Below, one piece after another: positions 1 to 64,000 of a stretch of DNA of 64,000 nt. Source of the DNA: Escherichia phage vB_EcoM_ESCO8; the sequence record OM386653.1. The stretch is one strand, 5' to 3'. The first letter of the stretch is position 1; every line of letters begins with the position of its first letter. The notes under the pieces were generated by a model. That model saw nothing but the letters and a program-made list of their open reading frames with translations, had not been told where the DNA came from and made no database searches. A program made the position numbers and the translations under genes.

Positions 1-471
1 GCCTTAGCAGAGCAGCAATTGTTTGTAGGTGCAGCTAAACTCATTCAAAAAATTATGTTGGATGAACTATTGCACGTTAAAATGGATTATGCTATTATTG
101 ATGCACTGCTGAAAGATCCTGTTTGGAGAAAAGTATACGAAGACAATATCGACGTTCTGACAGAAATTCTTGATACGGTAGTTGGACAAGAGGAAGATTG
201 GTGTGACTATCTGTTTAGTGAAGGAAGGGTTATCGTTGGTGGTAACGCAGAGTTGTTCAAACTTTGGGTTTACTTCAATGCCGCGCCTATCTATCGCAGA
301 CTGAAAATGAAACACAAATTCCGTGCACCGAAGAAAAGTCCACTGCCTTGGATGGATGTTTGGTTAAATCCAGATCAAATTCAAGCAGCAGCACAGGAGA
401 TCCAAATTACAGCTTACAAACTGAATTCAGCAAATAAAGATGTAAGTGACGACGAGGAGTTAGATTTTTAA
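1..471 (+). CDS. nrdB: ribonucleotide reductase class Ia beta subunit, C-terminal part (5' end outside window)
   Basis: Frame is open to position 1; translated tail ...EEDWCDYLFSEGRVIVGG...SPLPWMDVWL...DDEELDF matches the conserved NrdB C-terminus (W.DYLF, P.PW..WL, acidic R1-binding tail). Confidence 0.8.
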   Translation, partial: ALAEQQLFVGAAKLIQKIMLDELLHVKMDYAIIDALLKDPVWRKVYEDNIDVLTEILDTVVGQEEDWCDYLFSEGRVIVGGNAELFKLWVYFNAAPIYRRLKMKHKFRAPKKSPLPWMDVWLNPDQIQAAAQEIQITAYKLNSANKDVSDDEELDF

Positions 472-689
472 TGAAACTACTTTGTGTTGGATTAATTTCT
501 GACTTCAAAGACGTTTTCGAAAAGGGAGCCTCTTACGAGGCTTCCGAATTGCAGAATGGTTTCTGTGATGTTTACGGTAAACGTTTAAAAAAGAATGGTG
601 ATCATTGGCTAGGAGTTCTGTCTTGCGGTCATATTATAGTTAATGGTGTAGCCAAGTTTGAAATTATCAAAGGAGAAAAAGATGATTGA
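471..689 (+). CDS. hypothetical protein (72 aa)
   Basis: ORF track; ATG overlaps nrdB stop (taATGa), compact phage-style packing. Confidence 0.4.
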   Translation: MKLLCVGLISDFKDVFEKGASYEASELQNGFCDVYGKRLKKNGDHWLGVLSCGHIIVNGVAKFEIIKGEKDD

Positions 690-864
690 TTTTGTTGATG
701 TAGATATTAATTCTGACTTAACAGAAGATGAAGGTGGCGCTTTTGTGTGTTCAGATGGGGAAAAATGTTTTACTCTGATGGTAGAAACTTATGATGGTAT
801 CACAGAAATTCTGTTAACAGAGAATGAGTTAAAACAGATGTTAGAAAAGATTGAGGAGCTTTAA
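682..864 (+). CDS. hypothetical acidic protein
   Basis: ORF track 658..864; internal ATG at 682 preceded by aaaggagaaaaag RBS is the more likely start. Confidence 0.4.
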   Translation: MIDFVDVDINSDLTEDEGGAFVCSDGEKCFTLMVETYDGITEILLTENELKQMLEKIEEL

Positions 865-866
865 TA

Positions 867-1013
867 ATGGATGATGTAAGTATTTGTCCTATCTGCGGGG
901 GTACTGGGAATTTTATTGTTAGTATGGAACAATTTATTCCTTGTTGGAATTGTAACGGCTTAGGTTTCGTTCATACAGAAGAAAAAGAAGAGGAGGAAGA
1001 TAGTGGGGGTTGA
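867..1013 (+). CDS. small zinc-ribbon protein (48 aa, CPICGG...CWNCNG)
   Basis: Not in ORF track (under 60 aa); two CxxC pairs; fills the gap between flanking ORFs. Confidence 0.4.
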   Translation: MDDVSICPICGGTGNFIVSMEQFIPCWNCNGLGFVHTEEKEEEEDSGG

Positions 1014-1329
1014 TATTGCATGGCGTATGTTACAGGGTGCACCTTTTAATAAATGGGAAGAGGCTGTAGGAGAAGATCCTAGAATTGAAGAAGAATTTGA
1101 TGGAGATTTTAATTGGTTCTTACAAGAAGGTCTTGATTTAAGCCGTATCTCTCCTTTCTATGATGCTGATGAATCTTATTGCATATATGGCATTTATTTA
1201 GAAGGTGGCGAAGGAAGTATAGCTGTAGATCTTGAGCAACTAAATAAGAATGCAAAAGAAGCCTACGCACAACTTCTTGAAAAATATAACATTGAAACGG
1301 AAACTATTATTTCTCAACACGTTTGGTAA
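1003..1329 (+). CDS. hypothetical acidic protein
   Basis: ORF track; GTG at 1003 or ATG at 1027 as start. Confidence 0.45.
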   Translation: MGVDIAWRMLQGAPFNKWEEAVGEDPRIEEEFDGDFNWFLQEGLDLSRISPFYDADESYCIYGIYLEGGEGSIAVDLEQLNKNAKEAYAQLLEKYNIETETIISQHVW

Positions 1330-1342
1330 GGAGGATAGTAGA

Positions 1343-1540
1343 ATGATGCTAGATCAACTGATCAATACTCCTCGCGTAACAGTAAGTCCAAAAACATTTG
1401 CATCACTTTTAGAAGATGCTAGAGAGGTTTATAACTTTACTGAAGAAGAGATTCCTGTTCCTGTTGAAAAAGGTTCCAGATGGTTGTTTTATGAAGGTAT
1501 TATTTTTACTGAAGGGAATAATTGGAAGGAGACTAAATGA
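1343..1540 (+). CDS. hypothetical protein (65 aa)
   Basis: ATG at 1343 preceded by taaggaggatagtaga RBS; stop overlaps rmlB start. Confidence 0.4.
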   Translation: MMLDQLINTPRVTVSPKTFASLLEDAREVYNFTEEEIPVPVEKGSRWLFYEGIIFTEGNNWKETK

Positions 1541-2526
1541 AATACTTAGTAACAGGTGGTTTAGGCTTTATTGGAAGTGCAGTAGTTCGTTTCCTGGCTA
1601 AAAATACTAAGAATGATATTTACGTTATAGATAAATGGGGTTACGCTTCAGACCCTAGAAATTTATCAGAAACACCTAATGTAAAGTTTTGTCGTGTTGA
1701 CTTGACAAATGCGCAGTTAACTGCTAAGATTGTGGCAGATGTTAATCCAGATTATATAATGCATCTTGCAGCAGAGAGTCACGTAGATAATTCAATAGCA
1801 TCACCGAGTGTTTTTATAAATTCAAATATTGTTGGAACATTTAATCTTCTAGAGGCTGTTCGTTTAATGGGAGATAAATCAAATCTTAAAATGTTCCATC
1901 ATATTTCAACAGATGAAGTGTATGGTGATATGGAAGAAGGGGATTATCCGTTTACAGAACAGAATCCTTATAAACCAAGTAGTCCATATGCTGCATCTAA
2001 AGCTGCAAGCGATCATTTGGTAAGAGCATGGCATCGTACTTATGGTATTCCGACAGTTATAACAAATTGTTCAAATAATTTTGGAGCATATCATCATCCA
2101 GAAAAACTAATACCTAAAACGATAACAAATATCTTGATGCATAAACCAATCCCTGTTTATGGCAATGGTCTTCAAGTAAGAGATTGGTTATACGTTGACG
2201 ATCACGCAGAAGCATTACACCTAGTAGTAACTAAAGGCAAATCTGGAGAAACATATAATATTGGGAGCAGAAACCCTAGAACTAATATTGATGTAATCTA
2301 TATGATTTGTGATTATATGGATGCGGTGTATCCATCTGAAACAGATGCTTGTAGCCTCATTGAAATGGTTACAGATAGACCTGGACATGATTTAAGATAC
2401 GAAGTGAATCCTTATAAGATTGAAAAGGAATTAGGGTGGAAAGCTAAAGGCATATTTGAAGAAAAACTTTATTCAACCATTGATTGGTATGTAGATAACA
2501 AAGAGTGGTGGGAAAATAAAGTTTAA
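1537..2526 (+). CDS. rmlB: dTDP-glucose 4,6-dehydratase
   Basis: 329 aa; N-terminal Rossmann motif [13 protein letters not shown], catalytic YxxxK ([13 protein letters not shown]), typical RmlB length. Confidence 0.9.
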
Positions 2527-2534
2527 GGAGGAGT

Positions 2535-3404
2535 ATGAAAGGTATTATCTTAGCAGGTGGTAGTGGAACAAGACTTTACCCAGTTACTAAAGGGGTTAGT
2601 AAACAACTATTACCAATTTATGATAAGCCTATGATTTATTATCCACTCTCTGTCCTAATGCTTTCTGGAATTAGGGAAATACTAATAATTACAACACCAG
2701 AAGATCAAATTAATTTTGTAAATCTTCTAGGTGATGGTTCTTCTTTTGGTATTTCCCTACAGTATGCAATACAGGATAGCCCAAGAGGTTTAGCAGAAGC
2801 GTTTATTATTGGTGAGAACTTTATTGGTGAAGATTCTGTAGCACTTGTGCTAGGTGATAATTTATTCTTTGGTCAGAGTTTTGGTAGCATTTTAGATTCT
2901 GCTAAAGAACATATTGAAAAGAATGGTGGAGCTAATATTTTTGGGTATCACGTAAATGATCCTGAAAGATTTGGTGTTGTTGAGTTTGATTCTGAAGGTA
3001 CAGTGGTGAGTATTGAAGAAAAACCAAAAGCACCAAAAAGCAACTATGCAATCACAGGCTTGTACTTTTACGATAATTCTGTTGTACAGAAAGCTAAAAG
3101 CGTTAAACCTTCTGCTAGAGGGGAGTTAGAGATTACAGATATAAATGAGATGTACTGGAAAGAAAAGGCTTTACGTGTCTGTAAACTAGGAAGAGGTTTC
3201 ACTTGGCTGGATACAGGAACACATGAAAGTCTTATGGAAGCATCTCAATTTGTTCATGCAATAGAAAAGCAACAAGGTATGAAGGTTGCATGCCTGGAAG
3301 AGATTGCTTTTAAAAATGAATGGATTACTTTAGACTCTGTAAAAAGTTCTGGAGAGGTTTTAAGTAAAACAGACTACGGTAAGTATTTACTTAAATTAAA
3401 ATAA
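2535..3404 (+). CDS. rmlA: glucose-1-phosphate thymidylyltransferase
   Basis: 289 aa; [18 protein letters not shown] nucleotidyltransferase signature; follows rmlB. Confidence 0.9.
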
Positions 3405-3416
3405 AGGGGGAATTAA

Positions 3417-3971
3417 ATGATTCAAGCAACAAAAATCGAAGATTTGTTGATCATTCAACCTGACGTTTACGGAGATGAACGTGGTTTTTTCTTAGAAAGT
3501 TTTAATCAGGCTTTATATGATCAATACATAGGTAAACAAAACTTTGTCCAAGATAACCATTCACGTTCTATTCGAGGAGTTCTACGTGGGCTTCATTTTC
3601 AAAAGAAAAACCCACAAGGGAAGTTAGTACGTTGTGTTCGTGGTGAAGTTTATGATGTTGCTGTAGATATTAGGGTTGGTAGTCCAACATTTGGAGAATG
3701 GGTAGGTGTTCTCTTATCTGAAAAGAATAAAACACAATTTTGGATTCCTCCTGGTTTCGCTCATGGCTTTGTTGTGATTAGTGACATTGCTGATTTTGAA
3801 TATAAATGTACAGAATATTACGATCCGACTTCAGAGTGTAGTCTTGCGTGGAATGATCCAGATATCAATATTGATTGGGGTTTTGATTTAATCTTTAATG
3901 ATATTAATTTTAAACCTATCTTGTCACAAAAAGATCAGCAAGCCAAAACACTAAAGGAGATCATATTTTGA
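3417..3971 (+). CDS. rmlC: dTDP-4-dehydrorhamnose 3,5-epimerase
   Basis: 184 aa cupin-sized protein with RGLHFQ and FAHGF motifs; third gene of rml cluster. Confidence 0.85.
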   Translation: MIQATKIEDLLIIQPDVYGDERGFFLESFNQALYDQYIGKQNFVQDNHSRSIRGVLRGLHFQKKNPQGKLVRCVRGEVYDVAVDIRVGSPTFGEWVGVLLSEKNKTQFWIPPGFAHGFVVISDIADFEYKCTEYYDPTSECSLAWNDPDINIDWGFDLIFNDINFKPILSQKDQQAKTLKEIIF

Positions 3972-4798
3972 CAAAATTTTTAATCTTTGGTTCAAAAGGT
4001 CAATTAGGACAGTCTTTGGCAAAAGTTGCGCCCGAAGATGTTATTTTGATTGAAGCAAGTGATGTAGACATTACCAACTTTAAAGATGTTATGAATAGTC
4101 TTGTACAGCATGTGCCTGATGTTGTTGTGAATTGTGCGGCTTACACGGCAGTAGATAAAGCTGAAGAAGATGTTAACACCTGTATAAATGTTAATGCATA
4201 CGGTGCAACAAACATTGCCAAAGCATGTAATGATTTACTGATACAGTTTGTACATATTTCAACAGACTATGTTTTTGATGGGCATGTTGCTGGCACAGAA
4301 GATAGTAAAACAAACCCCTTGAACACCTACGGTTACAGTAAACAATTAGGTGAAACTTTAGTACAAACAGTTTGTCCTACAGCACTTATTATCAGAACAG
4401 CTTCTGTTTATAGTGAATTTGGACATAACTTTTTGAAAACTATGTTGGAACGCTACAACGGTGGTCAAAAAGAATTTAATGTAGTATGTGATCATTTGTC
4501 ATGTCCTACTTATGCACCTGATCTTGCAGAAACAATTTTTAAACTTGTAAAAGATGGTGTAAATAGTAAAGTTGTACACTATGCAGGTGCAGATTATATT
4601 TCTTGGTATGATTTTGCACGAAAGATATTTCTTGTTATAGATTTATCTGTTACAGTTAATCCTGTATCTGCTTCAACCTATAATTCCAAAGCAGTCAGAC
4701 CAGCAACATCTTATTTAAAAACAGATCCTACTTTAAATCCGCGAAGTGTTGATAGCGGTATTGTAAGAACTTTAACTATACTTTTAAACAAGGAGTGA
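3968..4798 (+). CDS. rmlD: dTDP-4-dehydrorhamnose reductase
   Basis: 276 aa; N-terminal Rossmann-like FGSKGQLGQSL; position after rmlC; TTG start overlapping rmlC stop. Confidence 0.75.
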   Translation: MTKFLIFGSKGQLGQSLAKVAPEDVILIEASDVDITNFKDVMNSLVQHVPDVVVNCAAYTAVDKAEEDVNTCINVNAYGATNIAKACNDLLIQFVHISTDYVFDGHVAGTEDSKTNPLNTYGYSKQLGETLVQTVCPTALIIRTASVYSEFGHNFLKTMLERYNGGQKEFNVVCDHLSCPTYAPDLAETIFKLVKDGVNSKVVHYAGADYISWYDFARKIFLVIDLSVTVNPVSASTYNSKAVRPATSYLKTDPTLNPRSVDSGIVRTLTILLNKE

Positions 4799-5061
4799 AA
4801 ATGAATTTTATTATCTACGGTAAACCAAATTGTCCTTTCTGCACTAACGCTAAGATTCTACTAGAACAGCGTGAACAGGATTTTAAATATCTTACCTTAG
4901 ATGAAGACTATTCTTTAGATCAGATTCAGAATCTGGTTTTAGAGAAAACAGGTGTTCTACCACGCACATTTCCTCAGATTTTTGTGGAAGATGGTGAACA
5001 GCTAACCCACGTAGGAGGTTTTTCTGAACTACGTGAATTCATGGCTCAGATTGCGGAGTAA
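4795..5061 (+). CDS. glutaredoxin (NrdC/NrdH-like redoxin)
   Basis: 88 aa; active-site CPFC near N-terminus, TFPQIFV and GGF motifs typical of glutaredoxins. Confidence 0.8.
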   Translation: MKMNFIIYGKPNCPFCTNAKILLEQREQDFKYLTLDEDYSLDQIQNLVLEKTGVLPRTFPQIFVEDGEQLTHVGGFSELREFMAQIAE

Positions 5062-5065
5062 CAAT

Positions 5066-5209
5066 ATGAAAGGTAAACAGAAACGTAAGATCTTTTCTCG
5101 TGCTTTGGCAACAGAGCTTAAGTCCCAAACTAAAAAGACGAAGCCTAAACGTGAAATGTCTCCTGAACACCTACTGTTTCAAGAGCTAGATCATGGGGAG
5201 GGCGACTGA
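5066..5209 (+). CDS. small basic protein (47 aa)
   Basis: Not in ORF track; ATG 5 nt after grx stop; Lys/Arg-rich. Confidence 0.3.
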   Translation: MKGKQKRKIFSRALATELKSQTKKTKPKREMSPEHLLFQELDHGEGD

Positions 5210-5221
5210 TATAAGGAAAAC

Positions 5222-5722
5222 ATGGCTAAAGTAGTTGATGTGTTTGATATGTTACGTTTTGATGAAGGACTAAAGCTAACTGTATATCCTGATACCGAAG
5301 GGTATTGGACAGTTGGTATTGGACACCTTCTGACAAAACTCAAAGATAAAGCAGAAGCTATACGCATTCTTGATAACTTAGTAGGTAGAAAAACCAATGG
5401 AGTTATTACTGAAGCGGAAGCTAGAAAAATCTTTGAGAGTGACGTAAAGAAAGCGATACAACAAATCCATTCAAGTACCATACTATCTCCTATTTACGAT
5501 AAAGTAAGTCCTAATCGTAAAATGGCTATTATTAATATGGTATTTCAAATGGGGTTGAAAGGTGCAGAATCTTTCAAAAATAGCTTGACTTTAGTGAGTA
5601 ATTCATATTATACTCAAGCCTCTATAAATTTACGTAAAAGTAAATGGTATCGCCAAACGCCTAATCGCGCAGAGCGTGTAATTCAGGTACTTAAAACTGG
5701 AACATTAGACGCTTATAACTAA
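5222..5722 (+). CDS. e: T4-type lysozyme (endolysin)
   Basis: 166 aa; MLRFDEGLKLTVYPDTEGYWTVGIGHLLTK closely matches the T4 lysozyme N-terminus including catalytic Glu/Asp/Thr positions. Confidence 0.9.
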   Translation: MAKVVDVFDMLRFDEGLKLTVYPDTEGYWTVGIGHLLTKLKDKAEAIRILDNLVGRKTNGVITEAEARKIFESDVKKAIQQIHSSTILSPIYDKVSPNRKMAIINMVFQMGLKGAESFKNSLTLVSNSYYTQASINLRKSKWYRQTPNRAERVIQVLKTGTLDAYN

Positions 5723-5725
5723 ACA

Positions 5726-5746
5726 AAGGGGCGAAAGCCCCTTTTA
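5726..5746 (+). terminator. rho-independent terminator (ggggcgaaagcccc + T-run)
   Basis: GC hairpin followed by tttt directly after lysozyme stop; same hairpin recurs at 17012. Confidence 0.6.
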
Positions 5747-5760
5747 TAAGGAGTGCAAAC

Positions 5761-6513
5761 ATGGGAAACAAAACCGCAAAGGCTCGTCGTCAATCAGCAG
5801 CCAATGATGACAAACGTGCCAGTCGTTATGCGGCTAAAGCAGTAGGAAATGATGATTACCGTCTTGATGAATTTACCCCTGTTGGGAATCAAGAAGCTAT
5901 TGTAAGAAGCATGGTTTGGAATGATTTAACCATTGTTAATGCCCCAGCAGGAACAGGAAAAACGACAACAGCACTATGGAAAGCATTGCAAATGCTTAAA
6001 GCTGGTGACTTCAGAAAGTTGATTTTCCTTAAAAACCCGACAGAAGTAGGTGATGATCAAATTGGTTTCTTATCTGGAGATAAGACTGATAAACTAGCAG
6101 CACACTACGAATCAACTAAAAGAATTTTCCAACAGTTTATGACTGCAAATAAATTGGAAAACGATATTGCAAGTGGCAAAATTGAACTTAATATTCCAAA
6201 CTATGCACTAGGTGCTACGTGGGATAACAGCATTATTCTTATTGATGAAGTTCAACTTATGTCACCAAATACAGTAAAACTTCTCCTTGAGCGAGCAGGT
6301 CTTAATACACGTATTGTCATTATGGGTGATGTTAATCAAACATATGCAATTAAACGAAGAGCTAACGGGTTAGGTGATTTGTTAGATCGTGTTGTTCCTA
6401 TTAATGAAGAAGGAGAAAGGGAAGCTATTGTGGATTTTATTGGTTATGTTGAAATGACAACTGCTGATAACCAACGTTCCCGTTTGTCTCAGTTCATCAC
6501 GGAAGTATATTAA
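5761..6513 (+). CDS. phoH: PhoH-like ATPase
   Basis: 250 aa; Walker A NAPAGTGKTT, Walker B ILIDEVQ, VIMGDVNQ motif. Confidence 0.85.
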   Translation: MGNKTAKARRQSAANDDKRASRYAAKAVGNDDYRLDEFTPVGNQEAIVRSMVWNDLTIVNAPAGTGKTTTALWKALQMLKAGDFRKLIFLKNPTEVGDDQIGFLSGDKTDKLAAHYESTKRIFQQFMTANKLENDIASGKIELNIPNYALGATWDNSIILIDEVQLMSPNTVKLLLERAGLNTRIVIMGDVNQTYAIKRRANGLGDLLDRVVPINEEGEREAIVDFIGYVEMTTADNQRSRLSQFITEVY

Positions 6514-6549
6514 TAATTACAAGGCAAGGATGCCTGTTATGGAGGTTAA

Positions 6550-7044
6550 ATGACGCTAATTGAGATTGATCGCAATGGTATTGATGAATGCTATCAAGCT
6601 GGCTTAGTTAAGCCGAATGAGTTTAGACAGATTTATATTGACAAGATTGAAAAAGAAATATCTCTTCGTTTAGAGAACATGACAACTTTGCAAAAAGTTC
6701 AGATGTTTTTTAGTTGGTTAAAAGGCGAGGATTGGCTAACTAAATATTACCAGGAATTATCTGATAGTCAAGAAGGCTTGTTTGAGTGTATAATAAATAT
6801 AGCTGGGTCTAATTCAGAATTACTCCTGATTGATGAAGAAGATTCTAAACTTCTTTTTCTTAGCAGTATCTTTCACAAGAAATCTATGTTAGTAAGAAAT
6901 TGCAGTGATTTACTAAATCATCCACTAACAAGAACTAATAAAATTCTTGTGGATAAAGAAACACTAAGAGCTATTGATTACCTCCGTAAATATGTAAGCG
7001 GTGGTAAAGCAGTCCTTAAAACACTACAGGAGGAAGTACAATGA
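6550..7044 (+). CDS. hypothetical protein (164 aa)
   Basis: ORF track; stop overlaps next start. Confidence 0.5.
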   Translation: MTLIEIDRNGIDECYQAGLVKPNEFRQIYIDKIEKEISLRLENMTTLQKVQMFFSWLKGEDWLTKYYQELSDSQEGLFECIINIAGSNSELLLIDEEDSKLLFLSSIFHKKSMLVRNCSDLLNHPLTRTNKILVDKETLRAIDYLRKYVSGGKAVLKTLQEEVQ

Positions 7045-7694
7045 CAACAATTATTGCAACACGTAACAAAATTCTGTCTGACGGTAAAGTAACAGTAGGT
7101 AGTCGTGTAGACACTTTAAATTTCAAGAAAGTGCGTAAAATTGGGGATTACCTTGTTGGTGGTGCAGGACGTCTGTCTTCTATCTTGACTTTCTTTTCTT
7201 GGTTCGAACAAAACTTACAATGCCAAGCAGCACAAGAGACAATCCCAGGTTTGGTGATCCAGTCAGATCCTGATAAAGAAGATGAAGAGTTTGTGGCATT
7301 GGTTGTTCACCCAGACGGTAAAATTTATATGCACGAGGGTAATAATCCAACACGAGCATATCCTTTAACTGAAGATTATTATGCTGTTGGTAGTGGGGCA
7401 GATTTTGCTTTAGCAGCTTTAGATGCAGGGGCAACTCCAGAAGAAGCGATGGAAGTTGCAAAACTACGAGATGCTTTTTCCGGTGGTGAAACTTTTGTCG
7501 AAGAGATCGAAGAACAACTGGAGCTAACAGCGGAAGATATTCTGAACTTCAGCAAGGAGCAACTAATTAGTATGCTGTTGACTGGTGATCCTGATAGTGA
7601 TGAAGCTGAAAGTATTTTAGCAGAAATGAAAGAATCACAAGAAAAAGTATTGACAGTCTCTGAAAAACTTGATAAAGTGTCCTCTGATAATTAA
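7041..7694 (+). CDS. HslV-like Ntn peptidase (proteasome-type) with acidic C-terminal extension
   Basis: N-terminal MTTIIATRN (Thr right after Met as in HslV), GGAGRLSS and YAVGSGADFALAA resemble HslV GFAGGTAD / GSGGPYA blocks; no HslU partner in window. Confidence 0.65.
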   Translation: MTTIIATRNKILSDGKVTVGSRVDTLNFKKVRKIGDYLVGGAGRLSSILTFFSWFEQNLQCQAAQETIPGLVIQSDPDKEDEEFVALVVHPDGKIYMHEGNNPTRAYPLTEDYYAVGSGADFALAALDAGATPEEAMEVAKLRDAFSGGETFVEEIEEQLELTAEDILNFSKEQLISMLLTGDPDSDEAESILAEMKESQEKVLTVSEKLDKVSSDN

Positions 7695-7702
7695 TCTAGT
7701 AT

Positions 7703-7725
7703 AAACCCCCCTTTAAGGGGGTTAT
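7703..7725 (+). terminator. rho-independent terminator (ccccccTTTAAggggg)
   Basis: Perfect hairpin directly after HslV-like stop followed by tt. Confidence 0.5.
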
Positions 7726-7736
7726 TAGGAGGAGAT

Positions 7737-8165
7737 ATGTTACCAGTACCTGTAACCTTTGTAGAAAAAGCCTACTACTCTTTAGAACAAAACTGTAAAA
7801 GAGCTAAAAATTTTATTGAAAGTTTAGCAGAACAGCGTTACACTGTATCTAAAAAGGGATGGTTCAGAACTTCACAATATTTAGTCAACCCTTTCGGAGA
7901 AGTTCGTGTGTTGTATGGCAACACAGAAAATATCTTAGAAAGAATGTTAGAACTAGATAGGATCTCCTCCTGTGATTATCAACTGTTGAAATTTTACGAT
8001 GTGTCAGAAAGCGTTAAAAACTTTCTTGACGACTTATGTAAACGAAAAACAGAAGAAGATACAATACCAGTATCTATGGAAGAATTAACATTCTTAAGAG
8101 ATATTATGGTTTTTGAAGAAGACCCTGAAATCACAAAAGAGGAGATTTTAAGTAGTGGCAAATAA
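7737..8165 (+). CDS. hypothetical protein (142 aa)
   Basis: ORF track; aggaggagat RBS before ATG. Confidence 0.5.
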   Translation: MLPVPVTFVEKAYYSLEQNCKRAKNFIESLAEQRYTVSKKGWFRTSQYLVNPFGEVRVLYGNTENILERMLELDRISSCDYQLLKFYDVSESVKNFLDDLCKRKTEEDTIPVSMEELTFLRDIMVFEEDPEITKEEILSSGK

Positions 8166-8664
8166 GTATGATCGTCCACCAACTGATTACTATCCTACTC
8201 CACAAAAATGTATAAATGCATTATTTAGTGTAATAGATTTTAATAACCTTAAAGAAGAAGGTTTTATTTTTGCAGAACCGTGTAAAGGCGCTGCTGCTGC
8301 AATTTATCAACATTTTCCAGAAGGATCAGAATATTGTGAGTTAGAAGAAGGGAAAGATTATTTTAACCACGAATGGCATACTAAGCCGGATATTATAATC
8401 ACAAATCCCCCATTCAAACTTGCACTTGAGTTCTTGCAAAAGAGCTTAAAAGAAGCAGACGTTTGCATATACTTGTTGCGTCTTGGGTTCCTAGAGTCTA
8501 TTAAACGAAGGGAATTCCATAAACAGAATCCACCAACAAACTTGATTGTTCTTTCTGAACGACCATCTTTTGTTGCAGGTGGTACTGATAAGACAGCATA
8601 TGCTTGGTACGTCTACGACCCAAAAAACAGGCTGGGTTTAACTCAACCTTTCTATTTTGTTTAA
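8155..8664 (+). CDS. small amino-methyltransferase-like protein (putative DNA N6-adenine or N4-cytosine MTase)
   Basis: 169 aa; YYPTP, FAEPCKGAAAA (AdoMet-binding-like) and IITNPPF (motif IV) in gamma-class order. Confidence 0.55.
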   Translation: MANKYDRPPTDYYPTPQKCINALFSVIDFNNLKEEGFIFAEPCKGAAAAIYQHFPEGSEYCELEEGKDYFNHEWHTKPDIIITNPPFKLALEFLQKSLKEADVCIYLLRLGFLESIKRREFHKQNPPTNLIVLSERPSFVAGGTDKTAYAWYVYDPKNRLGLTQPFYFV

Positions 8665-8677
8665 GAGGAGCATTTTT

Positions 8678-8908
8678 ATGACCGAGAAATTTACTGTTAC
8701 TATGGAACTCACCTTTGATGAAGAAGATTTTGATCTTCATGTATCAACTAAAGCAGATAACATTCACACAACACAGAGTGTTGCAATCGCTATGTTCTTT
8801 AAACAAGCTATTGCAAAACAAGCTGAAGTATGTGCTGGTTTAGCTGTAGAGTATGCAGAAGTTGTCAAGGTTCTTGAAAGTGCTCGTAACGGCGATTGGG
8901 ATGAATAA
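8678..8908 (+). CDS. hypothetical protein
   Basis: ORF track 8657..8908; ATG at 8678 after aagaggag RBS preferred. Confidence 0.4.
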   Translation: MTEKFTVTMELTFDEEDFDLHVSTKADNIHTTQSVAIAMFFKQAIAKQAEVCAGLAVEYAEVVKVLESARNGDWDE

Positions 8909-9111
8909 TGGCATACAATTACTATCTGGTATATTTTAACGAAACTAAGAAAAAAGACACAGGAACTAATGTTTATGCGGAATCCGAAGAACACGCAAAA
9001 GCTATTGGTTCCGTGCTTCTTTCTAGAATAGCAGGTGAAGAAATTCCTGTAGAGGCTATTTTTGCAGAAGTTGACCCTGGTATTCAAGAGGATGATATTA
9101 CCACTACTTAA
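8908..9111 (+). CDS. hypothetical protein (67 aa)
   Basis: ORF track; start overlaps previous stop. Confidence 0.4.
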   Translation: MAYNYYLVYFNETKKKDTGTNVYAESEEHAKAIGSVLLSRIAGEEIPVEAIFAEVDPGIQEDDITTT

Positions 9112-9168
9112 CTGTTGACTTTAACATTAAGGTAGTGCATACTTCCTGTAACAGAACAGGAGGGTATT

Positions 9169-9831
9169 ATGAAGTTTGTACTGTATCATCGACTTTCTAA
9201 GAAGAAACAACAAGGCAACCAGTATGGTATAGAATCACAGGAAGCAGATATTCAACGCTTCCTGGATTCACAAGAAAATTATACTATTGTAGGTAGCTTT
9301 GCAGAGTTTTATTCGGGTAAAGGCGATTGGAAGCAACGTAGAGAGCTTGTAAAAGCTGTTAATCTTTGTAAAGAAACAGGTGCTACACTTGTTGTTGCTA
9401 AGGTTGACCGTCTTGGACGTAACACAGCCTCTGTTGCAACCTTATTAGAGATGATTAATGTACGAATAGCAACTATGCCCTCCGCTGAAAATATGATAAT
9501 AAATATTTTAGCAGTTCTGGCAGAAGAAGAGGCTCGTGCAATATCTGATCGTGTTAAGAAGAGCCTTAAGGTAGCAAAAGCGAAGGGAACGCTTCTTGGT
9601 GCAGCAAACCCTAAATACAAAAGAACAGATTATACGAAAACGGAAGAAGCAAAACGCTCAAAAGAGTTTGCGCTTTCTTTAAAAGATTCTTTAGTTGCAT
9701 ACAGAGCTTGTAAAACGCCATATATGACGATTGCAAAGCATCTGAATGAATCAGGAAAGAGAACTATTCGTGGGAGTTTGTTCGATGCCAAAGCGGTACA
9801 ACGTCTTTGTGCAAAATTGAATATTAAATAA
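9169..9831 (+). CDS. small serine recombinase (resolvase/invertase family)
   Basis: 220 aa; YHRLS (catalytic Ser position), VVAKVDRLGRN, AVLAEEEARAISDRVKKSLKVAKAKG match resolvase catalytic-domain blocks; C-terminal helix-turn-helix-like tail. Confidence 0.7.
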   Translation: MKFVLYHRLSKKKQQGNQYGIESQEADIQRFLDSQENYTIVGSFAEFYSGKGDWKQRRELVKAVNLCKETGATLVVAKVDRLGRNTASVATLLEMINVRIATMPSAENMIINILAVLAEEEARAISDRVKKSLKVAKAKGTLLGAANPKYKRTDYTKTEEAKRSKEFALSLKDSLVAYRACKTPYMTIAKHLNESGKRTIRGSLFDAKAVQRLCAKLNIK

Positions 9832-9840
9832 GGAGGAAAC

Positions 9841-10044
9841 ATGGTAGTTCAATCTTTTGAGGAGACTGTTAAAAAACAATTCCTATCGAAGCGAGCGATG
9901 GTTGAATTTTTGCATTTTCTCGAAGTAGATAGGGTACTTATTGAGACTACACCAGATGGTAACTGGCAAGTCTCGTATATTGCCACCAGGCATATCGTAG
10001 ACAGTACGAAAGAAGAAAGTTCGGAAGTTACGGTTGCTAGTTAA
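9841..10044 (+). CDS. hypothetical protein (67 aa)
   Basis: ORF track; aaggaggaaac RBS. Confidence 0.4.
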   Translation: MVVQSFEETVKKQFLSKRAMVEFLHFLEVDRVLIETTPDGNWQVSYIATRHIVDSTKEESSEVTVAS

Positions 10045-10055
10045 AGGAGTTAAAT

Positions 10056-10628
10056 ATGCGTTTAGCTTTTAACGGGAAGATAAGCACAGCAAACATATTA
10101 TCAGCCATAGGATTATTAGGTAAAAAATTCACACCTTTCAGTTTACCTGTTTGTGTAGATTTTGATCATGTATTTGATATTAATAATCCTTCACGTTGTA
10201 TCGCCAGAAGTAATATTGATAACCCAAGTGAAAATCTGTTTTATATTACTAAACCATCCCAGGCAATTTTGAATCAATGGGAAGCAGGTCTGATTAAACC
10301 AGGTAAATATTTTGCATTACTACCTTGTAAATCATTGGCTATAGAGGACAGTCTAAACTATGCAAACAATCTTGTTGTTACAGCATTCATTGTCTCAGAA
10401 AAAGAAGAAACTGCGGCACTTGCAAACACTGTTAAATCTTTGTATGATGCTTTGGGTGTTACTTACACTACCTTCGTTTGTGAAGATATTCCACATTGCG
10501 TTGAATTCGTGGTGAATGGTGTAACTGTATGTCGTGTAGAAACAACTCAAGACGAAGACGTTTTTATTACTGTAGCCGATGTAATATCTGAACCTGTGTT
10601 TAGCTACGCAGTTTCATTAACACATTAA
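10056..10628 (+). CDS. hypothetical protein (190 aa)
   Basis: ORF track; aaggag RBS. Confidence 0.5.
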   Translation: MRLAFNGKISTANILSAIGLLGKKFTPFSLPVCVDFDHVFDINNPSRCIARSNIDNPSENLFYITKPSQAILNQWEAGLIKPGKYFALLPCKSLAIEDSLNYANNLVVTAFIVSEKEETAALANTVKSLYDALGVTYTTFVCEDIPHCVEFVVNGVTVCRVETTQDEDVFITVADVISEPVFSYAVSLTH

Positions 10629-10638
10629 GGAGAAGGGG

Positions 10639-10965
10639 ATGAAAATAACGACAGAACAGGCTTTAATAGACAAAGGAAGGGAAATCTTAGAAAGTCATTT
10701 GGAGGATATTCAAAGGACTCCAGGGTATCTCGGCTGGCGTATACAAGAAGCCGTCGATTTTCTACCCCGTAAAAATAAAGAGATTGAAGTAAGATCTCTA
10801 TTCCTCCTTGTTAAAGTAGATGGTGACGCTATATACAAAGATGTAGCGTCTCACATTGAACAAATAGAAGAAAAAGCCTACAAAGAATTTGCAGATCTTG
10901 TTGTAGAACATAATATAGAAGGTAAAGTTAATATCTTTATACTTATGGATTTTGAGGAGAGTTGA
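10639..10965 (+). CDS. hypothetical protein (108 aa)
   Basis: ORF track; aaggagaagggg RBS. Confidence 0.45.
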   Translation: MKITTEQALIDKGREILESHLEDIQRTPGYLGWRIQEAVDFLPRKNKEIEVRSLFLLVKVDGDAIYKDVASHIEQIEEKAYKEFADLVVEHNIEGKVNIFILMDFEES

Positions 10966-11708
10966 TGCTAGTATATCAAGAAATTAGTGTAAAAGATGAT
11001 CAAGACCTGTTTATTATTGGTGATTTACATGGTTGCTTTGATTTGTACCAGAAAGGTGTTAATACTTTAGGTATCCGAGATCAAGATGTTGTTGTATCTT
11101 TAGGAGATCTTACAGATCGCGGCAAGCAGAATTTTCGTTGTGTTGTTGAATTCACCAGAAAGCTAAATCGTTATGGTATTCGTGGAAATCATGAAGATAT
11201 GATGATTAAAGGGTTGCTAGAAGGTGATAGACGATATTACGAATGTTGGTTTCAGAACGGAGGCCATACAGTTCTAGACGAGTGTGGAGAAGAGGGTGCA
11301 ACTGCTCTTGCTTTGATGCTAGAAGATTTACCTGTTGTACTTGTTGTCAATTATCGTAATATGAAACTAGGCTTTATTCACGGTGGGTATCCTTCAGTTT
11401 TGGAACATTTACCAGTGACAGAAGTTTTGCCATTTTGTTTGAATATGAATAAAGAGCAAGTTTCTCGATTCACAGAATCTTTAATGTGGGATCGTGATAT
11501 GATAGATTGCGCACTTGAAGGGATTCTTCTTCCTAGAGTTTCAGGAGTAGATTATGTATTTCACGGGCATTCTTATGTTCCTAAACCTGTGATTAGCAGT
11601 AATAGGGTATATATGGACACAGGATCTTGCTTCAATGGTAATTTAACCTTTGCATATTTTGATGATTCAAATACGTTACAATTTTATTCTACTTTAGAGG
11701 AGGACTAA
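10962..11708 (+). CDS. Ser/Thr protein phosphatase (calcineurin-like metallophosphoesterase)
   Basis: 248 aa; GDLHG, GDLTDRG, GNHE metal-binding motifs in canonical order. Confidence 0.8.
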   Translation: MMLVYQEISVKDDQDLFIIGDLHGCFDLYQKGVNTLGIRDQDVVVSLGDLTDRGKQNFRCVVEFTRKLNRYGIRGNHEDMMIKGLLEGDRRYYECWFQNGGHTVLDECGEEGATALALMLEDLPVVLVVNYRNMKLGFIHGGYPSVLEHLPVTEVLPFCLNMNKEQVSRFTESLMWDRDMIDCALEGILLPRVSGVDYVFHGHSYVPKPVISSNRVYMDTGSCFNGNLTFAYFDDSNTLQFYSTLEED

Positions 11709-12028
11709 TGTATAAAATCACAATTAAAGAAACAGTAGGAGAACTTACGAAAGAAACTACTATTGAGACGGAAGATGTTGAGTTAGTCAAAGAGCTTTTA
11801 TTTCCAAAACCAGAAATAAAAGATAATGATGAACAGTTGGATGAAGATAATGAGACAGCAAGGGATAAATGGAAGAAACAACTAGCGGAGATTTGGAAAA
11901 AGCCTGAAGTAACTCCTCCATTTGATCCTCGTAGACCTTATAATCCTTGGGAAATTGGAAGCCCTTGGTTTACGTACCCTATCACTCCAATTGTTAATCC
12001 AATTGTTACTCCCAATATTACTTGTTAA
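11708..12028 (+). CDS. hypothetical protein, Pro-rich C-terminus
   Basis: ORF track 106 aa. Confidence 0.4.
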   Translation: MYKITIKETVGELTKETTIETEDVELVKELLFPKPEIKDNDEQLDEDNETARDKWKKQLAEIWKKPEVTPPFDPRRPYNPWEIGSPWFTYPITPIVNPIVTPNITC

Positions 12029-12038
12029 GGAGAAAACC

Positions 12039-12617
12039 ATGAGCGATTTATTCTACACAGGTGTTGGTAGCAGAGATATTACAGACGAAGAATGGGATAC
12101 TATGGTATCTGTTGCAAAATGGCTATCTACATGGTTCATTTTGCGATCTGGTAAAGCAGAAGGTGCAGATTCCGCATTTGAATGCGGGGTATATGATAGT
12201 GGGAACAATACAAAGAAAGAAATATACATCCCTTGGCTCTCGTTTAAAGGTAATGAAATAGAGGGAGAGGTTATTGTTCTTGACAGACCAGATAGTGTAA
12301 ACTATGCTTTAACCTTGCAATATGCAAAAGAATTGCATCCAGCTTGGGACAGATTATCTCAAGGTGCTAAAAAATTACATCAAAGAAATATCCACCAAGT
12401 TCTTGGAAGAGATCTTGAGAATCCAAAACCATCTTGTTTTCTTTTAGCTTGTGCAAATACAGATAAAAATGGAGATCCTTTAGGTGGTACAAGAACAGCT
12501 TGGATGTTGGCTAAAAAGTTTAATGTTCCTTGTTTTAATATTCGAGGTAAAAGTAAAAAACAAATTTTCGAATTTATTAAGCCTATTTTAGAGGAGAATG
12601 GTCTTGTCCAGAAATAA
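12039..12617 (+). CDS. SLOG-like (DprA/LOG/YpsA-type) Rossmann-fold protein, tentative
   Basis: Track ORF starts at 11922; ATG at 12039 after aaggagaaaacc RBS preferred. YTGVGSRD then LRSGKAEGAD resembles the GxGxR / SGxAxGxD SLOG signature. Confidence 0.4.
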   Translation: MSDLFYTGVGSRDITDEEWDTMVSVAKWLSTWFILRSGKAEGADSAFECGVYDSGNNTKKEIYIPWLSFKGNEIEGEVIVLDRPDSVNYALTLQYAKELHPAWDRLSQGAKKLHQRNIHQVLGRDLENPKPSCFLLACANTDKNGDPLGGTRTAWMLAKKFNVPCFNIRGKSKKQIFEFIKPILEENGLVQK

Positions 12618-13122
12618 TATAAGCGTCATTAAAGATAGCTTTATTGATGTAACAAACGATATTGTACCTACAATACAATATATAGTTGAGGCACAAGGTT
12701 TAAACTTTATACGTGATAAAGTTAAGATTGTTTTTCATAACACTCCAGGTTTTGTAACAGTGGGTTCAACAAAAACGCCGTGCTCTACAGATCTGATTAC
12801 TTTAGACAAAAACTTAACACAAGAAGAAGTAGAAATTCTTAACCTCTATTGGTTAGGTTTTAAAAGATACGAGGATACAGCTTTATCCAGAATGTCAACT
12901 ATTTTAGCTAATATTCTGGTTCGGAAAATTTCTAAAATATGGGATGAAGAAAACCCAGATGAAATAGTTTTACACTTTGCTAAACCGGAAGACGGGGCAT
13001 ATGATATAGACACATCTGAAATGGCTTATGGATTTATTATTTCTGGTAATGTATTACAGATGGAATCTTTATTGTATGTTGAGACAGTAAAACACAATAA
13101 CAACTACGAGGAGGTTGTATGA
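12598..13122 (+). CDS. hypothetical protein (174 aa)
   Basis: ORF track. Confidence 0.5.
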   Translation: MVLSRNNISVIKDSFIDVTNDIVPTIQYIVEAQGLNFIRDKVKIVFHNTPGFVTVGSTKTPCSTDLITLDKNLTQEEVEILNLYWLGFKRYEDTALSRMSTILANILVRKISKIWDEENPDEIVLHFAKPEDGAYDIDTSEMAYGFIISGNVLQMESLLYVETVKHNNNYEEVV

Positions 13123-13376
13123 AAGGTTTAGAGTTTAACTTTGTAGATGCGTGGGAAGGATGGGATGAACTAGGAGTAGGGGATTTATGTTTTTATGATG
13201 TTACCTTGAAGGAAGAATACAAACATCTAGCTCCTAGTGAAGATTGCGATGTGATTCTATCTATTCTGTTAAGTCAGTCTATAGTGCAATTCGATTTCTT
13301 AAAAGGTAGTGAATGTATTGAAAGTAAAGCATTCCGTTTAGAAGTTTCTCTTGGTGAAGAAGTTCCTGTAGAATAA
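13119..13376 (+). CDS. hypothetical protein (85 aa)
   Basis: ORF track. Confidence 0.4.
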   Translation: MKGLEFNFVDAWEGWDELGVGDLCFYDVTLKEEYKHLAPSEDCDVILSILLSQSIVQFDFLKGSECIESKAFRLEVSLGEEVPVE

Positions 13377-13380
13377 TATA

Positions 13381-13402
13381 AACCCGCTTCGGCGGGTTTT
13401 TT
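13381..13402 (+). terminator. rho-independent terminator (cccgcTTCGgcggg + T6)
   Basis: Hairpin with tetraloop followed by tttttt. Confidence 0.6.
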
Positions 13403-13403
13403 G

Positions 13404-13432
13404 TTGACAACACTAGTTTTTTCGAATAAACT
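13404..13432 (+). promoter_or_regulatory. sigma70-like promoter (TTGACA-N17-TAAACT)
   Basis: Perfect -35 hexamer immediately after terminator, upstream of 13459 CDS. Confidence 0.45.
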
Positions 13433-13458
13433 ACAGAAAAACAGAAGAGGAGTTTAGC

Positions 13459-13869
13459 ATGTATTATAGTGATTATTTTGTAAACCCAACAAAAGAACAA
13501 CTTCAATCAGCAGTGGATAAGATGCAGATTGTAGTTAAAGAATGTGAGAAAATAAGAAAACAACTACAAGAGGAGACTGTTGTTGTTAATAAATGGTTTG
13601 GTCTTAAGAAGAAAGTTGTTAGTAAACACAATATCATCCTTGAAAAAGCAAAAACGACAGGAACTAGTTACGCCTTACAAGCCTTGTTACTAAATTACAT
13701 TGATATAGAACAACATTCTCTTCTGCACTGTTGGCTTAACAGCCCTGGTATTGAGGATCTCTTGTTCTGGTTATCGTGTGAATCTGTACTTTTAAATGAG
13801 AATGAGGCTTACCGTTTAAACTTCTGCCTCAAGGCAGAATTACCAGCTAGTGTTAAGGAGAAGAAGTAA
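13459..13869 (+). CDS. hypothetical protein (136 aa)
   Basis: ORF track; gaggag RBS. Confidence 0.5.
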   Translation: MYYSDYFVNPTKEQLQSAVDKMQIVVKECEKIRKQLQEETVVVNKWFGLKKKVVSKHNIILEKAKTTGTSYALQALLLNYIDIEQHSLLHCWLNSPGIEDLLFWLSCESVLLNENEAYRLNFCLKAELPASVKEKK

Positions 13870-13871
13870 TA

Positions 13872-14861
13872 ATGAAAGTTTTAAGTCTTTTTGATGGTAT
13901 GTCAGGAGGAATGCTTGCGCTAAAAAGTGCAGGTATTGAAGTAGATACATATTACGCTTCAGAATTAGACAAATTTGCCGTAGCTGAAAGCCAAGCAAAT
14001 TTTCCAGATATTATTCAGTTAGGTGATGTTACAAAATGGAGAGAATGGGATATCCCGTGGGGAGAAATTGATCTTTTGTTAGGTGGTAGTCCGTGTCAAG
14101 GCTTCTCTTCTTCTGGTAAGGGTTTGAACTTTCAAGATCCGCGATCTAAGCTATTCTTCGAATATGTTGAAATTCTTGAACATATTAAAAAGTTTAATCC
14201 TAATGTTAAGTTCATGCTTGAAAACGTTAAGATGAAAGCGGAGTGGGAAAACGTGATCACAAGTTACTTAGGTGTTGATCCCGTATTCATTAACTCCGCA
14301 GATTTCACGGCACAGAATAGACAACGTTTATACTGGTGCAACTGGGAAATAAAACCCTGGGAGATTACCAATGAAGTGTTGCAAGATATCATTGAAGATG
14401 ATAGTATTGTAGACAGAGATAAGGCTTATTGCATAGATGCAAATTATGCCAAAGGTGGTAATATAGAACAGTATTTTGAAAAGAGTCGCAGACAACTGGT
14501 TTTTTATCCGGCAGCAATATATGGGCGTAGAATTAATGAAAATGGCAAACGTAGTACATCTAAAACTGATCGTTTGGTACATTGTTTGGAAGTTCAGGAC
14601 AGTGGAAAAACTCGTTGCCTCACAACTGTGCCTAAAGACGTACTATTAGCTTATATTCCACCTGGAAGATATCTAGATGCCTTTGAAAAATTAAGTGAAG
14701 GCGTACATTATAGAAAGTTAACGGTTAAAGAGTGTTGCCGCTTGCAAGGTGTGCCAGATGACTACTTTAAAGTGAGTAGTAACACACAAGCATATAAGAT
14801 GTTAGGCAATGGTTGGACTATACCTGTCATTGCACATATTCTTAAATGTATGGAGGAATAA
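13872..14861 (+). CDS. DNA cytosine-5 methyltransferase
   Basis: 329 aa; motif I LFDGMSGG, motif IV GGSPCQGFS, motif VI ENV, motif VIII QNRQR, motif X GNGWTIPV. Confidence 0.85.
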   Translation: MKVLSLFDGMSGGMLALKSAGIEVDTYYASELDKFAVAESQANFPDIIQLGDVTKWREWDIPWGEIDLLLGGSPCQGFSSSGKGLNFQDPRSKLFFEYVEILEHIKKFNPNVKFMLENVKMKAEWENVITSYLGVDPVFINSADFTAQNRQRLYWCNWEIKPWEITNEVLQDIIEDDSIVDRDKAYCIDANYAKGGNIEQYFEKSRRQLVFYPAAIYGRRINENGKRSTSKTDRLVHCLEVQDSGKTRCLTTVPKDVLLAYIPPGRYLDAFEKLSEGVHYRKLTVKECCRLQGVPDDYFKVSSNTQAYKMLGNGWTIPVIAHILKCMEE

Positions 14862-14983
14862 TGGAAACATTGTGGAAAGGCTGGAAGACTGCTGTGATAG
14901 CTTTTATAATTCCATTAACTTTTCTTGGTTGGTGTTTTTGGGAATTTATCTTTTGGTTAATTTCCCATATACATTGGGGGTAA
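14861..14983 (+). CDS. small hydrophobic peptide (40 aa)
   Basis: Not in track; ggaggaataATG overlapping dcm stop, stop abuts next ATG; one predicted TM helix. Confidence 0.35.
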   Translation: METLWKGWKTAVIAFIIPLTFLGWCFWEFIFWLISHIHWG

Positions 14984-14984
14984 T

Positions 14985-15593
14985 ATGACTCAAAAAGTTG
15001 CATATCAAGTAGATCGTGAAGATGGTGAAGGTAGTGTTGTAGTTTTTGATACACATGGTCTTGCAGCAAGACGCAAAGGTGCTTGTCTACTGGACATTGG
15101 TGGTGAAGATGAATACTGCACTGTACGTAGAGTAAAAGAATTTGATCAATATGCTGAAAAAGGTTTTGTACCCGTGAAAGCACTATTAGAAGCTGGATGG
15201 TGGATACCTAGTGCACATGATTATGATATTTTGGAAGATACAGATGAATTCAACAGTGAAGATTTTGTTTTTTCTCTGGATGAAAAATGTGTTTGGAAAA
15301 ACTGGGATGAAATGGAACGCCATGCTTATTTTATAAACGAAGCATTAGATCGTAAAACTTGGTTTGAAAATACAGTTAAAGCAGCGTATCCTCAATTTAC
15401 TTTTACACAGTTTTGGGGTGGCCCACATCATATTACTCATACAGCATATTTCGAGTTCCCAGGTTCACGTTATAAAGGTACTGTTTATTGGGATTGGGAC
15501 GAGAACAAAGAACCTTCTGCTCAAGATTTCCGTTGCTATGTTTGTCAAGGTGATCAAGAAGCCCTTGACAAGTACCTTAAAAGTCTGGTATAA
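14985..15593 (+). CDS. hypothetical protein (202 aa)
   Basis: ORF track. Confidence 0.5.
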   Translation: MTQKVAYQVDREDGEGSVVVFDTHGLAARRKGACLLDIGGEDEYCTVRRVKEFDQYAEKGFVPVKALLEAGWWIPSAHDYDILEDTDEFNSEDFVFSLDEKCVWKNWDEMERHAYFINEALDRKTWFENTVKAAYPQFTFTQFWGGPHHITHTAYFEFPGSRYKGTVYWDWDENKEPSAQDFRCYVCQGDQEALDKYLKSLV

Positions 15594-15608
15594 TCCGTAA
15601 AACTTAAC

Positions 15609-15632
15609 CAAAGCCCCAATCAGGGGCTTTAT
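15609..15632 (+). terminator. rho-independent terminator (gccccAATCAggggc + ttt)
   Basis: Hairpin after CDS stop. Confidence 0.5.
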
Positions 15633-15647
15633 TTGTGTGGAGGATAT

Positions 15648-16178
15648 ATGGGTTTTGATGATATGTTATTATATGAGGAGGCTTGTGTGAAAGAAGCTAT
15701 GGCTTTACCAGTTTTATCTATTGATATTACAACAGTAGACACTTTTTCAGATTGTGAAACGTGTGGATCGTATTCGTCTATTGTACATGAAGTTAGTGGG
15801 GATTTAGGCACTTACGAAGATGGAGATTATGCAAGTTGTTTAGGTGATAATCGAGATGGTGAAGTGGCGAATGTTGCAAACTGGATTGCTTCTAAGTTAA
15901 AAGAAAGAAATCGTCCGTTCCCTAATCTTCTTACACCAGAAGCTATGCTTAAAGCTGAACAAGAGATGTATGATTATGGTTATAAAGTAGATTATGACTA
16001 TAATGATCCTAAATATAAAAAATTGAGTGACAAGTATTGGGAACTAGCTAATGCTTATGATAAATACTACTCTACAGAAAACATTGTTAAATTGTTTTTA
16101 GATTTTGGAGTAGAAATTAATTGGGATTTCGAAGAGGAAGAGCGTTACGACGCATCTTCTTGGGATGATGATTACTAA
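15648..16178 (+). CDS. hypothetical acidic protein
   Basis: Track ORF from 15633; ATG at 15648 after ggaggatat RBS preferred. Confidence 0.5.
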   Translation: MGFDDMLLYEEACVKEAMALPVLSIDITTVDTFSDCETCGSYSSIVHEVSGDLGTYEDGDYASCLGDNRDGEVANVANWIASKLKERNRPFPNLLTPEAMLKAEQEMYDYGYKVDYDYNDPKYKKLSDKYWELANAYDKYYSTENIVKLFLDFGVEINWDFEEEERYDASSWDDDY

Positions 16179-16189
16179 GAGGATATTGA

Positions 16190-17002
16190 ATGCGAAGAGT
16201 AATTTTTGTTAGTGGCGCAGGTTTAAGTGCAGACAGTGGGATTCGAACGTTCCGAACAGACACAGATAGTGGTCGTGCCTTATGGGAAGAATATGACTTA
16301 GAAGAGGTCTGCGATATTGGAGCTTTCCAAGCAGGTTATCGTGTGAGAACATCTCCAGATCTTCCAGTGGTCGGTGGTGTAGACGAGAACGGTATGGACT
16401 TGTATGCCAAAACACACGAATTTTATAACAAAAGACGTGTTGAGCTTAAAGATGTACAACCTAATGCTGCACATATTCAAATAGCAAAGTGGTTTAAGGA
16501 ATATCCTAACCAAGTAGTAAACTTGACAACAAACGTCGATGATCTACTAGAGCGAGCAGGTGTGGACAGGGATTCTGTTATTCACGTGCACGGGTATCTC
16601 CCTGAAGTAGTTTACCGTATGCATCCTGGAGATTACAAAACACTGGTAGACATTGGTTACAATAGTATAAACATAGATGATTATAACTGGGTGAAGCCTA
16701 ATGTTGTATTTTTTGGTGAGGCTGCACCTTTGTATGCAGATATGGCTCACTTGTTTGATACTTTGACCATGCAAGATTTGGTTGTTGTAGTAGGATGTTC
16801 AAACCAAGTTATCAATTTTAATTGGGAATTATTCCCTGCACTTAATATGGGTACAAAAATGATTGTTGTTAACCCAGGAATTAATTACGAAGAAACTCTT
16901 CTTTACGAAGATAGAGGAGTCTTTGTTTACAGAGAAAAGGCAGCAGATGCTTTTAGCAATCCTGCTTTCATAAAAATGATAGAAGATCATTTGACTAAGT
17001 AA
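16190..17002 (+). CDS. Sir2-family (sirtuin-like) protein lacking the zinc-ribbon cysteines
   Basis: 270 aa; FVSGAGLSADSGIRTFR, TTNVDDLLERAG, HVHGY (catalytic His), VFFGEA and VVVGCS blocks in canonical order; no CxxC...CxxC module. Confidence 0.75.
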   Translation: MRRVIFVSGAGLSADSGIRTFRTDTDSGRALWEEYDLEEVCDIGAFQAGYRVRTSPDLPVVGGVDENGMDLYAKTHEFYNKRRVELKDVQPNAAHIQIAKWFKEYPNQVVNLTTNVDDLLERAGVDRDSVIHVHGYLPEVVYRMHPGDYKTLVDIGYNSINIDDYNWVKPNVVFFGEAAPLYADMAHLFDTLTMQDLVVVVGCSNQVINFNWELFPALNMGTKMIVVNPGINYEETLLYEDRGVFVYREKAADAFSNPAFIKMIEDHLTK

Positions 17003-17009
17003 CTTGACC

Positions 17010-17030
17010 AAGGGGCGAAAGCCCCTTTTC
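17010..17030 (+). terminator. rho-independent terminator (ggggcgaaagcccc + tttt)
   Basis: Identical hairpin to 5728-5741. Confidence 0.6.
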
Positions 17031-17045
17031 TTATAGGAGAATATT

Positions 17046-17303
17046 ATGACCACAGAACAAATCGTTAAAGACCATTTTATGATGCACTACGTTTATTACT
17101 TCAATAATAATCAACAGAAAGGTGAGGGATTTTGTTATCTATCCGCACAACAAGGTTTTGGTATCCGTCAAGCAGATATTAACGGGGCAGTGGCTGGAAT
17201 TACAAAAGGCTTGGTTGCAAACCTTAAAGATAATGTTGTTGTTGTCCCAACGTGCATCTCTTATCTCTCAACCTGCCCTGAAGAAGATTTTATGCATTCT
17301 TAA
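17046..17303 (+). CDS. hypothetical protein (85 aa)
   Basis: ORF track; aggag RBS. Confidence 0.4.
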   Translation: MTTEQIVKDHFMMHYVYYFNNNQQKGEGFCYLSAQQGFGIRQADINGAVAGITKGLVANLKDNVVVVPTCISYLSTCPEEDFMHS

Positions 17304-17370
17304 AACCTCCTGTAACGCATTCTAACGCACTTTTTATTTTAGTAATACGTTTCCCTATCTAATGCAAACA

Positions 17371-17405
17371 AAAGCCCCTAGAAGCGATTCTAGGGGCTTT
17401 ATTTT
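17371..17405. terminator. bidirectional terminator at convergence of plus and minus blocks
   Basis: aaaagccccTAGAAGCGATTCTAggggctttatttt: long hairpin flanked by A-run and T-run. Confidence 0.5.
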
Positions 17406-17478
17406 AGTCTTCTGTAAAATATCCTATGACAACAATGATAAAGATGATTAACACTACGATACTCTCTAATAAAGTCAT

Positions 17479-17700
17479 CTACAGATCTCGTTCATATAGT
17501 TCAATTATCAATTCATCCTCTGCTGTTATCGTACCAATTTGCCAAGTGTGAAGATAAACCTCTGTATAAGAGTGTATCTTACTATCTAACAAGCACAACC
17601 ACGTATTGTTGCTTACCTTTTCTTGAATATGAACCTTAACCACGAAAGGGTGAGGGTTATCTACTAAGAAACCAATACTACCTTCTACAACTACAGACAT
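17479..17700 (-). CDS. hypothetical protein (73 aa)
   Basis: ORF track. Confidence 0.45.
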   Translation of the reverse strand: MSVVVEGSIGFLVDNPHPFVVKVHIQEKVSNNTWLCLLDSKIHSYTEVYLHTWQIGTITAEDELIIELYERDL

Positions 17701-17747
17701 AATACCTCCTATTGTTTATGCTAAGACAAATAAAAACACACATACAA

Positions 17748-17772
17748 GAAAACCCGCCGGAGCGGGTTTAGC
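17748..17772 (-). terminator. rho-independent terminator (acccgcCGGAgcgggt)
   Basis: Hairpin followed by T-run on minus strand; same hairpin recurs at 44451. Confidence 0.5.
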
Positions 17773-17774
17773 TG

Positions 17775-18098
17775 TTATACAATGTGTTTTGTTTTAACGT
17801 GCGAAGATTTAAAAATCTTATTATGTAATGAAATACAACTATCACGGAACACATAGTAGTTAACAACATCTGGTTTATCAACACAGAGTGTAGCCACAAC
17901 TTTCATAGGTATAGATACATTCTCACGAAGAGTAATACTACCTTTCAAACGTTCAGATGAAATGTGAATCAAACCTTCTTTTTCATCAATGATAACTTCT
18001 TTAACATTTTTGAAATTATAACAAGAGTTGTCAACATAAGATACCCTTGCTTTTGTTTGCTTCTGTTTAGGACGAGAACCAGTGTTTATTTTTTGCAT
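17775..18098 (-). CDS. hypothetical protein (107 aa)
   Basis: ORF track. Confidence 0.45.
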   Translation of the reverse strand: MQKINTGSRPKQKQTKARVSYVDNSCYNFKNVKEVIIDEKEGLIHISSERLKGSITLRENVSIPMKVVATLCVDKPDVVNYYVFRDSCISLHNKIFKSSHVKTKHIV

Positions 18099-18106
18099 AG
18101 TTTTCC

Positions 18107-18394
18107 TTATTTGCTTTCACGAGCAAAATAATAATTTTCATATTCATTACGTGTAACGATTTCTGGATGATCAGGTTCACCGTAACTAAGTTTAATTTCA
18201 GGATACACTTTGGTGTTGAATAGACACGTAACACCTCTCATATAATATCCTGTAGGACTTAAGACAACATCATCTTCACTTACACTTGAGAATTTTATTT
18301 CACCATTAGTATCTTTGACGACAATAAGAGCATGTTCAGGCCAATCAAGATTCTCTTCTTTCAGTTTTTCATAAACTTCTTGCACTAGTTCCAT
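18107..18394 (-). CDS. hypothetical protein (95 aa)
   Basis: ORF track. Confidence 0.45.
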   Translation of the reverse strand: MELVQEVYEKLKEENLDWPEHALIVVKDTNGEIKFSSVSEDDVVLSPTGYYMRGVTCLFNTKVYPEIKLSYGEPDHPEIVTRNEYENYYFARESK

Positions 18395-18403
18395 ATTGCC
18401 TCC

Positions 18404-18577
18404 TCAGATTACAAATTTTTCTTCTTCTGGTTTCTCGTAGTTGGGAGAATAAACGTGGGATGGATTAAAACCTTTAAAGCTACCCCGCCCTTTTCGTGGA
18501 CAATTGAATGTTTTAGCTTTGTGATCACCAAAAGATTTACCACAATGTACACATTTATAATTGGTATCTTTGAACAT
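18404..18577 (-). CDS. small zinc-finger protein (57 aa, CVHCGK...FNCPRKGRG)
   Basis: Not in track; aaggagag RBS upstream; preferred over overlapping low-complexity track ORF 18409..18606. Confidence 0.45.
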   Translation of the reverse strand: MFKDTNYKCVHCGKSFGDHKAKTFNCPRKGRGSFKGFNPSHVYSPNYEKPEEEKFVI

Positions 18578-18733
18578 TTTACTCTCCTTTGAAAGATAGG
18601 CTGCACAGCAGTACAGCCTTTTAAAAAATTAGTGTTTAAATTTTTCGATTACTTCGTCAACTTTAGCGATGATAACATCCTGGTACTTGTGACCAAAATA
18701 ACCAACAACAACACCAACAATAAACGTCATCAT

Positions 18734-19333
18734 TTACTTCTCCTTTTTAACTATAATGGCTTCTTCATTCAGAGTAAACAGCAAGGAAGATGTATCACCA
18801 ACACACCTTGCACCTGGAATGAGTTCTAAAATTTTAGAGGATATAGCAATAGTATCTTCATCCAGTACATATTCTCCAGGTAACAATCTTAATGTTATTG
18901 GAAAATCTACGGATGCCAAACCAGAGAACATCCCATCATTAAGAAGAACAACTTCTAAACCGTTGCCTTCTTGTTGTGCATTATGCACTTTTTCCGGTAA
19001 GAAGTCAATACATTGATTTAAAATTTCCACATTTAATTCTACACCAGTCCGAGCTTTATAAACTCTAGCCAAATCTATGATCCGAGGATCAATACTGGCG
19101 TAAGGAGATTCTAGGTGTTTTGGGTCAATAGGAGCAACGCGCAATTTACCATCGAGAGATATCCACGTTACAATCCACATTTCACCAACCCCAGGTTGAT
19201 CTCGCGCAGTAAGGAATTCTACTAATGCTCCAGGATTAGGCATTATGTAATCTTGTGTGATCAACATGTTCTTCACTCGCAAAAGCATTCCTGGCTTCAG
19301 TAAGCCCTTCTCACCACTCCAATATTCTTTCAT
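18734..19333 (-). CDS. hypothetical protein (about 199 aa)
   Basis: Track ORF 18734..19378; internal ATG (MKEYW) at 19333 has aggagtaaaa RBS. Confidence 0.5.
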   Translation of the reverse strand: MKEYWSGEKGLLKPGMLLRVKNMLITQDYIMPNPGALVEFLTARDQPGVGEMWIVTWISLDGKLRVAPIDPKHLESPYASIDPRIIDLARVYKARTGVELNVEILNQCIDFLPEKVHNAQQEGNGLEVVLLNDGMFSGLASVDFPITLRLLPGEYVLDEDTIAISSKILELIPGARCVGDTSSLLFTLNEEAIIVKKEK

Positions 19334-19346
19334 TTTTACTCCTGAT

Positions 19347-19619
19347 TTAATGTCGTAGTTCACTAAACTTACAAACAAAGTGAACGTTAAGAAAAGTTAG
19401 TTTTCGATCTGGTGTAAACTCTGTTACTGTTTTATACACCTGTGCAATACCGAACCTGTTGACAGCAGGTACTGATAGTTGGCTTATACATTTCATAGCT
19501 GATAGTTTTGCCTCTTCTTCAGATGCAAAATAAGTAAACATACCTTCTTCGTCAACTATAATTTCTTGTGTAACACAATCTACAAAACAAAAGAAAACAT
19601 TAGGTAATTTTTCCGACAT
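19347..19619 (-). CDS. hypothetical protein (90 aa)
   Basis: ORF track. Confidence 0.45.
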   Translation of the reverse strand: MSEKLPNVFFCFVDCVTQEIIVDEEGMFTYFASEEEAKLSAMKCISQLSVPAVNRFGIAQVYKTVTEFTPDRKLTFLNVHFVCKFSELRH

Positions 19620-19620
19620 A

Positions 19621-19833
19621 TTAGTTGTTCCTGTACTTAGAGAACAAGGTATTGACTAACCAGTCAGCAAACAGTAATCCAAGTGTACCAATACCGTAAC
19701 CGATAAGCATAATGTAAGGCACTGCCTTATTTTCATTACCTGTCATTACTTCAGGAAAAATCAAAAATACAATACCGTTACCAACGATAATCCAGAACAT
19801 AAGAAACACAAACATACGAAGCAACATTGTCAT
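19621..19833 (-). CDS. small membrane protein (2 predicted TM helices)
   Basis: ORF track 70 aa; hydrophobic segments. Confidence 0.45.
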   Translation of the reverse strand: MTMLLRMFVFLMFWIIVGNGIVFLIFPEVMTGNENKAVPYIMLIGYGIGTLGLLFADWLVNTLFSKYRNN

Positions 19834-19834
19834 A

Positions 19835-20017
19835 TTATTCTTCCTCCTTCACTTCTTCAACTTTACGAAGCATACGTTTATCAAATGTAGCTTTCTGTAG
19901 TTGTTCATTAACATCAAACCATACCACTTCGCAAGTATCATAAGTAGATACCATTACAGTCATTAACATTTCTTCACTGGCAAGACGTACAATATCACCT
20001 GTTTTAATATTTACCAT
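19835..20017 (-). CDS. hypothetical protein (60 aa)
   Basis: ORF track; aggag RBS. Confidence 0.4.
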   Translation of the reverse strand: MVNIKTGDIVRLASEEMLMTVMVSTYDTCEVVWFDVNEQLQKATFDKRMLRKVEEVKEEE

Positions 20018-20421
20018 AACTCCTCCAGAAGTTTACCAAGTTTAGTTTTAAATTCATTATCCCACGCTATACGAACTATGTCAAGATCACCTTGTGCATT
20101 ACGTTTTGTATCTAAGTAGTAACCACCATGCTCATAGCGGTGTTTTATATGCTCGATCAGACGTTCTTTACCACTCTTGGATAAATAGTCATCAAATTCC
20201 CCATTGAAAAGGTCTAAGATTGTTTGTCTATTATCTCCTAGTTGGGTGATTCTAAAACTAATCAAAGATCCCTGTAAACCTATATCTGTTTGTTTAAGAG
20301 AAAACCCATGACCAAAGCCGCCTGTAACTATAACAAGCGGTTTTCCTGTGATAGAGCTTTTAATAACATCTTGCTTAGGTTCTGCCAAAGATGTTAGAAA
20401 CTCTTTTAACCATTTGAACAT
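20011..20421 (-). CDS. hypothetical protein (136 aa)
   Basis: ORF track. Confidence 0.5.
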   Translation of the reverse strand: MFKWLKEFLTSLAEPKQDVIKSSITGKPLVIVTGGFGHGFSLKQTDIGLQGSLISFRITQLGDNRQTILDLFNGEFDDYLSKSGKERLIEHIKHRYEHGGYYLDTKRNAQGDLDIVRIAWDNEFKTKLGKLLEELW

Positions 20422-20526
20422 AAACTCTCCTGTGTGGCGTGGCTTTGCCTAAGCGCCGAAGGCGCGGATCAAATATAAGCTGAATTTATTACGCCCAGGT
20501 AGCCAGGGCGCATAAATATCAGAAAT

Positions 20527-20775
20527 TTACCATCGAATAACTATTCGAGTAAAGTTTTCATCGTAATGAGATGTTTCTGTATCAATAAAAGTTAAAAAAC
20601 CTTCAGCATCCAAGCTAACTTTTACGAAAGTTGGATAAAGCGTGTATATAGCAGCTTCTCTGTCTCCATCTTTAGCTGCTCTTTCAATATACGCGTAGAT
20701 GTTTTGTAAACTCTCCTTTGCTTTGTTAAGTTCTGCGTTTTCTGCCAGTTCTCTCATTTTATCTGCTACAGTCAT
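20527..20775 (-). CDS. hypothetical protein (82 aa)
   Basis: ORF track. Confidence 0.45.
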   Translation of the reverse strand: MTVADKMRELAENAELNKAKESLQNIYAYIERAAKDGDREAAIYTLYPTFVKVSLDAEGFLTFIDTETSHYDENFTRIVIRW

Positions 20776-21044
20776 TTGTCAGTATCCTTTTCAATAAAGC
20801 CTGTGGTTTTACAAGGTACACATTCATACATTTGTCCAACATCTGCAACCACCCAACCCATTCCATTGCAATAAGGACAGATTGTTTTGTTCTCTTTAGC
20901 ATACACAGCCAGAAGTCTTTCTTCTAGCTTGTTGTAATCAGCAAGAAGAACATAGTCTCCTTCTGGATCTGGTACAATATCACATTGACCAGCAGCACCT
21001 TGGCTGTACACCTCTAAACCATATCGTGTAACCATTATCCCCAC
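20772..21044 (-). CDS. zinc-ribbon protein (CPYCNG...CVPC)
   Basis: ORF track 90 aa; two CxxC pairs. Confidence 0.45.
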   Translation of the reverse strand: MGIMVTRYGLEVYSQGAAGQCDIVPDPEGDYVLLADYNKLEERLLAVYAKENKTICPYCNGMGWVVADVGQMYECVPCKTTGFIEKDTDK

Positions 21045-21253
21045 TCCGCAATCAGTTTTGGATTTTCTGCACGAGAATAGAATGTTGTAATGTCACCGTA
21101 AGTGTACTCTTGTTCCGACAGTTTTACAAGAGAGATCATTTCACGATCTGGAGTACCAGGAATCCAGTCAAATACAGCAACGCCACGTGGTGTTACATAG
21201 AAACCAGATGTATTACCCGTAAACTTATCTTTTCCTTTATATAATTTGTACAC
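21035..21253 (-). CDS. hypothetical protein (72 aa)
   Basis: ORF track; GTG start with aggag RBS. Confidence 0.4.
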   Translation of the reverse strand: MYKLYKGKDKFTGNTSGFYVTPRGVAVFDWIPGTPDREMISLVKLSEQEYTYGDITTFYSRAENPKLIAEWG

Positions 21254-21324
21254 TTTCTACTCCTCATAGATAGAATCTATTAAAAACCTGCTATCAATCG
21301 GTATAAACAGTTTTACTTTTCGTA

Positions 21325-21379
21325 AAAAACATGCTACCCTAATCTTATATACCGAGCGATAGCGAGGTAGAGAATATTC
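21325..21379 (+). repeat. conserved ~55 nt element, copy A (aaaaacatgctaccctaa...gagcgaNagcgag...attc)
   Basis: Near-identical 18-mer plus similar downstream sequence also at 49968-50022. Confidence 0.4.
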
Positions 21380-21460
21380 CATGTTATACATGGAAAGAGT
21401 ATATGTAATGTTACTAACTCTATAACTAACTATATACTCTTTATACCTTACTTACTACTC

Positions 21461-21724
21461 TTATTGAAGTTCAAAGATATCCCCATCTCCATCATATCCA
21501 TACTCTAACTCTCCTGTATCATATAATACAATAAAGTCTGTATCATCTTCAATAAAAGATTTAGCATAGTCTACTAACTCTTCATTATCTTCATACCCTT
21601 CCAGGTACTCAATACGACCATTGATACATTTAGCTGCAACAACTCCTGGGCCATTGCTTGGAGTCCACTCACTGTATACTCGCATACCTAATTCTTTAAT
21701 CATTGTTTGTCTCCTCATAATCAA
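21461..21724 (-). CDS. hypothetical acidic protein (87 aa)
   Basis: ORF track. Confidence 0.45.
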   Translation of the reverse strand: MIMRRQTMIKELGMRVYSEWTPSNGPGVVAAKCINGRIEYLEGYEDNEELVDYAKSFIEDDTDFIVLYDTGELEYGYDGDGDIFELQ

Positions 21725-21920
21725 TGTAGTTGTAACACTTATTCTTTAAGAAATCTTCTGCTTGTTTATTGTGTTTTAGAATGATGCACTTCTCTTTGTT
21801 CTGTTCTACATCATTATGTAGATTGTACAAGTTAGATGCACCATACAGAATACCAATTAACAAAAGCAAAGAGATTGCTGTTGATAACAAAAATTGTTGC
21901 AACTTGTTTACAGACTTCAT
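21696..21920 (-). CDS. small membrane-anchored protein, paralog family B
   Basis: N-terminal TM helix; EKCIILKHNKQAEDFLKNKCYNYIDYEE matches 25784..26032 (EQCIVFKHQRNAEKFLALDCNRYVSYQMYE). Confidence 0.45.
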   Translation of the reverse strand: MKSVNKLQQFLLSTAISLLLLIGILYGASNLYNLHNDVEQNKEKCIILKHNKQAEDFLKNKCYNYIDYEETNND

Positions 21921-22143
21921 AAACCCTCCTTATCGTTAGTACACATTGATACTAACAAGAAGTTAAGATCGTGTCAACATCTTTGTGTTAATTTTATCCA
22001 CTGTTCACATTCTTCTTTTGTGTCGTACTCTACAGGCTTTCCTGTATCATTTCCACAACCATCTCCGAACGTAGCCCACCAGGAGAATAGAAAACAAGTT
22101 TCTCTTACTCTCCACTTATTGGCATAAGGTACAACATAATAAC

Positions 22144-22395
22144 TCATAAGATTGTGATCCTTAGTTCATTTTCTAAGGTGTGTCTCACACATTCTTTGAA
22201 ATTGTTATCAACATAAACCACACGTACCCCATGAGGTGTTTCTTTACATTCAAACACATTATATACAGTGTCAGATAAGACATGTTGTACGTTTACTTGT
22301 CCAACACCATCTTTAACCACAACCATTACTTTCAGTAAACTTGTATGGTTTTTAACTTCATCTTCTACGTATGCTACAACATCTTTGATATTCAT
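22144..22395 (-). CDS. hypothetical protein (83 aa)
   Basis: ORF track. Confidence 0.45.
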   Translation of the reverse strand: MNIKDVVAYVEDEVKNHTSLLKVMVVVKDGVGQVNVQHVLSDTVYNVFECKETPHGVRVVYVDNNFKECVRHTLENELRITIL

Positions 22396-22691
22396 CGTTT
22401 CTCCTGTTTAAGTACGATATAAGATTGACGAGATTTCCATCGTCCCATCTTAACAAGGCAAATAACGCCTCTCTTTAACAGATATTTCATATCTTCGTCA
22501 TAAGCTGTTTGCAATTGCCACTTACTGTTAACAGGAAGAGAACCATGTACCCTTAAGTGAGCTAACAGATACTTTCTTCGCTCCTTCCCATAAGGCAGAT
22601 ATTGCCATTCTTTCTTTGATACAGGTTCGTGTACTTTACGATGCCAGTAAGTAAGGTGTCTTCTTTTATGTAAACCCCTATTCCTTACCAT
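22392..22691 (-). CDS. hypothetical basic protein (99 aa)
   Basis: ORF track; Arg/Lys/His rich. Confidence 0.45.
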   Translation of the reverse strand: MVRNRGLHKRRHLTYWHRKVHEPVSKKEWQYLPYGKERRKYLLAHLRVHGSLPVNSKWQLQTAYDEDMKYLLKRGVICLVKMGRWKSRQSYIVLKQEKR

Positions 22692-22930
22692 TATACCTCT
22701 ACCTCCGTTACCCCAGGATCTCTAGTCCAGGTATAGTAGAGCATACCATCTTCTTTCAGTGCAATGCGATCACTTTCGTCTCGAAGATATAGGTCACATA
22801 CTACGCGCAGTTGCGGATCTGATCCGAGTAGTTCTGAAACAATAAGGTCATCACCGCTCATACGAGCAACAATCACTGCATATTGACCAGTATCTGCATC
22901 AAAAATTGGTTGTCCGATGTTTAATTGCAT
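22691..22930 (-). CDS. hypothetical protein (79 aa)
   Basis: ORF track. Confidence 0.4.
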   Translation of the reverse strand: MQLNIGQPIFDADTGQYAVIVARMSGDDLIVSELLGSDPQLRVVCDLYLRDESDRIALKEDGMLYYTWTRDPGVTEVEV

Positions 22931-23115
22931 TGTGTTGTCTCCTTATTCAGTACATTGTTTTGTGCTGCGCGCCAGCACTCATAAAAACCTTGGGTTAATG
23001 GCATAGTGTAATTTCCAGAAGGATCTCTTTCGAGATCCCCATCTGCATAACAACCACTACCTAAAAACCATTTTTCAAAATCGGATAAATCATCCCAATC
23101 TACACTATTTTCCAT
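22921..23115 (-). CDS. hypothetical protein (64 aa)
   Basis: ORF track. Confidence 0.4.
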   Translation of the reverse strand: MENSVDWDDLSDFEKWFLGSGCYADGDLERDPSGNYTMPLTQGFYECWRAAQNNVLNKETTQCN

Positions 23116-23116
23116 A

Positions 23117-23608
23117 TTATACTGTCTTATACCCTACAATAGCAACCTGATTCGTAGGCTTCCAACGACCAATAATCTCACCAGAAATCTCTGTGCTACC
23201 ATTTATGTATTGGTAATGGGTATCATCATGATTAACCCACGCCATAACGTCAAGAGTAGGGGTTTTGACGTGTACCAGTAGTGTAGCCCATTCTGGGGCT
23301 TCTTTAATATCTACAGAATCTTGCCAATCTTCTTCGATGTGCCAAGTAGGTTCACCATCAACATCTGTAACGAAGAAACGAGCTTTCATACGTTTAAAGA
23401 ACATTGGTGTATACCCATGATCGCACTCTGGGGTAAAATCATCCATCGTCTCGTCATAGGTGAAATATTGTCCATCTTTGTAATGAAAAGATGCGCAAAA
23501 TAGTTCATTACGAGCAGGAACATGCCATACAGCTACAAAACTACGACCATGTGGATAATGTTTAACCTCTTGCATAGTTTCCTCCTTATTTTTATTCAAA
23601 AGAATCAA
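23117..23608 (-). CDS. hypothetical protein (163 aa)
   Basis: ORF track; aggaggaaact RBS near internal Met also possible. Confidence 0.5.
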   Translation of the reverse strand: MILLNKNKEETMQEVKHYPHGRSFVAVWHVPARNELFCASFHYKDGQYFTYDETMDDFTPECDHGYTPMFFKRMKARFFVTDVDGEPTWHIEEDWQDSVDIKEAPEWATLLVHVKTPTLDVMAWVNHDDTHYQYINGSTEISGEIIGRWKPTNQVAIVGYKTV

Positions 23609-24035
23609 TTCGATTTTGTTCTATGTCAATTGCAGCATCTAAGATAAGTTTTAATGCTTCGAATTGCAAGTCTTCCTCTAAAGAGAAGACATATAAAACA
23701 ACGGATTCCAAGTAAGACAGCACTCCAAGACTAAGCGTTGCAATTTCTACTCCTGCATCGGAGAAGCCTGTTTGCAAAATTTCTTTGAAGAAACGCTGTT
23801 TATCAACAATAGCAGATAAAATAAGCGTTTTACGCTCGTCTGCTGATCGCACTGTGCAGTATATGTTGCTAAAAGAATCTAGCCACATTTTGATCATACC
23901 TTGTCGGTACATAAGGATTTCAATATCAGCTAACATATTATTTCTCCTCTGGAGAAAGGTTTGCATTAACTTGATAGTAAAAATCAAAATCTTTGTGTTG
24001 ATCGCACCATTCTTGAGCGTCTTTAAATGACGCAA
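23592..24035 (-). CDS. hypothetical protein (147 aa)
   Basis: ORF track. Confidence 0.45.
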   Translation of the reverse strand: MRHLKTLKNGAINTKILIFTIKLMQTFLQRRNNMLADIEILMYRQGMIKMWLDSFSNIYCTVRSADERKTLILSAIVDKQRFFKEILQTGFSDAGVEIATLSLGVLSYLESVVLYVFSLEEDLQFEALKLILDAAIDIEQNRIDSFE

Positions 24036-24126
24036 ATTGCATAGTGAATGTTGCCATCCACGTGTTCATACTTTTATTGAACTTGTCGATAAAAAATGTT
24101 TGCATTATTCCTCCCATTTTATCCAA
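23938..24126 (-). CDS. hypothetical protein (62 aa)
   Basis: ORF track. Confidence 0.35.
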   Translation of the reverse strand: MDKMGGIMQTFFIDKFNKSMNTWMATFTMQFASFKDAQEWCDQHKDFDFYYQVNANLSPEEK

Positions 24127-24338
24127 AGGCAGTATTCTGGAACATAAACCTCCTTCCCTTTGTTATTTACAAAGGTGTACTCCACAAATTCTGCTTTATA
24201 TGTTTTGTTATATTCCTGTGCTGCTGGCACAGGACATTTTGTAATGCGCGTTTCAGTCCAACGGCGGTGTATAACCGCCTTGTTCTTTGGATCAAACGGA
24301 TGTATAAAGTGTGTTTTACTCATGCGCCATTTCCACAA
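24105..24338 (-). CDS. hypothetical protein (77 aa)
   Basis: ORF track. Confidence 0.4.
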   Translation of the reverse strand: MWKWRMSKTHFIHPFDPKNKAVIHRRWTETRITKCPVPAAQEYNKTYKAEFVEYTFVNNKGKEVYVPEYCLWIKWEE

Positions 24339-24720
24339 GATTTTTAATCATAGTTTCTCGACAGAGATTCCACATGTCCGAAGCAACCATAGAGGCATAT
24401 TCATCGGGGTTGGATTCTGGTAAAATCTCTTTAACTGCTTCTGGTGTCGGGTTGCACATAGCAGGTAGTGCTTTAAGTGCATCTTCAATAGAGAGCTTCT
24501 TACCTTCACTGTAAATAACTTCGTAAGCATAGTCATTTACATCTTCTGGAATATCTTGATCCAGGTAACGCACAGTAGAGTTATGCATTTTGTTCATAGC
24601 TTCACTAACACCAGCGCCACAAAGCTGTGCAACTTCTTTAGAGATACAGTCACAAATAACAACTTCATAAGGTTGTCCACCATAATACTGTGCATTATAT
24701 TTGATTTTAACAGACCACAT
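24316..24720 (-). CDS. hypothetical protein (134 aa)
   Basis: ORF track. Confidence 0.5.
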   Translation of the reverse strand: MWSVKIKYNAQYYGGQPYEVVICDCISKEVAQLCGAGVSEAMNKMHNSTVRYLDQDIPEDVNDYAYEVIYSEGKKLSIEDALKALPAMCNPTPEAVKEILPESNPDEYASMVASDMWNLCRETMIKNLVEMAHE

Positions 24721-24786
24721 CTTACTCTCCTTATTTAACGTGTTTTAGCAATTCAATGCGATGCCCTTCAAACATAATCTCTTTCA

Positions 24787-25371
24787 TTACACATCCTCCA
24801 TTTGGAACATCTTCTTGTGGTTAGAATAGATCTGTTTGAAAATCTTGTCAAGGCGTTCATATGATTCTTTATGCTCTTGTTTCCATCCGTGATTTCGGAT
24901 TTTATCTGCTAGGTCATACGCCTCGCATAAAACTTTGGCAAAGTTGGTATTATCTATAGCACAAGCCTCAAAACCTTGAACTAAACCCTCTACATCATAC
25001 CACGTATAGTCAGAGTCACTAGGAGGCTTTCCTGCATCGGCTAAACGTTGCCTCACCCATTCGATACGTTTTTCATTCAAATGGCACTTACCTTCTCTAC
25101 ACTCTTGTTCTAATTCTTCTTTAGATTCATTGAATGGGTGAAGGACAGGTAGCTCTGCTTTTTGCAATTGCTCCAGATATTCTCCTACAATACGCATAGC
25201 TTCACTGTGTGTACACTTTCTACCTGTGTGCCAGTAACGGAAGATACTTTCTGTTAAACAGATGTTTTTACTAAACATCGCATTGTCTTTAACATTCACT
25301 CTATTAGCCCAGTCTAAATAATATACATAAAACTGCAATAATTCATAACTGCTTGGTATAATTTTACTCAT
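24787..25371 (-). CDS. paralog family A member 1 (194 aa)
   Basis: Shares LLQFY..W, LHPFN, RIEWVRQRL motifs with 25995..26363, 28287..28661, 28802..29218. Confidence 0.55.
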   Translation of the reverse strand: MSKIIPSSYELLQFYVYYLDWANRVNVKDNAMFSKNICLTESIFRYWHTGRKCTHSEAMRIVGEYLEQLQKAELPVLHPFNESKEELEQECREGKCHLNEKRIEWVRQRLADAGKPPSDSDYTWYDVEGLVQGFEACAIDNTNFAKVLCEAYDLADKIRNHGWKQEHKESYERLDKIFKQIYSNHKKMFQMEDV

Positions 25372-25549
25372 AGCCTCTCCTTAATTGTGAAAAATGTTAT
25401 CAATCAATATGACTAGTAATACAAGGATAGAAGGGAGTAGGAACAGAAATCTTAACATTATGTGATGCGTGTGAGAAGCGGCTTTAGCGCCAGCCGCCAG
25501 TAAGCCTACTAATCCTACAATAAAGAGCAGTTGTTCAGGGACACCCATA

Positions 25550-25774
25550 TTATGGAACACTTGGATACTCCGTAAGTTCGGCTAACAATTGGATATGTGG
25601 ACACGTGAATTGTTGTCCTGGATAGCGTGAGCTAATATCATCCAGCAAAGCAATCACAGCATTGTGCAATGCTTCGTAATCTTCATAATACACCATCTCT
25701 CCATTAGGATCTTCAACAATATCACAGTGACAAGCGTGAGCAGTACACGCATCCCATTCCAGACGTTTTACCAT
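25550..25774 (-). CDS. hypothetical Cys/His-rich protein (74 aa)
   Basis: ORF track; CTAHACHC motif. Confidence 0.4.
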   Translation of the reverse strand: MVKRLEWDACTAHACHCDIVEDPNGEMVYYEDYEALHNAVIALLDDISSRYPGQQFTCPHIQLLAELTEYPSVP

Positions 25775-25783
25775 AAACCCTCC

Positions 25784-26032
25784 TTACTCATACATTTGAT
25801 AAGATACATAACGATTGCAATCAAGTGCGAGAAACTTTTCAGCATTTCTTTGATGCTTGAACACAATACACTGTTCTTTTTTAGCTGCACTTTCACGAGC
25901 TTCTCTTGCCATATACTCACCTAAACGAACGATACCAGAGAATAACACGTATGCAAGAATAAGACAAACAGTGATTGCACAGAAAGTTTTAAACTTAACC
26001 ATTGTATTCCTCCATATCACGAATACGATCAA
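25784..26032 (-). CDS. small membrane-anchored protein, paralog family B
   Basis: See 21696..21920. Confidence 0.45.
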   Translation of the reverse strand: MIVFVIWRNTMVKFKTFCAITVCLILAYVLFSGIVRLGEYMAREARESAAKKEQCIVFKHQRNAEKFLALDCNRYVSYQMYE

Positions 26033-26363
26033 TCACCCATTGTACACGTTCTTTATTAAGGTGTGCAATGCCTAGCTCTGTTTCCGTAAAGTAGTGCGAG
26101 AAATCCGTATTAAACGGATGTAAATGGTTCAAACCCGCTTTCTTAAATTGTTCCTTCATTTCCTCTCGTACAGAGGATTGGAGCTTTGATACATTCTCAA
26201 CATCTTTTATCCAAGCAATATTGTATAAGAAGTCTACAAGACACGTGCAAAGACCATAATGCTTTTTGCTAAAGTTTGTATCTTCTTGTTCTAACCACCA
26301 TTCATAAAATTGTAGCAAATAGGGGCTGCTTTTCATGTTACACACTTTATTATTTTCTTGCAT
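25995..26363 (-). CDS. paralog family A member 2 (122 aa)
   Basis: LLQFYEWWLEQ, GLCTCLVDFL, LHPFN, RVQWVIDRI motifs. Confidence 0.55.
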   Translation of the reverse strand: MQENNKVCNMKSSPYLLQFYEWWLEQEDTNFSKKHYGLCTCLVDFLYNIAWIKDVENVSKLQSSVREEMKEQFKKAGLNHLHPFNTDFSHYFTETELGIAHLNKERVQWVIDRIRDMEEYNG

Positions 26364-26372
26364 GGTTTCTCC

Positions 26373-26672
26373 TTAATGCCAATCTACGATCACTGAATCT
26401 ACAAAACCCTCTTTGGTGTTTAAAGCATACACCTTACTAAGCCCACGCTCTCGTAGTGTTTCCATAGCAAGATCAATCAAATCAACTTGTCGTTTCTTTG
26501 CTTGTTCATTTTTTGGATAGTCATCCAAACCGAAAACAGACGGTTTAAATGCTTTGGAGTATTTGCCAGTCTTAGCCTGATCATAACAGTCCTGAATAAT
26601 TTCCTCAATAGGAAACCATAAACCTTCTCCACTTTGCTTTGCAATACAACGCAGTTTTTCTGTAACAGTCAT
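26373..26672 (-). CDS. hypothetical protein (99 aa)
   Basis: ORF track. Confidence 0.45.
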   Translation of the reverse strand: MTVTEKLRCIAKQSGEGLWFPIEEIIQDCYDQAKTGKYSKAFKPSVFGLDDYPKNEQAKKRQVDLIDLAMETLRERGLSKVYALNTKEGFVDSVIVDWH

Positions 26673-26881
26673 TCTTCCTCTCCTTTCAATTTACACTCAA
26701 AGATACCATTCTTAATGTTATCTGTCAAATAAAGACTATCTTCTATCTCTTCTTTTGTATACACATAAGCCTCCTTTTCCACGTCTGTCAGACCTTGCAT
26801 CGGAGCTAGTAGCCACCAGCTCCGCCAGTCAAACATAGGAGACTTATCAGATACACGAAGAATGTATCTGTCATTACACAT
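26669..26881 (-). CDS. hypothetical protein (70 aa)
   Basis: ORF track. Confidence 0.4.
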   Translation of the reverse strand: MCNDRYILRVSDKSPMFDWRSWWLLAPMQGLTDVEKEAYVYTKEEIEDSLYLTDNIKNGIFECKLKGEEE

Positions 26882-26884
26882 ATA

Positions 26885-27337
26885 TTATACGATGTTCACA
26901 CTAATATCTGCAACACCAACAAGAGAATAGATTTCAACTACACTCTGTGTACGATCCAGCTTGTAACGTTTCGCCTCTTTTTCAACTTCCTCATGGGAGA
27001 TGGTTTCCATGATCGGAACTCCATCCACTACAAGCAGGTATTTCTCTTCGTGTTTACTTTTTGGTGCTTCCTCTAAGACTTCTACAAAATACTCAAACTC
27101 ACTTTTTGCAAGCAACGTGTAACACTGAAGAAAGTCTCCTTCATTTTGAGCGATAATTTCTTGTTCTCCTGCTAAGGATTGCAAAGCAGTGACACCATAC
27201 CAATCATCCACATCTAATACACGAAAATAGGAATCACCTAAAAAAGAAGCAATCCTACTATTGCACTCAGACACATTAGCAAACTTACGGATATAAGATG
27301 CGTTCTTAAAACGATACACTTTACCAATTTCAAACAT
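26885..27337 (-). CDS. hypothetical protein (150 aa)
   Basis: ORF track. Confidence 0.5.
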   Translation of the reverse strand: MFEIGKVYRFKNASYIRKFANVSECNSRIASFLGDSYFRVLDVDDWYGVTALQSLAGEQEIIAQNEGDFLQCYTLLAKSEFEYFVEVLEEAPKSKHEEKYLLVVDGVPIMETISHEEVEKEAKRYKLDRTQSVVEIYSLVGVADISVNIV

Positions 27338-27539
27338 TACACAACTCCTTATTGTTCAAGGGTAAAAGGAATGATTTCACCATAGCTGTATTGCATGGCA
27401 TTCACTTCTGCTTCTGCACGTTGTGCTAGTTCTAGTGTTGCACAGATTTTGTAAGGTACAGTGCTGCATTGGCTCCAGCCTGGGGTATTCTTTGTTACTA
27501 AGTACACAGTAGTTTGTTTATCCATCTTCTTTTCCTCTT

Positions 27540-27797
27540 TTAAACAGTATATTCGTGTGGAAGGAAAACATAGTCTTCTCCTTCAACAACATCAACTACT
27601 TTCCACTTCCAGCCAGGTACTTGGCTCATTGTCTTGAATGACACATAAGCAACTCCGCTGTAAGCGATATCGGCATCTAATATAAGAGGGAAAGCAACGT
27701 GTGTCAACCCCAGATAACCACAATTATTTTCAATACACACCTGAATGCTTTTCATGTTATGCTCCATTAAAGACGGGGCGCGTAGCGTTACGTTCAT
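27540..27797 (-). CDS. hypothetical protein (85 aa)
   Basis: ORF track. Confidence 0.45.
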   Translation of the reverse strand: MNVTLRAPSLMEHNMKSIQVCIENNCGYLGLTHVAFPLILDADIAYSGVAYVSFKTMSQVPGWKWKVVDVVEGEDYVFLPHEYTV

Positions 27798-28215
27798 CGT
27801 TCACTGTAATAAGGTTTTTCATAACCATAACACCCTGAATATAGCCTAGCCAACGATGGCGTTTGGTTTCAGACATACCATTACACCCATTCTGAATTTC
27901 ATTCAACATCCACAGTAAGTGGGAAACACCTGTTTCACTGGTATCTGGATCTTCTACAGAACTAAGAATAGTTTCATAGCGTTCACAAATTTCTGGGTAG
28001 AATTCATAATCCTGTTGTACATCTCGCATTTCTCGAATGAAGTGACGAGCAATAGGCTTCCCACGAAAATATTCATTGATGAAATCAATAACACACATCT
28101 CACTGCCTGTCACCACGGAAGGCGTTCCTATGTTAAATTGAACACTCACACCGCATTCTTTTACAAGATTATGTACACGCTCCGTGTTAGCAAGATACAA
28201 AGATACAGTTTTCAT
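27757..28215 (-). CDS. hypothetical protein (152 aa)
   Basis: ORF track. Confidence 0.5.
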   Translation of the reverse strand: MKTVSLYLANTERVHNLVKECGVSVQFNIGTPSVVTGSEMCVIDFINEYFRGKPIARHFIREMRDVQQDYEFYPEICERYETILSSVEDPDTSETGVSHLLWMLNEIQNGCNGMSETKRHRWLGYIQGVMVMKNLITVNDERNATRPVFNGA

Positions 28216-28286
28216 TTACACCTCTCATTAGTAGTTTTGTTATGCGCGATATTGCATATTTTATGGAACACAGTGTACAGGCATTT

Positions 28287-28661
28287 CTATTCAATGCAAG
28301 CATTATTTGCATCTTCGATTCTGTCTTTCACCCATTGAAGACGTAACGTGTTGGTATGACACGCCAAGTCTATACACTCTGAAAGGTAATCCATGCAATC
28401 TGCATTGAACGGAAGATTGTAGTCCAGTCCTGCACATGTAAATTGTTTCCTCATTTCGTATTTCAAACTATCCAACAAACGATCACGCCATCTTTTATCT
28501 TCTTCTCTAGTTACCTCACCAACAAAATCATCTACATAATCTACCAGACAACCACATAAGCCACTCGTTGTGCGATTCATTGCAGGATGGTTGGCAATCC
28601 ATGCTTTATAGAATCGTATTAAAGCTGCACTACTCAACGGAATATTACTTTTCATGATCAC
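28287..28661 (-). CDS. paralog family A member 3 (124 aa)
   Basis: LIRFYKAWIANHP, GLCGCLVDYV, FTCAGLDYNLPFN, RLQWVKDRIEDANN motifs. Confidence 0.55.
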   Translation of the reverse strand: MIMKSNIPLSSAALIRFYKAWIANHPAMNRTTSGLCGCLVDYVDDFVGEVTREEDKRWRDRLLDSLKYEMRKQFTCAGLDYNLPFNADCMDYLSECIDLACHTNTLRLQWVKDRIEDANNACIE

Positions 28662-28827
28662 CTCCTAACTTAAGTATTCTACCTAGCAGATAAAAGAATG
28701 CCTGTATTGCACTAAGGAACATACACAAAATAATAAGAAGTCCGAAACCGACAAAACCTGCTTTTATCATTAACCAAACTATTCCAACCAATTCCCACAT
28801 TCTACACACCCTTACATGAATCGGCAA
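28645..28827 (-). CDS. small membrane protein (60 aa)
   Basis: ORF track; hydrophobic. Confidence 0.35.
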   Translation of the reverse strand: MPIHVRVCRMWELVGIVWLMIKAGFVGFGLLIILCMFLSAIQAFFYLLGRILKLGGDHEK

Positions 28828-29218
28828 TACGATCTTTCACCCACTGCAATCTCCCTGGGTTCGTATGGCAAGAATGTTTCTTACCTTCATCTTCATAACA
28901 CAGAAGATCATCATTAAAGGGCAGGAAGGAGGATAGCCCAGCACACGTGAATTGCAATTTCATCTCTTCCAGCGTTTTGCTACGAACCATTTTGAAATGT
29001 TCTATATCTTCTTGCGTAGGCTTTTTCTTTGACATAGCGGATGCCAGATAATCCATAAGGCAAATACACAAACCAACATTCTCACGATGCATTGAGGAAT
29101 GATCTTCCATCCATGCTTTGTAGAATTCTAACAGCAGTGGACTGCTAAGAGGAACACACATATCAGACTCCTTTATAAGATTACGTTTCATGCCACACAT
29201 CATATAGCATCTTTTCAT
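28802..29218 (-). CDS. paralog family A member 4 (138 aa)
   Basis: LLLEFYKAWMEDHS, GLCICLMDYL, FTCAGLSSFLPFN, RLQWVKDRIADSCKG motifs. Confidence 0.55.
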   Translation of the reverse strand: MKRCYMMCGMKRNLIKESDMCVPLSSPLLLEFYKAWMEDHSSMHRENVGLCICLMDYLASAMSKKKPTQEDIEHFKMVRSKTLEEMKLQFTCAGLSSFLPFNDDLLCYEDEGKKHSCHTNPGRLQWVKDRIADSCKGV

Positions 29219-29520
29219 CTGTTACAAGAACAGCAACATAGGAACATCATTAATGAAGGATTTAGTATAGGATTTCCCTATCAATTATTCTATATATACC
29301 TATTATTTTTAACACACCCCTTTGTACATAATATAGACAAATAAATATCTATGCCACAAAAATTTTCCGGTATACCCGATTTATTTCGACACACCCCCTT
29401 TTCATAAACGTAAAGTCAATAATATCAATAACTTGCCGCAAAATACTGCTCGCTTGCGAGAGGTGCTTAACGCGATTTTCAGCGCCCCCCGATTTCTGCC
29501 GACCGTCCCCCTCAAATATC

Positions 29521-29543
29521 AATGAGAATTATTATCATTTGCA
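29521..29543. promoter_or_regulatory. Fur-box-like palindromic site 1 (aatgagaattattatcatttgc)
   Basis: 14 of 19 match to GATAATGATAATCATTATC by eye; AATGA...TCATT inverted repeat. Confidence 0.35.
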
Positions 29544-29718
29544 TTATCATTCAATGACTTATAAGACTTTTGATTATTTTCTGAGCAAGAAAGGCACTAC
29601 TCACAACAAAACAGATAAATTCTAAGTAAATCAATGGCTTGGCATTTCTAAACATCTATATACACCTTGCCAAATGAAATGATCTGGCGTGAAATAGTGC
29701 CACCCGTGGAAGATAGCT

Positions 29719-29737
29719 GATAATGATTCTCATTTGC
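29719..29737. promoter_or_regulatory. Fur-box-like site 2 (gataatgattctcatttgc)
   Basis: Exact GATAATGAT half-site; 15 of 19 to Fur consensus; near-identical copy at 42212-42230. Confidence 0.4.
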
Positions 29738-30568
29738 ATACTTTCTGTACTATAAAACCGACTAAAAATCAAGATAATTCTATTTTATTGCGCTTTTAAG
29801 AAAGTAGGCTCAACAAATGGTAAGTTATATTGCAACAAATAGGGATAGTTATGCCCGACAAATAACAACAATAGTATGAAAAATCATCTATTCGGATGTA
29901 AATAATTTTGCGCAATAGCACTGTGTTCCCATAGCGCCCCCTGGAGGGTGGCGCATTATGATCATCAATGTCATTATTCACCATGTTTATTATTGCATAG
30001 CTTATATTATAGCCAATGTTCTAAACATTAGCTAATAATAACGCACCGCAACAATGTAAGGGAATACAATATACCATGTATATTGTTGCGCTTGCAATTG
30101 TTGCAAGCTACATAAGCACAGATAATAACTATCGGTGATGGTTATTATGTGGGGTGTGTAGTTGCGTTATTATTAGCCGCCTATGTGTCCGGCATAGGCT
30201 GCTAATGATACGCTTGCGAATTATATTTCTTGTTATAGTTATTGTATGGAATGATTACTGTATGAAATGATTATTTAGGTAATAGATAGGAAGGTAAAGA
30301 TTAGATCATAAATAGATAGGATATTAATTATTTAGTAATGTTACTAACAATTTAATAGTTACTTTGTGCAACAATTCGATAGATTATAGTTATAGTTTTA
30401 AAGGTTAGATAGATTATATTTAGCTTAGTAATGATTTATATTGGTTATTGTTGTTTAATATAAGGTTATCAATGAGATAGTAACAGTAAGTTATAAATAA
30501 AGGTGAGATAATTAGTTTTAATTTAGTTAGATAACTTATTATTTTATAGGTTAGATGGTCATAAGTTA

Positions 30569-30589
30569 AGAATGATTATCATTATTGCA
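30569..30589. promoter_or_regulatory. Fur-box-like site 3 (aagAATGATtATCATTATtgc)
   Basis: Perfect 13-bp palindrome AATGATtATCATT matching the Fur-box core. Confidence 0.4.
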
Positions 30590-30626
30590 TTATGCAGTTT
30601 ATTGCATAAATAATCAGCTATAAATA

Positions 30627-30645
30627 AGAATGATTATCATTTAAG
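30627..30645. promoter_or_regulatory. Fur-box-like site 4 (aagAATGATtATCATTtaa)
   Basis: Same perfect palindrome 45 bp from site 3. Confidence 0.4.
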
Positions 30646-30855
30646 AGGAAAGACAAGAAAAAGGCTGTTTTTTCCCGATAGTTACATTGAGAAATTAAAA
30701 ATAAGCGGTCTAAAACACGCTGTAAGCGCCTTATGATCTTCATGGTATGGTTGTTCATCTGCTCCTTGATTAGCTCGATACCGCGATCTATTCACTTTTT
30801 TCGGTGAACGTTTTTGATAGGTAAAAGCTATCATATTTATTTAGGTAAAAAGAAA

Positions 30856-30872
30856 GGGCGCTTTGTGCGCCC
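30856..30872 (-). terminator. terminator hairpin (gggcgcTTTGTgcgccc) at 3' end of minus-strand array
   Basis: GC hairpin followed by T-rich run on minus strand, just downstream of CDS 30889..31272. Confidence 0.5.
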
Positions 30873-30888
30873 TGGTATGAAATGTTAT

Positions 30889-31272
30889 TTACTGATAAGC
30901 AGGATCGTTTGTTATATCAATCCAATGAGCTAAATTAATTTTATTTTTTGCTTTCATTTTCTCGATCAAACGTTCGGCTAATGTCTCGGAACGAATATAA
31001 ACATAATCGCTAAAATCTTGCCCCGTTTCTTCGTCGATCATTTCCCTGTATTCAACCTTGCCGATAAACGCATGATTCAGCGCATAAGTTTTACCCGTGT
31101 ACCAGTTGTGTAAATGAATCTCGCATTTATAATCGTCGCTATAACCTTCGGTTGTTCTAACTTCAACCAAGTCACCTTTAAACACTGATAAGCACCACAT
31201 AGGATCACGATCTACAGCGCCGTTAAAATCTTTACCGTTTACAGTCGCTGCCAGGTTGATGATATTGCTCAT
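30889..31272 (-). CDS. hypothetical protein (127 aa)
   Basis: ORF track; first gene of PeSL-associated array. Confidence 0.5.
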   Translation of the reverse strand: MSNIINLAATVNGKDFNGAVDRDPMWCLSVFKGDLVEVRTTEGYSDDYKCEIHLHNWYTGKTYALNHAFIGKVEYREMIDEETGQDFSDYVYIRSETLAERLIEKMKAKNKINLAHWIDITNDPAYQ

Positions 31273-31347
31273 GGTGATTCCTCGTTTACCGTTTAAAATT
31301 GTTTGCCCTACACGATAACTATAAATTAACAGAGGCTATAAAGCAAG

Positions 31348-31578
31348 TTATTTTTCATAGAATTTTTCTACTGTGATATTCTTCCCAGTGGGATTAGCTA
31401 CTTTCAAAATTTTATCATGTACTGGACGCCCAAAAGAATAAGATCCGTATACAGTAAACCAATAATCACCGTCAGGCTGTACTATCACCGCTGCATAGGG
31501 TACGCCTTTTTCGTTATTGCTGACATAATAGATCACATTGCCGTTAATAGCCTCAGCGCGTTTAATTTGTTCGATCAT
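31348..31578 (-). CDS. hypothetical protein (76 aa)
   Basis: Track ORF 31348..31656 reads through the upstream stem-loop cassette; internal ATG (MIEQIK) at 31578 preferred. Confidence 0.45.
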   Translation of the reverse strand: MIEQIKRAEAINGNVIYYVSNNEKGVPYAAVIVQPDGDYWFTVYGSYSFGRPVHDKILKVANPTGKNITVEKFYEK

Positions 31579-31597
31579 GATATGATTCCTATATTGA

Positions 31598-31656
31598 GCG
31601 GGAAACCATTTCCCGCCTACGTGATAAATAATAATGTAAGCGTGATCCGGTGTCAA
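31598..31656 (-). promoter_or_regulatory. PeSL-like cassette (TTGACA -35, -10, hairpin GCGGGAAAtggTTTCCCGC)
   Basis: Minus-strand reading: TTGACA, 16 nt, TTATTA, then GC hairpin, then RBS and start of 31348..31578. Confidence 0.55.
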
Positions 31657-31669
31657 TAGATAAAGTTAA

Positions 31670-31906
31670 TTATTTTGCATAATCAATAACAGCGCAGATT
31701 TTATCATTTACATCTTGTAAATCAAAGGCATAGGCGATCTTGCCTTGCAATTTTCCACGGGTGAAACAGATACGATAAACGCCGTTTTTACTATCCTCTT
31801 CTGATTTTAGTATTTTTGCAACCGTTGCAATTAACAGATCATCAGAGTAAGCGATAAAGCCACCACGTAAAATAGGTGATTTTTTGAGGATCATGACTTC
31901 TTTCAT
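31670..31906 (-). CDS. hypothetical protein (78 aa)
   Basis: ORF track. Confidence 0.45.
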   Translation of the reverse strand: MKEVMILKKSPILRGGFIAYSDDLLIATVAKILKSEEDSKNGVYRICFTRGKLQGKIAYAFDLQDVNDKICAVIDYAK

Positions 31907-32334
31907 TTTCTTTTTCCTGTTTTCGTTTTGGGTATGTTCTACCCTCTAAAAACAATATTAAACTGTTGTGATTTATCGGTCAATAGATGAGATTGTAAAG
32001 ATTTGATAGTTTATTCCTTTGATGTTTTGTTGTTTGATAGTTATTAGCTATCAATATATAGCGGGATCTTCCGGTGATTATCTTCCCCTGTCCCCAGGTG
32101 CCGCCCGTTCCATAATAATAATCAAAAGCAGGGTAAAAGGCAAGATAAAAAGCAAATTATTTCCTATGTGCTTTAAACGCTCTAGATAGCTTTATAACGG
32201 CTTTTTCATCCTGGTAAGGTGATTAATCATCACTACCTTGTTTAAGCGGTTATAATCGGTTTTAGGCTGTTTTACGCCACCTTTACGCCTATTCTTTACG
32301 TGTTGTTTCCATCGTGAAAAAAGAATACAAAAAA

Positions 32335-32351
32335 GGGCGCTTAGTGCGCCC
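32335..32351. terminator. bidirectional terminator hairpin (gggcgcTTAGTgcgccc)
   Basis: Flanked by A-run and T-run; downstream of CDS 32369..32758. Confidence 0.5.
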
Positions 32352-32368
32352 CTTTCTTTTACCGTGTA

Positions 32369-32758
32369 TTAATATTCGTTATAATACATCGCTAATTTTT
32401 CATCAAAAGCTGATTGACGATCCGCATACTCCCAGAACATTTCCTGATCCTGTTGTTCGTCATCATCCATCATGTTGAATTGCGCAACCTCCTGGTAAGT
32501 GATCGCTATATTATAACGATAGGTGATCTCTTCTGCGATGTTTTCCGGTAAAGATGATTCTACACTGTCTAACAGCATATCTAACATCATTTCAGCCGCT
32601 TTTTCATCATTATCAAAGCAGTAAGCAGACCATGCCGCATGATGTTTATTTTTCATCTTTGCAATCAAGCCGTTTACTAAAAAAGGCGCTACGTTGTTAA
32701 CGATACCCTGTAAAGATTGGAATTTTTCAACGTTAGAAACAGAAACCAGGTTGCGCAT
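32369..32758 (-). CDS. hypothetical acidic protein (129 aa)
   Basis: ORF track. Confidence 0.5.
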   Translation of the reverse strand: MRNLVSVSNVEKFQSLQGIVNNVAPFLVNGLIAKMKNKHHAAWSAYCFDNDEKAAEMMLDMLLDSVESSLPENIAEEITYRYNIAITYQEVAQFNMMDDDEQQDQEMFWEYADRQSAFDEKLAMYYNEY

Positions 32759-32782
32759 AGTATTTACCTTTTTTGATTACCT

Positions 32783-32842
32783 GGCGGGAAACCATTTCCC
32801 GCCTACGTGGTAAATAATACCATATTGGGGATCGGTGTCAAT
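32783..32842 (-). promoter_or_regulatory. PeSL-like cassette (hairpin GGCGGGAAAtggTTTCCCGCC)
   Basis: TTGACA at 32837-32842 (minus), TATTAT -10, hairpin 32783-32803, then RBS of 32369..32758. Confidence 0.55.
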
Positions 32843-32847
32843 ACTTT

Positions 32848-33234
32848 TTATTCAATATAAATCAAATTATCTTCACCAATGTAAGCATGCACCGATGGCA
32901 TTAATTTAGCTGCATTTGTTAGGCGGTTGGCGGTGTTAGTAGTGTATATTTCAGGGCGATCCCAAAAGCCTACGCCGTGACCGTTACGGGTGAAATGTAA
33001 GTCATTCCCGATCTGGTTTGCTGTTGCGCCGTCGCTCATTGCCTCAGAGATAGCAGCATCATTGGCATCACAATAAGCCGCTACGTCATGAATGATCCGC
33101 TGATGGGCTTGATCTGAAAAATCATAATCGTCTAAGTTATCAATAAAATAGCCTTCATGATCCCTGGCTGATTCAGCAAAAATAAAGGCTTCTTTATAAC
33201 CGTTGATGATTTCAATAATGATTTCAGTTTTCAT
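32848..33234 (-). CDS. hypothetical protein (128 aa)
   Basis: ORF track. Confidence 0.5.
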   Translation of the reverse strand: MKTEIIIEIINGYKEAFIFAESARDHEGYFIDNLDDYDFSDQAHQRIIHDVAAYCDANDAAISEAMSDGATANQIGNDLHFTRNGHGVGFWDRPEIYTTNTANRLTNAAKLMPSVHAYIGEDNLIYIE

Positions 33235-33464
33235 GCTGTACGCTCGACAATAATAATGGTTTGCGGGATCTCGTTTTCTACTACTAACAAGGCTTTTTTC
33301 TGTGTGATAGATATTTTAACACGTTGTAAAGTAGCGGTAAAATCTTTCATTTCATTATGCGCGGATTTAGTGCAATGCCAGATCTCAGGTTTACCTATTT
33401 GCAAGCCGCGTAAAAATTCTGTTTTACCTGTCTTATTCGTGATCATTTGATTCACCTTATCCAA
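33231..33464 (-). CDS. hypothetical protein (77 aa)
   Basis: ORF track. Confidence 0.4.
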   Translation of the reverse strand: MDKVNQMITNKTGKTEFLRGLQIGKPEIWHCTKSAHNEMKDFTATLQRVKISITQKKALLVVENEIPQTIIIVERTA

Positions 33465-33579
33465 TACCGTGGGAAGATAGGATCATGTTAGCCATAGTTG
33501 CAACCAATCCAACCGATAACGCCAGGCCAACTACTACAACCGTGAAAATTTTCTCTAACATGATTCTACCCTCATTAAT

Positions 33580-33641
33580 GGGCGTTGCCTTATTGCCCCG
33601 CCCTATGTCGTACACTTTACCAGATAACAGCATATTGTCAA
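33580..33641 (-). promoter_or_regulatory. PeSL-like cassette (variant hairpin)
   Basis: TTGACA at 33636-33641 (minus) followed by GC-rich dyad gggcg...cgccc. Confidence 0.4.
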
Positions 33642-33642
33642 A

Positions 33643-33837
33643 CTATTTTTTATAAGGGATCAGTAAACTTCTCGCTATTGCTTCACGTAAACCTTTACTT
33701 TTTATTAGATCTATTGTTGCAGGGTGGCAAGTAAAAGCCTTTGACCATTTTTGATCACCTGGTTTACGGGCGAAAATGTAAACTTCTCCGTCGATTTCAT
33801 CCCAACGAGTATTGCTTGTTAGTTTTTTAAGCGCCAT
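33643..33837 (-). CDS. hypothetical protein (about 64 aa)
   Basis: Track ORF 33643..33867 runs into the upstream hairpin; internal ATG (MALKKL) with aaaagagaaa RBS preferred. Confidence 0.4.
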   Translation of the reverse strand: MALKKLTSNTRWDEIDGEVYIFARKPGDQKWSKAFTCHPATIDLIKSKGLREAIARSLLIPYKK

Positions 33838-33858
33838 GCTGATTTCTCTTTTAGTTGT

Positions 33859-33916
33859 GAGCGGCACTATTGCCGCCCTACGAAATACATTCTACCCGAT
33901 TTATAATTGTTGTCAA
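33859..33916 (-). promoter_or_regulatory. PeSL-like cassette (hairpin GCGGCActatTGCCGC)
   Basis: TTGACA 33911-33916 (minus), hairpin 33861-33876. Confidence 0.55.
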
Positions 33917-33917
33917 A

Positions 33918-34187
33918 CTATTTTTTCAAGCTCGACCAGTCAAAACACGGGGCGATCTCGTTAAAACTTGTACCCTGTAAAGCACATAATTTTTTAGCAA
34001 TAGCCGCCGTAACCTGGCGTTGTACGCGAGGATCTGCTACTGATTGGAGAAAGTAGGCGGCTTTATATGTGATCATGCTTTCGCCTGTTTCCTTGTTAAC
34101 GTGGTGCACGGTTTTAGCCTTATCATCTTTTACCAGGGTGTAACCGGATTCGATGGCCTTGATTGCAACGTCCAAAGATATTTTCAT
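33918..34187 (-). CDS. hypothetical protein (89 aa)
   Basis: ORF track; aagagg RBS. Confidence 0.45.
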   Translation of the reverse strand: MKISLDVAIKAIESGYTLVKDDKAKTVHHVNKETGESMITYKAAYFLQSVADPRVQRQVTAAIAKKLCALQGTSFNEIAPCFDWSSLKK

Positions 34188-34206
34188 GATTTACCTCTTT
34201 ATTGAC

Positions 34207-34227
34207 GGCGGGGAATACTCCCCCGCC
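34207..34227 (-). promoter_or_regulatory. stand-alone GC hairpin (GGCGGGGaatactCCCCCGCC) in 5' leader
   Basis: Hairpin between two minus-strand genes with no TTGACA hexamer present. Confidence 0.4.
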
Positions 34228-34234
34228 TTATTAA

Positions 34235-34405
34235 TTACTCTTCATCGTCGCCGTTATAGTATTCAATGCCGTTTTCATCGGTTACAGTAATGTTAACGCC
34301 ACCGATAGCAACACGATCACGGGCAAACGTCATGGCTTCATTTAAATCTTCAGACCAAAAAATATTGTGACCTTTGCGCGATACGTAAAACATAGTTGGG
34401 ATCAT
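34235..34405 (-). CDS. hypothetical protein (about 56 aa)
   Basis: Track ORF 34235..34435 begins inside the hairpin; internal ATG (MIPTMF) preferred. Confidence 0.4.
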   Translation of the reverse strand: MIPTMFYVSRKGHNIFWSEDLNEAMTFARDRVAIGGVNITVTDENGIEYYNGDDEE

Positions 34406-34427
34406 GATTTGTTTCTCTTCTGTTATG

Positions 34428-34485
34428 AGCGGCACTATTGCCGCCCTATGTGATAAACTTTACTACGTTGTTTGCCTAGTGTCAA
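34428..34485 (-). promoter_or_regulatory. PeSL-like cassette (hairpin GCGGCActatTGCCGC)
   Basis: TTGACA 34480-34485 (minus), hairpin 34430-34445. Confidence 0.55.
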
Positions 34486-34486
34486 A

Positions 34487-34771
34487 TTATTTTTTAATGT
34501 TTTGCCCTACAAAATTAATCACTTCCTTAAGCTGTTTCTCAGTCATGATCGTGCCTGGCAATTCTTCTTTGATTTCTTCCGGTAGATAGATATTACCGCG
34601 CCAGGTTAATAAACAACCGTTTTGATCTTCGCAGATAGAATAAGAGAAGATCCACTCATTATCATTCTCAAGCTCCCAAAAGCACAAAAAATCTTCTTTC
34701 CCCAGGTTTTCAACGGTTAAACATAAGCCGCGACGTGCTGCATAGTTGGAAAGTGCTTTTGTGATCTTCAT
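34487..34771 (-). CDS. hypothetical protein (94 aa)
   Basis: ORF track. Confidence 0.45.
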   Translation of the reverse strand: MKITKALSNYAARRGLCLTVENLGKEDFLCFWELENDNEWIFSYSICEDQNGCLLTWRGNIYLPEEIKEELPGTIMTEKQLKEVINFVGQNIKK

Positions 34772-34790
34772 AGCTTATCTCTTCTTTTAA

Positions 34791-34854
34791 GGCGGGGGAA
34801 ACCATTTCCCCGCTCTATGAGATACAATATACTACCCGTTCAGTGTGCTGTCAA
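34791..34854 (-). promoter_or_regulatory. PeSL-like cassette (hairpin GGCGGGGGAAAccaTTTCCCCGC)
   Basis: TTGACA 34849-34854 (minus), hairpin 34791-34813. Confidence 0.55.
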
Positions 34855-35178
34855 TCAATAATCTTCAATATTTTCTACATTGACAAAAGCATGTTTATTT
34901 TCTAAGTTTTCGCCGTACCATTGCCCCATGTTGATTTCTGCGGTGCGCAACCAGGACATGCCGCGTTCTATCTTTTTGCTCGCAATGTCGATCCGGCTTT
35001 TGCATAGTGATTTAGCTTGCAATGTAAAAACACTATTGCCCTGTAATGCTTCCAGGTCATCATGTGCAAGGCGATACTCTTTAAAGCCTGATTCTATCAT
35101 TTCAATCGCATCAAGGAAACGAGCGCGATGATAGAAAAAATCAGAGTTATCCAAATAAACACCGATCACAGATTTCAT
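34855..35178 (-). CDS. hypothetical protein (about 107 aa)
   Basis: Track ORF 34855..35238; internal ATG (MKSVIG) preferred; TTGACA-N17-TAAACT promoter without hairpin upstream. Confidence 0.45.
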   Translation of the reverse strand: MKSVIGVYLDNSDFFYHRARFLDAIEMIESGFKEYRLAHDDLEALQGNSVFTLQAKSLCKSRIDIASKKIERGMSWLRTAEINMGQWYGENLENKHAFVNVENIEDY

Positions 35179-35507
35179 AATTTTACCCTTTTGTTTGCGG
35201 CCTTTGCCGTTTTCAAGATATAGTTTAAAGCATAACAAAAAATTGTCAAGCCTTTAAAGCGTACAACTATAAAACCTATTAAAACACAATGTATAATAAC
35301 ATGGCTATAGTAGCAATACAACATAAAGCCATGCTTGTTTTCCTTCCTTCCTCGTATGCTGGATTTATTACGCTATATTGTACGGGAATAATTTTCATGC
35401 TGTTTCCTTAATGTCTTAAAACGTGGTTTACAATAGAAACAAGCATACAGAAGAAAAAAGATCCTGTCAATAAGATACCGAAAAATAAATGTAAATAGGG
35501 CATGGTT

Positions 35508-35810
35508 TTACTCCTTAAAAAAATCATTGACAATTAAACTGATAACGCCCAGCACCAGATCACCAGGTAGCGCCGCGCTTTCGTTGTTGCTTGTTTGCAC
35601 TTCCTCACTAGTACCAGCATGATAAATCGCATGGTAAGCAATAGTATAATAACCTTTCGTTATTTCTTTAAGATTAATGATTAGCACGTTATTTGTTTCA
35701 TCTTGAAACAATTTAGCGGTGATAGTATTGTTTTCTTTTACACTATCGACTTTTATTGATGGATCATTTACACCAGAAAAAAGAAAAAACGTTTTAGCTA
35801 TGCCGTTCAT
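35508..35810 (-). CDS. hypothetical protein (100 aa)
   Basis: ORF track. Confidence 0.45.
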   Translation of the reverse strand: MNGIAKTFFLFSGVNDPSIKVDSVKENNTITAKLFQDETNNVLIINLKEITKGYYTIAYHAIYHAGTSEEVQTSNNESAALPGDLVLGVISLIVNDFFKE

Positions 35811-35857
35811 GTAGTTCTCCTTTGTTGTGTGTATCTTATAACGTGCTTTCTATGTTG

Positions 35858-36259
35858 TCAATCTTTTATCTCGGTGCATTTTGCTAGGGTATACGTTGCA
35901 AGTGCTGACACTAGTTTTTCATTGCTACGATCTGCGGCTGTACTGTGTACTTTTTGAATACTTTTTAACCACGGCGTAAAATTTTGAGTAGTGAGCACAC
36001 TGGTAATAATTTCACATGGCACATCTTCATTTAAGCCATTAACAATAGATTTATCTATTTTTGCCGTTAGTTGTGTAACAGCACCATAAGCGATCATGTG
36101 TGAATCCTCCATGATTTCATCGGGGATCGCATTATTAATAAGCATGACGTTTTCCATTGCATCAACGGCGCTTAATTCTGCTACTGTGGAGGATATCGCC
36201 GCGCTAGATGTTCCAACCATGCCAAAAGAGATTAAACCAGCGATCAATAATTTTTTCAT
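35858..36259 (-). CDS. putative secreted protein (signal-peptide-like N-terminus)
   Basis: Track ORF 35858..36271; start at MKKLLIAGLISFGMVGTSSAA after gagg RBS. Confidence 0.45.
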   Translation of the reverse strand: MKKLLIAGLISFGMVGTSSAAISSTVAELSAVDAMENVMLINNAIPDEIMEDSHMIAYGAVTQLTAKIDKSIVNGLNEDVPCEIITSVLTTQNFTPWLKSIQKVHSTAADRSNEKLVSALATYTLAKCTEIKD

Positions 36260-36267
36260 TTCTTGCC

Positions 36268-36450
36268 TCATATATGTTTTATTGAGATTATATTGTCACT
36301 ATATACAACGTTTTTCAACGTGTCAATAAAAATCTTATTGCCTTCAATCCCCAGGATCACGCCGCTAGTTATGAAGCCATATTGATCACGATATCTGGCG
36401 CATAACCTTTGCCCCTGGGCTAGTGCCTTGCTTATTTCTTCTAATCTCAT
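36268..36450 (-). CDS. hypothetical protein (60 aa)
   Basis: ORF track. Confidence 0.35.
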   Translation of the reverse strand: MRLEEISKALAQGQRLCARYRDQYGFITSGVILGIEGNKIFIDTLKNVVYSDNIISIKHI

Positions 36451-36540
36451 TTTAAAGCTCCTGTAAAGCCGTCTAACGTTGATTTATAGGCTTGCCCTGG
36501 CGTTACCATTGCCTATGGGTAACAAGCCTCTATATAAGCT

Positions 36541-36566
36541 AAAAGGGCGCTTATTGCGCCCTTTTT
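36541..36566. terminator. bidirectional terminator (aaaagggcgcTTATtgcgcccttttt)
   Basis: Perfect hairpin flanked by A4 and T5. Confidence 0.55.
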
Positions 36567-36567
36567 G

Positions 36568-36705
36568 TTATTCGTTCCAGTATCTTTTTGTGCTGCGATC
36601 TCTTTTTGTTTTGTTCCGCTTATCGCCTTTTTTGGTGATCTCTTCGTTCCAATTTTTACGCGCCTTGCTGCGGTTGAATTTTTCGATCTGCTGTGATGCG
36701 TTCAT
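36568..36705 (-). CDS. small basic protein (45 aa)
   Basis: Not in track; aagagga RBS; Lys/Arg-rich; followed by terminator. Confidence 0.4.
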   Translation of the reverse strand: MNASQQIEKFNRSKARKNWNEEITKKGDKRNKTKRDRSTKRYWNE

Positions 36706-36720
36706 GTTTTTTCCTCTTAA

Positions 36721-37080
36721 TTACGCCACGTTATGCTGTTTTGCCAGGGTTACGATCATGCTTGCAATATATAACCAATAATTTTCCCGCTCACGGGTAA
36801 CGGTTGTTTCTTTACTTGTTTCTTTTATGTACTTCCATTCAATTAACAAGTGATCGATCTCGTTATAATCAAAAGCAATATTGATTTCTGACGGTAAACC
36901 TTGTAACCAGGAGGCTATCGCCTTGATCATGTTATGATTGTAACGTTTTTGATTATCGGGATACCAGTATTCAGATTTAAAACGGCGCATCAGTTCGGTG
37001 ATCTTTTCTTTTTCTGTTGTAGTACCATTAAAAGAAATAGCCGACACAATGTAAGTTTTAATTGCTTTTACTGATTTCAT
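36721..37080 (-). CDS. hypothetical protein (119 aa)
   Basis: ORF track. Confidence 0.5.
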   Translation of the reverse strand: MKSVKAIKTYIVSAISFNGTTTEKEKITELMRRFKSEYWYPDNQKRYNHNMIKAIASWLQGLPSEINIAFDYNEIDHLLIEWKYIKETSKETTVTRERENYWLYIASMIVTLAKQHNVA

Positions 37081-37100
37081 AATCTTATCTCTTTATTGAT

Positions 37101-37159
37101 GGCGGGAAACCATTTCCCGCCGTTGTTGTTACTTTACTTATAAATCATGCTACTGTCAA
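37101..37159 (-). promoter_or_regulatory. PeSL-like cassette (hairpin GGCGGGAAAccaTTTCCCGCC)
   Basis: TTGACA 37154-37159 (minus), hairpin 37101-37121. Confidence 0.55.
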
Positions 37160-37166
37160 GCGGATA

Positions 37167-37337
37167 TTATTTATTTTTTAACGTTAATGTTCCCAGCTTA
37201 TCAGCGTGACGCAGACCAGGGAAGATCCATTTTCCTGATTCATCTTTTACCGGGGCTTTAAGCGTAGCGCCCAAGTTGGCGGCATTAACTTTACGTGCAA
37301 CGTTGCGAGCGGCTTCACGGGTGGCGAAAGTGATCAT
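37167..37337 (-). CDS. small protein (56 aa)
   Basis: Not in track; sits between two cassettes. Confidence 0.4.
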   Translation of the reverse strand: MITFATREAARNVARKVNAANLGATLKAPVKDESGKWIFPGLRHADKLGTLTLKNK

Positions 37338-37408
37338 GGTGTTTTCCTCTTCTCTTTGTTAGGCGGTTGGCTATTCCACCGCCTTGATGAATACAGTTTA
37401 CTCTATTT

Positions 37409-37567
37409 TTATTTCTTTGCAACTACTTTTATATTTTCTTTCTTTGCCTCTTCCACCTGATCCGCCCACTGCTTACCCCACGTTTGAGCGTTATAGTGAT
37501 ATTGACAAAGAGCAACGCCACGTTTTAAACCAGAGATAGACTTTTTACCACATTGGCAAGTTTTCAT
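37409..37567 (-). CDS. small zinc-binding protein (52 aa, CQCGKK...CQYH)
   Basis: Not in track; aaggga RBS. Confidence 0.4.
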   Translation of the reverse strand: MKTCQCGKKSISGLKRGVALCQYHYNAQTWGKQWADQVEEAKKENIKVVAKK

Positions 37568-37578
37568 TTTGTGATCCC

Positions 37579-37794
37579 TTAGTTGATAATTGTCAAAGTA
37601 AAATCATAATCTTTTGACAGTTTATATTGCACCTTGTTACCGTATATGTCACCTTTACGTAAAGATCCACGGATACCGATAACATCCTTCACGTCTTTTA
37701 AATTTTTCACGCCTGTAATGTCTTTGTTGAAATACTCGTCATCTGAAAATAAAACTTGACTTGCATTTTTTAACAGTGTGCGGATATTAGCCAT
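37579..37794 (-). CDS. hypothetical protein (about 71 aa)
   Basis: Track ORF 37579..37842 reads into hairpin; internal ATG (MANIRT) preferred. Confidence 0.4.
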   Translation of the reverse strand: MANIRTLLKNASQVLFSDDEYFNKDITGVKNLKDVKDVIGIRGSLRKGDIYGNKVQYKLSKDYDFTLTIIN

Positions 37795-37815
37795 TTTGAT
37801 AATCTCTCTTACTAT

Positions 37816-37874
37816 GAGCGGCACTATTGCCGCCCTATGCATTACATTTTACTGATTTTAGTTATCTTGTCAAG
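37816..37874 (-). promoter_or_regulatory. PeSL-like cassette (hairpin GCGGCActatTGCCGC)
   Basis: TTGACA 37869-37874 (minus), hairpin 37818-37833. Confidence 0.55.
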
Positions 37875-37881
37875 ATTATTT

Positions 37882-38109
37882 TTAGTTTAATCCATCCAGG
37901 CACAACAAGCGATCAACATTCAGATCGGTTAGGCTAATCGTTGGCACCTGGTAGGATTCGATGTACTCAACGCTCGACCATTGCCCGAAGTTAGCGACCG
38001 CCCAGCTATTCAAGGAAGAGTGAAGATCATCCCCTTTCTTCTCGGTGATAACTGCTACTACCTGGGAGCTTCCAACCGTACCGGATACGCGAACAATAAC
38101 GATAGCCAT
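37882..38109 (-). CDS. hypothetical protein (75 aa)
   Basis: ORF track. Confidence 0.4.
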   Translation of the reverse strand: MAIVIVRVSGTVGSSQVVAVITEKKGDDLHSSLNSWAVANFGQWSSVEYIESYQVPTISLTDLNVDRLLCLDGLN

Positions 38110-38131
38110 AATGATAACCTTTCTTTGATTT

Positions 38132-38191
38132 GGCGGGAAACCATTTCCCGCCCTATGTGATATATCTTACACTAATTTAAAACGTTGTCAA
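38132..38191 (-). promoter_or_regulatory. PeSL-like cassette (hairpin GGCGGGAAAccaTTTCCCGCC)
   Basis: TTGACA 38186-38191 (minus), 16 nt, TAAGAT, hairpin 38132-38152. Confidence 0.55.
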
Positions 38192-38286
38192 ATTATTTTC
38201 TATTTCTTCCGTAATAGCCTAATTTATGATCTAAGCTAAAACGTTTTGTGAGATAGGTCGAACGATGTTTCATTTTTATATCTCCT

Positions 38287-38526
38287 TTACATTCCAACCA
38301 TCGCGGCGCGGATTGCAGTTTTACTGAACTTGTAACCGTCTGGCGTTTTATCTTGATCCATACTTTCAAGAAATAACATCATATCACGCGCTGCGTCATT
38401 CTTATTGGTGTTAGCTGCGATAAATTCACGCGCAAGATTATAAAAACCTTCATCATTGTTGATCCAAAGGCTTACATTCCAATGAGTTTTGTTTTTGTGA
38501 CCTAAGAACATTTTTGATTTAGCCAT
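38287..38526 (-). CDS. hypothetical protein (79 aa)
   Basis: ORF track. Confidence 0.45.
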   Translation of the reverse strand: MAKSKMFLGHKNKTHWNVSLWINNDEGFYNLAREFIAANTNKNDAARDMMLFLESMDQDKTPDGYKFSKTAIRAAMVGM

Positions 38527-38548
38527 GATGTTAATCTCTTTTTCAGTG

Positions 38549-38609
38549 AGGCGGGAACTATTCCCGCTCTCTATGTAATACAGTTTACTCTTTTTATTCG
38601 TGCTGTCAA
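38549..38609 (-). promoter_or_regulatory. PeSL-like cassette (hairpin GCGGGAActaTTCCCGC)
   Basis: TTGACA 38604-38609 (minus), hairpin 38549-38572. Confidence 0.5.
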
Positions 38610-38614
38610 TGCTT

Positions 38615-38980
38615 TTATAAATCTTTTTTACGTTTTACATCGCTTGCATGACTGTATACAGTGATCCCATTGTCACGGCAAAAACGGGAAAGGTAGGCAT
38701 AATTTGAAAACTCTTTACCTTCCAGGTTGATAACCTTGCTAAATTCTTCCATTGCTACAGTGTCAAAGTGATCCCCGTATCCATATTGGAACGGCACGTT
38801 TACTACTTCGATCAGTTTACCGCCGATCTCAACGTCAACCATCAAAGAGAAATAAGTATTACCATAAGACTTTTGAAACCAGCGACGGGCGCTAATATGT
38901 ACCGCTTCAATGCTGGATAGTTCAATTTTAGCAGTGTTAGCCAGGGTAGCATAAGCAGAAACATTGATATTTTTAGCCAT
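38615..38980 (-). CDS. hypothetical protein (121 aa)
   Basis: ORF track. Confidence 0.5.
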   Translation of the reverse strand: MAKNINVSAYATLANTAKIELSSIEAVHISARRWFQKSYGNTYFSLMVDVEIGGKLIEVVNVPFQYGYGDHFDTVAMEEFSKVINLEGKEFSNYAYLSRFCRDNGITVYSHASDVKRKKDL

Positions 38981-39075
38981 AGTCTTTAATCTCTTTTGAT
39001 TAGTTAGGAGTATTCCCGATAAAAGTTATTATGCTTGTACTATCGTTCGTTGTCAATAGCACAAGACTAAAACTT

Positions 39076-39255
39076 TTAACGATAATCATCATAGGCTTTA
39101 TTGACCTGGCGAATATAGCATTCAAAAGCTAGATCAATAGATTTATATTCACGGATATAATCACCATAGGAAACCACATACATTTCTATAGCTTCCTCAT
39201 ATGCCAAGATGATAGAATCTAAACCTACGATCTCAGTCTTTGCAATAATAGCCAT
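39076..39255 (-). CDS. small acidic protein (59 aa)
   Basis: Not in track; between cassettes. Confidence 0.4.
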   Translation of the reverse strand: MAIIAKTEIVGLDSIILAYEEAIEMYVVSYGDYIREYKSIDLAFECYIRQVNKAYDDYR

Positions 39256-39401
39256 GCTTTTATTCCTTAGTAATGTTTCAATCTATATAAGCATTATAGC
39301 TTACTGATTTCAGGTGTCAAGTGATTTTTTATTTCACCTTATGGGGCGTTGCCCCGCTTTATGTGGTACATATTACGGGGCTTGTTTGCATATGTCAAGC
39401 C

Positions 39402-39947
39402 TTACACAATACAATTTTCATAATTTTTTAGGGCTTGTCTTTTTTCCTCTTCTGTCGGCATGTATGGCTGGATCTCTTCCTCTTCCAGGGTAGGCATGAT
39501 TTCTTCCTCTTCCTCCTGGTCTTCCTCTTGCGCTACGGCAACAAGTTTATTGATCTTCTCCTGGGCTTTAATCAATTTTGCATCTAGCACCATTTTAGCG
39601 GTGTTGTATACCGTCCATGCCATGCGTTTTTCTTCGTATGCTTTATCTAGTGCGGCTAATTTAGCGGGATACTCTTCTAACACCTTAAAAGCCGGATCAA
39701 TGCTATATAAGGGATTATTTTTAGCGTCATCGCTTGGATCTGCGGCGCTTGCAATGTCAGCGTTACCATTTGCCAGCCAACCAGGGCGAACGGATCGCGT
39801 CTTTGTGTGCCCGTTGCTCTTTGCCGCTCGATTCCCTATCTGCTCCCCGCTGTACCCTTCCATGTGATCGATCATGTCATCTGGTATTATGCGCGGATCA
39901 TTAGCGTCATGCTTTACCCATGACTGGATCACATATTCACGCCCCAT
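39402..39947 (-). CDS. hypothetical protein with acidic Glu-rich C-terminal region (181 aa)
   Basis: ORF track. Confidence 0.5.
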   Translation of the reverse strand: MGREYVIQSWVKHDANDPRIIPDDMIDHMEGYSGEQIGNRAAKSNGHTKTRSVRPGWLANGNADIASAADPSDDAKNNPLYSIDPAFKVLEEYPAKLAALDKAYEEKRMAWTVYNTAKMVLDAKLIKAQEKINKLVAVAQEEDQEEEEEIMPTLEEEEIQPYMPTEEEKRQALKNYENCIV

Positions 39948-40209
39948 GTTCGTTCGCCTCTTCTGTTAGTAGTTTACACACCTTAAACATGCTTGCCGCG
40001 TCTTTTGACGGTAGCCAGCCTATGCGATACACTCCAGGATCTGGATTCGTTATATCTGTTAATTGAGCGTTACGATGATTAAAGATAGTGTAACCGCCAC
40101 CAGCACGGGGATAAACATTATCTTTAAACCTGATAGCGTATCTCGCCAGGTTGAACGTTGTAGCATGTTCAAAAGCGATCACATTATCAAAAACTTTTAG
40201 AAAAAACAA
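39937..40209 (-). CDS. hypothetical protein (90 aa)
   Basis: ORF track. Confidence 0.4.
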   Translation of the reverse strand: MFFLKVFDNVIAFEHATTFNLARYAIRFKDNVYPRAGGGYTIFNHRNAQLTDITNPDPGVYRIGWLPSKDAASMFKVCKLLTEEANEHGA

Positions 40210-40211
40210 GA

Positions 40212-40358
40212 TTATCCTCCCCAGCGTTTAAAGCCCGTTGCACGGTTATTTTTTAACTCTCGTTTTAGTCTCTTGCAACGGTTTACAAGTGCAAACCGTG
40301 CCGGAGTTGTAACAGTAGCGCCGTTTTTGGTGTGAATACTCATTACATATTGTTTCAT
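40212..40358 (-). CDS. small basic protein (48 aa)
   Basis: Not in track; downstream of hairpin 40376-40396. Confidence 0.35.
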   Translation of the reverse strand: MKQYVMSIHTKNGATVTTPARFALVNRCKRLKRELKNNRATGFKRWGG

Positions 40359-40436
40359 AAAGTTTTATCCTATGTAAGCGGGAATAGTTCCCGCTTTAAG
40401 ATAGCTTATCAGGTTTTAGTGCAATGTTAACCGTTT

Positions 40437-40799
40437 TTATTCGTAAATTTTACCGCTTTCTACCCATACCATAACACGGCGCATGTTATCCCATGCATCT
40501 TGTCGCAGATTTAAGGCATGCAATTCTTCGGTTGTGCTCATACCTGGTACGGGCTTGCTATATGTTACAAAGAGATCGCCAGCATATTCATAAGCCAGGG
40601 TAAGATCACATTGAATCATCTTTTTAAGCATAGCATTAAGCATCATATTAGCGGCATGTTGATCACGTTTTAGCGGTAGCGTTGCGATCTGTGAGCGATA
40701 GCTTTCGATCCGTGCATCCACTGCATCACGTGGAAGATTTTTCACGTCGTCGCGGAAAGATACCAGGTTTAACATGATAGTATTGATTTGCTTGCTCAT
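40437..40799 (-). CDS. hypothetical protein (120 aa)
   Basis: ORF track. Confidence 0.5.
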   Translation of the reverse strand: MSKQINTIMLNLVSFRDDVKNLPRDAVDARIESYRSQIATLPLKRDQHAANMMLNAMLKKMIQCDLTLAYEYAGDLFVTYSKPVPGMSTTEELHALNLRQDAWDNMRRVMVWVESGKIYE

Positions 40800-40821
40800 T
40801 GCATTACCCTTTCTTTGATTT

Positions 40822-40882
40822 GGCGGGAAACCATTTCCCCGCCTTATGTGGTATATATTACAAAATTATTTTTAAGTGTCAA
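40822..40882 (-). promoter_or_regulatory. PeSL-like cassette (hairpin GGCGGGAAAccaTTTCCCCGCC)
   Basis: TTGACA 40877-40882 (minus), hairpin 40822-40843. Confidence 0.55.
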
Positions 40883-40885
40883 GCC

Positions 40886-41158
40886 TTAAAGCAAAAACGC
40901 TACATCTTGCGCTTTTAGTGTAGTGTCGATCATTTTCGGGCTTTTATAATCCACAAAGCGCGCGGTTTTTTCAATAACGAAGCCGAGATAATCTTGTTTA
41001 TTGAAATTACATTCTTTTTTAAATGTTTCCCGTGCCACGGTGATCGCTGCATCCAGGGATAAACGCCCATCAATATTGATGTTAGCGAAAGATCCGCCAC
41101 CGCGCATAGGTTTACCAGTGATGCCAGCTACGATCATTGATGCGCTATATGATGCCAT
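40886..41158 (-). CDS. hypothetical protein (90 aa)
   Basis: ORF track. Confidence 0.45.
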   Translation of the reverse strand: MASYSASMIVAGITGKPMRGGGSFANINIDGRLSLDAAITVARETFKKECNFNKQDYLGFVIEKTARFVDYKSPKMIDTTLKAQDVAFLL

Positions 41159-41180
41159 GATTATTTCTCTCTTCTGTTAT

Positions 41181-41238
41181 GAGCGGCACTATTGCCGCCC
41201 TATGTGATACATCTTATCAGATTAAAAAACGTTGTCAA
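41181..41238 (-). promoter_or_regulatory. PeSL-like cassette (hairpin GCGGCActatTGCCGC)
   Basis: TTGACA 41233-41238 (minus), 16 nt, TAAGAT, hairpin 41183-41198, then RBS and ATG of 40886..41158. Confidence 0.55.
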
Positions 41239-41609
41239 GAATATTTTTAAAAGATAATAACCGCTACTACAATCCAAAATGGAACGGCTAGAATGATAGC
41301 GTTAATCGTTCCAACCGTCAAGCTGTTTTCTTTCTTGATCATCGTTATCAACCTTTTATAAGTAATGTTATTGTGACGGTGGATTGTGGAGATCCTCACC
41401 TTTGCCCGTCCTGCATTGCGCCCTCCTTTTGTTTATTGTCGTTGTGCCTCGCCCCCCTCGACAAGATGAATAATACGCTACCAGGTGAGGAACGTCAACC
41501 CCTTTTTTAATCTTTTTTCATTTCTTTTTTGCTTGCTATCTATAAAGGAAAGGGGCTATTATCTTTCTACCGCGCCAACCAGGGCGCACATCAAAGAAAG
41601 GGCGATACC

Positions 41610-41876
41610 ATGACAAATACTACTTTACACCTCATGCACTCATTAGGCTGGCAAGGCGGCACGGTGCACCAGGTAGCAAGCGCAACGGGCTTAAAGGTTG
41701 AAACCGTTCTCAACCTGGGCGATCATAAGGTGGAAGAAATAGATCATTTTGATACGTTCGCAAATGGTTATCTATGGGCTTGCAGTGGCGGCGGGGAAAG
41801 CAAGATCCCGCCAGGGGCGCGGGGCGACATGTATTTTTGGCTAGGTGTCCTATCCTGGCAAGAAAACAAAAAATAA
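41610..41876 (+). CDS. hypothetical protein (about 88 aa), GC-rich
   Basis: Track ORF 41529..41876; internal ATG (MTNTTLHL) after aaagaaagggcg preferred; higher GC than surrounding phage DNA. Confidence 0.35.
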   Translation: MTNTTLHLMHSLGWQGGTVHQVASATGLKVETVLNLGDHKVEEIDHFDTFANGYLWACSGGGESKIPPGARGDMYFWLGVLSWQENKK

Positions 41877-41878
41877 TC

Positions 41879-41907
41879 TTGACAAGCCCAGGGATCGGGC
41901 TTATACT
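41879..41907 (+). promoter_or_regulatory. strong sigma70-like promoter (TTGACA-N17-TATACT)
   Basis: Perfect -35 and near-consensus -10; no ORF for about 800 bp downstream. Confidence 0.4.
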
Positions 41908-42138
41908 GTTTTACATACAGAAGAGGAAGCGCCACCCCCACGGCGTAAAGGCGGGGCTAACATACCAGGGCACTACTGGTTGGAAGGTTGATCGCCGGTA
42001 GCTCGTCTAAAATAAATTTGTAAAGAAATGTAAAGATAAAAATAATCGCTTGCTTTTGTTGTTGGTTATGCTATTCTTATTGTATGGCGAGGGGACACGG
42101 GAGCGCGAGACAAACACCGCCCCTGCGCGTTATTCTCT

Positions 42139-42252
42139 AAATGAGAAAATTCTCATTTGCTAATGATTCTCATTCTCTTACTGAGAATGATTATCACTTA
42201 CATACTTAAATGATAATGATTCTCATTTACAAATGAAAATGATTATCATACG
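42139..42252. promoter_or_regulatory. cluster of five Fur-box-like palindromic sites
   Basis: aatgagaaAAttctcatt (8+8 palindrome), AATGAttcTCATT, gAATGATtATCAc, GATAATGATtctCATTtac, AATGATtATCATa within 114 bp. Confidence 0.4.
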
Positions 42253-42269
42253 CACACCCATAAAAACAC

Positions 42270-42478
42270 GAAATTGAACTTTTCATTTTTGATTTTTCTA
42301 CGGAAAAAGGCAAAAAACTTTAAATAAACTGGGGAATTTTTAAAAAATTGAAGTTTTCATTTTCAAAATCTGGATAGAAATACGTACAAAAACTTTAAAT
42401 AATTTTGACCAAACTTGAACTTTTCATTTTCAAAATTTGTACCCAAAAATCTGTAAAAACTTTAAATAATTTTGTCCT
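42270..42478. repeat. three tandem ~66-74 bp direct repeats (ttgaaSttttcattttcaaaat ... aaaactttaaataa)
   Basis: Units begin near 42274, 42348, 42414; each has a TTGAA..TTCAA dyad and a TTTAAATA box. Confidence 0.55.
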
Positions 42479-42688
42479 TTTTATAAAAATGATTTTACTG
42501 TTCTGTTATAAGTAGTAGTTAAGAGATAGTATGCCTTTTAAAGATCAGATACCATAGTCAAACAAACAAATTAAATACTTTATTAACAGAGTACAGAATA
42601 ATATTTACTCTGGATATATTATTCAGAGGGTGGATTTCCGTACATGAAACCCACACCCCTTTTTATAAAAATAAAAATTTTCAAAATA

Positions 42689-43240
42689 TCAGGAAATATC
42701 AGATTGTGCTTTTAGATAAACAGCAAGGTCTGTATGCCATTTTCCTAAAAGATTTTGTCCTTTCCAACAGTCCTTATTTTCCACATCACGATCCCACATT
42801 CCCATTTTGATACCATAAATAGAATCATAAGGGCTTGCCTCTACGAACTCCTTATCTGCGTAAGCGATAAGTTTATTTTTGAGATCTTCATTTTGTGTGT
42901 ATTTAAGATACAAACCACGCTTGACAATCTTCTCCCGTAAAGAAGTCCAAGTAGCTTCATCGTAATCTTTAACTAATCTACCTAGTCGCTTATAATATGC
43001 CTGTTCTTTTTCTCCTGTATATCTTAGATCTCCGGTTAAAATAGAAGATGCAATGTTGTAATCATAAAACAAACATGCTTTTCTCCACATCATATATTGT
43101 TCCACACAAGTAAATTCAACAGAACTTGTAATAGAATTATTATACTTGGGAGCTAAAGGTTCAATAAAAGATGATAGATACCAGTTGCTAAATTCATCTT
43201 TTGCCGAGAAGAAGAACACATACTTATCAGTAATCCGCAT
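42689..43240 (-). CDS. NADAR-domain (YbiA-like) protein
   Basis: 183 aa; FFFSAKDEFSNWY, CVEQYMMWRKA, GQNLLGKWHTDLAVYL fit the NADAR pattern (F.F....SN..., ..EQ..QA.KA, G.NLLG). Confidence 0.65.
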   Translation of the reverse strand: MRITDKYVFFFSAKDEFSNWYLSSFIEPLAPKYNNSITSSVEFTCVEQYMMWRKACLFYDYNIASSILTGDLRYTGEKEQAYYKRLGRLVKDYDEATWTSLREKIVKRGLYLKYTQNEDLKNKLIAYADKEFVEASPYDSIYGIKMGMWDRDVENKDCWKGQNLLGKWHTDLAVYLKAQSDIS

Positions 43241-44413
43241 TTACATCTCCTTACTGTATACTAATTTGCCACCATATTGTGTAATAATTTTTTGAAGATT
43301 TTCCAAATCAGAAACACTTACTGTTTCTGTATAACCATCTTTCAACTCTCTTGCCGTTAAAATACCAGTTTTTAATTTTTTCTTTATAGCTCTTTCAGCA
43401 GCCCTACATTGTTTCACTGTGCTAAAATCATATAAACAAATACGCCCCATAAAAAACAGATTACGGCTCTTTTGACCGTTTAATCGTCTATCGCTATCTT
43501 TAGATATACCAAACTTAAGAGCAACTATAATATCATTATCTTTAACAATATTAATATATAATTGCTGTTGATTATGACCAGCACACTGTGGACAACCTTG
43601 ACCGAGGCTTAATAAATTACGAGCACTCCCTATCTGCTCACCATGCACAAGACAAAGATATTTAAACTTACCTATAGAAGAGGGTTTGGTAATCCAATCT
43701 ACCCAGACATACCCTTTCCCTTCTACTTCCTTTTTTACCCTATAGGTGATCTGGTCTTCTGTATACTGATAGTTCCCACAACGACACGGAATATACCCTT
43801 GTTTAAGGTTATGTCCTGCAGAGTAAAATTTACCATCACAAACACCTGCTTGAACATATTCATCATGGGAGCAAACAGGACACTCAACCATCCATACTGC
43901 ATCACGCTTGTTACGTTTCCCTGTATTGGTGAAGATAGTGCCTTCCTTAAATTCCCCTGTAGAAAAGAAATCTGCAATATGTTGATCGTCGGACATTGTT
44001 TGTCTCTCCCTCTTACATTGTGGACAACCGCTACCACGTTTAAAATTGTTAATACTTGTAGTATCCCATTTATTACCACAATGACACAACAAATCAAGTT
44101 TTGTTTTATTCCCTTTCCATTCTCCCACGTACCCTAACACCTGATACCCCCTCTTCTGTGCTATCTCTTCCAAGATCGGCAATTCTGTTTCCCATGTTAA
44201 CGGCTTCTTACCAGAACAGATAGGACAACCACGTCCCTTCTTAAAATCATTAATGTTCGTGGTGTTCCACTCTCCATGTTTAGGACAAGATAGCTTAAGT
44301 TTAGTCTTGTTCCCTTTCCATTCACCAACATAACCCAGGATTTGAATATTGCGATTTTTAGCAAGGGGTGTTAATTCTTCTTTATATTGTTCCCATGATT
44401 TTGGTGCTGTCAT
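43241..44413 (-). CDS. zinc-ribbon-repeat protein with C-terminal GIY-YIG/T5orf172-like domain (putative nuclease)
   Basis: 390 aa; two tandem ~45 aa repeats (LGYVGEWKGNKTKL.L.C...G.W.TT.IN.FK.G.GCP.C), further GCPQC motif, C-terminal LYINIV...ALKFGISKDSDRRL resembling the T5orf172 KxGxT...RR core. Confidence 0.4.
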   Translation of the reverse strand: MTAPKSWEQYKEELTPLAKNRNIQILGYVGEWKGNKTKLKLSCPKHGEWNTTNINDFKKGRGCPICSGKKPLTWETELPILEEIAQKRGYQVLGYVGEWKGNKTKLDLLCHCGNKWDTTSINNFKRGSGCPQCKRERQTMSDDQHIADFFSTGEFKEGTIFTNTGKRNKRDAVWMVECPVCSHDEYVQAGVCDGKFYSAGHNLKQGYIPCRCGNYQYTEDQITYRVKKEVEGKGYVWVDWITKPSSIGKFKYLCLVHGEQIGSARNLLSLGQGCPQCAGHNQQQLYINIVKDNDIIVALKFGISKDSDRRLNGQKSRNLFFMGRICLYDFSTVKQCRAAERAIKKKLKTGILTARELKDGYTETVSVSDLENLQKIITQYGGKLVYSKEM

Positions 44414-44450
44414 CTATTACTCCTCTTATTAAATCTGGCATCAATACAAG

Positions 44451-44470
44451 AAAACCCGCCGGAGCGGGTT
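44451..44470. terminator. bidirectional terminator (acccgcCGGAgcgggt + T-run)
   Basis: Same hairpin as 17750-17770. Confidence 0.5.
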
Positions 44471-44487
44471 TTTATTTGCTGGCTTAC

Positions 44488-45615
44488 TTAAAACACGCTT
44501 GCCAAAGTTGCACCATTGGTGATAGTTGGTTCCAGAACAATACGGAAAGAATCTTCTGGATCATCACTAAACACAACGATTTTACCGCCTGTAATAAGAT
44601 CTGCTTTCATTTTTGTCGCATTCAATGGAATTCGAGCATCTCCTTCATCATCAAAAACCACGTAAGAGCTATTAGCAAGGGCTTCTTTAGAGTCTGCATC
44701 ACTTGGAGATGACAAGTACACGTCTAGTGTGCACGAGCCACCTAAAAAGATTGCAGGTGTGAAGTTATGCCAACTAGATACCCAGCTAACTTTCTGAAGT
44801 TTCCCATTAATAACAACGCTGCTGATATCCCACTTATTACCACCACCCAAAGAAACGCCCATCATAGAGATGCATTCTTTAAAGGATAAATCAGGGTAGA
44901 AATTAAGTTCTTCTACTATACCTTGGATCACATCAAAGGACAACTCTAAACTTACATCCCAAAGCCTTTGGAAATTATCAAAGTGTGCTTTGTTATCCAG
45001 GTTTTTATCTAAATAGTCAATCATAGTTTCTAGTGAGATTTTATCATAATTAAAATTATAAAACACACGACTAGGACGATTTAGAAAGAATTCAGAGATA
45101 AAGCCACTGTTTTTAGTTAGAATAAACAGTTTATTACCACTGCCAGTACCATCTAACAAAGTGAGAAGTGCTTCTTGATCTTGTTTCTTCTCATACACTT
45201 TATCAAACTCGTCAAAAATAATCACTGCTTTGTCGGTGATCTTGCTAATAAGTTCAATGAAATTAGCATCGCTGTAGGCTTGAGTAACCATAATAGTTGG
45301 AATACCTTCTTCTACAAGGTCACGACTAATGAGTTTGGCTAACATAGTTTTACCACTACCCTTAGTTCCTGTCAGAAGCAATCCTGTATTTTTACCTTGT
45401 GCACTCCGGCGATGGAATGTACGGATAACGTGATTTGCTCGTTTTTCTGTTTCACCATACAGAACATCCGGTACACCTGTCAGATTACCACGGCTTAAAA
45501 AATAATTGCCAAGGGGATCACGACTAACAGTATAGAATCCAGGTGGAAGATAGTTAGATTCCACGCCCATATCTTTATTTACACTTACAATATCACCATA
45601 AATCGTGTATTTCAT
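44488..45615 (-). CDS. AAA-type P-loop ATPase, paralog 1
   Basis: 375 aa; Walker A GTKGSGKT, Walker B IIFDEFD, NRPSR arginine motif; about 45% identical by eye over the ATPase core to 60181..61341. Confidence 0.6.
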   Translation of the reverse strand: MKYTIYGDIVSVNKDMGVESNYLPPGFYTVSRDPLGNYFLSRGNLTGVPDVLYGETEKRANHVIRTFHRRSAQGKNTGLLLTGTKGSGKTMLAKLISRDLVEEGIPTIMVTQAYSDANFIELISKITDKAVIIFDEFDKVYEKKQDQEALLTLLDGTGSGNKLFILTKNSGFISEFFLNRPSRVFYNFNYDKISLETMIDYLDKNLDNKAHFDNFQRLWDVSLELSFDVIQGIVEELNFYPDLSFKECISMMGVSLGGGNKWDISSVVINGKLQKVSWVSSWHNFTPAIFLGGSCTLDVYLSSPSDADSKEALANSSYVVFDDEGDARIPLNATKMKADLITGGKIVVFSDDPEDSFRIVLEPTITNGATLASVF

Positions 45616-45626
45616 TTTAACCCCTT

Positions 45627-46064
45627 TTATTTTTGTTGAGATGAACGAATTAAATCAGCAGCAAATTCAATCAGATACACTTTTGGTGCAATAATGATTT
45701 TTAGCCAATCAAAATTCGAAAAGAAAATAACAAATCCTAAAAAGAAAAAGAAAGCACAGACAACAAGGCCAACAATAGGTAAAGCAGATACTTCACCATA
45801 GCGATCTCGTGACCACAGGCATTCTTTATCTTTAATTGCTTTTACGAGGTTCCGCACAGCAATAAAAGTAATAAACATAAAGCAAATACTAAAAAGTTGC
45901 CATAAACCTGCGGATACTGCTTTCCACACTAATAGTTGATGGATTACTTCTGGAATTTGTTGTTTTCCAAACTCTACAACATCACTCATTGTTTGAATAG
46001 TGACGTTAACCATGTTCAGAAGTACATCCGTTGCTTTATCTGCGATTGCGTTTGTTTTACTCAT
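45627..46064 (-). CDS. membrane protein (145 aa, multiple TM helices)
   Basis: ORF track; hydrophobic segments. Confidence 0.45.
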   Translation of the reverse strand: MSKTNAIADKATDVLLNMVNVTIQTMSDVVEFGKQQIPEVIHQLLVWKAVSAGLWQLFSICFMFITFIAVRNLVKAIKDKECLWSRDRYGEVSALPIVGLVVCAFFFFLGFVIFFSNFDWLKIIIAPKVYLIEFAADLIRSSQQK

Positions 46065-46078
46065 TCTTTATTCCTCAC

Positions 46079-46252
46079 TTACCTTTTAAGGAAACCAATC
46101 ATAATGAAGAACCACATCCAGGCAGGAGAGATAATAAAGCCAAAGAAACCGCAAATAACCGCTTTCTTAATCTCTTCCAGACAACCCACCAGGAAAAGAA
46201 CGAGTGAGACTACAATCCAGATAGCCATAAATACTGTAACAAAGAAACTCAT
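46079..46252 (-). CDS. small membrane protein (57 aa)
   Basis: Not in track; hydrophobic. Confidence 0.3.
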   Translation of the reverse strand: MSFFVTVFMAIWIVVSLVLFLVGCLEEIKKAVICGFFGFIISPAWMWFFIMIGFLKR

Positions 46253-46272
46253 ACCTTTCTCCCGTCTGTATT

Positions 46273-46524
46273 TTAAAATTCAACCACCACTTTATCGAGG
46301 TGCTCTGCTTCAACTTGATCTAATGTTAACACCTCAACTAAACCCTTGTCAATACCTAATTTAATAACATCAACATATTGTCCAAACAGATCCTGGATAG
46401 ATATCTTGTGTTCGACAACAACAACCACTTCATTCCCTTTTGTGAATTCTCTCCATACACGTCCACATTTGAAAATAAAGTCTGCTTCATCTGCTGTTAT
46501 CATTTTAGGTTTGATACTTAACAT
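46273..46524 (-). CDS. hypothetical protein (83 aa)
   Basis: ORF track. Confidence 0.45.
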   Translation of the reverse strand: MLSIKPKMITADEADFIFKCGRVWREFTKGNEVVVVVEHKISIQDLFGQYVDVIKLGIDKGLVEVLTLDQVEAEHLDKVVVEF

Positions 46525-46862
46525 TATAAAACTCCGTACTCTGGTTCAATATTATGCTTACGACAAATGGCATCCCAACGCTCATTACCAAAACTTCTTC
46601 CATGTAGTGCATCGTATGCGAAATGTTCTGCCAACCACATTACTACACCATCTGGTTCAGTGTCAAGCGGAATTCGAAACTCTCGATCATAACGCATACG
46701 GAGAACAAACTCATTACCGTCTTCCAGCAGGTGCATATGACTTTTAGCTCGTGATGCCAAATCGAAGAAAGGAGGTTCATCGTTCCAAACGTGACGCTCA
46801 ACTTCAACACCATGATCAACTACCAAAGTGGCAATTACTTCTCTCATTTCTTTACTAAACAT
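46524..46862 (-). CDS. hypothetical protein (112 aa)
   Basis: ORF track. Confidence 0.5.
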   Translation of the reverse strand: MFSKEMREVIATLVVDHGVEVERHVWNDEPPFFDLASRAKSHMHLLEDGNEFVLRMRYDREFRIPLDTEPDGVVMWLAEHFAYDALHGRSFGNERWDAICRKHNIEPEYGVL

Positions 46863-46960
46863 ATTAAAGCCCTCCTAATTTAATAGTCCACTCAACACCT
46901 GTTAGATAACTTCTTTACACAAGTATACTAAGAACATATAAGTGATTTTACCAGATATGT

Positions 46961-47314
46961 TTAGCTCCACAAATTATGGAAATACTTAGCAAACAAAATA
47001 CGACCTTCTAAACGCTCTTGCCGTTGTTTTTCATTAACTTCTTCAGGTGGAGTTGAATCCTTAAAAGAGGACTCCATTTTTTCAAGAATTTCTAACCAGT
47101 GTTCTGCTGCTCGTTCTTCCATATAAGGTAGATAGTCACCTTTAGCGTGTGGGTACATCCGACGAAGTAACCCGCTAGGAATTTTAACATTGTTTGTGGC
47201 TATCACTTTTGCACGATATGCAGAAAGTGCGTTGTAGATCAGTTTACTTAGTGTCACATCCAGATCAAGAAGATCACTCTCTTCAAATTGAATTTCATCG
47301 TGTACAATTTTCAT
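46961..47314 (-). CDS. hypothetical protein (117 aa)
   Basis: ORF track. Confidence 0.5.
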   Translation of the reverse strand: MKIVHDEIQFEESDLLDLDVTLSKLIYNALSAYRAKVIATNNVKIPSGLLRRMYPHAKGDYLPYMEERAAEHWLEILEKMESSFKDSTPPEEVNEKQRQERLEGRILFAKYFHNLWS

Positions 47315-47325
47315 ATCACTCTCCT

Positions 47326-47616
47326 TTATAGTAAAACACGTTTTGCACTGCTTGGTGCATTGTCGAACATGTTTATCACTTTGTCAAGTTTGTGTATTAA
47401 CTCGTTCGTAATGTTCCACTCTTTGTATGATCTCCATTGTTTCTTATTCTCACCTACCTGGTGTAAAACTTTGATTGGTGCATTCAAACGTACATTGCGT
47501 TCTTTGTCCTCTTCAAAAGAGGCTAACCATTTTTCGTTATGCCCATGAACAGCAATAATAATGCCAAAACCATCAAAAGTTTCTGTAATATTCTTAGTTG
47601 CTAGTGTGATGTTCAT
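47326..47616 (-). CDS. hypothetical protein (96 aa)
   Basis: ORF track. Confidence 0.45.
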   Translation of the reverse strand: MNITLATKNITETFDGFGIIIAVHGHNEKWLASFEEDKERNVRLNAPIKVLHQVGENKKQWRSYKEWNITNELIHKLDKVINMFDNAPSSAKRVLL

Positions 47617-47665
47617 ATCTAACCTCTTTTGTTACGATACCCACAGAGTACCAGAAACTAATTTC

Positions 47666-47693
47666 AAATCAAGTATTGACATACATTTTTATT
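47666..47693 (+). promoter_or_regulatory. sigma70-like promoter (TTGACA-N16-TAAGAT) in divergent intergenic region
   Basis: Same -10 hexamer as several PeSL cassettes; drives the plus-strand block starting at 47735. Confidence 0.45.
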
Positions 47694-47734
47694 TTGTTAA
47701 GATTAGCGCATACCAAATGAAAGGAGAAAAACAA

Positions 47735-47881
47735 ATGCAAAACATCGAACTAACTTCTATCGAAGCTAAAGAAGCAATGAAGGAAGATAGACGTGTTGAA
47801 CATAACCGTTTTTGCGGTGGTGAGTGGTTTGAGATGGAATTCAGATCGGAAGTTTGGCAAGGGAGTGATGGGGGGGTGTAA
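47735..47881 (+). CDS. small protein (48 aa)
   Basis: Track ORF 47561..47881; internal ATG after gaaaggagaaaaacaa RBS. Confidence 0.35.
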   Translation: MQNIELTSIEAKEAMKEDRRVEHNRFCGGEWFEMEFRSEVWQGSDGGV

Positions 47882-47899
47882 TCAAAAAGGAAAGAAGAA

Positions 47900-48046
47900 A
47901 TGATCTACAAAAATAAGTTCACTGGCTGTCTGCGTAAATTTATTGACAAAAAAGGGTATGTTTCTGTTGACAATGGTGTTACGTGGGTGCAAAATGGCAC
48001 TTCAGAACAACTGATCAAGGCTTTACCTTACTATGAGGAGGTTTAA
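47900..48046 (+). CDS. small protein (48 aa)
   Basis: Not in track; aaaaaggaaagaagaa RBS; stop abuts next ATG. Confidence 0.35.
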   Translation: MIYKNKFTGCLRKFIDKKGYVSVDNGVTWVQNGTSEQLIKALPYYEEV

Positions 48047-48370
48047 ATGTCAAACAGTCTGTTTAGCGTGTCAATTGCACCACGTGTCAATATCCGTTGT
48101 CAGTTTGTTACTTTACCTGGTGTAACGCATATCACATTAGAATACGATCCTCGCTCACGAGACAACCCAATCACAGGGAAAATTGATTGTGCTTATGGTG
48201 ATTTTGTTATGGATCACCAAACCATCTTATGCTGTGTGCAACGCTTACAGGCAGGATCTTTATACATCTTTAAGAAAACGGTGTTCCAAGAGATTGCTCA
48301 AGCAGTTGAAAGTGGTATGGAGACTCTTAACGCTATGATTGAAGCAGCCAACAAGAAGGAGGTTTTATGA
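48047..48370 (+). CDS. hypothetical protein (107 aa)
   Basis: ORF track. Confidence 0.45.
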   Translation: MSNSLFSVSIAPRVNIRCQFVTLPGVTHITLEYDPRSRDNPITGKIDCAYGDFVMDHQTILCCVQRLQAGSLYIFKKTVFQEIAQAVESGMETLNAMIEAANKKEVL

Positions 48371-48624
48371 CACTTTATCACGTAACTACAGAAGGCGACT
48401 GTGAAGGCCGCACTACAAAAGATTTGGGGTATGTTGAAGCAGATTCACCTGAACATGCAATTAAGTATCTGCACTCTATTGGTAAGTATGCTTATTATGA
48501 ATATTATATTTATGAGGTTGAGGAAAATCCTATACAAGTAGCAACACCTATGGTAGAGTTGGAACCTCTTAAAGCAAAAGTTAAAACTGGCAGTACATCT
48601 GGATTTAAGGGGGTAGTACAATGA
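48367..48624 (+). CDS. hypothetical protein (85 aa)
   Basis: ORF track. Confidence 0.45.
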   Translation: MTLYHVTTEGDCEGRTTKDLGYVEADSPEHAIKYLHSIGKYAYYEYYIYEVEENPIQVATPMVELEPLKAKVKTGSTSGFKGVVQ

Positions 48625-48890
48625 AAATTCGTGATAATATTGCAGACTACATTGTAACTTGTGAAGATGGTACAGATGTTTTGCTCCCGCAACCAATTGT
48701 TTGGGAGGATGGTGAAATGTACCGTGTAGCTACGGAACATTGTAAAGGTATTGACATTAAAGCTCTTTGTGCTATGCTTGTCGAAGATCAAGAATCTGAT
48801 CTCTCAGTTGTAACATACCAAGATGTGTATGAAATCTGTGAAACTTTACTACAAATGCATGAAGATGGACAAGAGGTATTTCCAAAATGA
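48621..48890 (+). CDS. hypothetical protein (89 aa)
   Basis: ORF track. Confidence 0.45.
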   Translation: MKIRDNIADYIVTCEDGTDVLLPQPIVWEDGEMYRVATEHCKGIDIKALCAMLVEDQESDLSVVTYQDVYEICETLLQMHEDGQEVFPK

Positions 48891-49087
48891 CAGAATGGGT
48901 AAAAGTAGAAGATCCATACGATATCCCACTAGGTGAGTATGTGGTGGTAATGGAAGATGGTGAAAAAGGGTATTGTGAAGTGCATAAAAGTATGTCTGGT
49001 AAGATTATTGTGGTGAACCATCATTTTCACTTTGATTACCCTCCTATTGTGGCATATATGCCTTTACCTAAATATGAAGGGGATTAA
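48887..49087 (+). CDS. hypothetical protein (66 aa)
   Basis: ORF track. Confidence 0.4.
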   Translation: MTEWVKVEDPYDIPLGEYVVVMEDGEKGYCEVHKSMSGKIIVVNHHFHFDYPPIVAYMPLPKYEGD

Positions 49088-49234
49088 ATGTTATTCTTTA
49101 GACTTAATATTGCTTTTTGTTTGTTTGCAAACATTGCATTCTGGGTATTGGGTAGTGTAAAATTAGGCTACTTCTTTATTGTACTACAAGCTATTTGTTT
49201 AGCTGGTCAAATAATCACTAAGGGGCGAGTATGA
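49088..49234 (+). CDS. small membrane peptide (48 aa)
   Basis: Not in track; ATGA overlap with next gene. Confidence 0.35.
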   Translation: MLFFRLNIAFCLFANIAFWVLGSVKLGYFFIVLQAICLAGQIITKGRV

Positions 49235-49659
49235 CACAACAAATCCAAGATAAATTTAATGAACTCTATCCAGCAAGCGAAAGCGGCACTCATAACGTGC
49301 GTAAATCGCTCTATAACGTCTTTAAAGCAGGATGGGAGGCTTGCCTTCAGGCTCAAGAAAAACCAGCGTTAGGGACGCGTAACGGCTTTTATATCCCGAT
49401 TGTTGAAAGCGAGGAAGGATGGGGTAGCAAATATGATGGCTATATGGTAGGATTCACCATAGAAGATCTTGAAGAACGCCGTAAAGTCTTTGAGGCAGCT
49501 AATACAGAAAAGTATGGCTACTATTATGAACGACCTATTCGTTACACTCCTGTTGTGCTTAGTCCTAAAGCTGTTGAAACAATGTCTGCAACAGAAAAAG
49601 AAAGGACTCGCCATTGTGTATGGTTTGATGATATTGACGATTTTCGATTTGGAGAATAA
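49231..49659 (+). CDS. hypothetical protein (142 aa)
   Basis: ORF track; aaggggcgag RBS. Confidence 0.5.
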   Translation: MTQQIQDKFNELYPASESGTHNVRKSLYNVFKAGWEACLQAQEKPALGTRNGFYIPIVESEEGWGSKYDGYMVGFTIEDLEERRKVFEAANTEKYGYYYERPIRYTPVVLSPKAVETMSATEKERTRHCVWFDDIDDFRFGE

Positions 49660-49662
49660 TTT

Positions 49663-49935
49663 ATGAAAAATAAACACCCTTACTATCAACTATTGCATGT
49701 ACTGCGCCGATTGCGCAATAAGCAGATTGAAGATTTCCGTCACTTCAAGCGTGATCGTGTGAATCGTCAATGGATGGATCATCGTTTCTTCTCTTTAACT
49801 GTACGTAAGTTCCGTGAAGAGATTAAGAAGACAGACCAGGTAATTGCAGGTGCTAAACGTGCAATCTCTATGTCAAAAATCACAGGTGTAAATCATATGT
49901 ACGACTTCAAAACAGACTCTGTTGTACCTATGTAA
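49663..49935 (+). CDS. hypothetical basic protein (90 aa)
   Basis: ORF track. Confidence 0.45.
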   Translation: MKNKHPYYQLLHVLRRLRNKQIEDFRHFKRDRVNRQWMDHRFFSLTVRKFREEIKKTDQVIAGAKRAISMSKITGVNHMYDFKTDSVVPM

Positions 49936-49967
49936 AAGTATTTTGTAAAGTTTTGTGGAGAGTATTG

Positions 49968-50022
49968 ACTTTTTCAGAAAAACATGCTACCCTAAACCTG
50001 AAAGGTGACGAGCGAAGCGAGT
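49968..50022 (+). repeat. conserved ~55 nt element, copy B
   Basis: aaaaacatgctaccctaa and downstream gagcgaagcgag...attctc shared with 21325-21379; followed by 7-bp dyad 50043-50071 and RBS of 50100 CDS. Confidence 0.4.
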
Positions 50023-50099
50023 TAGTATTCTCTATAGATATTGTTCCTGTCACTCATGGAGGGGCAGGAACAGAGTATATTACTGTATAGGAGAATACT

Positions 50100-50366
50100 A
50101 TGGATGTTACTACACTAAGGTTTATACTTCTCTTCTTACTTATAGTTATAGGATTAATTGTTATACCCTATCTATATGTCTACATGTTATCTCGTAAGTA
50201 TGGTTATGATCGTATACCATTTTACTATTTAATACCTGTCTTAGTTATCTATCTATTTCTCTTTTGTAGATATTGTCCTGAACTAGTTCCTGAACACTGG
50301 AAGTTAGAACCTGTTGAAGTTTACCATTGTGAATGGAAGACAGAGTACAGATCTAACAGTAATTAG
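50100..50366 (+). CDS. membrane protein (88 aa, 2 TM helices)
   Basis: ORF track; aggagaatact RBS. Confidence 0.45.
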   Translation: MDVTTLRFILLFLLIVIGLIVIPYLYVYMLSRKYGYDRIPFYYLIPVLVIYLFLFCRYCPELVPEHWKLEPVEVYHCEWKTEYRSNSN

Positions 50367-50426
50367 TTATTGACTCTACCTACTAAATAATCTAGATTCT
50401 ATGTAAAATTTACTAAGGAGACTACT

Positions 50427-50591
50427 ATGCAAAACATTTCTATCACTAAAACAAAAAGATCTGTACCTAAACTTACTCACTCTACCTACCCTGTTATCAT
50501 CCGAAAAGGAAAAGAATGGATTAAAGATGATCATGGTGGTTATGTAGAAGTGTCAAAGCTGAAAGAAGCAGAAGTTAACTTTGTACGCTAA
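50427..50591 (+). CDS. small basic protein (54 aa)
   Basis: Not in track; taaggagactact RBS. Confidence 0.4.
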   Translation: MQNISITKTKRSVPKLTHSTYPVIIRKGKEWIKDDHGGYVEVSKLKEAEVNFVR

Positions 50592-50601
50592 GGAGTAGAT
50601 T

Positions 50602-50883
50602 ATGACTGAAGAGTTTAAGCAATGGTTTGATAAAAACTTTCTACCCCATCTGTGGCCTAATGAAGAAGAACGTCAAGAGATGATGATCTACACTTGGCTT
50701 GCCTGGCGGGATGGCATCCGTAGCAAAGAAGCACAGGAAGAGGAACCTATTGCTTACATCTTTAAACATCCGGCAGGTAAGTTGTTTTGGGCTTTAACAG
50801 ACGAAAGTAATAAAGATCACCATGATGTTATTCCTGTGTATGCCAAGAACAATGTGAAGGATCAATCAGATGACAATGTATAG
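50602..50883 (+). CDS. hypothetical protein (93 aa)
   Basis: ORF track; aaggag RBS. Confidence 0.45.
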   Translation: MTEEFKQWFDKNFLPHLWPNEEERQEMMIYTWLAWRDGIRSKEAQEEEPIAYIFKHPAGKLFWALTDESNKDHHDVIPVYAKNNVKDQSDDNV

Positions 50884-51352
50884 CATATGGGGTAGAATGG
50901 GTGAAGACCATGACTACTATTGCTTGAAAAGTAACGTTGAACAGGTAGATGTTGATCAAATTATAAAGCACTACCTGAAAACATGGCGTGAGGTGGAGTT
51001 TAGAGAGTTCGCTATCCTCCATAGTCAAGAAGGAGAAAAGGAGATAGACATGAGTACACTAACTAAAGCAGTACAAACGCATAAAGAATATGAGGAAGCA
51101 GTTAAAGATGAAGTAAACCCTACTTCACTGACCTTCGAAAACCTTACCCCTTTGTTTTGGTCATATGATGGTAATGAAATCCTTACACATCATACACCAG
51201 AGGCTGTTAAAAATTGGGAAGGCTGTTGTAATTCCTATGAGGTACGGTATGTTGTAGAAGAAGATGATACGTACATTATGTTCCGCATAGATAACGGTTG
51301 TGGTGATCAATGGGATATTGTTCTTTCTAAACATTTGCAATTGGGTGGTTAA
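50870..51352 (+). CDS. hypothetical protein (160 aa)
   Basis: ORF track. Confidence 0.5.
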   Translation: MTMYSIWGRMGEDHDYYCLKSNVEQVDVDQIIKHYLKTWREVEFREFAILHSQEGEKEIDMSTLTKAVQTHKEYEEAVKDEVNPTSLTFENLTPLFWSYDGNEILTHHTPEAVKNWEGCCNSYEVRYVVEEDDTYIMFRIDNGCGDQWDIVLSKHLQLGG

Positions 51353-51353
51353 A

Positions 51354-51716
51354 ATGCTAAAGTACCTGATGATTACTTGGTTATGTTTACTTTCATTTGC
51401 TGGACATGCAACAGAAGGTTTTAAACTTGGTGCTGACGGTACTAAATTCTTTACATATTGGGGTGGGAAAGCCTTATACCAAGAAGAAAAGAATAGCATA
51501 GAATGTACGGTTAGTAAGAAGATTAAATCAGTAGATCAATATGGGGATGCCTATACTGGTGTAGGTTTTAACTGTGGAAAAGATTTATTTCTATTTGTTA
51601 AAAAGTATTTAGATGTTAACCTTGTATTGCTTATTGTTGTAGATCCTGCTAAGTTTGAAGAGCGTAAAGCATATCGTGCAGATATGTTCCTAGAATATGA
51701 TGATAAGGAGAAATAA
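51354..51716 (+). CDS. putative secreted protein (signal-peptide-like N-terminus)
   Basis: Track ORF 51300..51716; start at MLKYLMITWLCLLSFAGHA. Confidence 0.45.
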   Translation: MLKYLMITWLCLLSFAGHATEGFKLGADGTKFFTYWGGKALYQEEKNSIECTVSKKIKSVDQYGDAYTGVGFNCGKDLFLFVKKYLDVNLVLLIVVDPAKFEERKAYRADMFLEYDDKEK

Positions 51717-52067
51717 ATGCTTGATGTAACTATTAATGGTGTTAAATATATTCCTTACGTAGAGAAAAGCAATCCTGATGCCCTGGATGTTATGTTTGAG
51801 GATTCAGATCTTGGTACTGTCACTGTACGGGAATATTTCCGACAACTACTCTCTACGTTATGGAGAGAAGAAGAGTGTTTTAATGGTAAACGTCCATTTG
51901 GTAACTCATGCTGGCAATTTGATATGATCCGCGCCTTAATTGAGGCAGGGTATATTGAAGGTACAGTTGTGTACGATGAAGATGGATATCCAGAAGAGAC
52001 TGACTACGACAGTAAAGAAGCTAATAAATTTATACAGGGCTTGATTGCACAGATGTGTTTGGGTTAA
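51717..52067 (+). CDS. hypothetical protein (116 aa)
   Basis: ORF track; aaggagaaataa RBS. Confidence 0.45.
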   Translation: MLDVTINGVKYIPYVEKSNPDALDVMFEDSDLGTVTVREYFRQLLSTLWREEECFNGKRPFGNSCWQFDMIRALIEAGYIEGTVVYDEDGYPEETDYDSKEANKFIQGLIAQMCLG

Positions 52068-52068
52068 T

Positions 52069-52455
52069 ATGAAAGTATTAAATTTTTACCACTTAGGTAA
52101 AGTAATACCTGAAGGTGCAGTTTACATTGGCAGAGCTATGCCTCATATGGGGTTAAAAGCCTCAAAGTTTGCAAATCCTTTTAAGTTAAAGGATGATGAA
52201 CCACGAGGGTCAACTATACAAAGATATAAAGAGTGGTTGTGGGAACAAATTCGTTGTGGTAAAATCACTCTTGAGGATTTGTTAGAATTAGAAGGGAAAG
52301 ACTTAGTTTGCTTCTGCGCACCTCAACCTTGTCATGGTGATGTGTTGGTAGCAGCGGTTGCTTGGGCTAGAACAGAGTGGGATAAAAGGCATCCTACTTA
52401 CACAGATGATTATTGGATTTGGGAGGATATTTATGAAGACTACACAAGAAATTAA
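52069..52455 (+). CDS. hypothetical protein with CFCAPQPCHGDVL motif
   Basis: Track ORF 52045..52455; internal ATG preferred; conserved-looking VYIGR...ANPF...CxCxPxPCHGD pattern. Confidence 0.45.
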   Translation: MKVLNFYHLGKVIPEGAVYIGRAMPHMGLKASKFANPFKLKDDEPRGSTIQRYKEWLWEQIRCGKITLEDLLELEGKDLVCFCAPQPCHGDVLVAAVAWARTEWDKRHPTYTDDYWIWEDIYEDYTRN

Positions 52456-52798
52456 CGTATTTGATCTGTCAGGTTTAGATATGGAAAAAGCAACCCTGTA
52501 TCATCACGATAAAGATAACATTACATACATCTACATCGGAGCAGATAAATATAACATTCCTGAAGACTCCCTGGCAGTAATGAAGGAAGGGGATATGCCT
52601 TTGCAAGAGAAGATGATTGGTTTTTCCTTTCGTCAAGATGTTAAGATGGATGGTGTTATTGCTATCTTCCAGGTGGACGAGTTTTATATGGTTACTTTTG
52701 TAACACCAAATTTCACCAATATCAATGGGGAAGAGGCAGCAAACGATGTTATTGTTCTAACGTTGGGTAATGCCTTAAAAGATTTAGAAAACGTTTAA
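52433..52798 (+). CDS. hypothetical protein (121 aa)
   Basis: Track ORF 52358..52798; ATG after gggaggatattt RBS. Confidence 0.45.
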   Translation: MKTTQEINVFDLSGLDMEKATLYHHDKDNITYIYIGADKYNIPEDSLAVMKEGDMPLQEKMIGFSFRQDVKMDGVIAIFQVDEFYMVTFVTPNFTNINGEEAANDVIVLTLGNALKDLENV

Positions 52799-52819
52799 CA
52801 AACCAATAAGGAAAATATA

Positions 52820-53335
52820 ATGTTTTTTGATGCTCAATCTCCACTTGTTGACTCTGTAAGCAGAGCGGTAATATATCCAGACTTTGATGAAAGAGAAATA
52901 TGGCTTAAGGAACACCACTATGATCCAGAAAATGTCAACTGGTGCAATCTGGATGTTGGTAAGTATCCGCGAGATAAGGGCATCTTGAAATATTATGCTT
53001 GCTATACGGTGGATAACATCTATGAATACTACGTGTTTCGTAGTTTGATTATCCATCTAAATAAATTGGGTGCTCTAACAGGGGATTCTCAATTTACTCT
53101 AGGCCACTATAAACCATTTAAGAAAGGTGGAGAGCACTTTCCAAGCAATTGGATTATACAAACATTAAAAGATAATTCTCGTGCTAGTGATGTTATCCCA
53201 GACAAAAAAGAAAAGTGGACATGGCATGAGCAAATGGAGTATATTATACAACATATGCCACAACGTGTATTGTATGAGGAAAAGTTGGTCAACCGTTGTG
53301 CCGAGTTAATACAGATTGTTAAAGGGTTTTACTAG
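52820..53335 (+). CDS. hypothetical protein (171 aa)
   Basis: ORF track; aaggaaaatataATG. Confidence 0.5.
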   Translation: MFFDAQSPLVDSVSRAVIYPDFDEREIWLKEHHYDPENVNWCNLDVGKYPRDKGILKYYACYTVDNIYEYYVFRSLIIHLNKLGALTGDSQFTLGHYKPFKKGGEHFPSNWIIQTLKDNSRASDVIPDKKEKWTWHEQMEYIIQHMPQRVLYEEKLVNRCAELIQIVKGFY

Positions 53336-53343
53336 GGGGAAAT

Positions 53344-53820
53344 ATGTCTAAACGTTTTGGTCGTAATCAAAAAAGAAAGTTAAGTGCTCAACTAGCAACT
53401 TTGCAAAAAGAGGTTAACACTTTACAAAAAAGTGTTTGTGAACTTAAGGAACAAAACCAACTTGAAAAAGAGTGTATCCAGCTTACACAGGAAGTTATTG
53501 GTGAGTATTTTCCTTCACTAGTTCCTAAGAAGGTGGCTCTTAGGGAAAATCTACCTTTTACTTTATCCTTAATGCAAGCAAATGATAGATTCCAAACTGA
53601 AACTGATGATTTGATGTTTGCAATGCATCAATTACATGGTTTAGAATATACAGCACAAGTGGATAAACTTCGTAACATGTTATATGTGCGGGTAGAAACA
53701 CCTAAAGGTGAGACAGTAGCTTTTAATTATAATTTCCAACAGCTACCTGATCATATTATTGAACAAATTTTAAAACGAGATTTTGTTCCTATGCTTGTTA
53801 AACAAATTAAGAGAGGTTGA
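53344..53820 (+). CDS. hypothetical protein (158 aa), basic N-terminus, coiled-coil-like
   Basis: ORF track. Confidence 0.45.
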   Translation: MSKRFGRNQKRKLSAQLATLQKEVNTLQKSVCELKEQNQLEKECIQLTQEVIGEYFPSLVPKKVALRENLPFTLSLMQANDRFQTETDDLMFAMHQLHGLEYTAQVDKLRNMLYVRVETPKGETVAFNYNFQQLPDHIIEQILKRDFVPMLVKQIKRG

Positions 53821-53821
53821 A

Positions 53822-55558
53822 ATGGCTAAGAAAGAGTTGAGCTTCACTCCAACAGAAGAGCAAACAGCTATTAAGGAGGCTTTTCCAGACCATCGCTTTT
53901 TAACTATCCAAGCTAAATCTGGATCAGGCAAAACGTCAACACTTTATTTGCTGGCTAACAGTACAGAAGATCGCATTCTTTACTTAGCTTTCAATAAAAG
54001 CATGGCAGAAGAAGCACGACGTAAGATGCCACTAAATGTAGAATGCCGTACATTGCATTCTATTTGCTATCAATTCCTGGATCATCGTTTACGTGCAAAA
54101 CTGTCACGACCAGAAGGACAGTATGTTAACGTTGCAGGTACAGGTAGCGAGATAGCAAAGAAATTTAAGATTAATAATCTTATTGATAAACGAGGGAAAA
54201 CACTTTTAACTCGTGCTATGATCGGTTTAATGATCAAGCAAACCGTAGGTAAGTTTGAATTTTCGGATGATCCTTTTATCAGCCGTAAACATTTTCCTAG
54301 TGTACATCTTGCAGATATTAAAAGAAAAGGTATTAACGAACACAAACTAATTACAGAAGTAGTTAAGTATGCAAAACAACTGTGGCGAGAGCGCATCGAT
54401 CCTAACACAGATACTTTGATGACGCATGACACCTATGTAAAATTGTTTGAATTGTCTGGTGCTGATCTTGGTTATGATATTATTTTTGGTGATGAATTCC
54501 AGGATGTTAACCCTGCATTCTTGTCTATTCTGCGAAATGCTAAATCTGCAAAACAAGTAGTAGTGGTGGGTGACGAATATCAGAGCATCTACCAGTTCCG
54601 TGGAAGCCAAAATATGATGAAGGAAACCTCTACATATGGGGCAGAGCTTCCATTAACTGCTTGCTTCCGTTTTGGCCCCAAAGTGGCAAACATTGCCAAT
54701 ATGATTTTAAGCGATAAAGAACCTTTGCGTCATCCTTTGGTTGGTAAAGGCTTTGATACTGTAGTAGGTAGCTACAAATCAGATGTTGTAGACTATACAA
54801 AACCTTACACTATCATCTTTCGCAAGAATTTAACCTTGCTTATGGAGGCAATGGATCGTATTGCAGATGGGGAAGAAATTATTATTAACGTAGATACCAG
54901 AGATTTTATCTCTATGGTAGATAGTGTTAATGCTCTTCGGAGAGGAGATATTGAGAAAGTAAAACATGAAACTGTATTACCTTACGCAGACTGGAATGAA
55001 TTTGTTGAGTGTGCAGAGGCTGATCCAGATGCTAAACGCTTGTTAAACATCGTAGTTTCTGGTAAGGCGAACACTATAGCACATACACTTAGAACGCATA
55101 GAAATTCTCCTACAGCAAAAGTCACACTGACTACAGCACACAAGTCTAAAGGTTTGGAGTGGGATCAGGTTATTGTTGCTAATGATTTTCCTTCCAACTA
55201 TGATAAAAAGACTGGTGAATGGATAGGACTGGAAGAGGCAGAGCGAAACCTACTGTATGTAGCGCATACCCGTTGTGTTAAATGCTTACAATGGAACACA
55301 ACCGTACAGGAGATTATAGATATCAACCGTGTTGCAACAGAGAAAGTACCAACAAGCACCACTTTACCGATCAATGGTATTAAACTTGGTGTATTTGGCG
55401 CTGGCACATCTCGAAAAGCTGTAGAAAAATTTGTTGCAGATTCTTTTGATGGTAACTATAATCATGCACAAGCATATGAGAGTTGGTTAGAGGAAGGTGA
55501 AGGTGATTTTTTAGGTGAAATAAATCTTTTACCAGATATAAATAAACTGGTAAACTAA
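53822..55558 (+). CDS. SF1 UvrD/Rep-type DNA helicase
   Basis: Track ORF from 53783; ATG at 53822 after agagaggttgaa RBS. Walker A AKSGSGKTSTL, motif II GDEFQD, motif III VGDEYQSIYQFRG, C-terminal TAHKSKGLEWD. Confidence 0.75.
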   Translation: MAKKELSFTPTEEQTAIKEAFPDHRFLTIQAKSGSGKTSTLYLLANSTEDRILYLAFNKSMAEEARRKMPLNVECRTLHSICYQFLDHRLRAKLSRPEGQYVNVAGTGSEIAKKFKINNLIDKRGKTLLTRAMIGLMIKQTVGKFEFSDDPFISRKHFPSVHLADIKRKGINEHKLITEVVKYAKQLWRERIDPNTDTLMTHDTYVKLFELSGADLGYDIIFGDEFQDVNPAFLSILRNAKSAKQVVVVGDEYQSIYQFRGSQNMMKETSTYGAELPLTACFRFGPKVANIANMILSDKEPLRHPLVGKGFDTVVGSYKSDVVDYTKPYTIIFRKNLTLLMEAMDRIADGEEIIINVDTRDFISMVDSVNALRRGDIEKVKHETVLPYADWNEFVECAEADPDAKRLLNIVVSGKANTIAHTLRTHRNSPTAKVTLTTAHKSKGLEWDQVIVANDFPSNYDKKTGEWIGLEEAERNLLYVAHTRCVKCLQWNTTVQEIIDINRVATEKVPTSTTLPINGIKLGVFGAGTSRKAVEKFVADSFDGNYNHAQAYESWLEEGEGDFLGEINLLPDINKLVN

Positions 55559-55568
55559 GGGGGTTAAA

Positions 55569-55820
55569 GTGGCAGGGTATCATTTGAAGGAGATTAGCAA
55601 AGAGGAATATGGTTCTATTGCTAAAATTCAAGAAGAGCTTTATGAACTTCAGGATGCTATTGATCAAGATTGCAAGCTGATGCAACTTATTGAGTTATCA
55701 GATATTGTAGGCGCTGTTGAAGGTGTTCTTGAACAGCATTTTCCTGATATGACGCTTCAAGATTTGATCACTATGTCGAACATTACTAAACGTGCATTCC
55801 GCAATGGAGGTCGCTCATGA
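55569..55820 (+). CDS. MazG-like nucleotide pyrophosphohydrolase domain protein, tentative
   Basis: 83 aa; EELYELQDAI...ELSDIVG resembles the MazG EExxEL...E(L)xD helical signature. Confidence 0.4.
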   Translation: MAGYHLKEISKEEYGSIAKIQEELYELQDAIDQDCKLMQLIELSDIVGAVEGVLEQHFPDMTLQDLITMSNITKRAFRNGGRS

Positions 55821-56389
55821 ATGTTGAAGTAATAGCCCAAGCTATTGATTACTATGGTCGGTTTGCACAAATGTTGGAAGTTCCATATCTCGTGGATGCT
55901 GATATACTGGTGTACACACTACCAGAAAATAAAGAGGATCGCCCATTAGGGCATCCTAACGGTAAATACTATGTAGCCAGTGCAGAACAATCTTTCCTGC
56001 AAATGGAGAAGGATGGTTTTGAATTTGCAGCAGGTAATCCTTATATGGCACTAACACCATGTTACCGTACAGAAGAAAATTTAGATGATACTCATTTCAA
56101 TATTTTCTTGAAATTGGAGTTGATTGAGTTCTATCCTGATGCTACAATTGAAGAGTATGCTAACTCTATGCGCTGTTTCTTCTCTACTTACTATGGAGTT
56201 AAAACATATTTAGTACCCACTAATATTGGGGTTGACGTAGAGGATGAATATGGTTTAGAATTAGGTTCATTCGGTATGAGGGAGTCTCCAAAAGGTCATC
56301 CTTATATCTATGCAACAGGTATTGCGGAGCCTAGGGCTTCACTGGCAATAAACCGTGTTGTAAATAAGATTCAAAGCATTAGCAAATAA
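55817..56389 (+). CDS. hypothetical protein with class II aminoacyl-tRNA-synthetase-like motif 2, weak
   Basis: 190 aa; CYRTEENLDDTHFNIFLKLEL resembles class II motif 2 (fRxE...H..F...E); GSFGMRE is a possible motif-3 analogue. Fold assignment uncertain. Confidence 0.3.
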   Translation: MNVEVIAQAIDYYGRFAQMLEVPYLVDADILVYTLPENKEDRPLGHPNGKYYVASAEQSFLQMEKDGFEFAAGNPYMALTPCYRTEENLDDTHFNIFLKLELIEFYPDATIEEYANSMRCFFSTYYGVKTYLVPTNIGVDVEDEYGLELGSFGMRESPKGHPYIYATGIAEPRASLAINRVVNKIQSISK

Positions 56390-56401
56390 GAGGAGAATAG
56401 A

Positions 56402-56836
56402 ATGTCTATTGTGACACAAATGAAAGCAGATCGTATCTTAGCACGTACAACCGATAAGGGTGCTTTTGCTTTGTTAACTAATATTATTGGTGAGTTTGAC
56501 CTTGCTCGTACTCAAAAGGCAAATCTAAATAAATCAGAAGACGATATTATGATTAACATTGTTAAGATTGGTATTGCACACGCTAAAGAGGAGCTAGACT
56601 CACTTAAGAAAGTTAATGCTTCCCTTAGCAAATGTGAGCGAGCTATGCGTGATATCACCACTCTGGAAAAATATTTACCAGAAATGCTATCTGAAGATGA
56701 CCTTCGAGCGATTGCTGAAGAATTTGCCTTGACAGGCAAGAAAATGCCAGATATGATGAAACACCTTAAAGCAGAGTATCCGAATCAATATGATGGAAAA
56801 CTTGCTTCTACCATTGCAAAAGAAATTTTAAACTAA
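56402..56836 (+). CDS. GatB/YqeY-domain protein
   Basis: 144 aa; YLPEMLSEDDLRAIAEEFALTGKKMPDMMKHLKAEYP...KLASTIAKEIL parallels YqeY YLPEQLSEEE...DMGKVMG...KVK...LV. Confidence 0.5.
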   Translation: MSIVTQMKADRILARTTDKGAFALLTNIIGEFDLARTQKANLNKSEDDIMINIVKIGIAHAKEELDSLKKVNASLSKCERAMRDITTLEKYLPEMLSEDDLRAIAEEFALTGKKMPDMMKHLKAEYPNQYDGKLASTIAKEILN

Positions 56837-56853
56837 TTTAGAAGGAGAACATA

Positions 56854-57804
56854 ATGATTGCATTTTACGCTAATAAACTGGAAGTTAAAAAAGCAGCAGA
56901 AGAGATGGGTATCCTGCATATTCTTAACGAAGCAATTCACAAAAGTTTTGGTTACACGTCTGAAGCAGAAATCAATGATCTGATTCACAGTGTTAATGAC
57001 TTGTTCTTCTACCCTAACTTTCTACAGCAATTAGATGGTTGTGGATTTGAATATATGGAGCTTCATCCTGAATATACATTTATGGAAGTAACACCTGAAG
57101 GTTTTCTGGAGATTATTCGTACTGAATATCTTGCTAAAGAGGATAAAGAAAAAGATATGGCTGAAAAAGTACAACTGACTGTGCATAATACGTGTTTCCT
57201 GGATACTGAGGCCACGGAAGAAAATATTAATTACTTGCTTTCCGTTTGTAATCCTCATTGTCCACAACCACATTGGAAAAATGCAGATCATTATCTAATG
57301 TATTCAACTGAAGAAAACATTACTTTCTTCGATGAAAATAGTGGTATTAATGGTGCACATAAGAATTCTCCATATAGGAAAGATCGGTTTGTAGTTGATG
57401 TAAAAACATTTACTAAACTGTTTGAGGAGTATTATTCAAAAAATGAAAGTAAGACTGAATCTTCACCAAAACCACGTTTTCGCCGACCGCGTAAACCTGT
57501 GCCTACTCGTTCTGTAAGTTATGTTCGTATCATTTACACTACGCAGCAGGTATATACTCTTAAGAACGTAAGTACCCTTTCTGTACAAGAAGATGTAATT
57601 AATATTGTGCGTAATAATGTTATTACAGAGGGTATTGAGGAAAAGATTATGTCTGTTATCGATCCTAAACTTGTTATGGCAATCATTATTAATGAACCAA
57701 AAGGTGTAACAACATTGTTCCGAAATATTCATGGCACTTGGGAAACTCAAGTTGACGGTTTGACTTCTGATGGTTGTACACGTATTACCAAAAACCTTGA
57801 CTAA
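56854..57804 (+). CDS. hypothetical protein (316 aa)
   Basis: ORF track; aaggagaacataATG. Confidence 0.5.
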   Translation: MIAFYANKLEVKKAAEEMGILHILNEAIHKSFGYTSEAEINDLIHSVNDLFFYPNFLQQLDGCGFEYMELHPEYTFMEVTPEGFLEIIRTEYLAKEDKEKDMAEKVQLTVHNTCFLDTEATEENINYLLSVCNPHCPQPHWKNADHYLMYSTEENITFFDENSGINGAHKNSPYRKDRFVVDVKTFTKLFEEYYSKNESKTESSPKPRFRRPRKPVPTRSVSYVRIIYTTQQVYTLKNVSTLSVQEDVINIVRNNVITEGIEEKIMSVIDPKLVMAIIINEPKGVTTLFRNIHGTWETQVDGLTSDGCTRITKNLD

Positions 57805-57851
57805 GATCAAGGACAATCTTACGAAAAAGATTTAAAATAAAGATCCACCCT

Positions 57852-57880
57852 AAAGCCAGCTTAATGCTGGCTTTTATTTT
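57852..57880 (+). terminator. rho-independent terminator (aagccagcTTAATgctggctt + T-run)
   Basis: Hairpin after 56854..57804 stop; argues that the nrdD start is at 57894, not 57864. Confidence 0.55.
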
Positions 57881-57893
57881 CCACGGAGGATTA

Positions 57894-59693
57894 ATGACCC
57901 AAAAACTATATGAGGATGTAATCGGATTCCTCGAACAAACATCCGAAGAATTTACTCGTGAAAATGCAAACAAACCTGCAATGATTGTTAATACTCACCG
58001 AGACTTACTAGCAGGTATCCTAAGCAAGCACATGGCAATGACCCATATTTTACCGGAAGATCTGGCAGAATGGCATAAAAGTGGGTATGGTCACATTCAC
58101 GATTTAGATTATTTACTCTCACCTTTAACTAATTGTTGCCTGGTAAATTACCAAGATATGCTTGAGAACGGTTTCCGTATTGGTAATGCACATATTGAAA
58201 AACCAAAATCTATCGGTGTAGCGACTACTGTCCTAACTCAAATTATTCAAGCAGTAGCTTCTAGCCAATATGGTGGACAAACTTGTGCACATGTTGATAC
58301 TGGGCTTAGTCAATACGTTAAAGCAAGTTTTAATAAAATATATGCCGATGTTGGCGATTATGATATTGCTATGCGTATGGTAGATAAACAGGTCTATGAT
58401 GCAATGCAAACTTTAATCTACCAGGTGAACACTCTAATGAGTGTAAATGGTCAGTCACCTTTTATAACAATTAGTTTAGGTTTGGATACCTCTGCTTTTG
58501 GTAGAATGATCACTAAAAACTACCTAATGGTGCACAAACAAGGATTGGGAAAAGATAGGGTAACTCCTGTGTTTCCTAAAGTTATCTTCTTCTTGGAAGA
58601 TGGTGTTAACATGAAAGCTGGCGATCCAAATTATGATTTGAAGCAACTGGCAATGGAGTGTTGTGCTGAACGCATTTATCCTGATTTTATCTCTGTACCT
58701 TTAAACAAAGAAGTTACAGGATCTTCAGATGGTCGCGTCACAAGCATGGGTTGCCGTAGCTTCTTGTCATACTATGCAACAGAGCAAGGTGAAAAATATG
58801 ATGGTCGTTTCAACTTAGGCGTAGTTTCTTTAAACTTACCTATCATTGCAGCAGAGTCCCGTGAAAAGGGCATCTTATTTACTGAACTGTTGGAACAACA
58901 TATGGAGATGGCGTATAAGGCACATATGCTACGTGTTAACCGTATTAGACATACCAAAGCATCTCAAAACCCTACATTGTTTATGGAAGGGGCTTTAGCT
59001 CGACTAGAAGCTAATGAAGAGATTGGTAAGCTATTTGAAGGTGGTTATGCCTCTATTAGTATCGGTTATGTAGGTTTAGCAGAAGCTATGGAGATTTTAT
59101 ACCCAGGTAACACCAATCCAAAAGCAATGGGTAAAAACATCCTTCAATATATGAAGGATATCTGTGGCACATTTAAAGAACGTTCTGGTTTAGCTTTTAG
59201 TTTGTATGGAACACCAGCAGAATCCTTGTGCTATAAATTTGCCAAAGCATTAAATGATCGCTATCCTGGTTCTATTGATCGTGACTACTTGACAAACTCT
59301 TTCCATCAACCTGTGTGGATGCACACTACCCCGTTCCAAAAGTGGGATTATGAGGAAGGTTTTGCACAAATCAGTAATGGTGGGAACATAGGCTATGTAG
59401 AAACACCAAACCTTAAAAATAACTTGCAAGCACTGGAAACCCTTGTAGATTATGCCTACAACAAAATTCCTTATTTTGGCGTGAACCAACCTGTAGATCA
59501 GTGTTTCAAATGTGGTTTTCATGGTGAATTTAAGGCAACAGCTAAAGGCTTCGAGTGTCCAAGTTGTGGCAATCATGAGGAAGAATCTATATCTGTAATC
59601 AGAAGAGTGTCAGGATACCTGTCTGCCCCTAACTCTCGCCCTTATAATAAAGGTAAAATGCAAGAGGTATTAGAAAGGGAGAAACATTTTTGA
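57894..59693 (+). CDS. nrdD: anaerobic ribonucleoside-triphosphate reductase
   Basis: About 599 aa; C-terminal zinc ribbon CFKCGFHGEF...CPSCGN followed by glycyl-radical-like RRVSGYL; followed by nrdG. Confidence 0.85.
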   Translation: MTQKLYEDVIGFLEQTSEEFTRENANKPAMIVNTHRDLLAGILSKHMAMTHILPEDLAEWHKSGYGHIHDLDYLLSPLTNCCLVNYQDMLENGFRIGNAHIEKPKSIGVATTVLTQIIQAVASSQYGGQTCAHVDTGLSQYVKASFNKIYADVGDYDIAMRMVDKQVYDAMQTLIYQVNTLMSVNGQSPFITISLGLDTSAFGRMITKNYLMVHKQGLGKDRVTPVFPKVIFFLEDGVNMKAGDPNYDLKQLAMECCAERIYPDFISVPLNKEVTGSSDGRVTSMGCRSFLSYYATEQGEKYDGRFNLGVVSLNLPIIAAESREKGILFTELLEQHMEMAYKAHMLRVNRIRHTKASQNPTLFMEGALARLEANEEIGKLFEGGYASISIGYVGLAEAMEILYPGNTNPKAMGKNILQYMKDICGTFKERSGLAFSLYGTPAESLCYKFAKALNDRYPGSIDRDYLTNSFHQPVWMHTTPFQKWDYEEGFAQISNGGNIGYVETPNLKNNLQALETLVDYAYNKIPYFGVNQPVDQCFKCGFHGEFKATAKGFECPSCGNHEEESISVIRRVSGYLSAPNSRPYNKGKMQEVLEREKHF

Positions 59694-60160
59694 ATTACGC
59701 CGGATATGAACCTGTTGACATGCTCAACGGTGATGGTGTAAGATGCTCTTTGTGGGTGAGCGGTTGTAGCCACGGTTGCCGTGGCTGCTTTAACCAGAAA
59801 GCCTGGTCGTATAACTACGGACAAGAGTTCACTACTGAAACATTAGATCTTATCTTGAAAGATTTATCTCGACCTTTCATTAAAGGATTAACAGTTTTAG
59901 GTGGTGAACCTCTTGACAAAGAGAACATTGACACTGTAGAGTATGTTCTTGAGAAGGTAAGAGATTGTTTTGGAAACAAAAAAGATATTGTCTTATATAC
60001 AGGATATCTTTTTGAAGAAATTCCAGAGAAAATTAAAAAACTGGTTGACATAGTAATAGATGGTAAGTATGATATGACTCAACCAACAACGAAACGTTAT
60101 AGAGGTTCAGATAATCAACGAATGTGGGTTAAGAAAGACAACATTTGGGAATCTGACTAA
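59690..60160 (+). CDS. nrdG: anaerobic RNR activating protein (radical SAM)
   Basis: 156 aa; CSHGCRGC (Cx3Cx2C) radical-SAM cluster motif near N-terminus; directly downstream of nrdD. Confidence 0.85.
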   Translation: MNYAGYEPVDMLNGDGVRCSLWVSGCSHGCRGCFNQKAWSYNYGQEFTTETLDLILKDLSRPFIKGLTVLGGEPLDKENIDTVEYVLEKVRDCFGNKKDIVLYTGYLFEEIPEKIKKLVDIVIDGKYDMTQPTTKRYRGSDNQRMWVKKDNIWESD

Positions 60161-60180
60161 ATTAAATAGAGGAGAAAACT

Positions 60181-61341
60181 ATGTTTACAGTATTCGGCAA
60201 TCAAATCTTCCTGCGTCAGAAGTCTGGTACAGATATTGAAGAAATTCCAGCAGGAACTTTTGGTGTAGGTGTTACTCAAAGTGGCGAGTTCTTCCTGTAT
60301 CCTAAAAACGATATGGAAGTCCCTTCAGTAACATACGGTGATACTGATGATAAATCAGAACGTATTATCAAGACGTTCCTTAGCCGCAAAGGTAAAAACA
60401 CAGGTGTTCTCCTTGAGGGTACGAAGGGTAGCGGTAAAACTTTGCAAGCTAAAATGCTGTCTTCTGCTCTTCGTGAAATGGGTATTCCTACTATTTCTAT
60501 CGGTAGTGCTTTTAATGGTGAAGGCTTTATCAATTTTATGTCTAAAATCACACAACCTGTGATGATTATGATCGATGAATTTGATAAACTGTATGCTGAA
60601 AAAGATGCACAGGATGGTTTGCTTACCCTGCTGGATGGTGTTGGTGGCTATGACAAGCTGTTTGTATTGACTAAAAATGATGGTTATGTATCAGAATTTT
60701 TGCGTAATCGCCCTAGCCGTATTTTCTACAGCTTTAACTATAAGAAACTACCTAAAGCTACTATGGATGATTATCTGGCTAAAAATCTGGAGAACAAAGC
60801 CTTTTTACCAGATTTTGAAACGCTTTATAATCTGTCCGTGGACTTGAACTTTGATATTGTTCAGTCATTAGTAGAAGAACTTAACCGTTACCCTAATGAC
60901 AAATTCTCTGATGCACTTGCATTAATGGGTATCAGTATTACTGAACACCGCTATGCTGCAAAAGAAGTTAAACTTCTGAAAGTTAACGGTGTAGATCGTA
61001 CAGGAGATGTTTCGGCAGATACCGATATTGACGGTATGACAGCACAGGGTTTGTTTAGCGGTAATCGTTATGTTGTAGCTGTAGACCATAAGCTAGGAGA
61101 AGAGCATCTTCCTGAAATGGAAGGAGTCGTTACCGTAGAAGATAAAGACGAAGAAGGTGACTACTACTGGGGTGTAGACCGTATCTTGCTGACGTATGAT
61201 GAAAAACACATCCGTACAATGGGCGGTGACGGTTATCACTTTATGTTCACCGATGATAAAGGTAACAACATTGAAGTTGTTATTAAAAACAAAGAACGTA
61301 AAAACTACACAGAGTATGTGTTTGGTGGTCGTTCTTACTAA
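60181..61341 (+). CDS. AAA-type P-loop ATPase, paralog 2
   Basis: 386 aa; Walker A GTKGSGKT, Walker B IMIDEFD, NRPSR; paralog of 44488..45615. Confidence 0.6.
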   Translation: MFTVFGNQIFLRQKSGTDIEEIPAGTFGVGVTQSGEFFLYPKNDMEVPSVTYGDTDDKSERIIKTFLSRKGKNTGVLLEGTKGSGKTLQAKMLSSALREMGIPTISIGSAFNGEGFINFMSKITQPVMIMIDEFDKLYAEKDAQDGLLTLLDGVGGYDKLFVLTKNDGYVSEFLRNRPSRIFYSFNYKKLPKATMDDYLAKNLENKAFLPDFETLYNLSVDLNFDIVQSLVEELNRYPNDKFSDALALMGISITEHRYAAKEVKLLKVNGVDRTGDVSADTDIDGMTAQGLFSGNRYVVAVDHKLGEEHLPEMEGVVTVEDKDEEGDYYWGVDRILLTYDEKHIRTMGGDGYHFMFTDDKGNNIEVVIKNKERKNYTEYVFGGRSY

Positions 61342-61347
61342 GTGATA

Positions 61348-61372
61348 AAAGGAGGCGAAAGCCTCCTTTATT
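61348..61372 (+). terminator. rho-independent terminator (ggaggcGAAAgcctcc + ttta ttt)
   Basis: Hairpin after ATPase stop. Confidence 0.5.
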
Positions 61373-61375
61373 TGT

Positions 61376-61579
61376 ATGGAGGGTATTATGGATCATTATT
61401 TTGTTTTTAAAGATAAAGTTGATACCGCAGGTGGTCACGTTGCTAAAAATGATCGTGACATTAAAGAAGTATTAGGAGATCTGATTAACATTTTAGAACA
61501 AAAAGAGTTGCTTTTAGATAAGGATATTGCTAGACTTCTTGGTGTGGGGATAAGTGACATACAAAGATTACCATTCTAA
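61376..61579 (+). CDS. hypothetical protein (63-67 aa)
   Basis: ORF track; second in-frame ATG at 61388 has a better RBS. Confidence 0.4.
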   Translation: MEGIMDHYFVFKDKVDTAGGHVAKNDRDIKEVLGDLINILEQKELLLDKDIARLLGVGISDIQRLPF

Positions 61580-61590
61580 AGGGGAAGAAA

Positions 61591-61746
61591 ATGCTTACAG
61601 ATGATGAATATAAAGCTATCCAAGAAAAACTAACGGAACTTGAAATTCTTGCTGTCAATATTAAAGATCAATCACATGCTGGAAAGTTACTACATCAAGA
61701 GATCAATAAAATTAAGCAGATGATATTCTTTTGGACGGAGGATTAA
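61591..61746 (+). CDS. small protein (51 aa)
   Basis: Not in track; ggggaagaaaATG RBS; stop abuts HAD-like gene. Confidence 0.35.
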   Translation: MLTDDEYKAIQEKLTELEILAVNIKDQSHAGKLLHQEINKIKQMIFFWTED

Positions 61747-61748
61747 AA

Positions 61749-62405
61749 ATGACTGTTAAGCATATTTCTTTTGATGTATGGAATACTCTTATTACTGCTA
61801 ATCCTTTGTATGCAGAAGAACGCAACAAGGTTATTGCCGAGTATGCCTCTTGTTCTGAGGTAGAAGCAGCTACCGTATATAAAGAGGTAAAAACTCTCCT
61901 GGATTTAAAAGCAGAAAAAGGCATTTGTGGAACATCTAGAAATGCTTGGGAAACACTTTCTGCTCGTTTGAACATTGATCTTGATAAAGTAGATGGGTTA
62001 AAAAGAGACTGTTTAGCAATGTTTATAAAACATCCTCCAACATTAAACCCTGAACTTTGCAAGAAGTTGGAAGAGCTAAGTTCAACCTATTCTTTGAGTA
62101 TTAAAAGCAATACTAATTTTGTACCTGGTAGTTTTTTAGCTGTATATTCTGGCTTGACAAAATTACCATTCGACTTTATGCATTTTTCTGACGAGTTTTG
62201 CTTGTGTAAACCAGATCCTAGGTTTTTTAAACTCTCTTTTGATGAAATGGTAACGTTTGATCTCGCACCAGAGGAGATCTTACACGTTGGAGATAGTTTG
62301 ATCTATGATGGAAAAGCTGTTGACATAGGGATGAAGTTCTGTCATATTATTAATCCAGAAGACTTGTTGGCTAAACTTAAAAAAGAGGAACTTATTAATG
62401 CGTAA
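61749..62405 (+). CDS. HAD-superfamily-like hydrolase, tentative
   Basis: Track ORF from 61731; ATG at 61749 after ggaggattaaaa. N-terminal ISFDVWNTL (haloacid-dehalogenase-like DxxGTL variant) and C-terminal HVGDSLIYDGKAVDIGM (motif IV-like). Confidence 0.45.
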   Translation: MTVKHISFDVWNTLITANPLYAEERNKVIAEYASCSEVEAATVYKEVKTLLDLKAEKGICGTSRNAWETLSARLNIDLDKVDGLKRDCLAMFIKHPPTLNPELCKKLEELSSTYSLSIKSNTNFVPGSFLAVYSGLTKLPFDFMHFSDEFCLCKPDPRFFKLSFDEMVTFDLAPEEILHVGDSLIYDGKAVDIGMKFCHIINPEDLLAKLKKEELINA

Positions 62406-63255
62406 TCAAATTCAACATTTTGCTAATACTTTTACTAACCTGAAGGAAGCAAAATTTAACATTGCAGATTATTCCAAGCTAAAGTTTGGTAGTAACCAGG
62501 CAGCAAAAAGAATGGGGCGCATTCTGGCTGAAAGTTTCTTTTCCAAGTATGAAGAACGACTGGTAAATGAAAGTTTTGTTGTTATTCCATCTCCATATAA
62601 CTATGTGAAAAATGCAGCTACAGTGTTATCTGAACATTTTGTAGATCACCTCAACTACCTAATCTCTATCAAAGGAGGTAAAGCAGTGGAGTGGGATATC
62701 GTTCATCGTAAAGTGAGCTATATCAATGATTATGGATTTCTTAGCAAAGAAGATCGTAAGGCTTTGATCGATGGTGACACTTTCTCTATCAATCGTGATT
62801 TCTGGGGTAATAAAACTCTGATTTTCATTGATGATGTTAATATTACAGGAACGCACGAAGAAAAACTTATTGAAATTTTAGACAAAGAAGGTGTTGAAAA
62901 CGATACGTTTTTCCTGTACTTTGCAAAGTATGAAGGTACAGAAGCCAATACCGAAGCTGCACTTAACTTCAACTATATCAATAACCTGGCAGCTTTTATT
63001 AAAATGATTAAACAAGAAACTGATGCTAAATGTTTGGTTCGTCCTATTAAGTATCTAATGAGTCAAAGCGAAGTTGATTTTAAAATTGCACTTTCACAGC
63101 TTCCTTTGTATTATGTAGAACAACTGTTCTTTGGTTGCCTTGCAGAAGGCTACAATAACATTGAAAAATATAAAGAGAACTTTGATTTCCTACGTCAATT
63201 TTTTGAAAGCAACATTATCAACAAATCTAATGTTAAAGGGGATTATTATGTCTAA
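62398..63255 (+). CDS. phosphoribosyltransferase (type I PRT) fold protein
   Basis: 285 aa; TLIFIDDVNITGTH matches the PRPP-binding loop (hhhhDDhhxTGxT). Confidence 0.5.
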   Translation: MRNQIQHFANTFTNLKEAKFNIADYSKLKFGSNQAAKRMGRILAESFFSKYEERLVNESFVVIPSPYNYVKNAATVLSEHFVDHLNYLISIKGGKAVEWDIVHRKVSYINDYGFLSKEDRKALIDGDTFSINRDFWGNKTLIFIDDVNITGTHEEKLIEILDKEGVENDTFFLYFAKYEGTEANTEAALNFNYINNLAAFIKMIKQETDAKCLVRPIKYLMSQSEVDFKIALSQLPLYYVEQLFFGCLAEGYNNIEKYKENFDFLRQFFESNIINKSNVKGDYYV

Positions 63256-63964
63256 TAAAGTAATGACTTTCGGAGATCCTATCACCAATATTACAGAAAA
63301 AGATTTTGGGCGTGTAGCAACAGATAAAGATGGTGTCTTAAGAATTCGTGTACAAGGTATTACAGCACAGGATGAATATGCTGTGTATGTTTCAGGTCTT
63401 AACTATATTGATGATCGCATTACACAAAACTTTGCACTGATCGGTGGTGTAGAGAAAATGTATTGGGAAGATGAAATTGTAACAAGTTATCCGGCAGGTA
63501 TCATTGAGGTATACGGTGATCTTTTAGCAGCAGCCGAGAGAGGCGATATAGACGCTATAGCACACTGCTGTAACTGTTTTTGCACTATGGGTAGTGGTAT
63601 TGCACCAAAAATTAAAAGCAAGTGGCCTGGTGCGTTTAAAGCAGATTGTGCCACTAAACATGGTGATTATAAAAAATTAGGTACGTTTACCAAATATATA
63701 GAAAACAATTTGACAATTTATAATTTATATGGACAATATGGTTATAGTCGTCGTGAGGAAGGTAAGCGTGACCTGAATTATGAAGCTATCTACAATGCGT
63801 TAGATAGTATGGGAGACGATGTTGTATCTTCAGGCGGTAAAATTGTAGGTTTACCAATGCTTGGTTGTGGTTTGGCTGGAGGTTCTTGGAGTATTGTAAA
63901 ACTTATGATCGAAGAAACTCTAGTAAACAAAGGTTTAAATGTAATTGTTTACAAACTGAAATAA
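63248..63964 (+). CDS. macro-domain protein with N-terminal extension
   Basis: Track ORF from 63131; ATG at 63248 (MSNKV). GDIDAIAHCCNCFCTMGSGIA resembles macro D-A-I-V-N-A-A-N...GGGV; C-terminal VGLPMLGCGLAGGS resembles the macro diphosphate-binding loop. Confidence 0.5.
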   Translation: MSNKVMTFGDPITNITEKDFGRVATDKDGVLRIRVQGITAQDEYAVYVSGLNYIDDRITQNFALIGGVEKMYWEDEIVTSYPAGIIEVYGDLLAAAERGDIDAIAHCCNCFCTMGSGIAPKIKSKWPGAFKADCATKHGDYKKLGTFTKYIENNLTIYNLYGQYGYSRREEGKRDLNYEAIYNALDSMGDDVVSSGGKIVGLPMLGCGLAGGSWSIVKLMIEETLVNKGLNVIVYKLK

Positions 63965-63973
63965 GGAGAAAGT

Positions 63974-64000
63974 ATGGCAGGTGTTTTAGCAGTATTAGGT
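63974..64000 (+). CDS. start of next CDS (truncated by window end)
   Basis: aaggagaaagtATG then MAGVLAVLG; only 9 codons visible. Confidence 0.25.

Follow-up and report, generated by a model that had tools for sequence, protein, structure and literature searches.

In split class II aminoacyl-tRNA synthetases (aaRSs), such as PylSc+PylSn, alpha2-beta2 GlyRS and PheRS alpha/beta, the catalytic core is separate from an accessory subunit that binds tRNA, and the beta subunit of PheRS carries an inactive class II-like core. In EpmA/GenX, AsnA and GluQRS, a shortened aaRS catalytic domain retains the adenylate chemistry and directs it to another acceptor (the lysine of EF-P, ammonia or queuosine in tRNA). 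These proteins are cellular, ~300 aa long and unaccompanied by a MazG-like protein, and they descend from LysRS, AspRS/AsnRS or class I GluRS. The amino acid:[carrier protein] ligases (Bll0957 family), truncated homologues of seryl-tRNA synthetase (SerRS) that are also ~300 aa long and of methanogen-type SerRS origin, are bacterial and paired with a carrier. A class II aaRS-like protein joins a HisE-fold pyrophosphohydrolase in the single nucleotide-centred process of HisZ, HisG and HisE, where HisZ is a non-catalytic regulator of HisG. In Z-genome phages, the MazG/HisE-fold NTP-pyrophosphatase MazZ is co-conserved with PurZ, which couples an amino acid and a nucleotide at the expense of ATP (PMC8342488).

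Here, we describe a phage gene pair with likenesses to each of these systems. It lies in a 64,000-nt stretch of DNA (the whole of which we call the window) and encodes an 83-aa protein that is probably MazG/HisE-like, and a 190-aa protein that is a minimal class II aaRS catalytic core related to SerRS. At ~185 aa, compared with ~430 aa for SerRS, the phage core lacks the coiled-coil tRNA arm, has trimmed inter-motif insertions, a Tyr for the mapped Ser-binding Thr and a motif 2 loop that is ~9 residues shorter, and comes with a MazG-like partner. As in the split synthetases, the core is separate from its accessory subunit, but that subunit is acidic and of the NTP-pyrophosphohydrolase type rather than a tRNA binder; the PheRS beta core recalls the pair of active and degenerate paralogues in our window. 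Unlike the Bll0957 family, the phage core has no carrier that we could find; unlike HisZ, it keeps its catalytic residues, has affinity to SerRS rather than HisRS and is not linked to a HisG; and unlike PurZ, a PurA homologue, it is an aaRS relative. We found no description of the core family or the pair, experimental or comparative, in the searchable literature, where the near-obligate pairing or fusion of an aaRS core with a MazG/HisE-like domain is an unreported architecture. This architecture points to chemistry unlike ordinary tRNA charging. At least one published phage genome paper reads the core as a SerRS for translation and its partner as an unrelated nucleotide scavenger (PMC8953757). 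Database names for three of the ORFs at this locus are misleading: the core is entered as histidyl-tRNA synthetase or seryl-tRNA synthetase, a downstream YqeY protein as tRNA amidotransferase, and the 316-aa ORF beyond it as ribonucleotide reductase.

A first-pass annotation of the window had placed three consecutive genes here, upstream of nrdDG, and read their products as a small MazG-type protein, a weakly aaRS-like protein and a GatB/YqeY-domain protein. The three ORFs lie on the + strand at exactly the coordinates it gave (Table 1), and because each belongs to an established PHROG family we regard all of them as real genes. Their placement upstream of nrdDG is true in a loose sense, as the 316-aa ORF and a terminator-like hairpin intervene before nrdD, the hairpin parting the gene block of the trio from nrdD-nrdG. 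The 316-aa ORF had no match in Pfam, NCBIfam, PADLOC or the PDB; for the proteins in general, PADLOC returned no defence-system homology and NCBIfam no relevant match. The Shine-Dalgarno sequence of the 83-aa gene overlaps the stop codon of the preceding helicase gene. At the next junction, the stop codon of the 83-aa gene overlaps the start codon of the 190-aa gene in an ATGA (55817-55820), and a GGAGG (55806-55810) ahead of this start lies inside the 3' end of the 83-aa gene. The YqeY gene begins 12 nt past the 190-aa gene and has its own GAGGAG.

Table 1. Features of the gene pair, its surroundings and the second core gene in the 64,000-nt window.
Feature	Position	Strand	Remarks
Second 190-aa class II core, predicted to be catalytically degenerate	10056..10628	+	phrog_4806, 4.3e-60
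Shine-Dalgarno AAGGGGG	55557..55563	+	5 nt before GTG of 83-aa gene; read from sequence
83-aa gene, probably MazG/HisE-like	55569..55820	+	GTG start; phrog_6408, 2e-43
Translational-coupling junction, 83-aa/190-aa genes	55806..55820	+	Read from sequence
190-aa gene, minimal class II aaRS core, SerRS-like	55817..56389	+	PHROG, 7.5e-71
144-aa gene, YqeY/GatB-tail-domain	56402..56836	+	PHROG, 2e-36; Pfam PF09424
316-aa ORF, context gene, last before hairpin	56854..57804	+	phrog_15930, named 'ribonucleotide reductase'
Terminator-like hairpin, 9 bp stem then T run	57852..57874	+	Consensus scan only

The aaRS-like call on the middle gene was considerably strengthened, as profile searches, hhalign, fold and motifs all identified a class II protein. 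All 39 matches of the core profile to the PDB were class II aaRSs, with SerRS at E = 2.2e-5, and hhalign aligned the core to E. coli SerRS at E = 1.8e-6, starting at SerRS residue 186; no single Pfam model passed its cut-off (tRNA-synt_2d, E = 0.19). The core has the antiparallel beta-sheet fold of class II catalytic domains. HisZ and HisRS were among its near-top structural matches, but no HisRS appeared among the 39 sequence matches, and the core shows neither HisRS-specific similarity nor a C-terminal anticodon-binding domain. Motifs 1, 2 and 3 are all present, in a register that agrees with E. coli SerRS. In an alignment of 44 core sequences, P23 of motif 1 is kept in 43. The motif-2-like segment, YRTEENLDDTHFNIFLKLE, comprises residues 83-101 of the 190-aa protein; here R84 and F97 are invariant, residue 86 is Glu or Asp in 43 sequences and H93 is kept in 42. 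Motif 3 reads G-T167-G168-x-A-E-P-R173, with an invariant Arg. The motif 2 and motif 3 arginines, the adenine-stacking Phe and E148/S151 are invariant in active members 29-80% identical to the 190-aa protein. Also invariant across the 44 sequences is E101, the putative counterpart of the Glu that ends motif 2 in SerRS and serves serine recognition, and Y163, a Tyr in 39 of them, presumably corresponds to the Ser-binding Thr of T. thermophilus SerRS; we drew both matches from motif register.

The protein begins a few residues before motif 1 and has no recognisable tRNA-binding element and no anticodon-binding domain; together with the shortened motif 2 loop, these absences set it apart from a conventional SerRS or HisRS. 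We dropped acidity as an argument against tRNA binding, since genuine E. coli SerRS is acidic too (pI 5.34, compared with a predicted ~4.9 for both the 83-aa and 190-aa subunits). With all three class II motifs in 175-200 aa, the family includes, to our knowledge, the smallest natural class II catalytic domains; this size nears that of engineered 'urzymes' and bears on the question of the minimum working synthetase core.

The 83-aa protein is probably a MazG/HisE-like, all-alpha, NTP-pyrophosphohydrolase-like subunit, as its acidic motifs, its PDB profile ranks and Foldseek agree, although each single test falls below threshold. Ten residues are invariant in 55 diverse partner sequences (Y4, H5, K19, E22, E23, E26, E42, D45, F77 and R82), among them the metal-motif pattern EExxE-x15-ExxD with its preceding Lys, K19. 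The Pfam PRA-PH model matched at E = 0.048 and 14.5 bits, under its cut-off of 21.3. Against the PDB, the partner profile ranked MazG 1vmg (E = 0.058) and HisE 2a7w (E = 0.086) first and second of 177,635 sequences, and its acidic residues align onto EEvGE...ELaD of the former and KvaEE...EvaD of the latter. The AF2 model (pLDDT 90) has three helices, and its best seven Foldseek matches were all HisE or MazG (E 0.7-3.7, probability up to 0.95). Alignments by hhalign of the 83-aa profile to single E. coli MazG and HisI sequences were uninformative. Some MazG-like ORFs in other loci are longer, and Pfam found no extra domains in these or in the L004 extension; the added length probably reflects, in part, crude start-codon calling.

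The two genes travel together. Of 68 viral loci, 65 have the MazG-like gene beside the core and on its strand, and L051 makes 66 when start calling is relaxed; in related loci the junction is usually a 1-4 nt overlap. Nine fused representative proteins combine the core and the MazG-like domain, and in all we found at least 15 fused proteins or loci, with the fusion occurring in both gene orders. Across 50,697 phage genomes, searched by tblastn for the MazG-like gene, the two genes have almost the same phyletic profile (262 vs 272 records), with matching taxon counts. The core family, carried by large phages, comprises ~1,600 clusters at 50% identity and occurs in 272 sequenced phages, whose hosts include Escherichia, Acinetobacter, Caulobacter and Microcystis. 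It is essentially virus-restricted: cellular homologues came to only 15 loci in 185,579 species genomes, all of them in metagenome-assembled (MAG) bins but for one 775-bp isolate contig. Of the 15 MAG loci, 13 carry the partner; three of these are fusions, and one has a MazG-like domain duplicated in tandem. Two probably bacterial loci have a core without the partner, beside a sulfotransferase gene, and in one of them, L078, a tryptophan halogenase gene lies downstream of the core.

The first-pass annotation had also suggested that the three genes form one module acting on pools of charged tRNA, aminoacyl-adenylate or alarmone. A module of all three was not supported, and none of our findings concerned alarmones. 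The third gene itself was read correctly: its 144-aa product matches Pfam PF09424 above the cut-off (E = 4.6e-7, 30.4 bits, cut-off 27) and solved YqeY structures (B. subtilis YqeY 1ng6, E = 8.2e-5; 8xjg, E = 0.008), and it consists of the YqeY tail domain without the catalytic (cradle) domain of GatB. A profile search of all loci placed YqeY within 6 kb of the pair in L005, L006 and L007 only; these represent two lineages, the phi92-like phages and one distant contig, and YqeY was missing from the neighbourhood in ~95% of lineages. Nor does its occurrence among phages follow that of the pair, which seems to be absent from many phages that carry YqeY. We therefore rejected YqeY as a third member of the conserved unit, which consists of the MazG-like gene and the core, adjacent or fused in ~95% of loci.

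The window contains a second core gene, 45 kb upstream of the active one. Its product aligns with the active core over residues 6-188 (hhalign, E = 1.8e-10), and it carries substitutions at the TxE motif, at F.K.E, at ELGS and at the motif 3 Arg. The same pattern of substitutions occurs in orthologues of the paralogue that are only 54-59% identical. By these residues the paralogue is catalytically dead, and it may pair with the active core as a heterodimer. The small ORFs beside it are not degenerate MazG-like genes, so we rejected a duplication of the whole pair.

The neighbourhood of the pair makes a link to tRNA plausible. tRNA genes occur within 6 kb of the pair in 13 of 59 loci, and within ~1.3 kb in eight; in L028, L032, L039, L042, L047 and L069 the pair lies inside or directly flanks an array of 12-18 tRNA genes. 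Further neighbours are RNA ligase (three loci), PTH2 (two), PolyA_pol+HD genes, which belong to the family of the CCA-adding enzymes (four), and a class I aaRS in L004. RlaP, which mends RNA 3' ends and is required for the recovery of aminoacylation by badly damaged tRNA (PMC12776372), neighbours the pair in seven loci, and the rV5-like phage W70 has, in this order, a CCA-adding enzyme, RlaP, one ORF, the MazG-like gene and the core. This tRNA-related context spans only ~40% of lineages, and its significance hangs on the assumed background (P = 4e-4 at 3%, 0.1 at 8%). Genes for dNTP metabolism and for NAD/ADP-ribose are about equally frequent neighbours: here the pair has nrdD/nrdG beside it, in ~5 other loci RNR or ThyA is close by, and Macro, NADAR, DUF4326 and PRTase+HAD genes are further neighbours. 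No HisG-type PRTase was found among the neighbours, and in the window the only PRTase near the pair is a ComF-like PRTase_3, 6 kb downstream. We noted no purZ or datZ near the pair.

We tentatively favour the reading that the pair is a two-subunit, virus-specific enzyme, consisting of an adenylate-forming core and a MazG/HisE-type subunit, whose acceptor is the 3' end of tRNA. The genes for its two subunits are translationally coupled or fused. Given its retained class II residues for ATP, probably Mg2+ and the alpha-amino group of the substrate, the core most likely turns an amino acid into its aminoacyl-adenylate, and for its partner, which keeps the acidic metal/triphosphate residues of MazG/HisE, the likeliest ligand or hydrolysis substrate is a pyrophosphate-containing nucleotide group. 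The recurrent genomic context suggests the 3'-terminal adenosine of tRNA as the acceptor: the MazG-like subunit would process a tRNA end or a nucleotide and the core would then aminoacylate or re-aminoacylate the end, as part of a phage toolkit for tRNA 3'-end maintenance or repair. If so, the pair would be a new component of phage tRNA repair and anti-defence. Several observations weigh against this reading, namely the core's short motif 2 loop and want of a tRNA-binding element, the partial and background-dependent tRNA context, the absence of any tRNA gene from the 64,000-nt window, the about equally common dNTP and NAD/ADP-ribose neighbours and the below-threshold scores behind the MazG-like assignment. 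In addition, we know of no MazG/HisE superfamily member that acts on RNA, all characterised ones acting on free NTPs, which fits better with an amino-acid ligase on a free nucleotide. Such a ligase, which we think unlikely but worth serious weight, would follow the logic of MazZ and PurZ, in which a co-conserved MazG-fold NTP-pyrophosphatase feeds an ATP-dependent amino acid-nucleotide ligase (PMC8342488). Here the MazG-like subunit would convert or hold a (d)NTP, and the core would pass its activated amino acid to that free nucleotide, at a ribose hydroxyl or on the base, or turn the aminoacyl-adenylate into an Ap4N-type dinucleoside polyphosphate, giving a modified nucleotide, a signalling molecule or a decoy. 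The nrdD/nrdG, RNR and ThyA genes near the pair are in keeping with this, the Macro, NADAR, DUF4326 and PRTase+HAD neighbours fit nucleotide-metabolite chemistry, and the partnerless cores by sulfotransferase and halogenase genes look like small-molecule biosynthesis. Class II aaRSs, including SerRS, can also make Ap4A. However, the tRNA arrays, RlaP, CCA-adding-type enzymes and PTH2 around the pair would be left unexplained, and we are aware neither of modified DNA or an unusual nucleotide in phi92-like phages nor of a class II aaRS paralogue that aminoacylates a free nucleotide.

Readings in which the core is a pure sensor, a translation enzyme or a protein ligase fare worse. A HisZ-like, non-catalytic core that binds amino acid and/or ATP and allosterically governs the MazG-like pyrophosphohydrolase, the sole real enzyme, for instance to tune (d)NTP clearance to amino-acid supply, is improbable: the catalytic residues are invariant in active members, and their contrast with the dead paralogue indicates selection for catalysis, whereas HisZ has lost such residues. 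Slightly more doubtful still is a genuine split SerRS or HisRS charging tRNA for translation, with YqeY as a tRNA-binding domain in trans. It is what the database names imply, but it conflicts with the absence of YqeY near the pair in most lineages and its differing phyletic profile, the missing SerRS arm and HisRS anticodon-binding domain, Tyr163 where by our own mapping the Ser-binding Thr belongs, and the lack of HisRS among the sequence matches; it also gives the near-obligate MazG-like partner no role, and the hosts already carry SerRS and HisRS. We give least credence to a ligase that joins an amino acid to a protein, as EpmA/GenX and the aa:carrier-protein ligases do; its acceptor would be the 83-aa protein or some protein of the host, for instance a translation factor. 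The 83-aa protein was rejected as a carrier, because 50 Foldseek matches of its model included no acyl- or peptidyl-carrier protein and returned HisE and MazG instead; its S44 sits mid-helix, not at the N-terminus of a helix, and several members have Ala or Cys there, PP-binding and 4'-phosphopantetheinyl-transferase were not among the recurrent neighbour families listed, and a covalent enzyme-carrier fusion in both gene orders would be unusual.

A narrower form of our preferred reading, the action on tRNA 3' ends, is that the pair serves counter-defence, which we regard as distinctly unlikely. The MazG-like subunit would take off a pyrophosphate-type block at A76, such as 3'-pyrophosphorylation by toxSAS/CapRel-type defence toxins, or would process the nucleotide there, and the core would then re-aminoacylate the end without reading tRNA identity; class II cores act on the 3'-OH of A76 by class rule, and the dead paralogue would be a structural heterodimer partner in some phages. 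If true, this would make the core the smallest natural aminoacyl-tRNA synthetase, with a previously unknown repair logic. In phi92-like phages, YqeY is an accessory, lineage-specific neighbour that possibly aids tRNA binding there; its domain is tied to tRNA binding in GatB and Deinococcus GlnRS (PMC1865053).

Reading of the ORFs placed three consecutive plus-strand genes exactly where the first-pass annotation had them, encoding an 83-aa MazG/HisE-like protein (hereafter the partner), a 190-aa class II aminoacyl-tRNA synthetase (aaRS) core and a 144-aa YqeY protein. A strong Shine-Dalgarno sequence precedes the 83-aa gene, whose 3' end contains GGAGG and whose stop codon shares an ATGA with the 190-aa start; 12 nt separate the 190-aa gene from that of YqeY. 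Phages muut and phi92 are ~98% identical to the window, and its source is a phi92-like E. coli myovirus (Justusliebigvirus). Directly upstream lies a UvrD-type helicase gene, whose orthologue in the closely related phage PaulScherrer carries an annotated 347-aa intein. The block had been described as upstream of nrdDG, and it does adjoin these genes, but the two are probably separate operons, since a 316-aa ORF and a terminator-like hairpin lie between them. After the hairpin come nrdD, nrdG and an AAA ATPase. The 316-aa ORF showed no similarity in Pfam, NCBIfam, PADLOC or PDB, and the name of its PHROG, 'ribonucleotide reductase', was probably propagated from its place beside nrdD. The first ATG of the nrdD ORF (57864) falls within the hairpin, and the following Met (MTQKLYE..., about 57894) is probably the true start.

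Coordinates of features in the window and at related loci (L numbers, loci or contigs carrying relatives of the core)
Record	Position	Strand	Feature	Remark
Window	10056-10628	+	Degenerate paralogue of the core, 190 aa	Same PHROG 4806 as core, 4e-60
Window	10962-11708		Calcineurin-like phosphoesterase	Conserved neighbour of paralogue
Window	11922-12617		DprA/SLOG-like protein	Conserved neighbour of paralogue
Window	16190-17002		Sir2	Further downstream of paralogue
Window	53783-55558	+	UvrD-type helicase	No intein
Window	55569-55820	+	83-aa ORF, MazG/HisE-like	ORF reading
Window	55817-56389	+	190-aa ORF, class II aaRS core	ORF reading
Window	56402-56836	+	144-aa ORF, YqeY	ORF reading
Window	56854-57804	+	316-aa ORF	PHROG 15930
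Window	57852-57874		Terminator-like hairpin	
Window	61731-62405	+	HAD hydrolase	
Window	62398-63255	+	ComF-like PRTase_3	E=1e-41
Window	63131-63964	+	Macro-domain protein	
L001	4547-5587		Intein of helicase orthologue	PaulScherrer
L004	4405-5001		MazG-like protein, extended	
L004	7967-9178		Class I aaRS	
L077	2847-3428		Core	
L078	3638-4198		Core	
L085	330-839		Tandem-duplicated MazG-like domain	

Fifty-eight homologues of the core were gathered, all stand-alone, ~176-261 aa long (mostly 180-200 aa) and several from phage-sized contigs. An alignment of 44 of them yielded both the invariant residues (S55, E57, Q58, F60, T80, C82, R84, F97, K99, E101, D140, E148, G150, S151, G153, T167, P172, R173 and S175) and a profile whose PDB matches were class II synthetases only, led by SerRS (E=2.2e-5) and followed by AspRS, PylRS and AsnRS. 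hhalign paired the core with E. coli SerRS (E=1.8e-6), aligning VPYLV with VPYLV, SAEQ with TAEV, TPCYRDE with TPCFRSE and NIFLKLE with HQFDKVE, and in motif 3 GTGxAEPR matches SerRS GSGLAVGR. Together with a confident AF2 model (pLDDT 95.2, pTM 0.89), these results bear out the class II likeness first suspected from a motif 2-like segment. From established class II motif roles, we take R84, E86, H93, F97 and R173 to be the ATP site and S55-x-E57 to be the TxE element, which binds the alpha-amino group. Judging from strand order, E148-x-x-S151 probably corresponds to the metal-binding Glu/Ser pair of SerRS; in the hhalign alignment to E. coli SerRS, the sole one covering that region, E148 sits one strand earlier. 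The core lacks both the coiled-coil arm of SerRS and an anticodon-binding domain; compared with SerRS, it has a motif 2 loop ~9 residues shorter and, in our mapping, Tyr163 in place of the serine-binding Thr. On these differences, the core is predicted to be not a conventional SerRS or HisRS but an intact adenylate-forming domain. Its naming as 'histidyl tRNA synthetase' in PHROG and RefSeq is unsupported.

For the 83-aa protein, three tests, each weaker taken singly, pointed to one superfamily, in line with the MazG-like call: Pfam PRA-PH (E=0.048), a 55-sequence family profile whose top two matches among 177,635 PDB sequences were MazG 1vmg (E=0.058) and HisE 2a7w (E=0.086), and Foldseek, in which the best seven matches to its model were all HisE/MazG (E 0.7-3.7). 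K19, E22, E23, E26, E42 and D45 are invariant across the 55 sequences, and the acidic set aligns with the EExxE...ExxD metal-binding motifs of MazG/HisE enzymes. We consider it probable that the protein is MazG/HisE-like with an intact metal site. The YqeY identity of the 144-aa protein was confirmed, by a Pfam PF09424 match passing the cut-off and by B. subtilis YqeY 1ng6 (E=8e-5). The label 'tRNA amidotransferase' is an over-annotation, as the YqeY domain is the whole protein; YqeY was still termed poorly characterised as of 2026 (PMC13374519).

The three genes had been proposed to form a single module, a view that the distribution of YqeY does not support. Exhaustive searching with a profile gave 1,608 clusters of the core family at 50% identity, almost all 175-200 aa, and at least nine of the longer members are cores fused to a C-terminal MazG-like domain. 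A MazG-like gene adjoins the core on the same strand in 65 of 68 viral-contig loci, and in one more, L051, once ORF calling was relaxed. Mostly it precedes the core and overlaps it by 1-4 nt; in four loci it follows the core, and in three the two are fused. At genome-bin loci the partner was found in 13 of 15; three of the 13 are fused, and another has a tandem MazG-like domain. Fused proteins are encoded at L075, L076, L084, L057, L062 and L063, two of them on contigs labelled as giant-virus MAGs (GVMAG). Across 50,697 phage genomes, core and MazG-like gene (272 and 262 records) have near-identical distributions, also by host (Escherichia 111/112, Caulobacter 13/13, Pectobacterium 10/10, Cronobacter 8/8, Brevundimonas 7/7). 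YqeY, by comparison, lies within 6 kb of the pair only in phi92-like loci and L005 and was undetectable in most pair-carrying phages of this set; 117 phage genomes encode it, many of them (Vibrio, Sinorhizobium) apparently without the pair. The conserved unit is the MazG-like gene plus the core, without YqeY. The core family is essentially virus-restricted: among 185,579 species genomes, the 15 core loci were all in MAG bins except one 775-bp isolate contig. L004, a phage contig of 230 kb, encodes a MazG-like domain extended at its C-terminus by ~115 aa that match nothing in Pfam.

No third constant gene emerged among recurrent neighbours of the pair; three themes did. Of 59 loci, 13 have a tRNA gene no more than 6 kb away and 8 have one within ~1.3 kb, and at six loci the pair is embedded in an array of 12-18 tRNA genes or directly flanks one; the enrichment hinges on the assumed background (P 4e-4 at 3%, 0.1 at 8%), and the 64-kb window holds no tRNA genes. 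RlaP neighbours the pair in 7 loci, PolyA_pol+HD genes (CCA-adding enzyme family) in 4, RNA ligase in 3 and PTH2 in 2, and a class I aaRS (tRNA-synt_1b, TyrRS/TrpRS type) lies 3 kb downstream in L004. The rV5-like phage W70 has the order CCA-adding enzyme, RlaP, one ORF, MazG-like gene (hhalign E=7e-35), core. RlaP adds NMPs onto damaged RNA 3' ends, and after repair, aminoacylation of badly damaged tRNA returns only with RlaP (2025 preprint, PMC12776372). In a survey from the Aravind lab, a gene neighbourhood of rV5-like phages predicted to serve RNA repair includes 'a MazG superfamily pyrophosphatase' (PMC9503650), possibly but not necessarily our partner gene; no aaRS-like partner is named there. 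A dNTP theme is represented by nrdDG in the window and by RNR or ThyA near the pair elsewhere. The third theme, NAD/ADP-ribose/nucleoside, comprises Macro, NADAR and DUF4326 in several loci and a PRTase_3+HAD pair in the window, where the HAD, PRTase_3 and Macro row looks like a module processing a nucleoside-like metabolite or ADP-ribose.

We tentatively favour a reading in which the pair acts at the tRNA 3' end as a two-part enzyme: the core would form an aminoacyl-adenylate, the activated amino acid would pass to A76, and the partner would process a pyrophosphate-containing group. To our knowledge no MazG-family enzyme acts on RNA, which counts against this reading. Its main rival, which we think unlikely, would make the pair a free-nucleotide ligase on the model of MazZ-PurZ, in which a MazG-fold NTP-PPase yields dGMP that an ATP-dependent enzyme joins to aspartate (PMC8342488). 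Besides this precedent, the rival draws on L077 and L078, probably bacterial (Pirellulaceae/Verrucomicrobiia MAG contigs), where the core has no MazG-like gene and a sulfotransferase (PF13469, 3.6e-22) lies immediately upstream. In L078 a tryptophan halogenase (2.5e-95) lies downstream. The setting may be a bacterial natural-product cluster, and the sulfotransferase and halogenase hint that at least some core members may serve small-molecule chemistry.

The annotated map of muut carries another 'histidyl tRNA synthetase', and the window encodes a second core-like protein that aligns end to end with the active family (hhalign E=1.8e-10). In this paralogue SAEQS has become KPSQA, F.K.E is gone, ELGS.G.R reads VTVCRVE and the motif 3 Arg is Val; the motif 1 Pro is retained, and the position of the motif 2 Arg varies with the alignment. 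By these signatures the product is predicted to be catalytically dead. Full-length copies of the gene persist in 132 phage genomes (Stephanstirmvirinae), at identities down to 54-59%, and show the same degenerate pattern. Small ORFs beside it showed no MazG likeness. Class II synthetases work as dimers, so an attractive idea is that the active core and the dead copy might form a heterodimer, as in PheRS alpha/beta.

Full-text literature searches returned no study of the pair, nor any account of the core's extreme minimal size, near-obligate MazG-like partner, fusions, virus restriction, dead paralogue or YqeY independence. PHROG and GenBank names show that annotators had already seen its aaRS likeness, and one phage genome paper treats the two genes as unrelated, MazG as nucleotide scavengers and the core as a translation SerRS (PMC8953757). 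Over the query region, four GenBank matches labelled 'Campylobacter phage' with host C. jejuni (MG065639, MG065645, MG065656, MG065689) share ~98% identity with phi92-like phages of E. coli, so these host labels look doubtful. The collinear first 15 kb of muut is annotated with a dTDP-rhamnose cluster, PhoH, an HslV-like peptidase and two DNA methyltransferases. GC skew of the window flips near 17 kb, 30 kb and 48 kb, tracking blocks of opposite gene orientation.
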